Below are positions 1 through 64,000 of a stretch of 64,000 nt of DNA, one piece after another; the first letter of the stretch is position 1, and every line of letters begins with the position of its first letter. This DNA is from an uncultured Bacteroidales bacterium. GTDB lineage: Bacteria > Bacteroidota > Bacteroidia > Bacteroidales > UBA7960. The translations under genes and the position numbers were made by a program. The notes under the pieces are model-generated. The model made no database searches, had not been told where the DNA came from, and saw nothing but the letters and a program-made list of their open reading frames with translations. The DNA lies in assembly GCA_964477035.1 (NCBI GenBank), contig CAYZCW010000010.1, positions 31,215 to 95,214 of the forward strand. Reading direction: 5' to 3'.

Positions 1-199
1 GACGCTTGGCATGCTGGGGGGTCAGAATGATGCGCGATTTGACCCGGGCCTTCGGCACGCCGGGCATGAGCCGAACAAAGTCGACCACAAACTCGGTATT
101 CGAATGGGTGATGATGGCCAGGTTGGAATAAATGCCTTCAGATACCTCTTCGCCCAGCTCGATGTTGATCTGGTTGTCCTGCTTGGGTTTTTCTGCCAT
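1..199 (-). CDS. DUF3467-family protein, truncated by window start
   Basis: Not in the ORF track. Manual translation from ATG 199 gives MAEKPKQDNQINIELGEEVSEGIYSNLAIITHSNTEFVVDFVRLMPGVPKARVKSRIILTPQHAKR. This family commonly follows rpoC in Bacteroidota. Confidence 0.85.
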   Translation of the reverse strand, partial: MAEKPKQDNQINIELGEEVSEGIYSNLAIITHSNTEFVVDFVRLMPGVPKARVKSRIILTPQHAKR

Positions 200-226
200 G
201 TCAGCTCCTTTGTTTTAAACCGGATC

Positions 227-4519
<4,293 letters not shown>

Positions 4520-4557
4520 ATATGTTTTTGTTGTTTTTGCACAAAATCAGGAAATCC

Positions 4558-7500
4558 CTACTCAAACTTGATATTCAGGCCAAGCCCCCTCAGTTCATGT
4601 ACCAGGACGTTGAAGGACTCCGGCACTCCGGGAACAGGCATGTTCTCACCTTTTACAATGGCTTCATAGGCTTTGGCACGACCCATCACATCGTCCGACT
4701 TGACGGTGAGGATCTCCTGCAGGATGTTGGCCGCCCCGAAAGCCTCCAGGGCCCAAACTTCCATCTCACCAAACCGCTGTCCGCCGAACTGGGCCTTCCC
4801 GCCCAGGGGCTGCTGCGTGATCAGTGAATAGGGGCCAATGGAACGCGCGTGCATTTTGTCATCCACCATATGCCCCAGTTTGAGCATATAGATGATTCCC
4901 ACGGTGGCCGGCTGGTCGAACCGTTCGCCGGTTCCCCCGTCATACAGGTACACCTTCCCGTTCTCGGGCAGGCCTGCCTGCTTCATGTATTCATTGATCT
5001 GGTTGATGCTGGCTCCGTCAAAAATGGGACTGGCAAAGGTCTTGTCCAGCTTGTGGCCGGCCCATCCCAGAACGGTCTCGTAGATCTGTCCCAGGTTCAT
5101 GCGCGAGGGCACACCAAGCGGGTTCAGCACGATGTCGACCGGACTGCCGTCCTCCAGGAAGGGCATGTCCTCTTCACGGACGATGCGCGAGACGATGCCT
5201 TTGTTTCCGTGTCGGCCGGCCATTTTGTCGCCTACCTTCAGTTTTCGCTTCTTGGCGAGGTACACTTTGGCCAGCTGCACGATGCCCGCAGGCAGTTCAT
5301 CCCCGACCGTGGAGGTGAATTTTTTGCGGTTGTAAGTCCCCAGAATGTCTTTGTACCGGATGGAATGGTTGTGCAACAACTGCCGGATCAGGTCATTTTT
5401 GGCCTTGTCGGTGGTCCAGTTGGTCGGATTCACCGTGGCATAGTCGATCCCGTGCAGGATCTTCTGTGTGAATTTGGTGCCCTTCGAAACAACGACTTCC
5501 TTCAGGTTGTTCATCACGCCCTGGGAAGTCTTTCCGCTGACCAGGATGATCAGCTTGTCCACCAGTTTGGCGCGCAGCTCGGCCACCTCTCTGTTGAATT
5601 CCTCGTCCAGTTTTTCCAGGACGGCCTTTTCCTTTGTCTTGGCTTTGCGGTCTTTGATGACCCTGGAGAACAGTTTCTTGTCGATGATCACGCCCTTGGT
5701 CGAAGGCGGGGCCTTCAGGGAAGCATCTTTCACGTCTCCCGCCTTGTCGCCGAAAATGGCACGGAGCAGCTTTTCCTCCGGGGTGGGATCCGTTTCCCCC
5801 TTGGGAGTGATCTTGCCGATGAGGATGTCCCCCTCATTGACTTCCGCCCCGATCCTGATCAGGCCGTTCTCATCCAGGTCCTTGATCGCCTCTGCACTCA
5901 CGTTGGGGATGTCGCTGGTGAGCTCTTCGGCTCCCCGCTTGGTGTCCCGCACATCCAGGGAAAACTCCTCGATATGAATGGAGGTGAAAACATCCTCGCG
6001 GACCACTTTTTCGGACACCACGATGGCATCCTCAAAATTGTAGCCCTTCCAGGGCATGAAGGCCACCTTGAGGTTCCGGCCCAGGGCCAGCTCCCCGTCT
6101 TTTGTGGCATACCCTTCACAAAGCAGTTGTCCCATCTTGACCTTCTGCCCTTTTCTGACGATGGGTTTCAGGTTGATGCAGGTGCTCTGGTTGGTCTTGC
6201 TGAACTTGATCAGGGAGTACACCTTGACGTCTTCCTCGAAACTGACAAGCCGTTCGTCCTCACTCCGGGAATAACGGATCCATATCTCATCGGCATCGAC
6301 ATATTCCACGACGCCTTCTCCCTCTGCATGCAGCAGCACCCTGGAGTCGCTCGCCACCTTCTTCTCAAGGCCGGTGCCCACAATGGGGGCTTCCGGATTG
6401 ATCAGGGGGACGGCCTGACGCATCATGTTGCTGCCCATCAAGGCCCTGTTGGCATCGTCATGTTCCAAAAAGGGGATGAGGGAAGCGGCAATGGATGCGA
6501 TCTGGTTGGGGCCCACATCCATCAGGTTGATCTTTTCCGGCTCCACAATGGGATAGTCTGCCTGGAATCGGACTTTGACACGCTCCTCGGCGAAGCGTCC
6601 GTTTTTGTCAATCGGTATATTGGCCTGGCTGATGATCTGTGTCTCCTCCTCCTCTGCCGAAAGGTAGACCGGATCATTGTCGAAATCGATCTGGCCCCCG
6701 TTGACTTTGAAGTAAGGGGTTTCGATGAATCCCAGTTCGTTCACCTTGGCATAAACACACAGGGAGGATATCAGACCGATGTTGGGACCTTCCGGGGTCT
6801 CGATCGTGCACAACCTGCCGTAATGGGTGAAGTGAACGTCACGCACCTCGAATCCGGCGCGCTCCCGTGAAAGACCACCCGGTCCCAGGGCCGACATGCG
6901 ACGCTTGTGCGTCAGTTCGGCAAGGGGGTTGGTCTGGTCCATGAACTGGGACAACTGGTTGGTGCCGAAAAACGAATTGATCACGGAAGACAGGGTCTTG
7001 GCATTGATCAGGTCGGTGGGGGCAAACACTTCATTGTCCCGGACATTCATGCGCTCCCTGATGGTCCGGGCCATGCGTGCCAGGCCCACGCCGAACTGGG
7101 CGTAGAGCTGCTCGCCCACCGTGCGGACCCGCCTGTTGCTCAGGTGGTCGATGTCATCCACATCAGCCTTGGCATTGACCAGCTCGATCAGGTAGCTGAT
7201 AATGGAAATGATGTCCTCCTTGGTAAGCACCCGGGTGTCCATGGGGATATCCAGGTCCAGCTTTTTGTTGATGCGGTAACGTCCCACATCGCCCAGGTCA
7301 TAACGCTTGTCCGAAAAGAACAGCTTCTCGATCATGCTGCGGGCGGTCTCATCATCCGGCGGATCCGCATTCCGGAGCAGCCGGTAAATAAACTCCACGG
7401 CCTCCTTCTCGGAGTTGGTGGTGTCCTTCTGAAGGGTGTTGTAAACCAGGGCGTAGTCGCTCAGGTTGACCCCCTCCTTGTGCAGGATGACCGTTTTAAC

Positions 7501-8370
7501 CCCGGCATCGATGATCTGGTCGATGTGCTCGTTCTCCAGGATGGTCTCCCGGTCAATGATGACCTCTGTGCGCTCAATGGAAACCACCTCCCCGGTATCT
7601 TCATCCACAAAATCCTCCACCCAGGCACGGAGCACCCTGGCAGCAAGCTTCCTCCCCACATATTTCTTCAGGCCTGTCTTGCTGACCTTGATCTCGTCGG
7701 CCAGATCGAATATCTCCAGGATGTCCTTATCGCTTTCAAAACCGATGGCACGCAGCAAAGTAGTGACAGGCAGTTTCTTCTTCCTGTCGATGTAAGCGTA
7801 CATCACATTGTTGATGTCTGTGGCAAATTCTATCCAGGAACCCTTGAACGGGATGATCCTGGCACTGTATAGCTGGGTGCCGTTGGCATGGACACTGGTA
7901 CCGAAGAACACACCGGGAGACCGGTGAAGCTGGGATACCACAACCCTCTCGGCCCCGTTGATCACGAAAGTTCCCCGGGGTGTCATATAGGGAATCATGC
8001 CCAGGTAGACATCCTGTATGATGGTCTCGAAATCTTCATGTTCGGGGTCGGTGCAATAGAGTTTCAGCTTGGCCTTGAGCGGCACGCTGTAAGTCAGCCC
8101 TCTTTCAATGCACTCCTGGATGCTGTATTTGGGCGGGTCGATAAAATAATCGAGGAACTCCAGCACGAAATTATTGCGGGCATCAGAGATGGGAAAGTTC
8201 TCGCTGAAGACCTTGAAAAGCCCTTCGTTTTTCCTGTTTTCAGGGGTTGTCTCCAACTGGAAAAAGTCCTGAAAGGACTTTACCTGGATTTCAAGGAAAT
8301 CGGGATATTCAAAATGCTTTTTGACGGTTGCAAAGCTGAGCCTTTCTCCGGTTGATTGTTTTGCTGCCAA
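4558..8370 (-). CDS. rpoB: RNA polymerase beta subunit
   Basis: 1270 aa; [12 protein letters not shown] and [15 protein letters not shown] motifs; TTG start. Confidence 0.99.
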
Positions 8371-8435
8371 GGTATGAACGTTTTGGTTTATCGGAAAAGA
8401 ACAAAGAACAATGAAGGTAACTTATAAACAGCAAC

Positions 8436-8488
8436 GAAGACTAGACTTCCGCAGCGAATGGGGGGCATCCGGCAGAAGTCTAATCTTC
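8436..8488 (-). promoter_or_regulatory. Long RNA hairpin between rplL and rpoB (attenuator or processing site candidate)
   Basis: Minus-strand GAAGAUUAGACUUCUGC pairs with GCGGAAGUCUAGUCUUC (17 bp, two G-U), with an inner CGGAUG/CAUUCG stem. Confidence 0.65.
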
Positions 8489-8505
8489 AGTATTTTGCAG
8501 GAAGC

Positions 8506-8886
8506 TTACTTTACCTCAACCTCTGCCCCTGCCTCTTCAAGCTGGCTCTTAAGCGATTCGGCTTCGTCCTTGGTAACCCCTTCCTTGATGGCCTTGGGCG
8601 CGGAATCGACCAGTTCCTTGGCCTCTTTCAGGCCGAGGCTGGTCAGTTCCTTGACAAGCTTGACCACGGCCAGCTTGGAGGGACCTGCAGACTTCAGGAC
8701 CACATCGAACTGGGTTTGTTCTTCCGCGGCCTCACCACCGGCATCACCGGCTGCGGCGGCTACTGCAATGGGAGCAGCGGCTGCGGGCTCAATACCATAT
8801 TCATCCTTTAAAATCTGTGCCAACTCATTAACCTCCTTCACGGTAAGATTAACTAATTGTTCTGCAAAAGCTTTCAAATCTGCCAT
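8506..8886 (-). CDS. rplL: 50S ribosomal protein L7/L12
   Basis: 126 aa; [10 protein letters not shown] motif; Ala-rich hinge. Confidence 0.99.
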
Positions 8887-8941
8887 TTTTATTCTAGTTT
8901 AATTGGTTATACGATTCTGATAATCAGGTTAATTTTTCAAA

Positions 8942-9463
8942 TTAATTGGCCCTCTCTGAGAGGGTCTTAACGACACCGGCAATGGTATTCCCGCCAGACT
9001 GCAGGGCAGAAAGGACGTTTTTGGCCGGGGACTGGAGCAGGCCGATCAGGTCGCCCAGGAGTTCTTCTTTGGATTTGACATTGCTCAGTGCTTCGAGCTG
9101 GTTGTCACCGATGAAGAAAGCTTCCTGGATGTAGGCACCCTTTACGATCGGCTTCGGGCTGGTCTTGCGAAACTCCTTGATAAGCCGGGCAGGAACGTTG
9201 CCGGTATCGGCAAACATGACGGATGTGGCGCCTTTTAGCACTTCGTAAAGGGGTGCAAAGTCCCTCTCACTCCTTTCCATGGCCTTCCTGAGCAGGGTGT
9301 TCTTCACCACCTGCAGGGAGACATTCCTTTTGAAACAAAGCCTTCTAAGCTTATTGATGGTCTCGACATCCAGTTCAGAAGTATCTGTCAGATAAAAGAA
9401 TTCGCTATCCTTTAACCGTTCGGCCAGCGACTCAATGATCTGAAGTTTATCTTCTTTTTTCAT
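8942..9463 (-). CDS. rplJ: 50S ribosomal protein L10
   Basis: 173 aa; VVKNTL motif; operon position. Confidence 0.98.
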   Translation of the reverse strand: MKKEDKLQIIESLAERLKDSEFFYLTDTSELDVETINKLRRLCFKRNVSLQVVKNTLLRKAMERSERDFAPLYEVLKGATSVMFADTGNVPARLIKEFRKTSPKPIVKGAYIQEAFFIGDNQLEALSNVKSKEELLGDLIGLLQSPAKNVLSALQSGGNTIAGVVKTLSERAN

Positions 9464-9502
9464 ATAGACTTCCGTTATCTACAGCAATTGCTTGCCTTGG
9501 GT

Positions 9503-10198
9503 TTATACTACGACTGATTTGGTCTCCACCTGAACCCCAGGGCTCATTGTGCTGGAAAGGTAGATGCTTTTCACATACGTTCCTTTGGCAGCAGAGGGTT
9601 TTAACTTAATGATGGTCTGGATGAGCTCCCTGGCATTCTCCACAATTTTCTCCCTGTCGAAAGAAACTTTTCCGACGGAAGCGTGGATGATGCCGAATTT
9701 ATCCACCTTGAAATCGATCTTGCCGGCTTTCACATCCCGGACGGCCTTTCCGACCTCCATGGTGACGGTACCGGCCTTGGGGTTGGGCATGAGCCCGCGG
9801 GGACCGAGAATTCGTCCCAGGGCACCCACCTTCGGCATCACATTGGGGGTGGTTATCACCACGTCAATGTCGGTCCAGCCGCCTTTGATCTTGTCCACAT
9901 ATTCATCCAAGCCAACGTAATCAGCTCCGGCTTCTTTGGCTTCATCCTCCTTGTCGGGGGAGCACAGCACCAGCACTTTAACGGTCTTTCCGGTTCCGTG
10001 CGGCAAGGCGACCACACCCCTGACCATCTGGTTGGCCTTCCGGGGGTCCACACCGAGTCGCACATCCAAATCCACGGATGCATCGAACTTGGTGAAGGTG
10101 ATCTGCTTGACAATATCCGCCGCATCAGACAAGGAATACACCGCCGTCCTGTCGAACTTCGCCGAAGCCTCTTTTTGGTTTTTAGTTAATTTAGCCAT
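9503..10198 (-). CDS. rplA: 50S ribosomal protein L1
   Basis: 231 aa; [11 protein letters not shown] motif. Confidence 0.99.
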
Positions 10199-10252
10199 AT
10201 TCAGATTCCGTTATGCTTTAAGTTACTAATTGCATTCAGGGCTACCGCCTGG

Positions 10253-10690
10253 TTAAGCAGGGGGGGTTCCCTTGATCCGGATGCCCATGCTGCGAGCCGT
10301 GCCGGCAACCATTTGCATGGCTGACTCCACGGTGAAGCAATTCAGATCGGGCATCTTGGATTCGGCGATATCCCTTACCTGATCCCAAGTGATGGTGGCT
10401 ACTTTCGTGCGGTTGGGTTCTGCTGAACCTGACTGAACTTTGGCTACCTCCCTGAGTTGCACCGCAACCGGGGGGGTTTTGATGATGAAATTAAAGGACT
10501 TGTCCTTGTACACGGTGATGATCACCGGAATGACTTTCCCGGCTTTATCCTGCGTACGGGCATTGAACTGCTTGCAGAACTCCATGATATTCACACCCTT
10601 GGCACCTAAAGCAGGTCCGACGGGTGGGGATGGGTTTGCAGCTCCGCCTTTAATTTGCAGCTTAATGATTCCGCTAACTTCTTTTGCCAT
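10253..10690 (-). CDS. rplK: 50S ribosomal protein L11
   Basis: 145 aa; [12 protein letters not shown] motif. Confidence 0.99.
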
Positions 10691-10785
10691 TTTTCGATTA
10701 GTTTACAAATAAGGGGATCGAACCATTCCTGCAGTGATCAGGGGGCGTATGGAAGCATCCGTCCGCATGGGCGGCCGGAAATACG

Positions 10786-11328
10786 TCATTCCTTTTCTAC
10801 CTGCATGAAACTCAGCTCCAGGGGCGTTTTCCGACCGAAGATCTTTACCATCACCTTCAGCTTCTTCTTCTCTTCATTGATCTCCTCGATCACGCCGGTG
10901 AAACTGTTAAACGGACCGTCTGTCACCTTCACGGTTTCTCCCACGATAAACGGAATGTTCAGTTCTTCTTCCTTGCCGGAAAGCTCATCGACCTTACCAA
11001 GGATCCGATTCACTTCCGCCGGCCGAAGCGGCACCGGGTCTCCTGCAGAGCCTAACCAACCCAGGACACCGGGTACATTCCGGATAATGTGCGGGATTTC
11101 CCCCAAAAGAGCGGCCTCAATCAGAATGTAACCAGGGAAGAAATTGCGCTCTGCGCTGATTTTCTTTCCCTTGCGGATCTGATAGATCTTCTCCATTGGA
11201 ATCAGTACTTGCGAAACGTATTCACCCAGGCCAAGTCGGGCAATCTCACTCTCGATGTATTGCTTGACTTTCTTCTCACTGCCGCTGACGGCCCGGACGA
11301 CATACCATTTTTTGACCTGTTCGCTCAT
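10786..11328 (-). CDS. nusG: Transcription termination/antitermination factor NusG
   Basis: Start moved to ATG 11328 (MSEQVKKWYVV); FPGY motif and KOW domain ending IFGRKTPLEL. Confidence 0.97.
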   Translation of the reverse strand: MSEQVKKWYVVRAVSGSEKKVKQYIESEIARLGLGEYVSQVLIPMEKIYQIRKGKKISAERNFFPGYILIEAALLGEIPHIIRNVPGVLGWLGSAGDPVPLRPAEVNRILGKVDELSGKEEELNIPFIVGETVKVTDGPFNSFTGVIEEINEEKKKLKVMVKIFGRKTPLELSFMQVEKE

Positions 11329-11421
11329 ACTTCGGGATTGAAGTGACTGTCCCGGAACCCTTTGCCGTAAACCCACAGACTGAAACCAACGACAGAATAA
11401 CGGCAAGGTATCCCCTGGGAC

Positions 11422-11616
11422 TTACAAAAAGAGACGGTAGAATTGCTTGAGAATGGAGCTGAACGACATGTCCATCAAATAAACGACAACGGCGATTATG
11501 AGGGAAGCAATGGACACGACGACTGCGCTGTTCTGCAGTTCACTCCAGGTTGGCCACGATACCTTGTGAATCAGTTCATCATAGGTCTCGCTGAGATAGG
11601 CTCTGATTTTTTTCAT
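11422..11616 (-). CDS. secE: Preprotein translocase subunit SecE
   Basis: 64 aa; KVSWP motif plus one TM helix; between trnW and nusG. Confidence 0.97.
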   Translation of the reverse strand: MKKIRAYLSETYDELIHKVSWPTWSELQNSAVVVSIASLIIAVVVYLMDMSFSSILKQFYRLFL

Positions 11617-11641
11617 TGTTTGTGTGGTATTCTGGTCGTTG

Positions 11642-11714
11642 CACGGGTGGAAGGAATCGAACCCTCAACCAACGGTTTTGGAGACCGCTACTCTACCAAT
11701 TGAGCTACACCCGT
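11642..11714 (-). tRNA. trnW: tRNA-Trp (CCA)
   Basis: Cloverleaf ACGGGTG...CACCCGT; anticodon loop CTCCAAA; GGTTCGATT T-arm. Confidence 0.97.
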
Positions 11715-11718
11715 AGGA

Positions 11719-11747
11719 ACCGGTGGCGGGAAGATCCCGCCACCGGT
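11719..11747. other. Perfect 13-bp hairpin between tuf and trnW
   Basis: ACCGGTGGCGGGA-aga-TCCCGCCACCGGT; no U-tract on the transcribed strand, so more likely a processing or stability structure than a terminator. Confidence 0.55.
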
Positions 11748-11756
11748 CTTTAATGC

Positions 11757-12944
11757 CTAGTCAATAATCTCGGTTACCTGTCCGGCGCCCACGGTACGTC
11801 CGCCCTCACGGATGGCGAAGCGGAGCCCCTTGTCCATGGCCACCTCGCTGATGAGGTTCACATGGATGGTCAGGTTGTCACCGGGCATGACCATCTCACG
11901 TCCCTCCGGGAGCATGATCTCACCGGTCACGTCGGTGGTGCGGAAGAAGAACTGCGGACGGTATTTGTTCTGGAACGGGGTGTGGCGGCCCCCTTCTTCC
12001 TTTTTAAGGATATATACCTCTGCCTTGAACTTGGCGTGGGGTTTCACGGAGCCGGGCTTGCAGATGACCATCCCACGGGCAATGGCGTCCTTGTCGATCC
12101 CCCTGAGGAGCAAACCGACGTTGTCACCGGCCTCACCACGGTCAAGGATCTTGCGGAACATCTCCACGCCGGTAACAACCGACTTGAGCTTCTCGGCACC
12201 CATCCCGATGATGTCCACGGGATCTCCGGAATTGATCACACCGGTTTCAATCCTGCCGGTGGCCACGGTGCCACGGCCGGTGATGGAGAACACGTCCTCA
12301 ACCGGCATCAGGAAGTCCTTGTCGACGGCACGTTCCGGGAGCGGGATGAAGGTATCGACCGCATGCATCAGTTCCTCTATCTTTTCGACCCACTTGGGTT
12401 CGTTGTTCAGGCCGCCCAGGGCAGATCCCTGAATGACGGGGATGTTGTCGCCGTCAAACTTGTAGAAGGTCAACAGTTCACGGATCTCCATTTCCACGAG
12501 CTCCAGAAGTTCCTCGTCATCGACAAGGTCGACCTTGTTCATGAAAACGACCAGCTGGGGAACGCCTACCTGGCGTGCCAGCAGGATGTGCTCCCGGGTC
12601 TGGGGCATCGGACCGTCGGTGGCGGCCACGACGAGAATGGCGCCGTCCATCTGGGCGGCACCGGTTACCATGTTCTTCACGTAGTCAGCATGTCCGGGGC
12701 AGTCAACGTGCGCGTAGTGCCTGGATTCAGTCTGGTATTCAACGTGCGCGGTATTGATGGTGATACCCCTTTCCTTTTCTTCGGGGGCATTGTCGATGGA
12801 ATCAAACGAGCGGATCTCTGACAGGCCCTTGGATGCCAGGATTTGTGTGATCGCAGCGGTGAGCGTGGTTTTTCCGTGGTCTACGTGACCGATGGTACCG
12901 ATGTTCACGTGCGGTTTTGTGCGTTGAAATTTTTCTTTTGCCAT
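11757..12944 (-). CDS. tuf: Elongation factor Tu
   Basis: 395 aa; [13 protein letters not shown] and NKVD GTPase motifs. Confidence 0.99.
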
Positions 12945-12994
12945 ATTACAGGGTGTTTAAGTTTTATTAAAAAAGGGATTCAACTATTTTTCAC

Positions 12995-13069
12995 TGGAGC
13001 CGACGACGGGAATTGAACCCGTGACCTCTTCCTTACCAAGGAAACGCTCTACCCCTGAGCTACGTCGGC
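12995..13069 (-). tRNA. trnT: tRNA-Thr (GGT), CCA encoded
   Basis: GCCGACG acceptor stem; anticodon loop TTGGTAA; ends TCCA. Confidence 0.97.
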
Positions 13070-13094
13070 CGGTATCAACCGGTCTGAAACCTTG

Positions 13095-13167
13095 AGCGGA
13101 AAACGGGACTCGAACCCGCCACCTACAGCTTGGAAGGCTGTCGCTCTACCAGATGAGCTATTTCCGC
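13095..13167 (-). tRNA. trnG: tRNA-Gly (TCC)
   Basis: GCGGAAA/TTTCCGC acceptor stem; anticodon loop CTTCCAA. Confidence 0.97.
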
Positions 13168-13176
13168 TTTTCAATG

Positions 13177-13255
13177 TGGGGGAAGGATTCGAACCTCCGA
13201 AGGCTTAGCCAACAGATTTACAGTCTGCCCCATTTGACCGCTCTGGAACCCCCCC
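13177..13255 (-). tRNA. trnY: tRNA-Tyr (GTA); 3' acceptor strand appears 3 nt short
   Basis: Anticodon loop CTGTAAA, long variable arm, GGAGG-TTCGAAT-CCTTC T-arm; 5' G7 faces only C4 plus A. Confidence 0.88.
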
Positions 13256-13265
13256 AGGCTGTCCG

Positions 13266-13339
13266 AGCCGATGAAGGGATTCGAACCCCCGACCGGCTGA
13301 TTACAAATCAGCTGCTCTGGCCAACTGAGCTACATCGGC
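13266..13339 (-). tRNA. trnT: tRNA-Thr (TGT)
   Basis: GCCGATG/CATCGGC acceptor stem; anticodon loop TTTGTAA. Confidence 0.97.
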
Positions 13340-13376
13340 GATCTTTCGCATTGAATTTACCCCTTAAAAAGGTCTG

Positions 13377-13407
13377 CAAATGTACAAAAGATTTAAACAC
13401 TACCAAA
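13377..13407 (-). promoter_or_regulatory. Bacteroidota housekeeping promoter for the tRNA-tuf operon
   Basis: Minus strand TTTG-N19-TACATTTG matches the -33/-7 consensus. Confidence 0.8.
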
Positions 13408-13446
13408 AAAATCCATGTTTTTTTTGACAACACACTGAGGGCCATC

Positions 13447-13746
13447 CTAAATGCCTTTCAATTTCTCCTTGCGCTTTTTCAGCTGGCGTTTCAGGGCATC
13501 GATGGCCGTATCGACGGCTTCCTCGAAGGTCTTTGCCTGTTTTTTGGCAAACAGGTCGTTGCCAGGGATCAACACACGTATCTCAGCGATCTTGTTTTCA
13601 TTGTTGGATGCGGTATCCAGCTTGAGGGTGACATCCACACCGAGGACCCCGTCAAACAGGGGCGTCACCTTGCCCACTTTTTCCCTGATAAATTCTTCCA
13701 GTTTCACATCCGATTTGAAATGCAAGGAACTGATCGATACTTTCAT
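13447..13746 (-). CDS. raiA: Ribosome hibernation factor HPF/RaiA (short form)
   Basis: 99 aa; FEEAVDTAIDALKRQLKKRKEK C-terminus; conserved position. Confidence 0.92.
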   Translation of the reverse strand: MKVSISSLHFKSDVKLEEFIREKVGKVTPLFDGVLGVDVTLKLDTASNNENKIAEIRVLIPGNDLFAKKQAKTFEEAVDTAIDALKRQLKKRKEKLKGI

Positions 13747-13762
13747 GGTTCATCCTCCTCGT

Positions 13763-14653
13763 TTATGCCTTTGGGTGGGCTTGTTTATAAATGGATTTGA
13801 TTTTTTCGATGGTGTTGTGGGTGTAAACCTGGGTGGCGGCCAGGCTGGAATGCCCCAGAATTTCTTTAATGGCGTTGAGATCGGCCCCGTGGTCGAGCAT
13901 ATGGGTGGCAAAGGAATGCCTGAGAACATGGGGACTTTTTTTCGAGCGGGTGGTCACCTGACGAAGATAGAAATTCACACGCCGATAGACAAATTCCGGA
14001 TAGCATTTTTTTCCCTTGTTGGTCACGATCACATAGGCATCAGCCGCTCCACCGAAAAGCCTGGCCTTTTCCTCACAATACACCCGGTAGGTTTTTACCA
14101 CATGGGGAAGCAAGGGGATTACCCGGTCCTTGTTCCGCTTGCCGGTGACCCGCAGGGAGGGGGCGCTTTCATCCACATCCCCGTGCCGCAGGCCGGTCAT
14201 TTCCGACAGGCGCATGCCTGTGGTGTACAGCAACTCCATGAGAAGCAGGTCCCTCAGCCCGGCAAAGTCCGCGCCGAAGAACCCCTGACCGAACAACTGC
14301 TGCATGCCTTCCTCCTGCACAAATTCGGGCAGCCTCCGGTCCTTTTTCAGGCTGCGCAACTGGTCGGTGGGATCGCCCTTCAGGCGTCCGGTTTTGACAA
14401 AATACTGGTAGAAGGATTTCAGGGCGGACATTTTCCGGTTGATACTGGCCCGGGAATACCCCTCCCCCACCAGGGCGGCGAGCCAGGACCGGATGACGGA
14501 ACTCCCGGCCCTGAGGGGGTCCGGCTCCGCATATTGTTCGGTAAGATAAGATGTAAATTGCTTCAGGTCAGTCTCATAAGCAGTCAGGGTGTGACCCGAA
14601 TAGCGTCTTTCCTTTTCTAGATGGTCAAGGAATGTCCCCGTACTGTATCCCAT
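13763..14653 (-). CDS. xerC: Tyrosine recombinase, XerC-like
   Basis: Catalytic residues in GMRLSE, HVLRH, LGHSS, TQVYTH; start moved to ATG 14653; housekeeping rpsU-xerC-hpf synteny. Confidence 0.88.
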   Translation of the reverse strand: MGYSTGTFLDHLEKERRYSGHTLTAYETDLKQFTSYLTEQYAEPDPLRAGSSVIRSWLAALVGEGYSRASINRKMSALKSFYQYFVKTGRLKGDPTDQLRSLKKDRRLPEFVQEEGMQQLFGQGFFGADFAGLRDLLLMELLYTTGMRLSEMTGLRHGDVDESAPSLRVTGKRNKDRVIPLLPHVVKTYRVYCEEKARLFGGAADAYVIVTNKGKKCYPEFVYRRVNFYLRQVTTRSKKSPHVLRHSFATHMLDHGADLNAIKEILGHSSLAATQVYTHNTIEKIKSIYKQAHPKA

Positions 14654-14748
14654 GGGCTCAAAAAAAGAAGAAATCCTTGCAATAAAGTTATGCCAAAAAA
14701 CCGGCATCTGCAAAAATTTCTTCGGAAATGGGGATGGATATGCAAACC

Positions 14749-14943
14749 CTATGCTTCTTCGGCGATCTGCAGTTTCTGGATGTAAATGGCTTTCAGCTTT
14801 TGCTCGCGCCGCTTCACCGAAGGCTTGGTAAACTTTTGTCTTTCACGAAGTTCGCGAAGTATTCCCGTTTTTTCAAATTTCCTTTTCAGCTTCTTCAGCA
14901 CCCGGTCGATGTTTTCGCCTTCCTTGATGGGAACAATGATCAT
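14749..14943 (-). CDS. rpsU: 30S ribosomal protein S21
   Basis: 64 aa; KEGENIDRVLKKLKRKFEKTG and FTKPSVKRR motifs. Confidence 0.97.
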   Translation of the reverse strand: MIIVPIKEGENIDRVLKKLKRKFEKTGILRELRERQKFTKPSVKRREQKLKAIYIQKLQIAEEA

Positions 14944-15005
14944 GTTTGCCTCTTTCTTTAACTGTTTATGAATGATTGACCTGAAACCCTTCCCAAATGG
15001 GGATG

Positions 15006-15013
15006 CAAAGTTA
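15006..15013 (-). promoter_or_regulatory. -7 promoter element of rpsU
   Basis: TAACTTTG on the minus strand about 60 nt upstream of the ATG. Confidence 0.7.
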
Positions 15014-15052
15014 AGGAGAATTTCTTGATTTAAAAAAAGAAAATAAAAAATA

Positions 15053-15304
15053 TCACCCTGTCATCAGGCCGGAAATATCGAGTTGCTTGCCGTACACCTC
15101 CAACACCTCATCCAGGCTGAGGCTCTCCACCTTGTGGATCTTGTTGGCTGCAGGGACATAATAGACCTCTGCGTAAAACCCGTCTATGGCGTACAATTTA
15201 ATATGACAATGAAGAAACACCCTGGATGTCAACTCCTTTCCGGATTCGAACACCTTAAATACCTTCTGGCTCAGGGGAGCCCCGTCAAATGCTTCGCGGT
15301 TCAT
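15053..15304 (-). CDS. Small hypothetical protein
   Basis: 83 aa with ATG start and globular-looking composition (KLYAIDGFYAEVYY); fills the gap between rpsU and pssA. Confidence 0.7.
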   Translation of the reverse strand: MNREAFDGAPLSQKVFKVFESGKELTSRVFLHCHIKLYAIDGFYAEVYYVPAANKIHKVESLSLDEVLEVYGKQLDISGLMTG

Positions 15305-15381
15305 GTCGGATAGTTTCCTGATATGTGTTAATTTTACCTCCCGGCACAGGTCCTAACCCATAAACCCATACCACCCGGATT

Positions 15382-16161
15382 ATGTTCAGCAGAAACGCCC
15401 TACCGAACGCCATCACCCTCCTCAACCTGTTCACGGGGTCCGTGGCCGTGGCCGTGGCCCTGGACGGGGCACTTCATGCGGCCGCCCTGCTTATGCTGGC
15501 CTGCGCCCTTCTGGATTTCCTGGACGGCTTTGCGGCCCGTGCATTGAACGCCTACTCTCCCCTGGGCGGGCAGCTCGATTCGTTGGCAGACCTGGTCAGT
15601 TTCGGGCTGTTGCCCGGAGCCATCGTCCTGGCCTACCTGAAACAGTCCGTGCCCTTCATCACGGAGTCAGAAACGGTCCTGTTCCTGTTGCCCTTTCTGG
15701 GTTTCTCCCTGACCGTCTTTTCCGCCCTCCGCCTGGCGCGGTTCAACCTGGACGAAACACAGCGGGACGCATTCATCGGACTGCCCACCCCGGCCAACGG
15801 CCTGTTTTTTGCCTCCTGGCCCCTTGTCCTGGCATACGGTCCTGAAGGGGGTATGGTCACCCGGTTTGCATCCGGCCTGACCGGCAGTGCCTGGGCCATG
15901 CTGGTTCTTACCGGCCTGTTCTCCTGGCTTCTGGTCTCCCCCCTGTCGATGTTCTCACTCAAGTTCAAGACCTTTGGCTGGAAGGGGAACCGCCTGAGGA
16001 TCTCGTTTCTGGCGGGATCACTGGTCCTTTTAATGGTTTTCGGATGGCAGGCAGCCCCCCTCATCATGCTTTTTTACTTAATTTTGTCCCTTCTGTTTCA
16101 TTGGTCCCACATCCGGCCGGGAGAAAGCCAGCCGGCCGGGTCCAAAAATACGCAAACATGA
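15382..16161 (+). CDS. pssA: CDP-alcohol phosphatidyltransferase (phosphatidylserine synthase)
   Basis: DFLDGFAAR...GGQLDSLADLVSFG signature; FIGLPTP motif. Confidence 0.88.
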   Translation: MFSRNALPNAITLLNLFTGSVAVAVALDGALHAAALLMLACALLDFLDGFAARALNAYSPLGGQLDSLADLVSFGLLPGAIVLAYLKQSVPFITESETVLFLLPFLGFSLTVFSALRLARFNLDETQRDAFIGLPTPANGLFFASWPLVLAYGPEGGMVTRFASGLTGSAWAMLVLTGLFSWLLVSPLSMFSLKFKTFGWKGNRLRISFLAGSLVLLMVFGWQAAPLIMLFYLILSLLFHWSHIRPGESQPAGSKNTQT

Positions 16162-16409
16162 TGTTCCGCGCAGAGATTAACGTAATGCCCCTGAAGGCGC
16201 TTCTGGATCCGCAGGGCAAGGCCATTTCAGCCAGCATGAAGAACCTGGAGCTGCCAGAGATCACCCAGGTCAGGGTAGGCAAACACATCAGCCTGCTGGT
16301 GGAGGCAGACAACCAGGATCTTGCCCGGGAAAAGGTGGAGACGGCCTGCAAAAAGCTGCTGGCAAACCCGATCATGGAGTATTACGAGTTCGAGCTGTTC
16401 GACGAATAA
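16158..16409 (+). CDS. purS: Phosphoribosylformylglycinamidine synthase subunit PurS
   Basis: LDPQG and LLANPIME motifs; start moved to ATG 16158, overlapping the pssA stop. Confidence 0.93.
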   Translation: MMFRAEINVMPLKALLDPQGKAISASMKNLELPEITQVRVGKHISLLVEADNQDLAREKVETACKKLLANPIMEYYEFELFDE

Positions 16410-16416
16410 GGGCTTC

Positions 16417-16779
16417 ATGGGCGGTGCACACCAGACGGGGGCCGACGGGGAAGCCATCGCCAGCGCCTGGCTGAGCGAACAGGGGTATCTCATCCTGGAA
16501 AACAACTGGAGGTCCGGGCACAGGGAAGTGGACATCATCGCCCTCAAAGGCCCCCTCCTGGTCATTGTGGAAGTCAAAACCCGCAGCAGTTCCCGCCACG
16601 GAGAGCCTTCCCTGTTTGTCCATTCCGCAAAGCAAAAACACCTGATCAGGGCCGCCAGTCATTACCTGGCGAAAAACAGGATAACCCTGGAAGTCCGTTT
16701 TGACATCATCTCCCTGGTCATGAAAGACGGGAAGGTGCAGCTGCAGCACTTGGAAAATGCTTTTCGGGCAACCCCATAA
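16417..16779 (+). CDS. YraN family (UPF0102) nuclease-like protein
   Basis: GEAIA...NWR...EVDIIA...VEVKTR...RFDII pattern; start moved to ATG 16417. Confidence 0.9.
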   Translation: MGGAHQTGADGEAIASAWLSEQGYLILENNWRSGHREVDIIALKGPLLVIVEVKTRSSSRHGEPSLFVHSAKQKHLIRAASHYLAKNRITLEVRFDIISLVMKDGKVQLQHLENAFRATP

Positions 16780-16891
16780 AAGAATATTTTCTTTATTGGG
16801 AAACTTTTCAGAACCTTCTTTGTTTAGCTGTTGATATCCTCGCCGGCCATCCAGACCGGTGTTGTTTTACACATTTTAAAAATCCAGAAAT

Positions 16892-17584
16892 ATGGAAGAC
16901 AAATCCACAGTACAGGAAACAGTTAACAGAATGCCGCTGATCGGTGACCCTGCACCTTCTTTCAAGGCGGTAACCACCATGGGACCCATGAATTTTCCCG
17001 AGGATTACAAAGGGAAATGGGTGATCCTTTTCAGCCACCCGGCCGACTTCACCCCGGTATGCACCACGGAGTTCATGACTTTTGCCAGCATGCAGGAAGA
17101 GTTCCGGGCCCTGAACACCGAACTGATCGGCCTGTCGATCGACAGCATCTATGCCCACATTGCCTGGCTGCGCACCATCAAGGAAAAGATCGAGTACAAG
17201 GGCATGAAGAATGTGGAGGTCCTGTTCCCGGTCATTGAGGATCTGAAAATGGACGTGGCAAAAAGCTTCGGCATGCTGCAGCCCAATGCTTCCACCACCC
17301 AGGCGGTACGCGCCGTATTCATCATGGACCCCAAAGCCATTGTCCGCGCCATTCTTTACTACCCCCTGAGCATGGGCCGCAACATGGACGAGATCAAGCG
17401 CATGATCATCGCCATGCAGAAAGCCGACAAGGAAAAGATCGCGACCCCGGCCAATTGGCAGCCGGGCGATGACGTTATCATCCCGCCCCCCGGCTCCTGC
17501 GGGACCGCCAAGGATCGCATGGAAAACCAGGGTGACGACACCTATTGCCTGGATTGGTTTATGTGCTTCCGCAAGGAGAAATAA
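16892..17584 (+). CDS. Peroxiredoxin (Prx6 type with C-terminal cysteines)
   Basis: FSHPADFTPVCTTE motif; ATPANW; CLDWFMC tail. Confidence 0.95.
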   Translation: MEDKSTVQETVNRMPLIGDPAPSFKAVTTMGPMNFPEDYKGKWVILFSHPADFTPVCTTEFMTFASMQEEFRALNTELIGLSIDSIYAHIAWLRTIKEKIEYKGMKNVEVLFPVIEDLKMDVAKSFGMLQPNASTTQAVRAVFIMDPKAIVRAILYYPLSMGRNMDEIKRMIIAMQKADKEKIATPANWQPGDDVIIPPPGSCGTAKDRMENQGDDTYCLDWFMCFRKEK

Positions 17585-17605
17585 CCCATCCCCGCATCCC
17601 GGACA

Positions 17606-17666
17606 GATCCGCCCCGTACTGAATAACAGCCATCTTGCGGCTGGTTTGGGACGGGGCGGATCCTTT
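17606..17666 (+). terminator. Extended hairpin after the peroxiredoxin gene
   Basis: GATCCGCCCCGT...ACGGGGCGGATC with inner CAGCC/GGCTG stem and a short T-run. Confidence 0.45.
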
Positions 17667-17867
17667 GTGGCCTCCGGGCCATGACACGGATTCCCCATTT
17701 AAATTTGCCGGACAGATTGAAATAATGTTTTTTTTTATATATTTGAATGCCTTTTGGACCAAATAATTTAAGTTTAACCACAAACTCGGCCGGCAAGCCC
17801 CTGATCCGCTACCAAACAGAGTGACAGGCTGCTTTGCCAAAGAGAGCAACCAAAAATCAGTTACCCA

Positions 17868-18287
17868 ATGAAAAAACTCGTTACGCTTGTCGTTTTTGCC
17901 TTTTTAGGAATGGCCGCCGTACATGCCGAGGCAGGCATGTACCGTCTCGATGAGGCCGCCGTGGACCAGATGTTCGCCCAGGCCGAACAGGCCGACTTCC
18001 TGGCCATGAACACCATGGCCCCCCTTGCCGGGGCCGCTTCCACAGCCACCCATTTCCTGCAGGCAGAAAAGAATCCGGCCGTGGCCTTCATCCTGGCCTG
18101 GTTCGTGGGCTACCTGGGCATTCACAGGGCCTACCTGGGCACCTCCACGGGAACGATCATCGCCTACATCCTGACCCTGGGTGGCTGCGGGATCGTGGCC
18201 TTTGTCGACTGGGTGGTCCTGCTTATCGGCCTGGTCAATGACGACATATCGAAATACGTGGACAACCCCAGTTTCTTTATGTGGTAG
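17868..18287 (+). CDS. TM2-domain protein with signal peptide
   Basis: Signal peptide MKKLVTLVVFAFLGMAAVHA; TM2 motif KNPAVAFILAWFVGYLGIHRAYLG...LTLGGCGIVAFVD. Confidence 0.88.
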   Translation: MKKLVTLVVFAFLGMAAVHAEAGMYRLDEAAVDQMFAQAEQADFLAMNTMAPLAGAASTATHFLQAEKNPAVAFILAWFVGYLGIHRAYLGTSTGTIIAYILTLGGCGIVAFVDWVVLLIGLVNDDISKYVDNPSFFMW

Positions 18288-18303
18288 GGAGATCCCAGGC
18301 CTG

Positions 18304-19281
18304 TTACTGACCGAACAATTGTAAGAAATGGCCCCGTTGCTCCGGGCCGATGGTGGGATGCGTGGCCGCAAGGCGCTGCAGCTCCTCCCGTTTGGCCCTG
18401 GCATCCGGGCCATTTCCCATTGCCTCCAACACCCGCAGGTGGTAGTACTGGTAGACCAGGTTCCCGGGGTAATGACCGGTAAGCCAGCGGGCATAGGGTT
18501 CTGCCAGGCCCGGATTGTCTTCCTGGTCGAGGTGGATCCGCATTAAAAAATAGGCAGCCTCTGTCTGCCAGATGACATGCCCGCTGCGGAATGCCTTTTC
18601 CAGCTGCCTGAGACCCTTTTCCTTGTCCCCCCTGGGATACAGCAGGGCATACAGCCTTAGGAAGGGATACTTCCGGTCTGCCTGGCCCATCAGGTAATGG
18701 TACATGCCTGAAGTAAGGTAGAAGCCCTCAAAATGTTCCTCCCGCCCGGCCGAGGCCTCGATCTGCACGGCACAGTGCCTGAGGTTTTGCAGGGCCCGGA
18801 TCCAGGCCCCCCTCAACAGATCGATCCTTGCCTGCATGGCATGCAGGCTGATAAAGAAGAACAAATCCACGTCCCGGGGACCTGACTGCAGGGCCTCCCG
18901 GGAGAGGCGGATGGCCAGTTCCGCCGTCTCACGGTAACGGGGGTCCCTGTCGCTGCCGTCTTCCCGGGTTACCATATCCCACCAGAAATAATTCACCCGT
19001 GCCAGGTGGGCAAGGTAACTTCCCGGGTACCCCTGTTGCAGGTCCCTGCTTAACCGCTCGGCCGCCGGAAAATCAAAATGGTACAGGGCCAGAAACGCCG
19101 CCTCCACCTTGCCGGTCGGGGGCGCCTCACCGGCCTCTTCGGGAGCCTGGCCGGCACCCCGTCCGGGGATGAAAACCAGCAGGCAGCAAAGCAGCAGGGC
19201 CAGGCAGGCAGGCCCCGGTCCGGACGGGGTCTCCCCCTGCCCGGATCTTGGTGAAGCGCTGCGGGAATCCATCCTAATCAT
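18304..19281 (-). CDS. Exported alpha-helical repeat (TPR-like) protein
   Basis: Start chosen at ATG 19281, overlapping the upstream stop; hydrophobic signal segment; helical repeats such as GDKEKGLRQLEKA. Confidence 0.75.
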   Translation of the reverse strand: MIRMDSRSASPRSGQGETPSGPGPACLALLLCCLLVFIPGRGAGQAPEEAGEAPPTGKVEAAFLALYHFDFPAAERLSRDLQQGYPGSYLAHLARVNYFWWDMVTREDGSDRDPRYRETAELAIRLSREALQSGPRDVDLFFFISLHAMQARIDLLRGAWIRALQNLRHCAVQIEASAGREEHFEGFYLTSGMYHYLMGQADRKYPFLRLYALLYPRGDKEKGLRQLEKAFRSGHVIWQTEAAYFLMRIHLDQEDNPGLAEPYARWLTGHYPGNLVYQYYHLRVLEAMGNGPDARAKREELQRLAATHPTIGPEQRGHFLQLFGQ

Positions 19282-20164
19282 GAGCCGGGGCTTGTTTCTC
19301 CAGGGCGAACAGTCTGGCAGCCAGGTCCCGCTTGAATGCCTCCATGCGTGCCTCGCTCCCGCCTGCAGCCAGATCCCCGGCCTGGCGTATCCCGCCGAAA
19401 TAGAACGACTGAAACAGGGCCAGTCCCACGCTGACGCCTGCCACATAAAAGCCGTTGCAGGCAAACCAGGCAAAAGAGGCCAGGGCACCCAGCTGGGCCC
19501 CGGCATTCAGGAGTCCCCTGCCGGGATAGCCAGCCCAGACATGCCCGGTTCCCGGCAGGAAGGTGGACAGGCGGCGGGCCCGCCGGGGGTCCTTACGCAC
19601 GGGCACGGCCCCCTCACGGATCGTATCACGCAAAGCGTCAGCCAGCAGGCCGGCCTCCCCGTCCCCGGCGGCAGCCCGTTGCTCCAAATGCCCGGCCAGG
19701 GCCTCCCATTGTTCCAACTGCAGCAGGGTCAGGGCTTCCAGAAGCAGGATGCAGTCCGACCAGGGATTGTCCCCGTAAAAATGGATGATCTGCTGGAGCC
19801 ACGACCGGGCCGTCTGGTAGTCCCCGGACAGGTAGGCACAAAGGGCCAGCTCGTTCAGCAGGGCGAAGCGCAGGGAGTCGGACGGTGCCTGAGGAAGGGA
19901 CCGCTGAAGGTCCACATGGGCCTTGTCAAACAGTCCCATCTGCTTCAGGGCCGAAGCCTTTCCGAGGTTGGCCAGGATGCGGTCACCCGGCCCCTCAGAG
20001 AGGTAATAGGCACGCTCATATTCTATGGAGGCATGAAAATAGATACCCCCGGCGAACAGGCTGTCGGCCTGCCGCAGGGCCCGTGCAGCCTCCTGCCCCT
20101 GGCTAGTTGAAAGCGTTGCGCAGAGGAATATGCAGGTCGAACAAAATGCGCTGGTCCATTTCAT
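19274..20164 (-). CDS. TPR protein with C-terminal TM2/DUF5683-like membrane hairpin
   Basis: Start chosen at ATG 20164 (MKWTSAFCSTCIFLCATLS); ADSLFAGGIYFHASIEYERAYY TPR; DPRRARRLSTFLPGTGHVWAG followed by two hydrophobic helices. Confidence 0.75.
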   Translation of the reverse strand: MKWTSAFCSTCIFLCATLSTSQGQEAARALRQADSLFAGGIYFHASIEYERAYYLSEGPGDRILANLGKASALKQMGLFDKAHVDLQRSLPQAPSDSLRFALLNELALCAYLSGDYQTARSWLQQIIHFYGDNPWSDCILLLEALTLLQLEQWEALAGHLEQRAAAGDGEAGLLADALRDTIREGAVPVRKDPRRARRLSTFLPGTGHVWAGYPGRGLLNAGAQLGALASFAWFACNGFYVAGVSVGLALFQSFYFGGIRQAGDLAAGGSEARMEAFKRDLAARLFALEKQAPAHD

Positions 20165-20966
20165 GGTTGAACTCCTTGTTTTGTCTTCTAACGGCCGTGG
20201 CGCTCCCGGCAATATTGCCCAGATAGAAAATGCCGGTGACTGAAGCCGACAGGATGAAAAGGGCGCTGCGCGGTCCGGCACCCCTGTAAAAGTCCCACGT
20301 CGTCGCCCCCATGACGGCCAGGTAAAGGAAGCCGGCGACCCCTTCAGCCGGTTTTCCCGCGTACACCTTGCCCAGGCCGGGAACGGCCGCCGACAGCAAG
20401 CCGGCAAGCAGGGGCGACCGTCCTCTTTCGGACAGCAGCCTCCCATGGTATTCCTTCAGCCGCAGGGCCTGCTCCTGCATGAGGTGTCCGGTCCCTTCCA
20501 GCGCCTGGGCCTGCCGGGCAAACAGGTCAAAATCCCTGTCCAGCAGCGCCATGCCCGCCAGCTGGAAGCCACGCAGCCTGTCCGGCTGGCTTCCGGATTC
20601 GAAGGGCTGGCTTCCGAGGATGGCCATGGCCTGCCGCGGCCTGCCCAGGTGGGCCAGGTTATAGGCCCCGAAAAAAACCGACCGGGTGTGCAAAGGGCTT
20701 TCGGACGACACGGCAAGCAGGTGCCTGGCAGACGGCTCCAGCTCCTTCTGCAGGTAGAGGACCCATCCTTTGAGGAAGGATACAGAGTCTTCCCTGGCCT
20801 TCGGCTGGGGGGGCAGGCGTTCCAGAAGGAAAAGGCTTTCGGACAATTCTCCCCGGGCCATCAGGTATTCAATGAAGGCCAGCTCCTCCGGCGGACCGCT
20901 GCCGGCGGACGCCCCCGGGGGACACAAAAGGAGGCAGCATAAAAAAGTCAGGGCGGCACGGCTCAT
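20103..20966 (-). CDS. TPR-like protein with C-terminal TM2/DUF5683-like membrane hairpin
   Basis: Signal peptide; helical N-domain; SPLLAGLLSAAVPGLGKVYAG followed by two hydrophobic helices. Confidence 0.8.
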   Translation of the reverse strand: MSRAALTFLCCLLLCPPGASAGSGPPEELAFIEYLMARGELSESLFLLERLPPQPKAREDSVSFLKGWVLYLQKELEPSARHLLAVSSESPLHTRSVFFGAYNLAHLGRPRQAMAILGSQPFESGSQPDRLRGFQLAGMALLDRDFDLFARQAQALEGTGHLMQEQALRLKEYHGRLLSERGRSPLLAGLLSAAVPGLGKVYAGKPAEGVAGFLYLAVMGATTWDFYRGAGPRSALFILSASVTGIFYLGNIAGSATAVRRQNKEFNHEMDQRILFDLHIPLRNAFN

Positions 20967-21466
20967 TCCTGCTTCTTTTTCTTGTACACGCCCACCCCCT
21001 CCATCACCTTTCCGCTGGCCTCACCCAGGCTCAGTGGATGAACATCCAGGATGGCGATGCGGTTGCAGCGGGTCAGCCGGTCGGCCGTGAAGACGGTCCC
21101 CCTTGCCAGGCCGTACTCTTCGATGAGGGCTTTGCTGAAGGAAGAACAGGAATGTTCGTAGATGCAGTCCGAGGGCCACTGCGGGGAAATGAAACGCTGG
21201 TAGGTGAACAACATGCCTGACAGGGCGAGCGACAGGGGGTTGTATTTGATCAGCCAGTGACGGCCTGCCCCGAGCAGTTCGAACGACCCCTGGGCGTGGC
21301 TGCAGGCCGGGCAGGACGCATCCGACAGCAATTCCCAATCCGTTTTGGGCTGTACCCGCCCGGGGGGATCGCTCCCCAGGGCAGGGACGCCCCAGGCCAG
21401 CAACAGGAGGGCCAGCAAGACCAACTTCCCCGCTTGCCGGGGCTTACCGCAGAATCCGTGCATCAT
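20963..21466 (-). CDS. YidD-family protein with N-terminal signal-peptide-like extension
   Basis: YQRFISP...CIYEHSCSSFSKALIEEYG...G...DRLTRCN, the three-Cys YidD pattern; start chosen at ATG 21466. Confidence 0.85.
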   Translation of the reverse strand: MMHGFCGKPRQAGKLVLLALLLLAWGVPALGSDPPGRVQPKTDWELLSDASCPACSHAQGSFELLGAGRHWLIKYNPLSLALSGMLFTYQRFISPQWPSDCIYEHSCSSFSKALIEEYGLARGTVFTADRLTRCNRIAILDVHPLSLGEASGKVMEGVGVYKKKKQE

Positions 21467-22196
21467 CGGGTATGGTGAATTGAAACCAGGGGCTGACGGC
21501 CTGCTGGTTGATGCGTACATCCGAAAAAATCAGGCGGTTCACGATGGAATCCCCGCCCGGCAGGTAATTGAACTCGGTGATGGTCAGGGGCAGGACAAGT
21601 TCCGGAAATTCCCGGTAGTTGGTATAATAGACCTTCTTCACCAAGTGCCTGCCCGCATCGTAATAGCCCGCATAGATGGGCAGGTGGTTCTCGTGCACCA
21701 GCTCGATCCGGTTGAACAGGTGGTACATCTCTGCCGGGGGGAACCAGGAGGTCCTCACCAGGCCGTCGATGAAGGAGGTCTCCATCAGGGAAAAGCCCAT
21801 CTGGCGCAGGCCCAGATCCTGCAACTGCCCGTTCAGGAAAAAATATATCAGGTTGTTTTCCGTGCTGTACTGCATGCCCTGTTCCCGGTAGACCGTGTTC
21901 TCCTCTTCATCGTAAACGGACAGTTCTCCCTTGTTGTTGGTCACCATGACCTGCCGGACGGGCGAGAGGTAGTGTGTCAGCAGCCGGCCGTCCCGGGCCG
22001 AGTAGTACATACCGGCCACGACATCCACCCTCTTTCCGCGCTGCAGGTTCTGGCTTTCCATGTGCAGCATGATGCGGTCCACGGCCAGGTGCCGAAAGCC
22101 CGACGTCATTAAAAACATGCCGGCAGCCAGGAAGATGGCTGTAAGCTTCGGCAGGCGGTGCCGCATCCGAGTAGGGAAACGTTTCAGAAATGCCAT
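21444..22196 (-). CDS. Exported beta-rich protein, LolA-like fold inferred
   Basis: Signal peptide; alternating beta-strand pattern; C-terminal FQFTIPDDARI resembles the LolA-type tail. Confidence 0.65.
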   Translation of the reverse strand: MAFLKRFPTRMRHRLPKLTAIFLAAGMFLMTSGFRHLAVDRIMLHMESQNLQRGKRVDVVAGMYYSARDGRLLTHYLSPVRQVMVTNNKGELSVYDEEENTVYREQGMQYSTENNLIYFFLNGQLQDLGLRQMGFSLMETSFIDGLVRTSWFPPAEMYHLFNRIELVHENHLPIYAGYYDAGRHLVKKVYYTNYREFPELVLPLTITEFNYLPGGDSIVNRLIFSDVRINQQAVSPWFQFTIPDDARILR

Positions 22197-22217
22197 GGGG
22201 ATGCTGGTTCTTTGGTG

Positions 22218-22225
22218 CAAATATA
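22218..22225 (-). promoter_or_regulatory. -7 promoter element heading the five-gene LolA-like/YidD/TPR operon
   Basis: TATATTTG on the minus strand about 20 nt upstream of ATG 22196. Confidence 0.65.
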
Positions 22226-22378
22226 CAACATATCAGATGTTGCTGCCGCATTCTTCGTTGCCACATGGACGGGTGCCGCCTTCCCGGCCGGCGATTCCCC
22301 CGGTCGACGGCTCACGCCGGCAAAAACCGCAGCGAACCGTCCCATCGTCCGGGGAGGCGCCCGCCCCCCGATCCGGCC

Positions 22379-23905
22379 TTATTTGCGCAGGGCGATCCGG
22401 AAGGTGGTCCCGCGGTTCAGGGCGGACTCCTTCACAAACAGCCGGCCATTGTGATAGCTTTCGATGATCCTCCTGCTGAGCGACAAGCCCAGCCCCCACC
22501 CCCTTTTTTTGCTGGTGTACCCGGTCTTGAACACCGTGTTGAATTTGGAAGAGGGGATGCCCTTCCCGGTGTCGCTCACGTCGATCACCACCATGCGGGG
22601 CTGTTCCCTGATCTGCAGGGCAATGTCCCCATAGCCATCCATGGCATCGACGGCATTCTTGATCAGGTTCTCGATCACCCATCCGAACAAATTCGCGTTC
22701 AGGGGAACCATCACTTCCGGGCGGCTGCTGGTCACCACGAAGCCCACCTTTCTGGAGGTCCTGGATTTCATGTAGGTCACGGTCTCTTCCACCACGGAAA
22801 CAATGTCCGTGGGAGAAAGGCTGGGGGCCGACCCGATCTTGGAGAAGCGTTCCGTGATATTCTCCAGCCGGTGAATGTCCTTCAGGATCTCGCCAATGGT
22901 CTCTTGGTCAACGCCTTTCATCTTCAGCAACTCCACCCACCCCATGAGGGAAGAAAGCGGGGTGCCCAGCTGGTGGGCCGTCTCCTTGGACATGCCCACC
23001 CAGACCAGGTTCTGCTCCGCATTCCTGGCCAGGCTGAATAAGAAATAGGATACCAGCAGGAAAATGCCGATCACCAGAAGTTGTGCGATGGGGTAGTAGC
23101 GCAGCTGGGTGACCAGGAAGGAGTTGGTGTAATAGACGTAAGCCTTGCCATAAGTGGGCAGGTAGATTTCGATGGGCGGGTTTTTCTCCGCCATGGACCG
23201 GATCAGGGACGCCACCTCTTCCGGATCGTCCTGGTTCACCTCCCCGATGTTGCCGTAGTCCAGCAATTGCCTGCCGGTGCTGTCGGCCACGATGACCGGC
23301 AGGTTTGCCGAACCCACCACAATGTCCGAAATAAAGGAGTTCACCAGATCCTCCAGCACCTCCCGCAGCTCGGTAAAAAGCCGGGAGTCCCGGTAGTAAA
23401 TATACTGCACGTTTCGCCCCACGGCAAACTCGATGGGGGGATAATCCGAGAAGTACGCCAGCAGGTCCCCCTCCAGGCGGGAAGCCCCGGCGAACCGGTC
23501 ATCCAGGTTCATGCTGGAATAGACGGTGCCGTCCTCGTCGACCAGGATGACCGGGATGGTGGTGTTGGAGCGGAGCACCTCGATGATGAAATTCAGCTCG
23601 TCGGAACTCTCGGCCACGTTCAGGCGGCGCTGGACCTTGGCCTGGAGCTCCACCCGCTTGCGCTCCTCCTGGCTGATGGCATCAAAGAATTCCTCGGTAT
23701 ACTGCACCAGGCTGGCCCGCCGCTGCACCGCATCGGCCCACAGCTCCACCTTGCGCCTTTCATCCTCGGTGATCTTGCGGACAATCACATCGGCATAATA
23801 CAGGGACACCCCCACGATCAGGGCCGCGAACAACAGCAGCAGCAGCTTCCAGCGCTGTTTGCGGGAGGACATGTCGAAACCGGTGATTTCCCTCAGCAGG
23901 TTCAA
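22379..23905 (-). CDS. Membrane sensor histidine kinase (no adjacent regulator)
   Basis: Two TM helices; H-box ETAHQLGTPLSSL; N-box ENLIKNAVDA; DTGKGI and GWGLGL motifs; alternative start ATG 23872. Confidence 0.93.
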   Translation of the reverse strand: MNLLREITGFDMSSRKQRWKLLLLLFAALIVGVSLYYADVIVRKITEDERRKVELWADAVQRRASLVQYTEEFFDAISQEERKRVELQAKVQRRLNVAESSDELNFIIEVLRSNTTIPVILVDEDGTVYSSMNLDDRFAGASRLEGDLLAYFSDYPPIEFAVGRNVQYIYYRDSRLFTELREVLEDLVNSFISDIVVGSANLPVIVADSTGRQLLDYGNIGEVNQDDPEEVASLIRSMAEKNPPIEIYLPTYGKAYVYYTNSFLVTQLRYYPIAQLLVIGIFLLVSYFLFSLARNAEQNLVWVGMSKETAHQLGTPLSSLMGWVELLKMKGVDQETIGEILKDIHRLENITERFSKIGSAPSLSPTDIVSVVEETVTYMKSRTSRKVGFVVTSSRPEVMVPLNANLFGWVIENLIKNAVDAMDGYGDIALQIREQPRMVVIDVSDTGKGIPSSKFNTVFKTGYTSKKRGWGLGLSLSRRIIESYHNGRLFVKESALNRGTTFRIALRK

Positions 23906-24087
23906 TACTTAAAGGTTTTTCGTCGGACAGCCAGGCCAAAATTAAAACTTTTCCTCCACAAGCGGCGCCCGTTTCCCGAAATAGGAAAAAATGGTCAAAA
24001 AAGGAAGGGGCTTGCCCATAATGCGGGCATAAGTGTTATTTTTGTACGCTTGCAGGTATAACGAAATTCCCACAGAAAGATTACACC

Positions 24088-25599
24088 ATGTCGTTTCTGA
24101 ACTCGGTCGTTTTCTGGTTTTTCAAGAAGCGGATCACCCAGATCGAGCACTTCATGCAGCATCCGGTCGAGGTCCAGGATGCCCTGCTTAAAAAGCTGCT
24201 GCAGGCGGCCGCCAACACCGAATGGGGCCGGAAATACCGGTACTCAGAGATCCGGTCCTGCAGGGAATTCCGGGAACGGGTGCCTCTGCAGGCCTACGAA
24301 GACATCAAACCTTATGTGGACCGGCTGGTGGCGGGAGAAAACAACCTGCTCTGGCCCACCGAGATCCGCTGGTTCGCCAAGTCATCCGGGACCACCAGCG
24401 ACAAAAGCAAGTTCATCCCGCTCAGCAACGAATCGCTCGAAGACTGTCATTACAAGGCAGGCAAGGACGTGCTGTCCATCTTCTGCCACAACCATCCCGA
24501 CACCCATATTTTTGACGGCAAAGGATTGGTGATGGGCGGCAGTCATAAGGTCAGCGAAATCAACAACAACGCCTACTTCGGCGATTTGTCGGCCATCCTG
24601 CTGCAGAACTTTCCGTTCTGGGGAGAATTCATGCGCACCCCCGAATTGCCGCTGGCCCTGCTGGAGGACTGGGAGGAAAAGCTGGACAGGATCGCCCATG
24701 CCACCTTCAGGGAAAATGTCACCAGCATCAGCGGGGTCCCCTCCTGGAACCTCATCCTGCTTAAAAAAGTCCTGGAGATCACAGGCCGTGCAAACATCCT
24801 GGAAGTCTGGCCCAACCTGGAGCTGTTCATTCACGGAGGCGTCAGTTTTGTCCCCTACCGCGAACAGTTCCGCAAGCTCATCCCCTCCTCCGCCATGACC
24901 TACCTGGAAACCTACAATGCCTCGGAAGGGTTTTTCGGCATACAGGATGTTCCCGGCTCCCGGGAGATGCTCCTGATGCTTGATTACGGCATCTTCTACG
25001 AATTCATTCCCATGGAGGAACTGGACAAGCCGCAGCCGGCAGCCATCGGGCTGGAAGAGGTGCAAAAGGACGTGAATTATGCCCTGGTCATTTCCACCAA
25101 CGGGGGATTGTGGCGGTACCTGATCGGTGACACCATCCGCTTCACCAACACCTCCCCCTTCCGATTTGTCATCTCCGGGCGCACCAAAAATTTCATCAAT
25201 GCCTTTGGAGAGGAGGTCATCGTGGACAACACCGACAAGGCCCTGGATGCCGCATGCAGGGCTACCGGAGCCATCATCAGCGAATACACCGCCGCCCCCA
25301 TCTACCTGAACGACAACCACACGGCGGCCCACGAATACCTGATCGAATTTGACAGGGAGCCGGACGACATGAAACGCTTCGCAGGGGAACTGGACCGGGA
25401 GCTCCAGAACCTGAATTCGGATTATGAGGCCAAGCGGTCGGCCGACCTGATGCTGCAGCAACCCAAGGTGACGGCCGTCCCGCAGGGAACCTTCTTTGAC
25501 TGGCTGAAATCCAAAGGGAAAATAGGGGGCCAGAACAAAGTTCCCCGCCTGTTCAACGACCGCAAATACGTGGACGAGATTCTCAAATTCATCCAATAA
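24088..25599 (+). CDS. GH3-family acyl acid-amido synthetase
   Basis: AKSSGTT, YNASEG and WRYLIGD motifs; QNKVPRL tail; TATTTTTG -7 element at 24037-24044. Confidence 0.92.
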   Translation: MSFLNSVVFWFFKKRITQIEHFMQHPVEVQDALLKKLLQAAANTEWGRKYRYSEIRSCREFRERVPLQAYEDIKPYVDRLVAGENNLLWPTEIRWFAKSSGTTSDKSKFIPLSNESLEDCHYKAGKDVLSIFCHNHPDTHIFDGKGLVMGGSHKVSEINNNAYFGDLSAILLQNFPFWGEFMRTPELPLALLEDWEEKLDRIAHATFRENVTSISGVPSWNLILLKKVLEITGRANILEVWPNLELFIHGGVSFVPYREQFRKLIPSSAMTYLETYNASEGFFGIQDVPGSREMLLMLDYGIFYEFIPMEELDKPQPAAIGLEEVQKDVNYALVISTNGGLWRYLIGDTIRFTNTSPFRFVISGRTKNFINAFGEEVIVDNTDKALDAACRATGAIISEYTAAPIYLNDNHTAAHEYLIEFDREPDDMKRFAGELDRELQNLNSDYEAKRSADLMLQQPKVTAVPQGTFFDWLKSKGKIGGQNKVPRLFNDRKYVDEILKFIQ

Positions 25600-25610
25600 A
25601 ACCCCAAACC

Positions 25611-26225
25611 ATGCACATTGCCATTGCCGGGAATATCGGATCAGGGAAGACCACCCTGGCAGGATTGTTATCCAAGCATTACGGATGGGAGGCCCATTAT
25701 GAGGATGTGGAAACCAACCCCTACCTGAACAATTTTTACGAGGACATGCAGCGCTGGTCGTTCAACCTCCAGATCTATTTTCTCAACAGCCGGTTTCGTC
25801 AGATCGTGGACATCCGCAAGGGGGGCAGGACCGTGATCCAGGACCGGACCATTTACGAGGATGCTTACATATTTGCGCCCAACCTGCATGCCATGGGACT
25901 GATGGCTTCGAGGGATTTCGACAATTACTCCCGGCTGTTCGAACTGATGAGCTCCTTCATTCAACCCCCCGACCTGCTGATCTACCTGCGGGCCAGCGTC
26001 CCCACCCTGGTCAGCCAGATCCAGAAAAGGGGGCGGGAGTACGAGAACTCCATCCGGCTGGACTACCTCAAAAGGCTCAACGAACGCTACGAGGAATGGA
26101 TTGGGAAGTACGACCTGGGCAAGCTGCTGGTCGTCACCGTGGACACCATCAAGTTCAGCGAAAACCAGCAAGACCTCGGACAGGTCATCCAGAAGATCGA
26201 CGCCGAGATCCACGGATTATTCTGA
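25611..26225 (+). CDS. Deoxynucleoside kinase
   Basis: GNIGSGKTT P-loop; QDRTIYED; IQKRGREYE lid. Confidence 0.95.
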   Translation: MHIAIAGNIGSGKTTLAGLLSKHYGWEAHYEDVETNPYLNNFYEDMQRWSFNLQIYFLNSRFRQIVDIRKGGRTVIQDRTIYEDAYIFAPNLHAMGLMASRDFDNYSRLFELMSSFIQPPDLLIYLRASVPTLVSQIQKRGREYENSIRLDYLKRLNERYEEWIGKYDLGKLLVVTVDTIKFSENQQDLGQVIQKIDAEIHGLF

Positions 26226-26230
26226 GAACC

Positions 26231-26971
26231 ATGCAAGTGATCGGCATCATCCCGGCCCGTTACGCCTCCACCCGGTTTCCCGGCAAGCCCCTGGCAGATA
26301 TCGGCGGCAAATCCATGATCCGCCGGGTGTATGAGCAGGCTTGCCGCTGCACCGCCCTGGCTCAGGTGGTGGTGGCCACCGACCATCCCGACATCTTCCG
26401 TCATGTGGCGGGTTTCGGGCAGGTGGTGATGACCAGCCCCGACCATCCCAGCGGGACGGACCGCTGCCTGGAAGCCATCCGGCTTGTCGGCGAGGGAAAA
26501 TACGGTCCCCGGGACGTGGTCGTGAACATTCAGGGAGACGAGCCCTTCATCCACCCCCTGCAGATCGAGATGCTCATCGGGTTGTTTGCCGAAAGCCGCT
26601 GCCGGATCGCCAGCCTGGTGAAAAAGATTGAGGCCGGGGACGAACTTTTTGACGAAAACGTCGTAAAAGTGGTTGTGGGGCCTGACAAACGGGCACTGTA
26701 CTTCAGCCGTTCGCCCATCCCCTTTCACCGCGGCCTGCCTCAGGAACAGTGGATTAAGAAAGGGCGTTTTTTCAAACACCTGGGCCTTTACGGGTACCGG
26801 ATCGAGACCCTCGAACAGATCGGCCGGCTGCCCCAGGGGGCCCTGGAAAAAGCGGAATCCCTGGAGCAACTCCGGTGGCTGGAGCACGGGTTCGACATCC
26901 ACGTGAATGAGACAGGACTGGATAACCAGCCGGTCGACACACCGGACGACCTGAAGAAGCTCAGGTTCTGA
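26231..26971 (+). CDS. kdsB: CMP-KDO synthetase
   Basis: IPARYASTRFPGKPL, SGTDR, NIQGDEP and ESLEQLR motifs; start moved to ATG 26231. Confidence 0.97.
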   Translation: MQVIGIIPARYASTRFPGKPLADIGGKSMIRRVYEQACRCTALAQVVVATDHPDIFRHVAGFGQVVMTSPDHPSGTDRCLEAIRLVGEGKYGPRDVVVNIQGDEPFIHPLQIEMLIGLFAESRCRIASLVKKIEAGDELFDENVVKVVVGPDKRALYFSRSPIPFHRGLPQEQWIKKGRFFKHLGLYGYRIETLEQIGRLPQGALEKAESLEQLRWLEHGFDIHVNETGLDNQPVDTPDDLKKLRF

Positions 26972-27010
26972 GACCGGCAGGCATTGGCAACCTGCATAAA
27001 ACCATACAAT

Positions 27011-28063
27011 ATGAAGATCGGCATTTACATCAGCGAACTGTTGTTTGAACATGAATCGGTGATCCTTCCGGGATTGGGCGAGTTCTATACCCGCTACAAC
27101 CCGGCCCGCTTTGTCCCGGAACTGCAAAAGGTGGAGTCCCCCTCCAAACAGGTGGCCTTCAACCCGGGCAAAACGGAAGGCGACACCCCCCTGGTGGATT
27201 ACCTGGCTGAGAAGGAAGGCATGGACACCGAACGCGTCAGGAGATACCTGGACAACTTCGCCGCGGAAGTCAGGCAGCTGCTCTCCGAAGGGAAGCAGTT
27301 CAAGCTGGAAAAAATCGGCATCCTGAGCACGGCCCCGGACGGCCACCTCTTGCTGGAACCGGACAGGTCGGTCAACTACCTCTCCGAAGCCGCCGGGATG
27401 GGATCCATCACCCAGCCGGAGAAGAAAGCGGAAGGAGCACCCCTTCCAGAACCTGGAGAAGAGGCCCCGGCAGCCGCTGCGGCCCCGGCAGCAAGCCCGG
27501 TCCCGCCGGCAGACACCCCGCCGGAGGAAGCGGCCGGCATCCGGAAGACAGAATTGCCCCCTGCCCTCCGCTGGGTGGCCTATACCGTCGTCCCCCTGCT
27601 GGTCATCATCATCATCCTGGCACTGAACTTTTCGTTTTTCTTCGGGGAAGGCGGCCTCCTTCGTTCCGGCAAGCAGGCCACCGAGGCCCCGGCTGCCGTG
27701 CCGGCGGACCCGCCGGAAACGGAAGCCGCCGTGGAAGAACCTGCCCGGGACGCCGGTCAGGCCGCGGAAGAAACCCCCGAAGTGACCCCCCCCGCCGGGG
27801 ATGCCGCCACCGCCGCAGCGCCCCGGACGGACGGGCCTACTTACTACATCGTGGTGGGCAGTTTCCCCGACCGGGAGGTGGCCGACCGCTATGTGGAACG
27901 GCTTCGTGCCCAGGGAGCAAGCCAGGCGGCGGTATTCATGCAGACGGGCTTCGGATACCACCGGGTCGCCTATGCAGTCTATAACGACCTGTCAGAGGCC
28001 GAAGCCGTGCTGGAGACCGTCAAGGAACAGATCAACCAGGACGCCTATATTCTGCACCGCTGA
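27011..28063 (+). CDS. HU-like (CCDC81-type) N-domain, TM helix and C-terminal SPOR domain protein
   Basis: ISELLFEHESVILPGLGEF N-terminus; single TM; YYIVVGSF SPOR start. Confidence 0.85.
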   Translation: MKIGIYISELLFEHESVILPGLGEFYTRYNPARFVPELQKVESPSKQVAFNPGKTEGDTPLVDYLAEKEGMDTERVRRYLDNFAAEVRQLLSEGKQFKLEKIGILSTAPDGHLLLEPDRSVNYLSEAAGMGSITQPEKKAEGAPLPEPGEEAPAAAAAPAASPVPPADTPPEEAAGIRKTELPPALRWVAYTVVPLLVIIIILALNFSFFFGEGGLLRSGKQATEAPAAVPADPPETEAAVEEPARDAGQAAEETPEVTPPAGDAATAAAPRTDGPTYYIVVGSFPDREVADRYVERLRAQGASQAAVFMQTGFGYHRVAYAVYNDLSEAEAVLETVKEQINQDAYILHR

Positions 28064-28090
28064 TCACCGGCGGATCAAACCCTTGATGTT

Positions 28091-28768
28091 TTGGCCAAAA
28101 AGAAGCTGCAACGGTTTGCGGAGATCAACGTCTTTCCCAATGTCATCCAGCCCGGGATCAGGCATCCCGCATCCGACCATCATTACCGGGGCGACTGGAA
28201 CCGCCGTTACTTCCGGAACGACCATCCCCTGGTCCTGGAGATCGGCTGCGGCAAGGGAGAGTATACCATGGCGCTGGCCAGGGCCTTTCCAGGACACAAC
28301 CACCTGGGCATCGACATCAAGGGCGACCGCCTGTGGAAAGGGGCCCGGGCGGCCCTTCAGGAAGGCCTGCTGAATGCCGCTTTTCTTCGGGTACAGGCCG
28401 AGCGGCTGCATTATATTTTCGGGGAAAACGAAGTATCGGGCATCTACCTCACTTTCCCGGACCCGCAGCTGAGGGAGTCCAGACGAAAGAAACGGCTCAC
28501 CTCCCCCCGCTTTCTGGAGCTCTACAAGGGGTTCCTCAGACCCGGCAGCCCCATCCACCTGAAAACCGACAATCCCCGGCTTTACGAATACACCCTGGAG
28601 GTGATCCGGGAAGGGAGACACTCCCTGCGTTTCGCCACGGAAGACCTTTACGGGGAACGGCAGGTGGATGAGCCGATGATCAGGGAGGTCCGGACACACT
28701 ATGAAACCCTGTTCCTGGAACAGGGCCTGCCCATCCGCTACATCAAGTTCGAACTGAACCAGGAATAA
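28091..28768 (+). CDS. trmB: tRNA (guanine-N7)-methyltransferase
   Basis: LEIGCGKG, FPDPQ and HLKTD motifs; TTG start. Confidence 0.96.
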   Translation: MAKKKLQRFAEINVFPNVIQPGIRHPASDHHYRGDWNRRYFRNDHPLVLEIGCGKGEYTMALARAFPGHNHLGIDIKGDRLWKGARAALQEGLLNAAFLRVQAERLHYIFGENEVSGIYLTFPDPQLRESRRKKRLTSPRFLELYKGFLRPGSPIHLKTDNPRLYEYTLEVIREGRHSLRFATEDLYGERQVDEPMIREVRTHYETLFLEQGLPIRYIKFELNQE

Positions 28769-28770
28769 AC

Positions 28771-29121
28771 ATGCACACGCAGACACCGGAAGCATCATTC
28801 TTTGACAGGGTCTATGAAGTGGTCCGCCTGGTGCCCCGGGGCCGGGTCACCACCTATGGCGCCATCGCCGCCTACCTGGGCTCAGGGAGGGGCGCCCGCA
28901 TGGTGGGATGGGCCATGAACCAGTCGCATGCCTGCCGGCAATATGTGCCCGCCCACCGGGTGGTCAACCGCCAGGGGATGCTGACCGGGAAGCACCATTT
29001 CGGCGGGCCCCGCCTCATGCAGCAATTGCTCGAGGGCGAGGACGTGCGTGTGGAGAGGGACCAGGTGCAGGATTTCAAACGCCTTTTCTGGGATCCGGCC
29101 AGGGAATTGCCCTTGCCCTGA
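28771..29121 (+). CDS. Alkyltransferase-like (ATL, MGMT-family) DNA-binding protein
   Basis: VPRGRVTTYGAIA; active-site position reads PAHRVV rather than PCHRV. Confidence 0.9.
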   Translation: MHTQTPEASFFDRVYEVVRLVPRGRVTTYGAIAAYLGSGRGARMVGWAMNQSHACRQYVPAHRVVNRQGMLTGKHHFGGPRLMQQLLEGEDVRVERDQVQDFKRLFWDPARELPLP

Positions 29122-29238
29122 GGGCTGCCCGGACTTCTTTTTTTGGCCGGAAATTAAATTTGTATTATTTTTACAAAAACCAAATTAAAATAAATCCGGG
29201 GCGGTTCCCCCCCCCCCATTTACCCAAATTGCACACCC

Positions 29239-29487
29239 ATGTCAACCGAAGCCAAAGCCACTCTGATACAAAAAGTTGAGAATGTCATTGCCCAGATCAG
29301 GCCCTATCTTGAGGCCGACGGCGGGAACATCCGTTTCGTGGAACTGACCGAAGACAACGTGGTCATGGTCGAACTGCTGGGCACCTGCGGCCATTGTCCC
29401 ATGAGCACCATGACGCTGAAGGCGGGGGTCGAGCAGGCGGTCCGCAAGGCCCTGCCCGAGATCAAATCGGTCGAGGCCATCAACTGA
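29239..29487 (+). CDS. NifU/Nfu-type Fe-S carrier
   Basis: IRPYLEADGG and GTCGHCPMS motifs. Confidence 0.93.
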   Translation: MSTEAKATLIQKVENVIAQIRPYLEADGGNIRFVELTEDNVVMVELLGTCGHCPMSTMTLKAGVEQAVRKALPEIKSVEAIN

Positions 29488-29514
29488 CCGTACCGGGCAA
29501 CTGACCGTACCGGG
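29481..29514. repeat. Perfect 17-bp tandem duplication over the nifU stop
   Basis: CAACTGACCGTACCGGG twice in succession. Confidence 0.85.
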
Positions 29515-29527
29515 CGCCGCCCATCCC

Positions 29528-31195
29528 TCAGCCAGGATATCTGGCCACGATCGGCATCCTCCGGCCCGAACCGAATCCTTTCTGGGACACCCTCAGCACC
29601 GGGGGTGTCTGTTTTCTTTTATACTCGCAGGCATTGACCAGGCGGAGGACCTGCCTGACCAGCTGTTGCGGGAATCCCATGTCCACGATTTCCCGGGGAC
29701 CTTTCTCACGTTCGATGTACTGAAACAGGACGGGGTCCAGCTCCCCGTACTCCGGCAGGGAGTCTGAGTCCTTTTGTCCGGGCCGGAGTTCGGCCGAAGG
29801 GGGTTTCTCGATCGTATGCCAGGGAATGACCTCCTCCCGGCGGTTGATGTACCTGGCCAGGCCATAGACTTCCGTCTTGTACAGGTCGCCGATGACGGAC
29901 AGCCCCCCGCACATGTCCCCGTAGAGGGTCCCGTAGCCCACGGCGGCCTCGCTTTTGTTGGAGGTATTCAGCAGCATATGGCCGAATTTGTTGGACAGCC
30001 CCATCAGCAGCACGGCGCGGGCCCTGGCCTGAAGGTTCTCCTCCGTCACATCCGGGGGCAGGCCACCCAGCAGGGGATCGAGGCTGCCCTGCAGGGAAGC
30101 CACCACCTGATGAATGGGCAGGATGTCGTGGCGAACTCCCAGGTTCTTTGCCAGGGCCACCGCATCACTGACGGAATGGTCCGAACTGTGGGGCCCGGGC
30201 ATGAGCACGGCCCACACCTTGTCCTTTCCCAGGGCGTGCACGGCCAGCACCAGGGTCAGGGCCGAATCAAGCCCCCCGGACAGGCCCAGCAGGACTTCCC
30301 TGATCCCGGTTTTCCGGCAATAGTCCGACAGGCCGAAAACCAGGGCCCGCATCAGGTTTTCATTCTTTTCGTCCGGCCCGGGCGGGACATCATACCCCTG
30401 GACCGGTGGCTCCCCGCCGGCCCCTTCATCTGCCCGGAGCGCCTCCAGGTCGAAAAGCTGCAGGTCCTCCCGGAAGGAAGCCAGCCGGCCGGCCAGCCGG
30501 CCCGAAGGGGTGAAGGCCGCCGAGGCCCCGTCGAAGACCAGCTCGGCATGGGCTCCCACCTGATTGACCATGAAGACGGGTAGCCGGGCCCTGCGGGCAT
30601 TCAGGGCAAAGGTTTCCAGCCTTTCCCCGCAGCGGTTCCAGGCAAAGGGGGAGGCAGAGATATTGATGACCAGGTCGGGACGCTCCCGCATGAGTTCCTC
30701 CAGGGGGCTGACGGAATACATCCTGCGCGGCCCGACATCCCACAGGTCCTCGCAGACCGTGAGGGCGATGCGTTTCCCCCGGAAAGGAACGGTCCGGAAG
30801 GTCCGTGCAGGCTCGAAATAGCGGTACTCGTCGAACACGTCATAGGTGGGCAGCAGGCCCTTGTCGCAGCGCGCCGCCACCTGCCCATCCGACAATAGAA
30901 AGGCGGCATTCGACAGGCGTTTGCCGCTTTCATGGGGGTTGAAGGCGGGACTGCCCACCACGGCCGCAATGCCATGGCAGCGGGAGGCGATCCGGTTTAC
31001 CTGCTGCAGGCAGGCTTCCACAAACCCATCGAATTGCAACAGGTCGGCGGGGGGGTACCCGCACACGGACAGCTCGGAAAAGACCACCAGGTCGGCCCCT
31101 TGCTTTTGAGCCCTTTCCAGGCAGTCCAGGGTGAGGGCGGTGTTGGCGTCGAAATCACCGACACGGAAATTCAGTTGTGCAAGGGCAATGATCAT
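29528..31195 (-). CDS. nadE: Glutamine-dependent NAD+ synthetase
   Basis: Nitrilase domain (ELSVCGYPP, TVCEDLW) plus LGLSGGLDS and PSAELRP motifs. Confidence 0.96.
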   Translation of the reverse strand: MIIALAQLNFRVGDFDANTALTLDCLERAQKQGADLVVFSELSVCGYPPADLLQFDGFVEACLQQVNRIASRCHGIAAVVGSPAFNPHESGKRLSNAAFLLSDGQVAARCDKGLLPTYDVFDEYRYFEPARTFRTVPFRGKRIALTVCEDLWDVGPRRMYSVSPLEELMRERPDLVINISASPFAWNRCGERLETFALNARRARLPVFMVNQVGAHAELVFDGASAAFTPSGRLAGRLASFREDLQLFDLEALRADEGAGGEPPVQGYDVPPGPDEKNENLMRALVFGLSDYCRKTGIREVLLGLSGGLDSALTLVLAVHALGKDKVWAVLMPGPHSSDHSVSDAVALAKNLGVRHDILPIHQVVASLQGSLDPLLGGLPPDVTEENLQARARAVLLMGLSNKFGHMLLNTSNKSEAAVGYGTLYGDMCGGLSVIGDLYKTEVYGLARYINRREEVIPWHTIEKPPSAELRPGQKDSDSLPEYGELDPVLFQYIEREKGPREIVDMGFPQQLVRQVLRLVNACEYKRKQTPPVLRVSQKGFGSGRRMPIVARYPG

Positions 31196-31215
31196 CCGTC
31201 AGCTTGGTTTCGGCA

Positions 31216-31896
31216 TCAGAAAATCACCCCCACATGCAGGGAGATGTAATTCGACGTGGCGCTCTGGGCGGCGCCGCTGACCCGGTTGCGTCCCTTGAGG
31301 TTGTTGGTAAAGCCATTGCTGTACAGCAACTGTCCCACCAGGGACATGCGCCCTCCCAGGGAATACTCGGCCCCCGCCCCGGCCACAAAAGCCAGCCTGA
31401 TCAGGGGGATCTCCCCCTTGATGTCGTTGGACAGGGTGATGCCGGTCGACCCGGAGGAAAACTGGTCGTCGCCCGTGGCTTTCAGGTTGAAGCCGGGGGC
31501 AAAGCCGATGCGGCCAAAGTAGGTCATGTAGCCGAACTGCGAAGTCTGTCCCTTGAAGGTGACCGGGACCTCGAAATAGCGCAGGCGGTAGTCACGCTGG
31601 ATCTCGTGCACTCCGTAGGCAGGGACGTCATCGCGGTAACGCAGCTTGCCGCCGAAGCTGGATACCAGAAAATTCGTGGAAATGACATAGTGGTAGCTCA
31701 GGTGGTATTCCCCAATGAGTCCAAAAGACGTTCCCATCCGGGTGCCTTCGGAAATGTAATCGCGCGTGTCGGGAGAGAACCAGGACAGGGACGGCGCAAA
31801 GGTCAGCCCGATACGGTATTTCGGGCCTTGCTGGGCATGGACGCCGGAGGCAATCAAACCCCACAGCAAAATGGTCATAAGGGTTCTTTTTTGCAT
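31216..31896 (-). CDS. Outer-membrane beta-barrel (PorT-like porin family)
   Basis: Signal peptide; YFEVPVTFK strand; C-terminal Phe; TAAGTTTG -7 element at 31931-31938. Confidence 0.8.
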   Translation of the reverse strand: MQKRTLMTILLWGLIASGVHAQQGPKYRIGLTFAPSLSWFSPDTRDYISEGTRMGTSFGLIGEYHLSYHYVISTNFLVSSFGGKLRYRDDVPAYGVHEIQRDYRLRYFEVPVTFKGQTSQFGYMTYFGRIGFAPGFNLKATGDDQFSSGSTGITLSNDIKGEIPLIRLAFVAGAGAEYSLGGRMSLVGQLLYSNGFTNNLKGRNRVSGAAQSATSNYISLHVGVIF

Positions 31897-32006
31897 AGCA
31901 TGGGAGGTTTTAAAACGTGGAACCAATAACCAAACTTACTCTTTTTTTCCTGAATATTTCCAATATAATATGGCAAGGGACGTTTTGTTATAAAAAAACA
32001 CCGGAC

Positions 32007-33032
32007 ATGGATTTCCGCTCCCCGGGTCACCCGAACAGCCTGGTCATTTTTCTTTTCGTCGGATGCTGCCTGCTCCTGATGCCCCAGTGCCAGCAAAAAC
32101 CACCCTTTCAAAAAGATATATCCCGGATACAGATCGACCCCATGCAGATCGACCGCTACGAGCAACTGCTTTTCTCCCTCAACCCTTACCGGCTGGAGGA
32201 GGAGCTCGAACCGTATGTGGAGACCTATGCCTTCTTTCTGGGGGACGGGGTGCGGGACCCCTGGGCCCGTCAGCAATTGTTTGCCTACGTGACCGACCCC
32301 CAGCTCATCGAATTGTACGAAGACATCCAGGAGGCATGGCCCGGCCTGGAAGAGCTGTCAGAACAGCTGACCCTGGCCTTCCGGTATTACCGGGCCCATT
32401 TTCCCGAAGCGCCCCTGCCCCGGCTGTACAGCTACGTGTCGGGCATCGACCACGAGCTTCCCGTCAGGTACGCGGAAGGGCACATGGCCATAGGGCTGGA
32501 CAACTACCTGGGCAGGGACTATCCGACCTACACCCGGATCGGCATTCCCCGTTACCGGGCCATCCGCATGGACAAGGAATACGTGCCCGCCGACGTGATG
32601 CGGACCATGGCGGAGGTCCACCTGGGGCAGCGGCAGTACGAACCGGAGACCCTGCTGGACTTCATGCTGTATGAAGGCCGCCTCCTGTATTTTGCAGACT
32701 GCATGCTTCCCCTGGTGCCCGATTCCGTTAAAATCGGGTATACCGCCCGGCAAATGGAATGGGTGCAGCAAAACAGCGGGCAGGTCTGGTCCTGGTTCCT
32801 GGACAATGAACTGCTGTTCTCATCCGACCGCCAGATGATCCAGCGTTTTGCCGGGGAGGCCCCCTTCACTTCGGCCTTTTCGCGGGACTCCGCCCCCAGA
32901 ACCGCTGCCTGGACCGGATGGCAGATCGTCAGGGAATACATGAGAAGGCATCCCGGCACCAGCCTGGACGAGCTGTTCGACATCGCAGACGCCCGCCACA
33001 TCCTTCATGAATCAAGGTACAGGGGAAGATAA
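32007..33032 (+). CDS. gldB: GldB-like lipoprotein
   Basis: IDRYEQLLF, IGLDNYLG, TLLDFMLYEGRLLY and WTGWQIVREYM blocks; nadE/engB neighbourhood; start ATG 32007. Confidence 0.8.
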   Translation: MDFRSPGHPNSLVIFLFVGCCLLLMPQCQQKPPFQKDISRIQIDPMQIDRYEQLLFSLNPYRLEEELEPYVETYAFFLGDGVRDPWARQQLFAYVTDPQLIELYEDIQEAWPGLEELSEQLTLAFRYYRAHFPEAPLPRLYSYVSGIDHELPVRYAEGHMAIGLDNYLGRDYPTYTRIGIPRYRAIRMDKEYVPADVMRTMAEVHLGQRQYEPETLLDFMLYEGRLLYFADCMLPLVPDSVKIGYTARQMEWVQQNSGQVWSWFLDNELLFSSDRQMIQRFAGEAPFTSAFSRDSAPRTAAWTGWQIVREYMRRHPGTSLDELFDIADARHILHESRYRGR

Positions 33033-33111
33033 GGCACGGCCAGCCGGAAGAAGGGCGGCCTGATGGCCCGCGGCCATATGCCGCCCGGGCGGCCGGTCCG
33101 TGTGGGCGACC

Positions 33112-33723
33112 TTACCCCTGAGGGGTCCTGAAACCGGGATTGCTGGAACCGATCACCCCGAGGATGTCCTCCCGCCCCAGACCGGTCTCGCTGCTGCTCA
33201 CAATGATGGGGGGCAGGGGCTCCCACTCCCCGGCAAGCACCTCCCGGTAGTCCTTCAGGTTGGCCTCCAGCCTGGCCTTGCTCAGCTTGTCCGCCTTGGT
33301 GCAGACCACATAGAACGGCAGCCCCTGCGCCCCCATCCAGCGCATGAATTCCAGGTCGTTCGCCAGGGGCTTGTGCCGGATGTCCACCAAAAGGAAAGTG
33401 CACATCAGGTTGGGTCTTTTATCGAGGTAATTCCGGATCATGCCTTCCCAGCCCTTTTTGATGGCCACCGGCACCTTCGCAAAGCCAAACCCCGGCAAGT
33501 CGGTCAGGTACCAGGACCGGTTGATCAGGAAATGGTTGATCAGTTGGGTTTTCCCGGGGGTGGACGAGGTCTTGGCGAGCTTTCCCCGGCGGGTGAGGCT
33601 GTTGATCAGGGAAGACTTGCCCACGTTGGACCGGCCGATAAAGGCATATTCCGGAAGAACGGGCGGGGGGCAGTCCTGTATGCCGACCGAGCTTTTTACG
33701 AATTTGGCTGAGCTGATTTCCAT
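33112..33723 (-). CDS. engB: Ribosome biogenesis GTPase YihA/YsxC
   Basis: GRSNVGKSS, DLPGFG and TKADK motifs. Confidence 0.96.
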   Translation of the reverse strand: MEISSAKFVKSSVGIQDCPPPVLPEYAFIGRSNVGKSSLINSLTRRGKLAKTSSTPGKTQLINHFLINRSWYLTDLPGFGFAKVPVAIKKGWEGMIRNYLDKRPNLMCTFLLVDIRHKPLANDLEFMRWMGAQGLPFYVVCTKADKLSKARLEANLKDYREVLAGEWEPLPPIIVSSSETGLGREDILGVIGSSNPGFRTPQG

Positions 33724-33796
33724 GGGCAAAGGTTATGGGCATGCCGGCCGGGAGCCGGTCGCGGCCGCCCTGAAGCAGAAAGGGAACAGACCGCCG

Positions 33797-34777
33797 CTAC
33801 TTCAGGTTAAAACGGATTGGATTGGTTCTGTAAGTGTTGATGTGGCGTTCCTTCTTGGCTGCATAGATATCCCCGATGGTCAGCAGGATGGCCGTCTCTT
33901 CCACCCCGCCGAAGTGTTCGTTGATCGCCGTGCCGAAGGTGCGCATGCTCGGGCTGAGACCCATATAGGAATTGATCAGCGGCGGGATGTTCTCCTTTTG
34001 CTCCCGCACATGCCTGAGCAGCGAGCGGTAATTGCCTTCATAGTCGTCCCCCCGGAACAGCCTTTCCAGTTTTTCCACAGGGGTATTCAGGCCCAATGGC
34101 TTATGGGGTTCGACCAAGCGGTCGGGATCCGGGAAAAACCGGTTAAGGAAATACAGGATCATGTCCCGGGCAAACACATTGTAATGGGTGTACATGGTCA
34201 CCTTCCCGAAAAAATACCGGATCCCGGGATGATCCACCACCAGGGCGCCCAGCCCGTCCCACAGGTTGTCGAGCGAATAGATGCTCTTGCGGTTCTCCCG
34301 CGAAGGCTGGTAGGCAGGCTGCACAAAGGAACGGCCCAACTCGATGGTATAAGGAAGGTAATCACGGACAAAGGCGGGTGAAAACCTGAAAAGCTCCGAG
34401 GTCGCCAGGGCGGGCAGGCCCTGTTCATCGCGCCTGGCTTCCGGGCAGACTATGTACCGGTATCCTCCCACAATCTCCCGGGAGGAAGGGTCCCAGACGA
34501 TCAGTTGTTTGTAGGGGGGAAGGGCCGTATCGAAAGGGTCGATGTCGACGGCCTTCCCCGTCCCTCCGCCTGCCATCCTGAAGGACAATTCCCTGAGGCG
34601 GCCCACCTCCTTCATGAGGTGGGGAGAGTCGTGCGCATCGACCACATAAATCTCATTGTGGGCGTTGTTGGTGGTGCGCAGCAGCTTCTCCCGGCCCAGC
34701 TCCTCCTGCAGCCTTTCCCGGTCCACCGGGGGGAGGATCTCCTCCTGGCCCTCTTCTTTTGTCGGATGGTCATTCAT
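33797..34777 (-). CDS. GNAT-fold N-acyltransferase, OlsB/GlsB-like
   Basis: EVGRLRELSFR, IVGGYR, IELGRSFV and LDNLWDGLG motifs; downstream of a PlsC-like gene. Confidence 0.85.
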   Translation of the reverse strand: MNDHPTKEEGQEEILPPVDRERLQEELGREKLLRTTNNAHNEIYVVDAHDSPHLMKEVGRLRELSFRMAGGGTGKAVDIDPFDTALPPYKQLIVWDPSSREIVGGYRYIVCPEARRDEQGLPALATSELFRFSPAFVRDYLPYTIELGRSFVQPAYQPSRENRKSIYSLDNLWDGLGALVVDHPGIRYFFGKVTMYTHYNVFARDMILYFLNRFFPDPDRLVEPHKPLGLNTPVEKLERLFRGDDYEGNYRSLLRHVREQKENIPPLINSYMGLSPSMRTFGTAINEHFGGVEETAILLTIGDIYAAKKERHINTYRTNPIRFNLK

Positions 34778-34781
34778 ACAC

Positions 34782-35657
34782 CTAAGATTCCATGTTGAAA
34801 TCAAGTTTTCCTTGCGGCAGGCTGTATACATGGGCCTTCATTCGCTGGGCCCAGTCATGGTGGGACAATTCCCGGGTAAAGGCAGTATAGGGTACCGGTT
34901 TGCCGAAAGTGATCCGCATCTTCTTCTCTTTTTGCCGGAACATCTCATCGGGAAGGTACAGCATCTCGATGTTGGATCTGATCCCCAAACGCTTCCTCCA
35001 ATTGGCTAAGTTATAGAAAAAATCGGAATTGCGTCCGTCTATGTGCACCGGAATAATGTCCCGCTTGTAATGTACAGACTTGGTAATGAAGCTCTTCTTC
35101 CATTCCAGGTCGGCAATCACCCCGTGCTGCCGGCGGGAAACCAGCCCGGCGGGGAACACCAGAACCAGCTGGTCAGACGCGTACAACTCATCGATCACGG
35201 CCAGGGCCTCCCGGGAATTGCGCCCGTGCTTATTCACCGCCACAAAGAGCGGGCTGAGGTTTCTGATCTCCATCAGGATGTCGTTGACCAGGAACTTCAG
35301 ATCCGGTCGTTTCCTGCCGACCACATGCATCAGGGCCATCCCGTCCAGTCCGCCAAGCGGGTGGTTGGAAGCCACGATGTAGCGGCCCTCCCCCGGCATG
35401 TTTTCCGGGTGGACCACCTCGATGTCCACGGTGAACTTCTCCGTCAGGATCTTTTCAATGAAGGCAAGGCCTGTGTACCCGGTGAGTTCCGGCAGGGCCT
35501 GGTTGATCTCCTCCTGGTGCACCACCCGCTCCAGGTACCGGATCAGAAATTTGGGGATGAAAGGGTAAAGCTTCCCGCCTTTCTTGCGGAATACGGCATC
35601 CACATCCACCCTGTCGATGCCGGGATGTTCCTGATGTCTGGTTTCCTTCTCCCCCAT
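34782..35657 (-). CDS. PlsC-like O-acyltransferase, GlsA-like
   Basis: NHPLGGLDG (HX4D-type) and VFPAGLVSR motifs. Confidence 0.87.
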   Translation of the reverse strand: MGEKETRHQEHPGIDRVDVDAVFRKKGGKLYPFIPKFLIRYLERVVHQEEINQALPELTGYTGLAFIEKILTEKFTVDIEVVHPENMPGEGRYIVASNHPLGGLDGMALMHVVGRKRPDLKFLVNDILMEIRNLSPLFVAVNKHGRNSREALAVIDELYASDQLVLVFPAGLVSRRQHGVIADLEWKKSFITKSVHYKRDIIPVHIDGRNSDFFYNLANWRKRLGIRSNIEMLYLPDEMFRQKEKKMRITFGKPVPYTAFTRELSHHDWAQRMKAHVYSLPQGKLDFNMES

Positions 35658-35920
35658 TTTTCCTCTGCTGCCTCTTGTGTTTCAGCCCTTCAAAGCCCGC
35701 ACGGCACCCATCCCTGATGGAAAACTAGCCACCGGCAGGCCGGGAACCACAAGCAAAAGTAAAGATAATTCCGATTCGGGCTTTCTCCAAATCCGGCAGG
35801 CCTCTTGTTTTTTTAGAAAATCCCGGCAAGCGGCATAAATCCTATAAAATATTGTATTTCAAATATATAGATATAGAACAGCCTTGTATTCATACGCCAG
35901 GAAGCCCAAAAGTTATCAAC

Positions 35921-35950
35921 AATGTGGGAAAAAGTGGTAAAATGTGGTAA
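35921..35950 (+). promoter_or_regulatory. MraZ operator: three GTGG boxes at 10-bp spacing
   Basis: AATGTGGGAA AAAGTGGTAA AATGTGGTAA directly upstream of mraZ. Confidence 0.85.
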
Positions 35951-35993
35951 AAAACACTGTATATTTACATTCAAATCCCAAAACCGTGGTGCC

Positions 35994-36470
35994 ATGGCAC
36001 AATTGATTGGCGAATACGAAGGCAAGCTGGATGCCAAAGGACGGTTCGTGCTTCCCTCCGGTCTCAAGAAGCAACTCATGCCGGGAGACCAGGAGCGTTT
36101 CGTCATCAACCGCGGGTTTGAGAAAAACCTGACCCTGTATCCCGACAGCGAGTGGCAGAAAATCTCACGTGAAATTAATGCCCTGAATCTTTACAACAAA
36201 AAAAACAGGGAGTTTGTAAGGTATTTTTTCAGGGGGGCTTCGGAACTGACAACCGACTCGACCAACCGGCTTTTGTTGCCAAAGGCCCTGATGGAGTATG
36301 CCGGGATCAGCAAGGATATCGTTCTTTTTGCTTATGGGCAACGAATTGAAATCTGGGCCAGGGACCTCTATGAACAAATGATGCGCAACGAGCCGGAAGA
36401 CTTTTCCGCACTGGCCGAAGAGGTGATGGGCAGGATTTCCGGGGAACCGGGAGGTGAACATGTACCATAG
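35994..36470 (+). CDS. mraZ: Division/cell-wall cluster repressor MraZ
   Basis: DAKGRFVLP and DSTNRLLLP repeats; start moved to ATG 35994. Confidence 0.96.
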   Translation: MAQLIGEYEGKLDAKGRFVLPSGLKKQLMPGDQERFVINRGFEKNLTLYPDSEWQKISREINALNLYNKKNREFVRYFFRGASELTTDSTNRLLLPKALMEYAGISKDIVLFAYGQRIEIWARDLYEQMMRNEPEDFSALAEEVMGRISGEPGGEHVP

Positions 36471-37356
36471 ACCGGTCCTTCTGGAAGAGGCGGTCGCCGG
36501 ACTGAAGATTGTTCCCGGCGGAACCTACGTCGACGCCACCTTCGGCGGAGGCGGGCACAGCAGGCGCATCCTTGCACAACTGGACAACGGGCGCCTGTTT
36601 GCTTTTGACCAGGATGCCGAGGCCGGGGCCAACGCACCGGACGACTCCCGCCTCCGGTTCCTGAACCAGAACTTCAGGTTCATGCAGAACTTCCTTCGCT
36701 TCCATGGCGTGACTCAGGTGGATGGTGTGATGGCCGACCTGGGGGTTTCTTCCCACCAGTTCGACCAGGCCGGCAGGGGCTTTTCCACCCGGCTGGACGG
36801 TCCCCTGGACATGCGCATGGACAAAGAGGGTGCTTCCAGCGCCAGGGAAGTGGTCAACGACTACGGGGAAGAAGAACTCGCCAGCCTGTTCAGGCAGTAC
36901 GGAGAGCTTCGCAATGCGCGGGCCGTGGCCAGGCTGATTGCCGGACAGCGGGCAGGGTCCCCCATCCTGACAACGGACCAGCTGGCCCGGGCGGTGGCGA
37001 AAGCGGCACCCCGCGGCAGGGAAAACCAGTTTCTTGCCCGGGTCTTTCAGGCCATACGCATCGAGGTGAACCAGGAACTGCAGGCCCTGAAGGAGTTGCT
37101 GGAACAAAGCAGGGAAGTGATCCGTCCCGGGGGGCGCCTGGTAGTCATTTCCTACCATTCCCTGGAAGACAGGCTGGTGAAGCTCTTTATGAGGGCAGGA
37201 AATTTCGGGGGAGAGGTGCAGAAGGACTTCTACGGAAAGCCCCAGGTGCCATTCAAACAGTTGGGCAAGGCGCTTTCGCCGGGGCCGGAGGAGGTGACCG
37301 GGAACCCAAGGGCCCGCAGCGCCCGGCTGCGGATCGCGGAAAGACAGGACCGGTAA
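36460..37356 (+). CDS. rsmH: 16S rRNA m4C1402 methyltransferase
   Basis: YVDATFGGGGHS, DLGVSSHQ and SYHSLEDR motifs. Confidence 0.97.
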   Translation: MYHRPVLLEEAVAGLKIVPGGTYVDATFGGGGHSRRILAQLDNGRLFAFDQDAEAGANAPDDSRLRFLNQNFRFMQNFLRFHGVTQVDGVMADLGVSSHQFDQAGRGFSTRLDGPLDMRMDKEGASSAREVVNDYGEEELASLFRQYGELRNARAVARLIAGQRAGSPILTTDQLARAVAKAAPRGRENQFLARVFQAIRIEVNQELQALKELLEQSREVIRPGGRLVVISYHSLEDRLVKLFMRAGNFGGEVQKDFYGKPQVPFKQLGKALSPGPEEVTGNPRARSARLRIAERQDR

Positions 37357-37405
37357 CCGGACCGGGAACGTAAAACGGCCGGGGACAAACCAAACGACAC
37401 GGACC

Positions 37406-37819
37406 ATGACAGGGAATGTACTGAAGGAGCCAAAAAAACCGGAATCAAGCAGGAAAAAGAAAGGCCTGACCCGCCTGTTCTCCTCCATGCTGGACGGGAC
37501 CATCCTGACGCGGGATAAGGCCGAGGCCATGCTTCCTTTTTTCCTGTTCCTGACACTCATGGCCATCACCCTGATATTCAACACCTATTATGCAGAGAAG
37601 AAGGCACGGCAACTGGAGGCCCTGCGCCTGGAGATCATCGAACTGAGGGTCCGCTACATCACGACAAAATCAGAGCTCATGTACCTGAGCAACCAGTCGG
37701 AAGTGGCCCGCAGGCTTCAATCCAGGGGCTTTGTAGAGCCCACGGTGCCCCCGACCCTTTTGGTGGAGACAAATACAGACAACGGCATCCTGCAGCGGGT
37801 GTTCAGTCCGAAACGGTGA
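37406..37819 (+). CDS. ftsL: FtsL-like cell division protein
   Basis: Single TM followed by a coiled coil; between rsmH and ftsI. Confidence 0.85.
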   Translation: MTGNVLKEPKKPESSRKKKGLTRLFSSMLDGTILTRDKAEAMLPFFLFLTLMAITLIFNTYYAEKKARQLEALRLEIIELRVRYITTKSELMYLSNQSEVARRLQSRGFVEPTVPPTLLVETNTDNGILQRVFSPKR

Positions 37820-39933
37820 ACAGCCAGGGCAACATGACAGAACCGAAAAAAGACATATTGTGGAGGATACGCCTGGTCTATTTCGTCACGGCCCTGTTCG
37901 CCGTGTCGATCCTGATGAAGGTCATCTACATCCAGGTCGCCGAAGGAGAGCACTGGCGTGAGGTGGCCCGCACCGCCACCATGCGCTATGCCAGCATCGA
38001 TGCCGCCAGGGGAGACATCCGGGCCGACGACGGGCGGCTGCTGGCCACCAGCATTCCCATCTATGAAATCCGCATGGACATGAGTCAGCGGGTGGTCAGC
38101 GACGAGGTGTTCCATGGCGGGCTGGATTCCCTGGCGCTGGGCCTTTCGCGCCTGTTCCACGACCGAAGCCCGGGCCAGTACCGGGCCGAACTCCTGCGCG
38201 GACGCCGGGAAGGGGACCGGTACTTTCTGGTCAAGCGGAATGTCTCCTACAACCAGCTCACACGCCTGAGGGAATTGCCCGTATTCCGGCTGGGACGGTA
38301 CCGCGGCGGACTCATCGTCAGCGAACGCACACGGCGCGAGATGCCTTACAGGACACTGGCTGCCCGGACCATCGGCTATGAGCGGGAAGGGGTGTACGTC
38401 GGATTGGAAGGGGCCTACCGGGAGTACCTGGAGGGGACCCAGGGCAAGCGCCTGATGCAGCGCACCAGCGGAGGCAACTGGATGCCCATCAACGATGACA
38501 ACGAGATCCAGCCAAAGAACGGCATGGACCTGATCACCACCATCAACATCCGGATGCAGGATTTTACGGAAAATGCCCTGAGGAAACAGCTGAGCCGCTA
38601 CCAGGCAAGCTGGGGAACGGCCGTGATCATGGAAACCGCCACCGGCAAGATCAAGGCCATCTCCAACCTGACCCGCAACAGCCACGGGACCTATGAGGAG
38701 ACCTACAATTACGCCGTGGGCGAAAGCGCCGAGCCGGGGTCCACCTTCAAGCTGGCCTCGGTCATGGCCCTGCTGGAAGACGGGCTGGCCTCCCCCGGCG
38801 ATACCGTGCATACCGGCAACGGCCGCACCACCTATTCCGGGCAGGTCATGCGCGACGCCAGGGAAGGAGGCCACGGAAGCATCACCCTGCAGGAAGCCTT
38901 TGCCCTGTCCTCCAATGTGGGCATCTCCCGGTTCATTTATGAGGCCTACCACAAGAACCCGCAACGCTTCGTGGACCGCATCCGGGGCATGGGCCTGGAC
39001 AAACCCCTGGGGCTGGAGATCACCGGGGAAGGCGTTCCCTTGTTCAAGGATGCCGGCAGCCCCGGCTGGTCAGGCACTTCCCTGCCCTGGATGTCGATCG
39101 GGTACGAGTTGACCATGACGCCCCTTCAGACCCTGTCCCTATACAATGCCGTGGCCAACGGAGGACGCATGATGCGTCCGATGATGGTGGAGGAGATCCG
39201 GCAGACTGGCAAGGTCGTCAAACATTTCCAGCCTGAGACGATCCATCGCTCCGTGGCCAGCCAGCGCACCCTGGAAACCGTCCGGGAGATGCTCGTGGAG
39301 GTGGTCACCTCCGGCACGGCCAAGAACATCCATACCCCGGCCTACCAGATCGCAGGGAAAACGGGTACGGCGCAGGTGGCCAGCGACGGCACCTACCGGG
39401 GACAGGACGGGGTCACCTACCAGGCTTCCTTTGCCGGCTATTTTCCGGCAGAGGACCCGCGTTACAGCGGCATCGTGGTCATCTACAACCCCCGCGGCTG
39501 GATTTATACAGGCAGCCAGGTGGCGGCCCCCGTATTCAGGGAAATCGCCGACAAGATCGTGGCCACCGAGGTGATCCGCCCGGGGCAGCAGGACGACACC
39601 CCCTTGCTGGCCCACCTGCCTTCTTTCCGCAACGGCCACCTGGAGGACATCCGACATATCTATGAGGCATTCGACTGCCGCCTGAACGACCAGGCCCAGA
39701 CTGCCTGGGGCAGCACGCAGGTGCGCAGCGACACGGTCAGCCTGCAGGACAAAACCATGATGGAAAACCTGGTACCCGATGTGACGGGCATGGGCCTGAG
39801 GGACGCCCTCTACCTGCTGGAAAATGCCGGCATGAGGGTGCGGTTCTCCGGCCGGGGAACCGTCAGAAGGCAAAGCATACAGCCGGGGCTGCGCATCAGC
39901 CCGGGCAGCGTCATCACACTGGAACTGAATTAG
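37816..39933 (+). CDS. ftsI: Penicillin-binding protein 3 with PASTA domain
   Basis: STFK, SSN and KTG motifs; C-terminal VPDVTGM PASTA; alternative start 37834. Confidence 0.94.
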   Translation: MNSQGNMTEPKKDILWRIRLVYFVTALFAVSILMKVIYIQVAEGEHWREVARTATMRYASIDAARGDIRADDGRLLATSIPIYEIRMDMSQRVVSDEVFHGGLDSLALGLSRLFHDRSPGQYRAELLRGRREGDRYFLVKRNVSYNQLTRLRELPVFRLGRYRGGLIVSERTRREMPYRTLAARTIGYEREGVYVGLEGAYREYLEGTQGKRLMQRTSGGNWMPINDDNEIQPKNGMDLITTINIRMQDFTENALRKQLSRYQASWGTAVIMETATGKIKAISNLTRNSHGTYEETYNYAVGESAEPGSTFKLASVMALLEDGLASPGDTVHTGNGRTTYSGQVMRDAREGGHGSITLQEAFALSSNVGISRFIYEAYHKNPQRFVDRIRGMGLDKPLGLEITGEGVPLFKDAGSPGWSGTSLPWMSIGYELTMTPLQTLSLYNAVANGGRMMRPMMVEEIRQTGKVVKHFQPETIHRSVASQRTLETVREMLVEVVTSGTAKNIHTPAYQIAGKTGTAQVASDGTYRGQDGVTYQASFAGYFPAEDPRYSGIVVIYNPRGWIYTGSQVAAPVFREIADKIVATEVIRPGQQDDTPLLAHLPSFRNGHLEDIRHIYEAFDCRLNDQAQTAWGSTQVRSDTVSLQDKTMMENLVPDVTGMGLRDALYLLENAGMRVRFSGRGTVRRQSIQPGLRISPGSVITLELN

Positions 39934-39945
39934 ACCAACGAGCGC

Positions 39946-41391
39946 ATGAAGAACCTGAGCGACATACTCTACAAAACGGGCATCCTGCAGGTGCTGGGGC
40001 CGGTCGACAAGCCGGTTTCCTCGGTCGTGTCGGACTCCCGCCATGCCGCTCCCGGAAGCCTGTTTGCCGCTATCCGCGGACTCACCACCGATGGACACCG
40101 ACATATTGCCCAGGCCATGCAGCAGGGTGCCACGTCCGTTCTCTGTGAGGAACTGCCGCCGCAGCAGAACCCGGACGTCACCTTCGTCCGGGTGAAGGAC
40201 AGCGCCTCAGCCCTGGCCATGGCCGCAGCCAACTTTTATGACCATCCGACGAAAAAATTCAAGCTCATTGGCGTAACCGGCACGAACGGAAAAACAACCA
40301 TTGCAAACCTCCTCTGCAGTTTGTTTCAACAGCTGGGATACCCCTGCGGCCTTATCTCCACGGTAGGGATTATGATAGGGAACCGCAGGGAGGACACATC
40401 CCACACCACTCCGGACCCGGTTACGCTCAATGGGCTTTTTCACGACATGGCGGCCGCAGGGTGCGAATACGCCTTCATGGAGGTCAGTTCCCATGCGATG
40501 GTTCAGAAACGGGTCGAGGGCCTGCATTTTGCCGGCGGGGTCTTCACCAACCTGACCCACGACCACCTGGACTATCACGGGGGCTTCAGGGAGTACCTCC
40601 TGGCCAAGAAGGCCTTCTTCGATGCCTTGCCGGCCTCGGCTTTCTGCCTGACCAACCTGGACGACCGCAACGGCCTGGTGATGCAGCAGAACACCCGGGC
40701 CGAGAAAAAATCCTACAGCCTGCGTGCCATGGCCGATTACCGGGGCAGGGTGCTGGAGAGCTCCCTGGAGGGCCTGCAGATGCTGATCGGGAACCACGAG
40801 GTATGGTGCCGTTTGGTGGGCCGCTTCAACGCTTACAACATCCTGGCAGCTTACGCCACCGGCCACCTGTTGGGCCTGCAGGAGGAAGAGCTGCTGCAGA
40901 CACTCAGCCGCCTGGAGGCCGCCGAGGGGCGGTTCGACCACTTCCGCCTGGACAGCGGGGCCATTGCCATTGTGGATTACGCCCACACCCCGGACGCCCT
41001 GGAGAATGTCCTGAAAACAATACAGGACCTGCGCAGGGGCAACGAGCGGATCATTACAGTGGTGGGATGCGGGGGCAACCGGGACAAGGCCAAGCGGCCC
41101 CTGATGGCCTCCATTGCCGCCGGATACAGCGACAAGGTGGTCCTCACCAGCGACAACCCCAGGATGGAGGAACCTGAAGCCATCGTGGAGGACATGAAAG
41201 CAGGAATCGACCCGACGGGCATGCGCAAGACCCTGTCCATCATCAACCGCAGGGAGGCCATCCACGCCGCCTGCGCCATGGCCGGGAAAAACGACATCCT
41301 CCTGGTGGCCGGCAAGGGCCATGAGAAATACCAGGAGATCAAAGGGGTCAGGCACCCTTTCGATGACAAACAGATTTTGTTGGAAGCCTAA
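39946..41391 (+). CDS. murE: UDP-MurNAc-dipeptide:DAP ligase
   Basis: GTNGKTT, MEVSSH, DYAHTPD and DNPR (DAP-specific) motifs. Confidence 0.97.
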
Positions 41392-41404
41392 AGACAGAGA
41401 GAAG

Positions 41405-42658
41405 ATGCTATACCATTTGTTCGACTACCTGGACAGCGCGTTCGACATCCCCGGCACCGGAGTGTTTCAGTACATCTCCTTCCGGGCGGGTATGGCCCTG
41501 ATCTTTTCCCTGTTCATCACCATGATATCGGGCAGACGCATCATTGGTTACCTGAGAAAGATGCAGGTGGGGGAAACCGTAAGGGACCTGGGACTGCAGG
41601 GACAGATGGACAAGCAGGGTACCCCGACCATGGGCGGCATCATGATCATAGCGGCCATCGTGTTCCCCACCCTGCTGTTTGCCAAGCTCAACAACATCTA
41701 TATCCTGCTGATGGTGGTATCCACCCTCTGGCTGGGGGCCATCGGCTTTGCAGACGATTACATCAAGGTGTTCCGCAAGGAAAAGAAAGGGCTGCATGGC
41801 AAGTTCAAGATTCTGGGACAGATTACCCTGGGGATCGTGGTGGGCAGTACCCTCTACTTTCATGAAGGCGTGGTCATCCGGGAAAAGGGGGCATCTCCCC
41901 TGGCCTTCGAGACCACCAGCGAAATCCTGGAGATGGACCCGGCCGGGCAGGCCGCCCCCTTCGCCCTGGAATCGGTCAAGTCGACCAAAACGACCATCCC
42001 GTTCCTCAAGAACAACGAACTGGATTATGCGGTACTGCTCAGGTTCATCGGAGAAAACTACCGCCAATGGGCCTTCCTCATATTCATCCCCATCGTCATC
42101 CTGATCATTGCCGCCGTGTCCAATGGCGCCAACATGACCGACGGGCTGGATGGGCTGGCCACCGGCACCTCGGCCATCATCGGGGTCACCCTGGGGGTAC
42201 TGGCCTATGTGTCCGGCAACACCGTGTTTGCCAACTACCTCAACATCATGTACATCCCCAACACAGGCGAGCTGGTCATCTTCATCGCGGCCTTCGTGGG
42301 GGCCTGCATCGGGTTTTTATGGTACAACGCCTACCCGGCCCAGGTGTTCATGGGAGATACCGGCAGCCTGGCACTGGGCGGCATCATCGCGGTGTTTGCC
42401 ATTGTCATCCGCAAGGAACTGCTGATCCCCCTGCTTTGCGGGATCTTTTTCATGGAGAACCTCTCGGTGATCATGCAGGTATCCTGGTTCAAATACACCC
42501 GGAGGCGCTTCGGGGAAGGCAGGCGGGTGTTCCGCATGGCCCCGCTGCACCATCACTACCAGATGAAGGGCATGCACGAGGCCAAGATCGTGCTGCGCTT
42601 CTTCATCGTGGGGATCATCCTGGCGGTGCTATCGGTCATCACGCTTAAATTAAGGTAA
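41405..42658 (+). CDS. mraY: Phospho-MurNAc-pentapeptide transferase
   Basis: TPTMGG, DGLDGL, FMGDTGS and APLHHH motifs; start moved to ATG 41405. Confidence 0.97.
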
Positions 42659-42677
42659 TACAAGGAGATGAAGCCAT

Positions 42678-44018
42678 ATGAGGAAACACATTGCCATACT
42701 GGGCGCCGGGGAGAGCGGAACAGGGGCCGCCATCCTGGCCAGGCAGCAGGGCTTCGACGTGTTTCTCAGCGACAAGGGAAAGATCAGGCAACAATACAAG
42801 AACGCTCTTACACTTCATGACATCCGCTGGGAAGAAGGCATGCACACCCCCGGGAGGATCCTGTCGGCGAGGGAGGTGGTGAAAAGCCCGGGAATCCCGG
42901 ACACCGCACCCATCATACAGGTCCTGAAGGAACGGAAGGTCCCGGTGATCTCGGAGATAGAATTCGCCGGCCGCTTTACAAAGGCCAGGAAGATCTGCAT
43001 CACGGGGACCAACGGCAAGACCACCACCACCCTGCTCACCGGGCACATTCTCCGGAGGGCCGGCCTGAACGTGGGGGTGGCCGGGAATGTGGGAAAAAGC
43101 TTTGCCCGTCAGGTGGCAGAATCCTCTCCGGACATCTATGTGCTGGAGATCTCCAGCTACCAGCTGGACGGGATGTTCGACTTCAGGGCGGACATTTCGG
43201 TGCTGCTGAACATCACCCCGGATCACCTGGACCGCTATGAAAACCGGTTTGAAAACTATGTCCGGTCCAAGATGCGGATCCTGCGGAACCAGACCAGTCA
43301 GGACCACTGCATCCATTGCCTGGATGATGCGGTGATCAGGGAGTATATCGGAAGCAGGTCAGAAGGACCCTGCCTGTGGCCCTTCACCATCCGGGAAGAA
43401 CCAGGGAAGGGCGCCTGGCTGGAAAACCAGACAACAATGAAAGTAAAAACCAATACCGAGGAGTTTGAAATGGATACCCGAGACCTGTCGATCGTCGGAA
43501 AACACAACATCTACAACAGCATGGCAGCCGCCGTGGCGGCACGCTTGCTGGACCTGCGCAAGGAAGTCATCAAGGAAAGCCTGACCGACTTCCAGAATGT
43601 GGGACACCGGCTCGAACCGGTGGGCCGTGTCCGGGGCATCGAATTCATCAACGACAGCAAGGCCACCAATATCAACTCTGCCTGGTTTGCCCTGGAGACG
43701 ATGAACCGGCCGGTGATCTGGATCGTCGGGGGACAGGACAAGGGAAACGACTATGCCCCCCTGAGGAACCTGGTCCGGGAGAAAGTCAAGGCCATCGTGT
43801 GCCTGGGCAGGGACAACCATGCCATCCTGGAAGCCTTCGAAGATCTGCACCTGCCCATGGTGGAAACCCGAAGCGCAGCGGAGGCCGTAAAAGCGGCCTA
43901 TGCGCTGGGCAGCCCGGAGGATATCGTATTGCTTTCCCCTGCCTGCGCCAGCTTCGACCTGTTTGAAAACTTCGAGGACCGGGGAGAAAAGTTTAAACAA
44001 GCGGTGTATGATCTGTGA
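42678..44018 (+). CDS. murD: UDP-MurNAc-L-Ala:D-Glu ligase
   Basis: GTNGKTTT, NDSKATN and SPACASFD motifs. Confidence 0.97.
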   Translation: MRKHIAILGAGESGTGAAILARQQGFDVFLSDKGKIRQQYKNALTLHDIRWEEGMHTPGRILSAREVVKSPGIPDTAPIIQVLKERKVPVISEIEFAGRFTKARKICITGTNGKTTTTLLTGHILRRAGLNVGVAGNVGKSFARQVAESSPDIYVLEISSYQLDGMFDFRADISVLLNITPDHLDRYENRFENYVRSKMRILRNQTSQDHCIHCLDDAVIREYIGSRSEGPCLWPFTIREEPGKGAWLENQTTMKVKTNTEEFEMDTRDLSIVGKHNIYNSMAAAVAARLLDLRKEVIKESLTDFQNVGHRLEPVGRVRGIEFINDSKATNINSAWFALETMNRPVIWIVGGQDKGNDYAPLRNLVREKVKAIVCLGRDNHAILEAFEDLHLPMVETRSAAEAVKAAYALGSPEDIVLLSPACASFDLFENFEDRGEKFKQAVYDL

Positions 44019-44034
44019 CAAGGGCTGGCCTCTG

Positions 44035-44090
44035 GCCAAAAGCCAAATGCCAACAGCCAAAAGCCAATAGCCAACAACCAACCACCACCA
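44035..44090 (+). repeat. Heptamer tandem array (GCCAANA-like, 8 units) before ftsW
   Basis: GCCAAAA GCCAAAT GCCAACA GCCAAAA GCCAATA GCCAACA ACCAACC ACCACCA. Confidence 0.9.
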
Positions 44091-44091
44091 C

Positions 44092-45267
44092 ATGAACCAG
44101 CTGCTCAGACATATCAAGGGGGACCGGCCGATCTGGATGATCGTCATCATCCTGTCGGTGTTTTCCCTGCTGGCCGTCTACAGCTCCACGGGAAGCCTCG
44201 CCTACCGGTTCCGCTCGGGCAACACGGAGTACTACCTGTTCAAGCACCTGATCATCATCCTGCTCGGGCTGGGGCTGATGTTCGCGGCCCACAAGATCAA
44301 ATACACCTATTACTCCCGCATTTCCCAGCTTGCCCTGTTCGTCGCCATCCCCCTGCTGCTGCTCACCCTGTTGAGGGGAACCTCCATCAATGAGGCCAGC
44401 CGCTGGCTGACCCTGCCCATCATCAACATCAGCTTTCAGAGTTCGGACTTCGCCAAACTGGCCCTCCTCATGTACCTGGCCAGGCTGCTCACCAAAAAGC
44501 AGGAGGACATCAAGGACTTTCAGACAGCCTTCCTGCCGGCGATCCTCCCGGTCTTGCTGGTCTGTGCCCTGATCCTGCCCGCCAACCTGTCAACCGCGGC
44601 CGTGTTGTTCACCACCAGCATGGTGGTGATGTTCGTCGGACGGGTCAGCCTCAAATACCTGATGGCCATGACCGGCATCGGCCTGGCCGGGGTGCTGCTG
44701 TTTGTGTTGGTGGTCATGAACATGCCCGAAACCGGCCGGGTCACCACCTGGAAGAACCGCATCGAGAATTTTGTGGACAAGGACAAGGGAGACACCTACC
44801 AGAGCGACCAGTCGAAGATCGCCATCGCCACGGGCGGGTTGTTTGGCAAGTTGCCGGGCAATTCCACCCAGCGCAACTTCCTTCCCCACGCCTATTCGGA
44901 TTTCATCTATGCCATCATCATTGAGGAATATGGCCTGGCCGGCGGCATCCTGGTCGTGCTGCTATACATGATGCTGCTTTACAGGGGGGTGCGCATCGCA
45001 CACAAGAGCCCCGGCACCTTCGGGGCACTGCTGGCGGCGGGACTGAGCTTCAGCCTGGTCTTCCAGGCCATGATCAACATGGCCGTGGCGGTCAACCTGC
45101 TGCCGGTCACCGGGCAGCCCCTGCCCCTGGTGAGCATGGGAGGCACCTCCCTGTGGTTCACCAGCCTGTCCATAGGCATCATTTTGAGTGTGAGCAGGAA
45201 AATAGAGGAAGACGAGCTGGTACATCAGCCAATCATCAATGAATCAAGCCATGCAGCGGCCCATTAA
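44092..45267 (+). CDS. ftsW: SEDS peptidoglycan polymerase FtsW
   Basis: ASRWL, SDFIYAIIIEEYG and LPLVSMGGTS motifs; dcw position. Confidence 0.94.
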   Translation: MNQLLRHIKGDRPIWMIVIILSVFSLLAVYSSTGSLAYRFRSGNTEYYLFKHLIIILLGLGLMFAAHKIKYTYYSRISQLALFVAIPLLLLTLLRGTSINEASRWLTLPIINISFQSSDFAKLALLMYLARLLTKKQEDIKDFQTAFLPAILPVLLVCALILPANLSTAAVLFTTSMVVMFVGRVSLKYLMAMTGIGLAGVLLFVLVVMNMPETGRVTTWKNRIENFVDKDKGDTYQSDQSKIAIATGGLFGKLPGNSTQRNFLPHAYSDFIYAIIIEEYGLAGGILVVLLYMMLLYRGVRIAHKSPGTFGALLAAGLSFSLVFQAMINMAVAVNLLPVTGQPLPLVSMGGTSLWFTSLSIGIILSVSRKIEEDELVHQPIINESSHAAAH

Positions 45268-46360
45268 GATCATCATCGCAGGAGGAGGCACCGGGGGCCA
45301 TGTGTTCCCGGCCATCGCCATTGCACGGGCGTTGCAGAAGACGCTGTACAACGCCCGCATCCTGTTTGTCGGAGCCCGGGGACGGATGGAGATGAAGCAG
45401 GTTCCCAAGGCAGGGTTTCACATCCTCGGCCTCCACATCATGGGCATACAGCGGCGCCTCACCTGGAAAAACCTGATGGTCCCCTTCAAGTTGATGGACA
45501 GCATGGTCCGCTCCAAGAACATCATCAAGCGGTTCAAACCCGACCTGGTGATCGGGGTCGGCGGCTACGCCAGTGGCCCCATTCTCCGGGCAGCCATCAG
45601 GCAGGGGGTACCGACCCTCATTCAGGAACAGAACTCCTATCCCGGGCTGACCAACCGCATCCTGTCCAGGAAGGCAGACAGGATCTGCGTGGCCTATGAG
45701 AACATGGACAGGTACTTTCCGAAATCCAAGCTCTTTCTGACCGGCAACCCGGTACGGCAGGACGTGGTGAACCTGGAAGGCAAAACCACGGAGGCATTTG
45801 AATACTTCGGCCTGGAGCCCGGCAAGCCGGTCCTGCTCGTGACCGGAGGCAGCCTGGGGGCGAGGACCATCAATGAAAGCATCGCCCGCAACCTCCGATT
45901 GTTCCTGGTGAATGACATCCAGGTCATCTGGCAGACCGGACGGGCCTATTACCAGCAAGCCCTGGAGAAAAGCCGCGGCATGGAAATGCCGGGGCTTTGT
46001 GTGAGGGAGTTCATCGACCGCATGGATTACGCCTATGCGGCGGCCGATGTGGTGGTCAGCCGGGCCGGTGCCATCGCCGTATCGGAGATATGCGCCGTGC
46101 AGAAGCCGGCCATCCTGGTTCCCTCGCCCAATGTGGCGGAAGACCATCAGACGAAGAATGCCATGGCCCTTGTCAACCAGCATGCGGCCATCCTGGTCGG
46201 GGACGCCGAAGCAGCGCAACAGCTGGGACCGGCGGTCATGGACCTGATCCGGGACGAAGAGAAAAAACACCGGCTGCGTGAACGCCTGGCCGGACTGTCG
46301 TACCGGGATGCAGCCGATGCCATCGCCGGCGTCGCCCTCACCCTCATAAAAAAACATTAG
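45251..46360 (+). CDS. murG: Lipid II GlcNAc transferase
   Basis: GGGTGGH, EQNS, GNPVR, GGSLGA and HQTKNA motifs. Confidence 0.97.
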   Translation: MQRPIKIIIAGGGTGGHVFPAIAIARALQKTLYNARILFVGARGRMEMKQVPKAGFHILGLHIMGIQRRLTWKNLMVPFKLMDSMVRSKNIIKRFKPDLVIGVGGYASGPILRAAIRQGVPTLIQEQNSYPGLTNRILSRKADRICVAYENMDRYFPKSKLFLTGNPVRQDVVNLEGKTTEAFEYFGLEPGKPVLLVTGGSLGARTINESIARNLRLFLVNDIQVIWQTGRAYYQQALEKSRGMEMPGLCVREFIDRMDYAYAAADVVVSRAGAIAVSEICAVQKPAILVPSPNVAEDHQTKNAMALVNQHAAILVGDAEAAQQLGPAVMDLIRDEEKKHRLRERLAGLSYRDAADAIAGVALTLIKKH

Positions 46361-46393
46361 AAATGAAAAACGAATCACGCAGATTGTGTACCA

Positions 46394-46447
46394 GCCAACA
46401 GCCAACAACCAATAGCCAATAGCCAAAAACAAAAGCCAACAACCAAC
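46394..46447 (+). repeat. Heptamer tandem array (GCCAANA-like, about 8 units) before murC
   Basis: GCCAACA GCCAACA ACCAATA GCCAATA GCCAAAA ACAAAA GCCAACA ACCAAC then ATG. Confidence 0.9.
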
Positions 46448-47896
46448 ATGAACCTGTCCCGCATACAACACATCTACTTCCTTGGAATCGGCGGCATCGG
46501 CATGAGTGCCCTGGCGCGGTATTTCCATGACCGGGGTGTGGATGTGAGCGGCTATGACAGGACCCCCTCCCCCATTACCCGGGCGCTGCAGGAAGAAGGC
46601 ATCCAGGTGCGGTTCGATCAGGACCCCGGGCAGATCCCGGCAGACACCCGGCTGGTCGTCTACACCCCGGCCATCCCCCAGGGCAGTCCGCTGATGGAGG
46701 CCGCCCGGGAGCGGCAGCTGCCCATGATGAAGCGTTCCGAGGTGCTGGGCGGCATCACCCGGGACCTTCCCTGCATTGCCGTGGCAGGGACGCATGGCAA
46801 AACCACGGTCTGTGCCATGCTCGCACACATTCTGAAAACGGCAGGCATCCCGGCCGAAGCCCTGATGGGCGGCATCGCCGTCAACTACAACAGCAATTAC
46901 CTGGGGGCCAAAGATCCCTTATGGATCATTGCGGAGGCCGATGAGTTCGACCGTTCCTTCCTGCACCTGCAGCCTCTCCTGGCGACGATCACCTCCATGG
47001 ATGCAGACCACCTGGACATTTACGGCACGCGCGATCGGCTGCGGGAATCCTTCGGGCTGTTTGCCGGCCGGGTCAGGGAAGGCGGCAAGCTGTTGTTGCG
47101 CAAGGGCCTGGAGCTGCCGGAAGGGCGGCGTGGTGAAATCCTGACCTATGCCCTGGAAGAAGGGGCCGATTACATGGCCGGTGCGATCCGGGTGGAGGAT
47201 GGCCGCTATGTGGCAGACTTTCGCGGCAGGCTGGACCTGCCCGGGCTGTTGCTGGGGGTGCCGGGCAGACACAATGTGGAAAATGCGCTGGCTGCAGCGG
47301 CCCTGGCAGCTCAGGCCGGGGCGGCACCGGAAGCCATACGGCAGGCCCTGGGAACCTTTCTGGGGGTCCGGCGCCGGTTTGAAACCTGTTACAAGGACGC
47401 CGCCACGGTCTACATCGACGATTACGCCCACCACCCCGGGGAACTCAGAGCGTGCATCGAAACGGCCAGGGAGTTGTACCCGGGATGGTCCGTCACGGGC
47501 ATCTTTCAACCCCATCTGTACAGCAGGACCAGAGACCTGGCCTGGGAGTTTGCCGACAGCCTGGCCATGCTGGATGAGTTGCTGCTGATGGACATCTACC
47601 CGGCAAGAGAAGAGCCCATACCGGGGGTGAACTCCCGCATGCTGCTGGGCAGGGTCCCCCTGGGAAACAAGCATCTGGTCGATATGGACCAGCTGATGCA
47701 ACGGCTGGAAGCCAAACGGCCCGCGGTCCTGCTCACCATGGGGGCAGGCGACATCGACCGGCTGCGGGAACCCATCGTCAGGCTGCTTATGGAAACAGGA
47801 CGGGCCGGCATGAAGGCGACCGCAGCGTCCGGGGACAGGCGGGCCGACACCGGGAATTCGAAAAACGGCGGAAACGACAACCGAGCGGAAGGATGA
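46448..47896 (+). CDS. murC: UDP-MurNAc:L-Ala ligase
   Basis: GIGGIGMS, GTHGKTT, DDYAHHP and FQPHLYSRT motifs. Confidence 0.97.
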   Translation: MNLSRIQHIYFLGIGGIGMSALARYFHDRGVDVSGYDRTPSPITRALQEEGIQVRFDQDPGQIPADTRLVVYTPAIPQGSPLMEAARERQLPMMKRSEVLGGITRDLPCIAVAGTHGKTTVCAMLAHILKTAGIPAEALMGGIAVNYNSNYLGAKDPLWIIAEADEFDRSFLHLQPLLATITSMDADHLDIYGTRDRLRESFGLFAGRVREGGKLLLRKGLELPEGRRGEILTYALEEGADYMAGAIRVEDGRYVADFRGRLDLPGLLLGVPGRHNVENALAAAALAAQAGAAPEAIRQALGTFLGVRRRFETCYKDAATVYIDDYAHHPGELRACIETARELYPGWSVTGIFQPHLYSRTRDLAWEFADSLAMLDELLLMDIYPAREEPIPGVNSRMLLGRVPLGNKHLVDMDQLMQRLEAKRPAVLLTMGAGDIDRLREPIVRLLMETGRAGMKATAASGDRRADTGNSKNGGNDNRAEG

Positions 47897-48693
47897 AAAA
47901 AAGAATCATACAACTGCTAAGAACCCTCCTGCTGCTGGCCCTTCCGGCCGGTACGCTGGTCCTGCTGGGCTTCGCATCCCAGAGCAACCGGGCACATCCC
48001 TGCAGGGAGTTCCGCATCCGGGTGGACCATAGCGGGGGGAGCCAGTTTGTCACCACCGAAGACCTCCGCAGGGCTGTCACCCTGGAGCTTGACAGCCTGG
48101 AGGGCCGGAAGATCGGCCCGGGAGCCCTGTCGCGGATCCGTGAGGTGGTGCTCTCCAATCCCTTCGTGGACCGCGCCGCTGTGTACCGGACCATCGGGGG
48201 CGACCTGCATGTGGAGGTTTCCCAGCGCGAGCCCATCCTGAGGGTGGTAAACAGCCGGAACCAGGGATACTACCTGGACCGTGGCGGCAGGATGATGCCC
48301 CTGAGTCCGGCCTATGCCGCCCGGGTGCCCGTGGCCACCGGCCACATCGCGGCATCCTATTCGCCGGATACCAGGTTGTCGGATGCGGAAGGCCCGGCCG
48401 GCCCCAAGGGACAGGAGCACGTCCTTCGCGAACTGTACCGCCTGGCCAGGCACATCGACGGCGACAATTTCTGGAGCGCCTTCATCGATCAGGTCTATGT
48501 CACCCCGGCGGGAGAATTTGAGCTCATTCCCAAAAACGGGGCGCATACAATAGAGTTCGGGAGTACCGAGGACATGGAGGAGAAGTTTGAAAAATTGCTG
48601 TTTTTTTACCGGAATGGCCTCTCCCGTGTGGGTTGGGGCTATTACCGCCGGGTCAATGTGAAATACGCCAAGCAAGTGGTTTGTTCCAAATAA
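47893..48693 (+). CDS. ftsQ: Cell division protein FtsQ (Bacteroidota type)
   Basis: N-terminal TM and POTRA-like region; VSQREPILRV; ends QVVCSK; between murC and ftsA. Confidence 0.88.
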   Translation: MKKRIIQLLRTLLLLALPAGTLVLLGFASQSNRAHPCREFRIRVDHSGGSQFVTTEDLRRAVTLELDSLEGRKIGPGALSRIREVVLSNPFVDRAAVYRTIGGDLHVEVSQREPILRVVNSRNQGYYLDRGGRMMPLSPAYAARVPVATGHIAASYSPDTRLSDAEGPAGPKGQEHVLRELYRLARHIDGDNFWSAFIDQVYVTPAGEFELIPKNGAHTIEFGSTEDMEEKFEKLLFFYRNGLSRVGWGYYRRVNVKYAKQVVCSK

Positions 48694-48705
48694 AGAATTG
48701 TTGCT

Positions 48706-49977
48706 ATGAAAACCAATGAAATCATCGTCGGACTGGATATCGGGTCCACCAAGATAGCCTGCATCGTGGGCAGAAAAAATGAATACGACAAGGTAGAGAT
48801 CCTTGGCATGGGACGGGCCGACTCCCTGGGGGTGAACCGCGGGGTGGTCGAAAACATCCAACACACCGTCGACTCCATCTCCCGGGCTGTGGAGGAGGCA
48901 AGCCAAAGCTCCGGGGTCGAGATCAAGGTGGTGAACGTGGGCATTGCCGGGCAGCACATCCGCAGCCTGCAGCACCGCGGCAACATCATGCGCAACAGCC
49001 TGGAGGAGGAAATCTCCGAAAATGACACCCAGAACCTGGTGGAGAACATGCACAAGCTCGCGCTCCCGCCCGGGGAAGAGATCATCCATGTAATTCCGCA
49101 GGAATACATCATAGACGGACAGCAGGGCATACGGCACCCCATCGGCATGTCGGGCAACTGCCTCGAAGCCAACTTTCACATCATTACCGGCAAGGTGGCC
49201 GCCGCCAAAAACATTGAAAAATGCGTCAGCAAGGCAGGGCTGATGATCACGGACCTCATCCTGGAGCCGCTGGCTTCGGCCGAGGCCGTCCTCAGCCCGG
49301 AAGAAAAAGAAGCCGGGGTGGTGTTGGTGGACATCGGGGGCGGCACCACCGATCTGGCCATTTTCCAGGACGACATCATCCGGCATACAGCCGTCATTCC
49401 CCTGGGAGGGAATGTGATCACCGACGACATCAAGGAAGGCTGCTCCATCATTCGCACCCAGGCGGAGGCCCTCAAGAAGAGCTTTGGCTCAGCCCTGGCC
49501 AGCGAGAACAAGGACGAGGAAATCGTGTCCATCCCGGGCCTGAAGGGCAGGGACCCCAAGGAGATCTCCCTCAGGAACCTGGCCCACATCATCCAGGCAC
49601 GCATGGAGGAGATTATCGAGCATGTTTATTACGAGATCAAAACCTCCGGGTTCGAGAAAAAGCTGATCGCCGGCATCGTACTCACCGGGGGCGGCAGCCA
49701 GCTAAAGCATGCGGCCCAGCTGACCTCCTTTATCACGGGCATGGATTCCCGCATCGGCTACCCCAACGAACACCTGGCCAAGTCACCCACGGGAGAAGTG
49801 GGCAGCCCCATGCATGCGACCGGGGTCGGCCTGGTGATCAAGGGATTTCAGAAAGCTGAATACCTCCGCAGGCAGGGATCCAGGGGCAAGGCGGAAGCTC
49901 CCCGGACCAAGGGCAGCTTTTTCGAAAAAATCATCACGCGGGGGATAGAATTTTTTGAAAAGGACGGCGACAGTTGA
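48706..49977 (+). CDS. ftsA: Cell division protein FtsA
   Basis: GLDIGSTKI, VDIGGGTTD and VLTGGG motifs. Confidence 0.98.
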   Translation: MKTNEIIVGLDIGSTKIACIVGRKNEYDKVEILGMGRADSLGVNRGVVENIQHTVDSISRAVEEASQSSGVEIKVVNVGIAGQHIRSLQHRGNIMRNSLEEEISENDTQNLVENMHKLALPPGEEIIHVIPQEYIIDGQQGIRHPIGMSGNCLEANFHIITGKVAAAKNIEKCVSKAGLMITDLILEPLASAEAVLSPEEKEAGVVLVDIGGGTTDLAIFQDDIIRHTAVIPLGGNVITDDIKEGCSIIRTQAEALKKSFGSALASENKDEEIVSIPGLKGRDPKEISLRNLAHIIQARMEEIIEHVYYEIKTSGFEKKLIAGIVLTGGGSQLKHAAQLTSFITGMDSRIGYPNEHLAKSPTGEVGSPMHATGVGLVIKGFQKAEYLRRQGSRGKAEAPRTKGSFFEKIITRGIEFFEKDGDS

Positions 49978-50068
49978 CGATTTATTAACAAGCAGCTGTT
50001 GAAAAATAAAGCCGGAACCGAAAAACCAAAAAAGAAAGCATTTAAGTACCTTCACAACCCGAAAAACC

Positions 50069-51592
50069 ATGACAACCGACATGATTAAATTCGATCTTCC
50101 GAAAAATCAAAGTTCCATTATCAAAGTGCTGGGCGTTGGCGGGGGCGGCAGCAATGCCGTCAACCACATGTTCAGGCAGGGAATCGAAGGGGTCGATTTC
50201 ATCGTCTGCAATACCGACAGCCAGGCCCTCGAAATGAGTCCCGTTCCCAACAAAATGCAGCTGGGCGCCGGACTCACAGAAGGAAGGGGGGCCGGAAGCA
50301 TTCCGGAAGTGGGCCGCAATGCGGCCATCGAGGACATTGACCGCATCAAGGAGATCCTGGAAAAGCATACCAAGATGCTGTTCATCACCGCCGGCATGGG
50401 GGGAGGCACCGGAACAGGAGCCGCCCCGGTCATTGCCAAGGCGTCCAAGGAACTCGGCATCCTCACGGTGGCCATCGTGACCATCCCGTTTGCCTTCGAG
50501 GGCCGCAAGCGGCGTCAGCAGGCAGAAGAAGGGATCAACAACCTGAAGGAACACGTGGACACCCTGTTGCTGATCTGCAACGACCGCCTCAGGGAACTTT
50601 ACGGCAACCTGTCTGTCAGCGAGGCATTCGGCAGGGCAGACAATGTGCTGACCACAGCGGCCAAAGGCATTGCAGAGATCATCACCCTTACGGGCAACAT
50701 CAATGTGGACTTCGCCGATGTTAAAACCGTCATGTCAGACAGCGGGGTCGCCATCATGGGCAGCGGCCAGTCAGAGGGCGAAAACCGGGCCATCCAGGCA
50801 GTGGAGACAGCCCTTGCCTCCCCCCTGCTGAACGACAACCACATCCGCGGGGCCCGGAACATCCTGCTCAACATCACCAGCGGCACCGAAGAGATCCTCA
50901 TGGACGAGATCACCGAAATCACCGATTACATCCAGCAGGAAGCAGGATCCACCGCCGAGATCATCTGGGGGCTGGGTCATGATGAGGGCCTGGGCAGCAA
51001 GATCAACATCACCCTGGTGGCCACCGGCTTCGGGGAAGGGGCGCCCCTGGGTCTCGATATGGAAAAGCCGCAGGTCAGCCGGAAAACCCATACACTGACC
51101 CAGACCGTGCCCCGGGAAGAACGGCGCAAGGAAGAAGTGGTGCACAATGAAGTCGACGGCATGACCTTCACCGTCAAAACCACCGCCCCGGACAAGAAAC
51201 CTGCCGGGCAGGGAGATTTCCGGCGGACAGGGGAAAACATATTCGATTTTCCGGTAAACCAGCCCATCAGAGCAAGCAAACAGCAAGCCGGGGTGAATGA
51301 GGCGGGGGAAGCCGGGGACGGACCGGTTCCCGATCCGGTTTCCGAAGAGGCGCTTCAGCAGAAAATCCGGGAACGGGAACAGCGGTTGCGCGACCTCAGC
51401 GTGAAGCTCAAAACCCCCGAGGGCCTGCACGACCTGGAAAAACAACCGGCCTTTGTCCGGCGCAATGTCTCCCTGAACAAGGTGCCGGCCAGCCACGAAT
51501 CCCAGGTTTCGCGCTACACCCTGAACGAAGGAGATGACAATAAGGTGCAGATCAAATCGAATAATTCGTTTTTGCACGATAATGTTGACTGA
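50069..51592 (+). CDS. ftsZ: Cell division protein FtsZ
   Basis: GGGTGTG tubulin motif; NVDFADV; Bacteroidota tail NNSFLHDNVD. Confidence 0.99.
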   Translation: MTTDMIKFDLPKNQSSIIKVLGVGGGGSNAVNHMFRQGIEGVDFIVCNTDSQALEMSPVPNKMQLGAGLTEGRGAGSIPEVGRNAAIEDIDRIKEILEKHTKMLFITAGMGGGTGTGAAPVIAKASKELGILTVAIVTIPFAFEGRKRRQQAEEGINNLKEHVDTLLLICNDRLRELYGNLSVSEAFGRADNVLTTAAKGIAEIITLTGNINVDFADVKTVMSDSGVAIMGSGQSEGENRAIQAVETALASPLLNDNHIRGARNILLNITSGTEEILMDEITEITDYIQQEAGSTAEIIWGLGHDEGLGSKINITLVATGFGEGAPLGLDMEKPQVSRKTHTLTQTVPREERRKEEVVHNEVDGMTFTVKTTAPDKKPAGQGDFRRTGENIFDFPVNQPIRASKQQAGVNEAGEAGDGPVPDPVSEEALQQKIREREQRLRDLSVKLKTPEGLHDLEKQPAFVRRNVSLNKVPASHESQVSRYTLNEGDDNKVQIKSNNSFLHDNVD

Positions 51593-51610
51593 ACCATGAC
51601 GCATTTTTTG

Positions 51611-51618
51611 TAACTTTG
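51611..51618 (+). promoter_or_regulatory. -7 promoter element of the FKBP gene
   Basis: TAACTTTG 27 nt before the ATG. Confidence 0.65.
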
Positions 51619-51645
51619 CACCCGGATTATTAAAAGAGAGGGTTC

Positions 51646-52110
51646 ATGGTTCAAAAGGCGACAAAATGGTTTGGGATGCTGCTCCTGCTGGGGTTGACCA
51701 GTCTTTCCGGCTGCGGAAAGGACGATCCCGAGCGTATCGCCGAAAAGGACAGGGAGAAGATCCTGGAGTACATCCAGGAAAACGAACTGGAGGCCCGGGA
51801 GCACGAGTCCGGGATATTTTATGTCGTCATCCGGGAGGGCAGCGGGGGGTACCCGACCGAGAACTCCTGGGTAAACATCCATTATGTCGGGTATTTTCTG
51901 GACGGCAAAGTGTTCGATGAGCGGTACAACTACACAGGGTTCATCAGCGGGAACATCCTCGGATGGCGCATCGGGATTCCCCTGTTCCAGAAAGGCGGGA
52001 AAGGCATGCTGCTCATCCCATCGGGCCTGGCCTACGGAACCTACGGGACGTTTGGGATCCCGCCCAATTCGATCCTCATATTCGATGTGGAACTGGTGGA
52101 TTTTAATTAA
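51646..52110 (+). CDS. FKBP-type peptidyl-prolyl isomerase lipoprotein
   Basis: LSGC lipobox; HYVGYFLDGKVFD, IPSGLAYG and IPPNSILIFDVEL motifs. Confidence 0.93.
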   Translation: MVQKATKWFGMLLLLGLTSLSGCGKDDPERIAEKDREKILEYIQENELEAREHESGIFYVVIREGSGGYPTENSWVNIHYVGYFLDGKVFDERYNYTGFISGNILGWRIGIPLFQKGGKGMLLIPSGLAYGTYGTFGIPPNSILIFDVELVDFN

Positions 52111-52121
52111 ACACGACGCAT

Positions 52122-52400
52122 ATGCCTAGCAAGAAAGATCTCAAAAAAGACATCAACTACCTGGTCGACGAGGTGATCGGGACCTGTTTGTTGCACCAAT
52201 ATACCCAGGGAAAAGACAAGCAAGAGGAGCTGGATGGGATGATCAACGAAATGATCGGGTTCCGTGAACAAATGCTCAAGAAAGTGAACAGCCCGGAGAC
52301 CAAGGACGGGAAGTTGCGGGCCTACTACCGCAGCCTGTACGACGAATTGCTGGAGAAGGTCAACGCAGCCTTTGAAAAACTCGGTGGCAGCGCGGAATAA
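52122..52400 (+). CDS. Small helical hypothetical protein
   Basis: 92 aa beginning MPSKKDLKKDINYL; host-like codon usage; followed by a terminator-like hairpin. Confidence 0.8.
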   Translation: MPSKKDLKKDINYLVDEVIGTCLLHQYTQGKDKQEELDGMINEMIGFREQMLKKVNSPETKDGKLRAYYRSLYDELLEKVNAAFEKLGGSAE

Positions 52401-52426
52401 GCCCGCATCTACCAGAAAACATAACC

Positions 52427-52449
52427 GGGCGCCTGATGCGCCCTTTTTT
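52427..52449 (+). terminator. Intrinsic terminator
   Basis: GGGCGC-ctgat-GCGCCC followed by T6. Confidence 0.6.
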
Positions 52450-52467
52450 GTACCAACCCATAGCACC

Positions 52468-53145
52468 ATGTGCGGAAGATTCACCCTGGCAAAAAAGTCG
52501 GCAGAAGTGGCAGCACGGTTTCACATCGTGATTCCCGAAGACAGCCGGGTGACCACCTACAATGCCGCACCTTCCCAGGTCCTGCCGGTCATCACCTCCC
52601 GGGATCCGGGCAGGCTGTCGCTCGCCCGCTGGGGTCTGCCGGCCCCATGGAAAAAAGAGAGTCAGCAGCTGGTCATCAATGCCCGGACCGAAACCCTGCA
52701 GCAAAAAAAATTGTTCCGACCCCTGCTGGAGCAGGGCCGCTGCCTGGTGCCGGCCGATGGATTCTATGAATGGGACAAACAAGGCAGCAAACGGCAGCCG
52801 CTGCGCTTCCGTCTGGCAGGGGACGAGCTTTTCGCCTTTGCCGGGCTGTACCAACTGACCACCGACGGGAGCGGGAACGGCATGGTGGCATTCACCATCC
52901 TCACCACGGCGGCCAATGAGCTGGTCCGACCGGTCCACGACCGCATGCCGGTGATCCTGCTGCCAGAAGCAGAGGACGCCTGGCTGTCGGCAGCAGCTTG
53001 GGAGGATTCCCTGGAGTCCTTGCTGCAACCTTATCCTGCCGGTGCCATGCAAGCTTACACTGTCTCCCCTTCCGTGAACCGGACCGGGGTGGACCATGAA
53101 GGGCTGATCGCCCCCTGGGAAGATCCGGCGCTGAAACTTTTCTGA
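52468..53145 (+). CDS. SRAP (YedK/HMCES-like) abasic-site protection protein
   Basis: MCGRF start with catalytic Cys2; INARTET, GFYEW and HDRMPVIL motifs. Confidence 0.95.
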   Translation: MCGRFTLAKKSAEVAARFHIVIPEDSRVTTYNAAPSQVLPVITSRDPGRLSLARWGLPAPWKKESQQLVINARTETLQQKKLFRPLLEQGRCLVPADGFYEWDKQGSKRQPLRFRLAGDELFAFAGLYQLTTDGSGNGMVAFTILTTAANELVRPVHDRMPVILLPEAEDAWLSAAAWEDSLESLLQPYPAGAMQAYTVSPSVNRTGVDHEGLIAPWEDPALKLF

Positions 53146-53174
53146 TCACCAACCCCCAACCAACCCCCAAACCC

Positions 53175-54287
53175 ATGATGAAGCAATCCAAAGGCAATAA
53201 GCGCCCTGCCGGTGAAGGCGCACGCAAGGGCCGGCAGGCCCCGGTCCGCAAGGCAGGTCCGCAGGGACGCGAATCCGCCGGGCCGGACAAGACAAGGCAG
53301 CGGCCGGCCGCTGCCCCGGGAAGGCGCACGCCCTCCGGCGCGACAGGGCCTTCCACCGGGCGCACGGGAACGGCCGGCGGCACCGGACGACCGGCGGCGG
53401 GCAAAGGCAGGCCCGCGGCAGCCCCGGGCAGGCCGGCTGCAGGCAGGGGACGGCCCGCGGCGGCATCAGAAGGACGGCCGGCAGCGGGGGCCAGGCGGCC
53501 CCCAGCAGGCAAGGGAAGGCCGTTCCCGGCCAAAGGGCGGCCGGCAGCAGGCAAAGGCAGACCTGGGCCGGTGGACGACACCATCCGGCTTAACCGCTAC
53601 ATCGCCAATGCCGGGGTCTGTTCCCGGCGTGAGGCCGATGTGCTGATCACCGCCGGGGCCATCACCGTGAACGGCAAGGTCATCACCGAGCTGGGCACCA
53701 AGATCCATCCCGGCGATACCGTGCTGTACGGAAAGCAGCGGCTGGTGAACGAGAAGAAGGTCTATGTGCTTCTGAACAAACCCAAGGATTATATCACCAC
53801 ATCCGACGATCCCCAGGAAAGAAAAACAGTGCTGGAGCTTGTTCAAAACGCCTGCCGGGAACGCATCTACCCCGTGGGCAGGCTCGACCGCAACACCACC
53901 GGGCTGCTCTTGCTGACCAACGATGGGGAGATGACCAAGCGGCTGACCCACCCGAAGCACGGGGTCAAGAAGCTCTACCACGTGCAGCTCGACAAGAAAG
54001 TGACCCGCAGCGACCTGGAGAAAATCGCCGAAGGTGTCCGCCTCGACGACACGGTGGTTGTGCCGGACCAGGTGGCCTGGGCCGGGCCCGAGGGGCAGAA
54101 AAACGAGGTGGGTATCGAACTGCATTCGGGACAGAACCGGGTGGTGCGGCGCATCTTCGAGCAGCTGGGCTATCAGGTGGTCAAGCTGGACCGGGTGTCT
54201 TTTGCCGGGCTGACCAAGAAGGACCTGCCCCGCGGCAAGTGGCGCCACCTGACCGAAAAAGAAATCAGCTTCCTTAAAATGCTGTAA
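53175..54287 (+). CDS. S4-domain rRNA pseudouridine synthase (RsuA/RluB family) with long basic N-terminal extension
   Basis: RLNRYIANAGVCSRREAD, LNKP and GRLDRNTTGLLLLTND motifs. Confidence 0.93.
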   Translation: MMKQSKGNKRPAGEGARKGRQAPVRKAGPQGRESAGPDKTRQRPAAAPGRRTPSGATGPSTGRTGTAGGTGRPAAGKGRPAAAPGRPAAGRGRPAAASEGRPAAGARRPPAGKGRPFPAKGRPAAGKGRPGPVDDTIRLNRYIANAGVCSRREADVLITAGAITVNGKVITELGTKIHPGDTVLYGKQRLVNEKKVYVLLNKPKDYITTSDDPQERKTVLELVQNACRERIYPVGRLDRNTTGLLLLTNDGEMTKRLTHPKHGVKKLYHVQLDKKVTRSDLEKIAEGVRLDDTVVVPDQVAWAGPEGQKNEVGIELHSGQNRVVRRIFEQLGYQVVKLDRVSFAGLTKKDLPRGKWRHLTEKEISFLKML

Positions 54288-54308
54288 GTTTTTTTCCGTT
54301 AATGATGT

Positions 54309-56912
54309 ATGGGTAAAAGGGTCACGCAGCAAAAACGGCTCGCCATACAGTTCATCAGACTGGCAGCCCTGTCGGGAGGGGTATTCCTCCTGGCACTCCT
54401 GTTGCTTTTAACCGCTCTGGGCTTCATCTACCAGGAACGGATCAAAACCCTCTTCATCGATGCCCTCAACCAGCAGCTGACCACCGAGATCCAGGTCGGG
54501 GAGGTCCGACTCGGGCTGGTGCGCAGCTTTCCCCTGGCATCCCTTTCGTTCCATGATGTCACTATCCCGGGAAGCGGCACCGGACCCACATCCGACAACC
54601 TGCTGCAGGCCCGCCGGGTGCTGGTACAGTTCCGGATTATGGACCTGCTGCGGCGCAACCATACCATCCGGCAGATCACCATCGAGAGGGGCCATGCCCA
54701 TCCGACGATACTTGAAGACGGCAGCACCAATTTCGACCTGTTTGCGCGGCGCGGCGACCGGGCGGAAGTCGAGGGCTTGCAGCTGGAACTGCAGCGGGTC
54801 GTGGTGCGTGACATGGACCTGCTGTTCCGGGATGCCACAAGCGGATTGGAGGCCGACCTGGCCGTCGCCCAGGCTTTGCTCGGGGGGCGGTTCAGCCAGC
54901 AGCTGTATACGCTGACGGCCACAGGGGACCTGCACGCCAGGAGCCTGGTGGTGGATGGGCTTTCGCTGCTCAGGGACCGGCCCGTCGGACTGGACCTGGC
55001 CCTGGAGGTCAGGGACCACTCAGAATTTCACTTTACAAAGGGCCGGCTTGCCGTCAGCCGCCAGGAGTTCGGACTCGCCGGCAGCATCCGCCAGACGGAA
55101 GAAGGGCTGCTGTTCGACGCCAGCGTGAACGGCACCAGGCTTTCCATGCAGCACCTGCTGGAGGGCCTGCCCGCGAACTGGGGCCGTTACCTGGACGGCT
55201 ACCGGGGCAAGGGCGACCTGGGCTTCTCCGGCACCTTGCAGGGCCTGTGGACCCAGTCGCGGGTCCCGCGAATGGACGCCACCTTCGAAGTGAGCGGGGC
55301 CGAACTCAGCCACCCCGCCTCCGGTCTGCAGCTCAAGGACCTGAACTTTTCCGGGCGCTTCGACAACGGGGAGGCACGCCGGGCCGAGACCACGAGCATA
55401 CATCTCAGCGGACTGCAGGCAACCGTGACCGACGGGGTCCTTCGTGGCAGCGGGGGCATACGCAACCTGAAAACACCCTATATCGACCTGCAGCTTTATG
55501 CCGACATGAATGCCCGCGAGCTGGTGCAGCTGCTGCGCCTGGACGCCGTCAGGGAGGCCACGGGAAGGATCCTGGCGGATGTCAGCTTCCAGGGCGGCAT
55601 GAGCCACCGCGACCGCTTCACCGGGCAGGACCTGGTCAAGGCCCGGGCCACGGGGAGCATCACCGCCCGGGAGCTGGGGTTCCGGCTGCGGGACAACCTG
55701 TTGTCCTATCATGCTTTCAACGGGAACCTGCAGTTTAGAAACAACGACCTGATGATCGAGTCCTTCTCCGGCCGGGCCGGCGTCAGCGACTTCACCGTCA
55801 GCGGCTACTTCCGAAACGTGTTGCCTTATATGTTCCTGCCGGATGAAACCCTGGGGATGATCGCCACCCTGCATGCCGACCGCCTGGATTTCGACGAGCT
55901 GCTGCAGGCAGAAGTCAGTGAGGCCGACACCACCTACCGGCTGAGGCTGTCAGACCGGCTGGGCTTCGAGCTCGACGCCCGGGTGGGCTCCCTTCGCTTC
56001 CGCAAGTTCGAGGCCTCCGGCATCTCCGGCACCGCGAGCCTGCAGAACCAGCGCTTCTACGCCGAAGACGTGCGGTTCCAGTCCATGAACGGCACCGTGC
56101 AGGCCAAGGCCTTCATCGACGGCACCCGGACCGACCGGCTGGTCATCGGGGCCGACGCCCACCTGAGCCGGGTGGACGTCCACCAATTGTTCTATCAGAT
56201 GGGCAACTTCGGGCAGACAGGCATCCTGGACGAGAACATCTTCGGGGTAATGACGGCCGATGTGCAGTTCTCCTCCCTCTGGTCCCCCGCCCTGGACATC
56301 GACTGGGGCAGCCTCACCACCCAGGCACGCATCCGGATCGAGGACGGGGTGCTGGTGGACTACGAGCCCATGATCGCCCTGTCGCGCTTCCTCAGGGTGG
56401 ACGACCTGGGCCGCGTGACCTTCTCCACCCTGGAAAACCAGATCGCCATCCGCAACCGCATGATATACATTCCCGAGATGGAGATCCGATCCAGCGCCCT
56501 GAACCTGCAGCTGTCGGGCGAGCACAGCTTCGGGAACGACATCGACTACCGGCTGCAGATCCTGCTCGCGGAGCTGCTGGCCAGGAAAAACAGGGAAAGG
56601 CGCAACCCCCAGGAACAGTACGGGGACATCATCGACGACGGCCTGGGGCGGACGACCCTCTTCCTTCGCGTGACGGGGCCACTGAGCGATCCGGTGTTCC
56701 GTTACGACCACCAGGGGGTCAGGGAAAAGATCCGGGACGACCTGCGGCAGGAGGGGCAGAACCTGCTGGATGTGTTCCGCCGGGAGTTCGGCATCTTCCA
56801 GCGCCCGGGACGCGACACCACGGGGGAGCCGGCCAACCCGAGGCGCCGGGAAATGGAGCGCATCCGCAAGCAGGAAGAAGGCAAGATGGTCATCGAATGG
56901 GAGGATCTTTAG
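54309..56912 (+). CDS. AsmA-like (TamB/YhdP superfamily) envelope protein
   Basis: N-terminal TM anchor and about 800 aa of beta-strand pattern; IYIPEMEIRSS...SGEHSF C-terminal region. Confidence 0.82.
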   Translation: MGKRVTQQKRLAIQFIRLAALSGGVFLLALLLLLTALGFIYQERIKTLFIDALNQQLTTEIQVGEVRLGLVRSFPLASLSFHDVTIPGSGTGPTSDNLLQARRVLVQFRIMDLLRRNHTIRQITIERGHAHPTILEDGSTNFDLFARRGDRAEVEGLQLELQRVVVRDMDLLFRDATSGLEADLAVAQALLGGRFSQQLYTLTATGDLHARSLVVDGLSLLRDRPVGLDLALEVRDHSEFHFTKGRLAVSRQEFGLAGSIRQTEEGLLFDASVNGTRLSMQHLLEGLPANWGRYLDGYRGKGDLGFSGTLQGLWTQSRVPRMDATFEVSGAELSHPASGLQLKDLNFSGRFDNGEARRAETTSIHLSGLQATVTDGVLRGSGGIRNLKTPYIDLQLYADMNARELVQLLRLDAVREATGRILADVSFQGGMSHRDRFTGQDLVKARATGSITARELGFRLRDNLLSYHAFNGNLQFRNNDLMIESFSGRAGVSDFTVSGYFRNVLPYMFLPDETLGMIATLHADRLDFDELLQAEVSEADTTYRLRLSDRLGFELDARVGSLRFRKFEASGISGTASLQNQRFYAEDVRFQSMNGTVQAKAFIDGTRTDRLVIGADAHLSRVDVHQLFYQMGNFGQTGILDENIFGVMTADVQFSSLWSPALDIDWGSLTTQARIRIEDGVLVDYEPMIALSRFLRVDDLGRVTFSTLENQIAIRNRMIYIPEMEIRSSALNLQLSGEHSFGNDIDYRLQILLAELLARKNRERRNPQEQYGDIIDDGLGRTTLFLRVTGPLSDPVFRYDHQGVREKIRDDLRQEGQNLLDVFRREFGIFQRPGRDTTGEPANPRRREMERIRKQEEGKMVIEWEDL

Positions 56913-56915
56913 GCC

Positions 56916-57734
56916 ATGATCGCATTCCCCCACGCCAAAATCAACCTCGGACTGCATGTGATTTGCAAGCGGGCCGACGGCTTTCACGAGATCGAGACCG
57001 TCATGATTCCCGTCGGATGGTGTGACCTTCTGGAGGCGGTCCCTGCCGGCACAGGCCACTTGACCATGAGCGGCCTGCCCATCCCGGATGACGGCCGGCC
57101 CAACCTCTGTCTGCAGGCCGTGGAGCTGGTCCGCGCGCACCGGCCCTCCCTGCCTCCGGTTCATATCTTCCTGCACAAGCAGATCCCCACGGGGGCCGGG
57201 CTGGGCGGCGGCAGCGCCGATGCCGCCCGCACCCTGGTGTTGCTGAACGATCTTATGGATCTGAAGTTTTCGGTCAGTGAACTCAAGGAGATGGCCGCCC
57301 GGCTGGGCAGCGACTGCCCGTTTTTCGTCACCGGGCGCCCGGCTCTGGCGCGGGGACGGGGCGAGCTGCTGCAGCCGATTGAAGTGCCCGCATTGAAAGG
57401 GCTGTCTGTGCTGATCGCCTGTCCCCCCATCCACATCTCCACGGCCCGGGCCTATGAGGGGCTGAATCCGCGCCCGCCGGCCGAACCCCTGGAGGACATA
57501 CTCGCAGGGGCGATCGGTTCCTGGCCGGGCAGGCTGGTCAACGATTTTGAGGAGGTGGCCATGCGGGAGCACCCCAGGATACTGCAGATCAGGGAGGCGC
57601 TCTACCGGCAGGGCGCACTGTATGCCTCCATGAGCGGGAGCGGCCCGGCCGTATTCGGGCTGTTCCGCGACCTGCCCGGAGGGGATCCCGCCAGCCTGTT
57701 TCCGGACTGCCGGACCTGGGCCGGGCCGCTCTAG
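56916..57734 (+). CDS. ispE: 4-diphosphocytidyl-2-C-methyl-D-erythritol kinase
   Basis: AKINLGL, IPTGAGLGGGSADAA and SMSGSG motifs. Confidence 0.96.
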   Translation: MIAFPHAKINLGLHVICKRADGFHEIETVMIPVGWCDLLEAVPAGTGHLTMSGLPIPDDGRPNLCLQAVELVRAHRPSLPPVHIFLHKQIPTGAGLGGGSADAARTLVLLNDLMDLKFSVSELKEMAARLGSDCPFFVTGRPALARGRGELLQPIEVPALKGLSVLIACPPIHISTARAYEGLNPRPPAEPLEDILAGAIGSWPGRLVNDFEEVAMREHPRILQIREALYRQGALYASMSGSGPAVFGLFRDLPGGDPASLFPDCRTWAGPL

Positions 57735-57821
57735 GCAGGCACACCGGTCTTTGCGGTATGGTTTTTTTTATGCATTTTTGTGGGCGACAAACCCATCCGA
57801 CAATAAAAAAAACCAAAACCC

Positions 57822-59882
57822 ATGCGAAAGACTGTATTGTTCCTTGCCCTGCTGGCCCTGCTGGTGCCGGCGACCGGTGCGGCAGGCGACGTGCTGACCC
57901 CCCGGAATCTGTTCGAGCTGCGGTCGGTGGCCGAAGTGGCCGTATCCCCCGACCAGGAATACATCGCCTTCACCCTGAACGTGCCCAGGCCCTTTACCCA
58001 TGAGGCCGGGGGGGACTACAGGGAATTGTATGTCTATGAGGTCAGCAGCGGGGAGGTCATCCCCTTCATGACCGGGGCCCGCTCCGTGTTTGGACTGGGC
58101 TGGACGCCATCGGGGCATGCGGTGACCTTCCGCGCCAACCTGCCGCAGCAGGCCGGCACCCAGGTATATGCCATGCGGCTGAGGGGAGGCGAGGCCTACC
58201 CTCTGACCCGGCACGACGGGGGGGTAAGCAGCTACGCCTTCATCGACGAGCACACCCTGGCCATTGTCTCTGCGGAGGCCGGTGACCCGGATCAGGCGCG
58301 GTTGCGACAGAAGGGTTTCGACATCGAAGTGTACGAAGAAGAATGGCGCCACCTGAACCTGTACCGATACGACCTGCAGGCCCATGAAGCCCGGCAGCTC
58401 ACCCGCGGGGTCACGGTCTACGACTTCGTCCTGAGCCCCGACGGGAATTACGCGGCAGCCGCCATCGCGCCCCGCAACCTGGTCGACGACAGCTATATGT
58501 TCAAACGCATCCACCTGGTGGACATGCACACGGGCGAAACGACCCTGATCATGGAAAACCCCGGCAAGCTGGGCAACATGGCCTGGAGCCCGGACGGCAG
58601 CAAACTGGCTTTCCGCTCGGCCAGCAAGCTGGAGGACGCAGTGGTGGGCAGCCTGTTCGTGATGGATGTGCCGACCGATAAGGATTTCGGGGCATTGCCC
58701 AACCTGGTGGCAGGCATGGAGCTGTCGGTGATCGACTTCGCCTGGCAGGATGACCACACCTTATTGTATGCCGCGGAGGAAGGCGTCGACATCGTGCTGA
58801 GCCGTCAATCCATCCGCCCTGCCCAGGGAGGCACCCCGGAGGGCAACGGCTTCCCGGAGCGGGAAGTGCTGATCGATCCGGCCACCATCTTCTTCTCCGG
58901 ATTCAGCCTCGCCGGCAGCTGGGTGGCCTTCTCCGGCAATACGGCAGAGCACCCGGGAGAAGTGTTCACCTTCGACCTGGAGACGGGCGACCTGGTCCGG
59001 CATACGGACCATAACCCCTGGCTGGCGGACATCCGCCTCGGCCAGCAGCGCAAGCTGGTATACGACGCCAGGGACGGCCAGGACATCGAAGGGGTGCTGA
59101 TGTACCCGCTCGATTATGAGGAGGGCAGGTCTTATCCCCTGATCGTCTACATCCACGGCGGTCCCGAGGCCGCCGTGAAGAACGGCTGGAACACGGGCTA
59201 CAACACCTGGGGGCAGGTGGCCGCCGCCCGCGGCTACTTCGTCTTCATGCCCAACTACCGGGCCAGCTCCGGCAGGGGCGTCGACTTCACCATGGCGGGC
59301 TACGGAGACCTGTTGGGGGTGGAATACGAGGACGTGCTCGACGGCATCGACCACCTGGTGGACATCGGCTATGTGGACCGTGAGCGCGTGGGCATGGGCG
59401 GGGGCTCATACGGCGGCTATTTCTCCGCCTGGTCGGCCACCCGCTATTCCGACCGCTTCGCGGCGGCCGTGGTCTTCGTGGGCATTACCAACCAGATCTC
59501 CAAGCGCAACACCGGTGACATTCCCTGGGAGGACTACTACGTGCATTGGGGCTATTGGACCAGGGATGACTGGGAGGACGTGTACAGCCGCAGCCCGGTT
59601 AAGTACGCCGACCAGAACGTGACCCCCACCCTGATCCTGCACGGCTACGAGGACCCGAGGGTCCCGCCCTCCCAGGGTCTGGAGCTATACCGCGAACTGA
59701 AGCTGCATGGCAGCGCGCCTGTGCGGCTGATCTGGTACAAGGGGGAAGGCCACGGCAACCGACGCAATGTGCACCGACTGGATTACCTGGTGCGGACCAT
59801 GGAGTGGTTCGATCACTACCTGAGGCTGGACGGGCCCAGGGATGAGATGCCGCCCAAATACCCGGATCACGGCGTGTGGTAA
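57822..59882 (+). CDS. Secreted S9 family peptidase
   Basis: Signal peptide; beta-propeller (SPD/WSPDG) repeats; HGGP, GGSYGG nucleophile, DPRVP and EGHG motifs. Confidence 0.94.
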   Translation: MRKTVLFLALLALLVPATGAAGDVLTPRNLFELRSVAEVAVSPDQEYIAFTLNVPRPFTHEAGGDYRELYVYEVSSGEVIPFMTGARSVFGLGWTPSGHAVTFRANLPQQAGTQVYAMRLRGGEAYPLTRHDGGVSSYAFIDEHTLAIVSAEAGDPDQARLRQKGFDIEVYEEEWRHLNLYRYDLQAHEARQLTRGVTVYDFVLSPDGNYAAAAIAPRNLVDDSYMFKRIHLVDMHTGETTLIMENPGKLGNMAWSPDGSKLAFRSASKLEDAVVGSLFVMDVPTDKDFGALPNLVAGMELSVIDFAWQDDHTLLYAAEEGVDIVLSRQSIRPAQGGTPEGNGFPEREVLIDPATIFFSGFSLAGSWVAFSGNTAEHPGEVFTFDLETGDLVRHTDHNPWLADIRLGQQRKLVYDARDGQDIEGVLMYPLDYEEGRSYPLIVYIHGGPEAAVKNGWNTGYNTWGQVAAARGYFVFMPNYRASSGRGVDFTMAGYGDLLGVEYEDVLDGIDHLVDIGYVDRERVGMGGGSYGGYFSAWSATRYSDRFAAAVVFVGITNQISKRNTGDIPWEDYYVHWGYWTRDDWEDVYSRSPVKYADQNVTPTLILHGYEDPRVPPSQGLELYRELKLHGSAPVRLIWYKGEGHGNRRNVHRLDYLVRTMEWFDHYLRLDGPRDEMPPKYPDHGVW

Positions 59883-59962
59883 GTTCTGCCTGCCCTTTCC
59901 GTCCGGCATCCCATTCTTAAAAAACCCACAGATTGACACCATAATAACACCACCGCATTCAT

Positions 59963-61510
59963 ATGCCCAGTTTCACAGAACGCTTCAAGCAAGGCTCTAA
60001 AAAAGCCTTCAGCCGCTCGCTCGATGTCATCGAGACCGTGGGCAACAGGCTGCCCCATCCGGCCACCATCTTTGCCATGCTGGCCGGCATCGTCATCCTC
60101 ATCTCCGCCATCTCCTGGTACCTGAACGTATCGGCCGTCCACCCGGTCGACGGCAGCGTGGTCGGGGTGAATAACCTGCTGAGCGGGGACGGGATTCGCT
60201 GGATGTACACCAACATCCTGAACAATTTCCTGCGCTTCCCGCCCCTTGGCTACGTGCTGGTGGTCATGGTCGGCATCGGGCTGGCCGAAGGCACCGGGCT
60301 GTTTGCCGTGCTGATCCGCTCCCTGGTGCTGGGCGCCCCGCCCCGGCTGATCACCGTGGCCGTGGTCCTGGCCGGCATCATCTCCGGCCTGGCCGTGGAG
60401 GCCGGCTATGTGATCCTCATCCCCCTGGGGGCCATGATCTTTCACGGCCTGGGCAGGCATCCCATGGCCGGACTGGCGGCGGCATTCTGCGGCGTGAGCG
60501 GCGGCTTCGGGGCCAACTTCGTCATCGGCTCCATCGATCCGATCCTGGCGGGGATATCCACCTCGGCGGCCCAGCTGATCGACCCTGACATGGTGGTGAA
60601 CCCGGCCGTCAACTACTACTTCATGATCGCCTCCAGTTTCGTGGTCCTTTTCGTGGGAACCTGGGTCACCGACCGCATCGTGGAACCCCGCCTGGGCAAA
60701 TACGAGGGCACAACCGAGCGCTTTGCCATCGAGCAGCTGACCCCCAGGGAGAAAAAGGGCCTGCGCTGGGCCGGGATCTCCGTGCTGCTGTTCGCCGGGC
60801 TGCTGGCCCTGACGGTCATCCCTGCCAACGGGCTGTTCCGCGACCCGGCCACCGGCAGCGTGTTGCACTCCCCCTTCTTCGACGGCATCATCATCGGCAT
60901 CCTGCTGTTCTTCTTCGTCCCGGCCCTGGTGTACGGGTGGATCGTGGGCACCGTCCGCAACGACAAGGACGTGATGAAGCACATCATCAAGTCCATGAGC
61001 GGGATGGGCTCCTACATCGTGCTGGTGTTCTTCGCGGCCCAGTTTGTGTACTTCTTCAACCACTCCAACCTCGGACTGATCATTGCCATCAAGGGAGCCG
61101 CCGGGCTGCGCGATATCGGCCTGACCGGACCGGTGCTGATCGCTGCCTTCGTGCTGCTGTCGGCCTTCATCAACCTGTTCATGGGCAGCGCCAGCGCCAA
61201 GTGGGCCATCATCGCCCCGGTATTCATCCCCATGCTGATGCTCCTGGACAACGCCTACCACCCGGGCCTCACCCAGGCCGCCTTCCGCATCGGGGACTCC
61301 CTCACCAACCTGGTCACCCCCATGATGAGCTACTTCGCCCTGATCGTCACCTTCGCCCAGAAATACGATGAGAAATACGGCATCGGCACGATCATCTCCA
61401 CCATGATCCCCTATACCGTGTTCCTCACGATCGTGTGGATCGGGGTCCTCATGCTCTGGGTATGGCTCGGCATTCCTTTGGGGCCCGACGGACCCATTTA
61501 CATCAACTGA
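59963..61510 (+). CDS. AbgT family transporter
   Basis: GNRLPHP, GRHPMAG, GSASAKW and RIGDSLTN motifs. Confidence 0.95.
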   Translation: MPSFTERFKQGSKKAFSRSLDVIETVGNRLPHPATIFAMLAGIVILISAISWYLNVSAVHPVDGSVVGVNNLLSGDGIRWMYTNILNNFLRFPPLGYVLVVMVGIGLAEGTGLFAVLIRSLVLGAPPRLITVAVVLAGIISGLAVEAGYVILIPLGAMIFHGLGRHPMAGLAAAFCGVSGGFGANFVIGSIDPILAGISTSAAQLIDPDMVVNPAVNYYFMIASSFVVLFVGTWVTDRIVEPRLGKYEGTTERFAIEQLTPREKKGLRWAGISVLLFAGLLALTVIPANGLFRDPATGSVLHSPFFDGIIIGILLFFFVPALVYGWIVGTVRNDKDVMKHIIKSMSGMGSYIVLVFFAAQFVYFFNHSNLGLIIAIKGAAGLRDIGLTGPVLIAAFVLLSAFINLFMGSASAKWAIIAPVFIPMLMLLDNAYHPGLTQAAFRIGDSLTNLVTPMMSYFALIVTFAQKYDEKYGIGTIISTMIPYTVFLTIVWIGVLMLWVWLGIPLGPDGPIYIN

Positions 61511-61516
61511 TGTGCG

Positions 61517-61546
61517 AAAAAAAGCCGGTCGATGACCGGCTTTTTT
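61517..61546. terminator. Bidirectional intrinsic terminator after abgT
   Basis: A7-GCCGGTC-gat-GACCGGC-T6. Confidence 0.9.
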
Positions 61547-62288
61547 GTTCTATCCCCGCCGCTGACAGGGTCTTGCACCCATAGGACAGGGTTTTTCCAC
61601 CGGCATGCAAATGCTAATATTGTACCACATAAGACAAGCAACATACGTACATGAAAACAGGGGATTTCCTTGCGGACTACACAGAACCCCGGGATTTTCA
61701 CGTACAGACAAAGATATTGTATATATTTTTTCCTAATTATATGTAGCTTGGTTATTTTGTAGCTCCGCAAACAGCGGCTTTTCCCCGTCGAAACCTCGTT
61801 TTCTGCCTTTTTGTCGATTCCCGCCGTCTCGATTACGGATTTTTCTTCGCGAGGTTACAGTTTTTTGTAAAAAAACGACGATTTGGCCATTTGGGCCTTG
61901 TCTAAAGAAAATTGGCGGCGTCCCCCAAAAACTTTTGTGAGGTTATTTCACTGTTTATGTGTTATTTACAAAGGCTACATGCACGGATCATTCCACTTGT
62001 TTTTATTCAGTCTATATATAAATTGTAAGAAAAAGTACGTACTGAATTTTTGAATATTAAGTGGTTCTACGTGTGAAAAAACCTGCTCATTAGGTATTTT
62101 ACACAATTGCGCAGGGCTTGTTTTATCCTCAATTTTGTATCAAGAAAATTGTATCAAAAATAAGATTTTATGCAGGCCGGCTGGCAGGAGGTGTTTTTGA
62201 ATCCCGGAATCACTCTTTGAATTAAGCAACCAGGCCCTGCATCCACCAGGCCACGAACGAAAAACCATTGAATTTAAACCATAGCCTT

Positions 62289-64000
62289 ATGGAAAACATC
62301 AACTCTTTCCATCAAACAACATGTAAAAAACAATCATCCGGCCGCACCGGCTTGTTTGTTTTTCATGGTTTCCAGCCATTAACCATGAAACCGGTCCTGC
62401 TGTTCTCAGCCCTGTTACTGATCTGGTCGTTGGGTTTGTCTGCACAGACCCCGGACGCGTCCAGCCAGGGACGCATCAGCCTGGTTTCCGGCGGATCCCT
62501 TTTTGAACAAAGCCTGTCCGAATCGGATCCCCAATGGCAAAACGTCGTCAATGCAGAGCGGCTTTCCGGCATCAGCGCCCTGGAAGCACCCACCAGTCTT
62601 GAAGGTTTGTGCGACAGGGATGAGTTTCAGTATTACGATGTGTCCGGCACGCCGGATTTCCTTATTTCCATTTCCGATGGCGTCCGGGATCTGGACTGCT
62701 GTGGCGCCACTTCGCCCCTGGGCGGCCGGTGCAGCGCCATCGTCCTGGAGATCGGCCCGGGGACCGGGTCCATCGCCATCAATATCAGTAGGGCCAACGC
62801 CACGGGCGCCCTGGGGTGGTGGCTGACCAACCTGGATGACCCGAACTTTGTCTACGGCACCTGTTCCGACGGGCCCTTTGCCAGGACGGATGTGGCCTGC
62901 CTCAGCGGGGCGGGAACCTATGTGCTGACCCTGTGCAAGCCGGGCGGCAACCAGTATACCATAGATATTATCGGTTCTGCCGCCCCGGCTGCCAATGACG
63001 ATGAGGTTATGGCAGGAAGCTTTACCGACCTGGAAGCCTTTGGTTTTATTGAGAGCACCGTATCTTTTTCCCTGGCAACCGAATATCCTGAGGGCACCCC
63101 GGTTAGCCAGCCCGCCTATTATATTGATTATTTGAGCCCGGCAACAGGCTCCCTGACGCCCACCCTGAGCTGGCCCGCCGGAGAACCCATCCCGGCCAGC
63201 GGGTATGTTTACTTCGATGTTTGTGGTGATGTGACCGCCGCCGCCGAAGAATGTATCGGAACGGGCAGCACCTACCAATGTGTCAAGATCAAGGTGCTGA
63301 TCATTCCTCCCCCGACCGCTCCGGTCAGTGGCGGAAACCAGGAGATCTGCGATGGGGAAACCATCCCCGCACTGACTGTCAGTGTCAGCGAACCCAATGT
63401 CACGGTGGATTGGTACGATGCTTCCAGCGGGGGAACCTTGCTTGCCTCCGGAACCCTGACCTATACTCCCAGCGCGGCAGGCACATACTGGGCTGAAGCC
63501 AGGAATACCGTCTATGGCGGCGTGAGCGCCACCCGCACCGGTGTCACCCTGACGATCAATCCGCTGCCTAATGTCAGCAATACCACTGATACTTTCTGTG
63601 CAGATTCTGAAGCAAGCAACACCGTTGCAGGGGTAGATCTGACAGATTATGAAAGCGAGATTCTGGATGATACGGGATTCAGCTTTGATTATTTTTCAGA
63701 TTCCAACTTGAATTCATTGGTTGCTGATCCGGAAAATCACAACGTTTCTCATGGAGATGTTATTTATGTTCTTGTGACAAACGTTGAAACCGGTTGCGAA
63801 AACACCGCCACCATCACCTTCACCGTGAACCCCCTGCCAGAAGCCAACGATACCTCCGACACCTTCTGTGAAGATACCGAAGGAGCGGGCACTTACGCAG
63901 GCGTGGACCTTGCGGCCTATGAAGACGACATCAACGACTCCGGGACTGTCACCTTCGGCTACTTTACCGACATGGCCATGACCATACCGGTAGCGGATCC
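62289..64000 (+). CDS. Large secreted Ig-like repeat surface protein, truncated by window end (probable T9SS cargo)
   Basis: Not in the ORF track because no stop lies in the window. Manual translation is open from ATG 62289 (or 62385, signal peptide MKPVLLFSALLLIWSLGLSA-Q) to 64000. Cys-rich N-domain, Ig-like module VDWYDASSGGTLLASG...YWAEA, then 90-aa repeats starting NPLP. Confidence 0.88.
   Translation, partial: MENINSFHQTTCKKQSSGRTGLFVFHGFQPLTMKPVLLFSALLLIWSLGLSAQTPDASSQGRISLVSGGSLFEQSLSESDPQWQNVVNAERLSGISALEAPTSLEGLCDRDEFQYYDVSGTPDFLISISDGVRDLDCCGATSPLGGRCSAIVLEIGPGTGSIAINISRANATGALGWWLTNLDDPNFVYGTCSDGPFARTDVACLSGAGTYVLTLCKPGGNQYTIDIIGSAAPAANDDEVMAGSFTDLEAFGFIESTVSFSLATEYPEGTPVSQPAYYIDYLSPATGSLTPTLSWPAGEPIPASGYVYFDVCGDVTAAAEECIGTGSTYQCVKIKVLIIPPPTAPVSGGNQEICDGETIPALTVSVSEPNVTVDWYDASSGGTLLASGTLTYTPSAAGTYWAEARNTVYGGVSATRTGVTLTINPLPNVSNTTDTFCADSEASNTVAGVDLTDYESEILDDTGFSFDYFSDSNLNSLVADPENHNVSHGDVIYVLVTNVETGCENTATITFTVNPLPEANDTSDTFCEDTEGAGTYAGVDLAAYEDDINDSGTVTFGYFTDMAMTIPVAD

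Follow-up and report, generated by a model that had tools for sequence, protein, structure and literature searches.

Our best guess, to which we give slightly less than an even chance, is that the six genes g1 to g6 (Table 1) encode an as yet undescribed conserved module that sits at the inner membrane, faces the periplasm and handles a hydrophobic molecule of the cell envelope. Its invariant core is formed by g2, g3 and g4, i.e., a YidD-like domain and two paired paralogous TPR-like proteins with C-terminal membrane domains. To this core, the genes for a protein with a predicted LolA fold (g1) and for a TM2 protein (g6) are added as a pair whose members come and go jointly, and g5 is an optional extra of this add-on. 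A published description of a system with these six components was not found in the literature, in agreement with the original prediction, which knew of no characterised system of this composition.

Organization of the locus and export signals

In the window, i.e., the whole stretch of 64,000 nucleotides that was analysed, five ORFs occupy the minus strand from position 22196 to 18304 and each overlaps its neighbour, by 23, 4, 62 and 8 nt (the coordinates of g1 to g5 depend on the start codons chosen in this analysis). The end of g6 is separated from the g5 stop codon by 16 nt. A Bacteroidota-type -7 promoter box, TATATTTG, precedes g1, and a second copy is found upstream of g6. The arrangement of five minus-strand genes overlapping at each junction behind a -7 element, from which the original prediction had started, thus stands. 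Note that TANNTTTG occurs 17 times in the window versus 13.1 +/- 3.2 times in shuffled sequences, i.e., without enrichment, so that only the placement of the boxes carries weight.

All six proteins begin with signal-peptide-like segments, as had been claimed for each gene of the operon. Export was judged by our own K/R-plus-hydrophobic heuristic rather than by SignalP or another trained predictor, and this heuristic detects such N-termini in most relatives: 61 of 63 for g1, 50 of 53 for g2, 18 of 18 for g3, 62 of 64 for the g4 set, 23 of 25 for g5 and 53 of 53 for g6. The N-terminal segment of g1 in the window is the weakest of the set and falls under the 19-residue threshold of the hydrophobic scan.

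Table 1 Features of the module, with positions in the window.
Feature	Position	Strand	Remark
-7 promoter box, Bacteroidota-type, TATATTTG	22218..22225	-	21 nt upstream of g1 ATG
g1, exported LolA-fold protein, 250 aa	21444..22196	-	AF2 + Foldseek (predicted structure)
g2, exported YidD-like protein, 167 aa	20963..21466	-	alternative start 21520
g2 YidD domain	21056..21220	-	PF01809
g3, signal peptide, TPR-like periplasmic domain and C-terminal membrane domain, 287 aa	20103..20966	-	
g3 membrane domain	20106..20420	-	starts with the first motif quoted in the original prediction
g4, g3 paralogue, 296 aa	19274..20164	-	TPR_12 below cut-off
g4 membrane domain	19277..19591	-	starts with the second motif quoted there
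g5, exported all-helical TPR-like solenoid, 325 aa	18304..19281	-	AF2 pLDDT 86.8
g6, TM2-domain protein, 139 aa	17868..18287	+	convergent with g5
g6 residues 21-46, conserved N-terminal helix of the mature protein	17928..18005	+	predicted g1 dock
g6 TM2 hairpin	18066..18215	+	PF05154
g6 conserved C-terminal tail ending FFMW	18243..18284	+	final W invariant
Second TATATTTG box	17738..17745	+	122 nt upstream of g6

Conservation of the core and of the add-on genes

We compared 116 related loci, 80 of which stem from a search favouring close relatives of the query, and clustered all of their ORFs of at least 110 aa. The TPR/membrane family recurs in all 116 loci, the YidD-like family in 100, the LolA-like family in 84, the TM2 family in 74 and g5 in 24. 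The next commonest family, a histidine kinase, is present in 20 loci, all of them close relatives. Throughout the 116 loci, the six module families are the only ones that recur around each other, and they remain neighbours in many Bacteroidota. Pairing of g3 with g4 is seen in 99 of 100 loci, and g2 is fused to g3 in six of the 116, which belong to two clades. One of these fused YidD::TPR-membrane ORFs is matched by Pfam YidD at 8.5e-16, and in a 427-aa cluster of the Atlas 51% of the members carry YidD. In 1.84 billion proteins, the core family counts 548 representatives at an E threshold of 1e-30 and 2936 at one of 1e-10; apart from TPR families, no Pfam family matched any of the scanned members above its curated cut-off.

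Presence of g1 and g6 was scored in the 78 loci with room for them: both are found in 61, neither in 15, g1 alone in two and g6 alone in none. Where a LolA-like gene is present and there is room on both sides, the TM2 gene is linked in 61 of 63 loci. In 34 of these it is convergent and downstream, in 26 it lies upstream and on the same strand, and in one it occupies another position. This linkage, kept in two placements, bears out the proposal of one extracytoplasmic module that includes the TM2 gene. Core loci without any TM2 or LolA-like gene account for the 15 mentioned above and are also present in other classes of Bacteroidota. Twelve genomes whose core locus lacked g1, g6 or both were checked further. 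Full-length g1 and g6 reside elsewhere in five of them, two are intermediate, and in five neither g1 nor any full-length g6 relative was found anywhere in the genome. Dispersed copies still co-occur within a genome, and the independent scattering of the genes that would have spoken against the original prediction was not seen.

The loci share kinship, many being from related Bacteroidales, and the g1/g6 counts are not independent. In a tree of g3, only six supported independent pairs differ in g1; g6 changes in the same way in three to four of these, in the opposite way in none and shows no difference in two to three, and the corresponding sign test is underpowered (median p = 0.125). On the strength of this p value and of the many related Bacteroidales, one could regard the TM2 gene and the operon as neighbours by descent only, without any joint function. 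We consider this hardly tenable, because g6 linkage is kept in two positions and orientations, the other neighbours are not conserved, g1 and g6 co-occur in genomes even when unlinked, and the predicted g1-g6 interface described below lies on conserved residues.

The YidD-like protein and the paired TPR/membrane proteins

The g2 protein scores well above the cut-offs of PF01809 (E 7.6e-14, 51.7 bits versus 27) and TIGR00278 (55.2 versus 40). Three cysteines, C101, C107 and C134, are retained in every one of 53 sequences, canonical YidD included. The genome contains a housekeeping yidD copy that adjoins rnpA elsewhere, and g2 is a second paralogue. An assignment of g2 as the usual small cytoplasmic, rnpA-adjacent YidD was rejected because of its signal-peptide-like N-terminus, which its relatives share, its position in the operon and the existence of the rnpA-linked copy. 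The sole published role known for YidD is at the cytoplasmic face (Yu et al. 2011, as cited in PMC8082313).

As regards the TPR-like domains, TPR_12 finds g4 with E 7e-6 (26.6 bits versus a cut-off of 30.1), and among 64 relatives TPR_2 matches 26 and TPR_6 matches 21 at E <= 0.01. According to the original prediction, two of the proteins end in the same motif. Both motifs exist, but each of them opens a C-terminal membrane domain of about 105 residues. Reading of the g3 sequence by eye gave three hydrophobic helices in this domain; a 19-residue scan flagged one hydrophobic segment in the g3 domain and one overlapping pair in that of g4. The g3 tail carries a conserved ILFxLHIPLR and would be cytoplasmic if positive-inside topology applies. 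The putatively cytoplasmic tails of both proteins comprise about 25 residues.

Two identities were considered for the membrane domain. Alignment of the g3/g4 motif with TM2 by hhalign yielded a probability of 28.6% (E 6e-4 over 42 columns), and the domain reached 12 bits against Pfam TM2, with one of 64 members at E <= 0.01; it was not accepted as TM2, being below the curated cut-off and without a clear profile match. DUF5683 (PF18935) matches 16 of the 64 members at E <= 0.01 (best 4.4e-5), all below its cut-off, and members shown individually attain at most 18.9 bits versus 26.7 and cover model positions 2-58 only. This candidate was also rejected, as all matches are under the cut-off and the remainder of the 151-position model is unmatched. 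Judged from these alignments, the motif appears to resemble TM2 weakly, with DUF5683 at least as close. The convergent 139-aa gene had been described as a TM2 gene with a motif related to those of g3 and g4: its TM2 identity is clear (51.3 bits), but the likeness to g3 and g4 is a weak one.

The LolA-fold protein and its predicted contact with the TM2 protein

The AF2 model of g1 has a pLDDT of 93.5 and yielded 120 Foldseek matches at E <= 0.001, including P. aeruginosa LolA at E 6.3e-11. LolA, the LolA-superfamily protein NE2245, P. gingivalis LolA3 and LolB, and DUF1329 were matched with E values from 6e-11 to 1e-8, and the best TM-scores (0.54-0.58) were obtained for NE2245, the two P. gingivalis proteins and DUF1329. 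The model shows the open half-barrel with helices in the cavity that characterizes the LolA fold. The LolA-like nature originally proposed for the first gene is thus confirmed as a fold by predicted structure. By sequence, g1 scores below the LolA cut-offs (PF03548 20.9 bits versus 23.6, E 3.4e-4; TIGR00547 22.8 versus 112), and a profile of 63 g1 relatives searched against the PDB retrieved no LolA, only the DUF1329 entry 4z48 (E 0.007). In PMC13103446, a conserved Arg in the beta2-beta3 loop is given as a LolA feature and LolA3 is reported not to pair with LolB; YidD and TM2 go unmentioned in this and another LolA3 paper (PMC11885536).

The g6 protein belongs to the TM2 family (PF05154, E 1.3e-13, 51.3 bits versus 27.9) and is the sole TM2 match of the genome. 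Its loop on the inner side has about 10 residues. The accessible literature offered no function or partner for a bacterial TM2 protein, only work on animal TM2D proteins and Notch. Co-folding of g1 and g6, in line with the original prediction, which called for predicted interfaces, gave an ipSAE of 0.73 (runs 0.71, 0.74 and 0.73) versus 0.24 for the best control. In a calibration that is only approximate with our own alignments, 58 of 80 solved complexes attained the ipSAE mark, as did 2 of 110 mismatched pairs. The runs have at least 33% of their contacts in common, and the fold of g6 is uncertain (pLDDT 43-45). The g1 contact residues alternate along the strands (49/51, 190/192, 205/207, 219/221), which places them on one face of the sheet. 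They are conserved above the rest (2.59 versus 2.11 bits; 120 of 10000 random subsets were as high). Among the g1 contacts are V167, Y175 and T207, and among the g6 contacts Y25, F36 and A39. The predicted complex supports the view that g1 holds the conserved N-terminal helix of mature g6.

The original prediction saw in the locus a system dedicated to TM2 hairpin proteins that chaperones, matures or inserts them, with g6 as substrate, the YidD-like protein as insertion helper and the LolA-like protein as chaperone. The predicted binding of g6 by g1 and the loose likeness of the g3/g4 motif to the start of TM2 would fit, as would the two to four tandem g6 copies at loci L088, L098, L102, L103, L110 and L130, since cargo genes often occur in this way. 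We nevertheless consider such a machine unlikely. Dedication to TM2 proteins is unsupported because the YidD-like/TPR core exists without g6, both in the 15 of 78 loci and in other classes, and five core-bearing genomes lack any full-length g6 relative. Furthermore, the g6 signal peptide is ordinary and its helices are very hydrophobic, so the general Sec/YidC route should suffice, and the operon is devoid of an energy source. The original wording had left open whether g6 is substrate or subunit. As the co-fold places the soluble N-terminal helix of g6, and not its hairpin, in g1, a docking subunit is the likelier of the two.

A sensor of envelope stress or lipid status in the manner of RseA/RseB, in which the LolA-fold protein rests on the periplasmic part of a small membrane protein until a lipid signal displaces it, appears quite improbable. 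It is true that RseB (3m4w, E 5.6e-6) is among the structural matches of g1, that the predicted partner of g1 is a membrane protein contacted through a periplasmic segment, and that a histidine kinase gene lies directly upstream of the module on the same strand in the window. However, the short g6 loop and g3/g4 tails leave no cytoplasmic output domain, sigma or anti-sigma genes do not recur at the 116 loci, and the kinase is a neighbour in only the 20 closely related loci.

Proposed role of the module

The reading that we prefer, a periplasm-facing module for a hydrophobic envelope molecule, is based on the LolA fold of g1 and on the lipid- and sterol-binding proteins among the TPR-like matches of g5. 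For g5, Pfam, NCBIfam and the PDB contain no sequence match. Its top structural matches are all TPR proteins with weak statistics (Foldseek E 2e-3, VIA Z up to 14.7). They include PTPIP51 at Z 14.7, TatT at 13.4, a sterol transporter of bacteria at 12.8 and TPAT at 11.8, and according to the tool's own note such Z values are inside the range reached by chance among helical repeats.

In the proposed mechanism, g3 and g4 would form a membrane-anchored TPR platform that holds the YidD-like domain at the outer face of the inner membrane, and g6 would be a subunit rather than cargo. After signal-peptide cleavage, the g6 helix at about residues 21-46 would rest against one side of the g1 sheet, presumably that of the concave cavity. 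The otherwise soluble g1 would thereby be tethered to the membrane in a manner similar to the recruitment of LolA by the LolC hook, and the FFMW tail of g6 would be left free for the TPR domains. Most speculatively, the complex, which would have no ATPase, may act at the periplasmic face of the inner membrane and bind or pass on a lipid there, the acyl group of a lipoprotein or some other ligand derived from the membrane. At the 116 loci, the module is not linked to any transporter, ATPase or outer-membrane partner, so that a trafficking role has no visible energy source or destination. The fuller version, an ATP-independent envelope machine in which an exported YidD-like domain on a TPR/membrane heterodimer and a LolA-fold carrier on a TM2 'hook' move or sense lipids, lipoproteins or hairpin proteins, is possible but doubtful. 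Such a machine would operate in many Bacteroidota and, going by architecture, perhaps in other Gram-negative phyla too.

YidD has so far been discussed only as a small protein of the cytoplasm that assists YidC/Sec insertion, and a widespread exported paralogue that is sometimes fused to a periplasmic TPR protein suggests that the domain also acts on the opposite side of the membrane. A bacterial TM2 protein gains a specific predicted partner of the LolA fold along with a testable interface, and Bacteroidota, which possess several LolA/LolB paralogues, gain a LolA-fold lineage with a defined genetic context. If true, the proposal would provide the first function for bacterial TM2 proteins and for YidD outside the cytoplasm, and a new route by which lipids, lipoproteins or hairpin proteins are moved or sensed. 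The predictions are testable because cultured carriers exist, according to record titles Anaerophaga thermohalophila DSM 12881, Spirosoma sordidisoli, Spirosoma telluris and Arsenicibacter rosenii.

Comparison with known systems

With the Lol pathway (LolA, LolB and LolCDE; LolA2 and LolA3 in Bacteroidota) the module shares the half-barrel fold of g1, and the predicted docking of a partner segment on g1 is reminiscent of the way in which the LolC hook binds LolA, with 6f3z appearing among the fold matches. It differs in that g1 is under the LolA sequence cut-offs and that no LolCDE or LolB gene recurs at the 116 loci. The likeness to RseA/RseB is limited to the fold that g1 shares with RseB; the module has neither a cytoplasmic domain nor a recurring sigma gene. 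The lipid-binding TPR-like proteins, i.e., TatT/TPAT, the sterol transporter and PTPIP51, resemble g5 in fold with most of each target covered, whereas a sequence relation is not detectable and no TRAP or RND transporter is linked. In the case of DUF5683, a membrane family of Bacteroidota, the similarity is confined to the PGxGxxY motif at the start of the g3/g4 domain, which in 16 of 64 members aligns with the first 25-58 of 151 positions, and a true DUF5683 gene sits elsewhere in the genome. As a YidD protein, g2 passes both curated cut-offs and retains the three invariant cysteines, but it carries a signal-peptide-like N-terminus and extensions of about 50 N-terminal and 35 C-terminal residues, and it resides in this operon, fused to the TPR/membrane protein in six loci. 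Within the TM2 family (PF05154; bacterial YozV, animal TM2D1-3/almondex), g6 is a clear member, and in its relatives the TM2 domain is accompanied by a cleavable signal peptide, a conserved helix at the N-terminus and an invariant aromatic tail at the C-terminus.

Gene organization of the module and its surroundings

The module consists of five minus-strand genes, encoding a LolA-fold protein (g1), a YidD-like protein (g2), two paralogous TPR/membrane proteins (g3 and g4) and a TPR-like solenoid (g5), and of a convergent plus-strand gene for a TM2 protein (g6). In full agreement with the original prediction, all five minus-strand open reading frames are present and overlap successively by 23, 4, 62 and 8 nt. 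The TATATTTG box proposed ahead of this operon was likewise found, and g6 is preceded by a box of its own. Note that the motif is no more frequent in the window than expected (17 occurrences versus 13.1 +/- 3.2 in shuffled sequences), so that only its placement is informative. Scans for intrinsic terminators and sigma-70 promoters yielded chance level only.

Coordinates of the module genes and associated boxes in the window
Feature	Position	Strand	Remark
g1	21444-22196	-	ORF, start chosen by us
g2	20963-21466	-	ORF, start chosen by us
g3	20103-20966	-	ORF, start chosen by us
g4	19274-20164	-	ORF, start chosen by us
g5	18304-19281	-	ORF, start chosen by us
g6	17868-18287	+	139-aa protein; convergent on g5, 16 nt between stops
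TATATTTG box	22218-22225	-	21 nt 5' of g1 ATG
TATATTTG box of g6	17738-17745	+	precedes g6

The module is flanked by unrelated housekeeping genes (CDP-alcohol phosphatidyltransferase, PurS, UPF0102, peroxiredoxin, histidine kinase, GH3, deoxynucleoside kinase). The histidine kinase gene (HisKA plus HATPase_c, 22379-23905, minus strand) shares the orientation of the operon and ends 182 nt 5' of g1. None of the six proteins matched a PADLOC defence family. In PHROGs, g6 alone was matched, through its TM2 part, by seven phage families without assigned function. An origin from defence systems or phages was dropped for these reasons. The stretch from 17600 to 22400 is nearly complete in several sludge metagenome DNA runs of 2020, and the runs listed as containing it include no RNA run.

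Conservation of the module and linkage of g1 and g6

Three sets of loci were compared: 20 loci from genomes sampled evenly across the order (53 of 201 matched by a g3 query); the best 80 of 187 confirmed loci (217 pattern matches) retrieved from public genomes with a four-row alignment; and 16 further loci from a phylum-wide sample. In the latter sample at least 30 of 301 genomes match at E <= 1e-10, a lower bound because only eight candidates per genome were scored. In the 100 loci of the first two sets, all open reading frames were annotated with iterated profiles; here, g3 is accompanied by g4 in 99, g2 in 88, g1 in 81, g6 in 74 and g5 in 24. When open reading frames of at least 110 aa were clustered over all 116 loci, the six module families alone recurred; the next family, the histidine kinase, is retained in just 20 loci, all of close relatives. 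Judged by the titles of the public-genome records, the module is found in Bacteroidales, Marinilabiliaceae, Prolixibacteraceae, Cytophagales, Chitinophagales, Sphingobacteriales and one Flavobacteriales MAG; carriers in culture include Spirosoma, Arsenicibacter and Anaerophaga thermohalophila. The module is real and widespread, and its core is g2-g3-g4. Of the 78 loci with room on both sides, 15 have this core alone, and it also occurs in other classes of the phylum. In one family of another class (f172; loci L133, L134, L143, L144 and others) it is present in 16 of 16 sampled genomes, and the loci retrieved contain it without g1 or g6.

The TM2 gene had been predicted to be linked to the operon in other genomes, and this proved correct. 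Both g1 and g6 are present in 61 of the 78 loci with room, neither in 15, g1 alone in two and g6 alone in none. Two placements of g6 dominate: convergent downstream (34) and immediately 5' of g1 in the same orientation (26), with one case elsewhere. The TM2 gene belongs with the LolA-like gene. A counterweight is that relatives are not independent observations, and the g3 tree contains only six supported independent pairs that differ in g1; across these, g6 changes in the same direction in three to four, in the opposite direction in none and not at all in two to three (sign test, median p 0.125). In the closest relative found (L053:3414-10528; g3 61% identical), two complete, oppositely oriented modules flank a single TM2 gene: a plus-strand g1-g2-g3-g4-g5 precedes g6, and a minus-strand g4-g3-g2-g1 follows it. 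The genome of the window has one module only.

Twelve genomes from the unbiased sample with a core locus lacking g1 and/or g6 were searched completely. Full-length g1 and g6 were found on other contigs in five, with g1 adjoining a g2 in three of them; five others have neither g1 nor any full-length g6. The remaining two are intermediate, one with a truncated TM2 match, the other with a weak g1-like match only. In the genomes with split modules (G085, G060, G036, G022 and G037; loci L151-L162) all parts are present on different contigs, as g1-g2 pairs, g3-g4 pairs and g6, and some of the splits may represent contig ends.

The LolA-fold protein, the TM2 protein and their predicted contact

The assignment of the first gene as LolA-like was borne out by the fold of its product but not by family membership. 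By sequence, g1 stays under the LolA family cut-offs (PF03548, E 3.4e-4; TIGR00547, E 5e-5), and its profile retrieved a single PDB sequence, DUF1329 (4z48, E 0.007). The structure model, built on an alignment of 63 relatives, is confident (pLDDT 93.5) and matches LolA, the LolA-superfamily protein NE2245, Porphyromonas gingivalis LolA3 and LolB, and DUF1329 with E values from 6e-11 to 1e-8.

The g6 protein is a clear TM2 member (51.3 versus 27.9 bits) and the only one in its genome. Its relatives share a cleavable-looking signal peptide, directly followed by a conserved helix (Y25, D28, V32, D33, F36, A39), an unconserved linker, the TM2 hairpin and a conserved tail with an invariant terminal tryptophan. 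Two to four tandem copies of g6 occur at L130 (4926-6560, 10654-11052), L088, L098, L102, L103 and L110; in the copy at L088:287-685, the HR otherwise conserved in the TM2 loop has been lost. Signal-peptide-like starts had been proposed for the operon, and a simple test of our own (K/R followed by a hydrophobic stretch at the N-terminus, not a trained predictor) detected them in 61/63, 50/53, 18/18, 62/64, 23/25 and 53/53 relatives of g1 to g6, respectively. The weakest such segment is that of the g1 protein in the window itself.

Co-folding of mature g1 (residues 36-250) and mature g6 (21-139), each with its own alignment, yielded scores of 0.71, 0.74 and 0.73 (median 0.73) versus 0.24 for the best control. 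Of 80 solved complexes, 58 attained the mark applied, as did 2 of 110 mismatched pairs. At least 33% of contacts are common to the runs; the pLDDT of the partner is only at least 43, so its own fold is uncertain. On the g6 side, the predicted contact comprises residues 21-46, i.e., the conserved N-terminal helix including Y25, F36 and A39. On the g1 side, the residues, among them V167, Y175 and T207, alternate along several strands, so that they share one face of the sheet. They are more conserved than the rest of the protein (2.59 versus 2.11 bits; 120 of 10000 random subsets were equally high). An interface between the two proteins is thus predicted, and the model favours, rather than shows, their binding.

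The YidD-like and TPR proteins

With 51.7 versus 27 and 55.2 versus 40 bits, g2 exceeds both YidD cut-offs, and it has three invariant cysteines in common with canonical YidD. In addition, it possesses a signal-peptide-like N-terminus and about 50 residues ahead of and 35 behind the domain. An ordinary yidD (102.5-103.6 bits) resides on another contig of the same genome directly downstream of rnpA (L001:1495-1899, minus strand), so that g2 is an additional paralogue. Beside the canonical gene there are also a hemD-like gene and one for an S41 peptidase. A single open reading frame spans both g2 and g3 in six of the 116 loci, which belong to two clades; one of these fusions matches Pfam YidD with E 8.5e-16, and a 427-aa cluster of this kind is present in the Atlas.

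In the paralogous proteins g3 and g4, a signal peptide and a TPR-like domain are followed by a membrane domain of about 105 residues at the C-terminus. In both, this domain opens with the motif quoted originally, and three hydrophobic helices were recognized by eye in that of g3. A 19-residue hydrophobicity scan flags a single segment in g3 and two overlapping ones in g4. The proposed kinship of these motifs with TM2 turned out to be weak (hhalign probability 28.6%, E 6e-4), with only 1 of 64 family members matching Pfam TM2. The start of DUF5683 is somewhat more similar (16 of 64 members, all below cut-off, model positions 2-58 of 151). Both g3 and g4 score below the TM2 and DUF5683 cut-offs, and no curated non-TPR Pfam family exceeded its own cut-off for the g3/g4 family. 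Since the matches are weak, below cut-off and partial, we treat the membrane domain as a family of its own. At E <= 1e-30 this family has 548 representatives, a number that rises to 2936 at E <= 1e-10. Look-alike SP-TPR-membrane architectures are listed in the Atlas for Spirochaetota, Thermodesulfobacteriota and Poribacteria.

No family match was obtained for g5, and a PDB sequence search with its profile returned nothing at E <= 1. Its model (pLDDT 86.8) is an all-helical solenoid with structural matches to TPR proteins only. Among the best are lipid- or sterol-binding TPR-like proteins (PTPIP51, Z 14.7; TatT, 13.4; a bacterial sterol transporter, 12.8). The Z values fall within the chance range of helical repeats, and the likeness is therefore only a lead. 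Lipoprotein status of g3 to g5 was rejected by eye, as no cysteine near the N-terminus follows a lipobox-type small residue.

Possible function and comparison with known systems

The module may form an inner-membrane complex facing the periplasm, in which a TPR platform of g3 and g4, anchored via their membrane domains, would bear the YidD-like domain. In the long version, g6 would serve as the membrane hook for the soluble g1 protein, and g5 would be an optional third TPR-like part. The complex possibly handles a hydrophobic envelope molecule, because g1 has a LolA fold and g5 weakly resembles lipid-binding TPR proteins. No transporter or energy source is linked to the module. Of the original proposal, the association of TM2 gene and operon stands, while its specific mechanism does so only in part: a dedicated machine for insertion of TM2 proteins with g6 as substrate is weakened by the occurrence of the core without the TM2 gene and by a predicted g1 contact that uses the soluble helix of g6, not the hairpin. 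The tandem g6 copies in six loci keep the substrate reading alive.

As far as our searches reach, the module is undescribed. No paper was found that joins the YidD, LolA, TM2 and TPR families, and the main texts of two papers on Bacteroidota LolA/LolB paralogues (PMC13103446, PMC11885536) are without mention of YidD or TM2. Titles and abstract openings of the listed papers on YidD/YidC insertion revealed no exported YidD paralogue. The DUF5683 literature yielded nothing functional, and that on PF05154/TM2/YozV consisted solely of animal TM2D studies and one paper on the domain. Parts of the Lipocone preprint mention LolA-like operons with other partners. Among known systems, the Lol pathway does not correspond to the module, because g1 remains below the family cut-offs and neither LolCDE nor LolB is linked. 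Nor does RseA/RseB, since the module is without a cytoplasmic output. Canonical YidD is cytoplasmic and rnpA-linked, which sets g2 apart from it.
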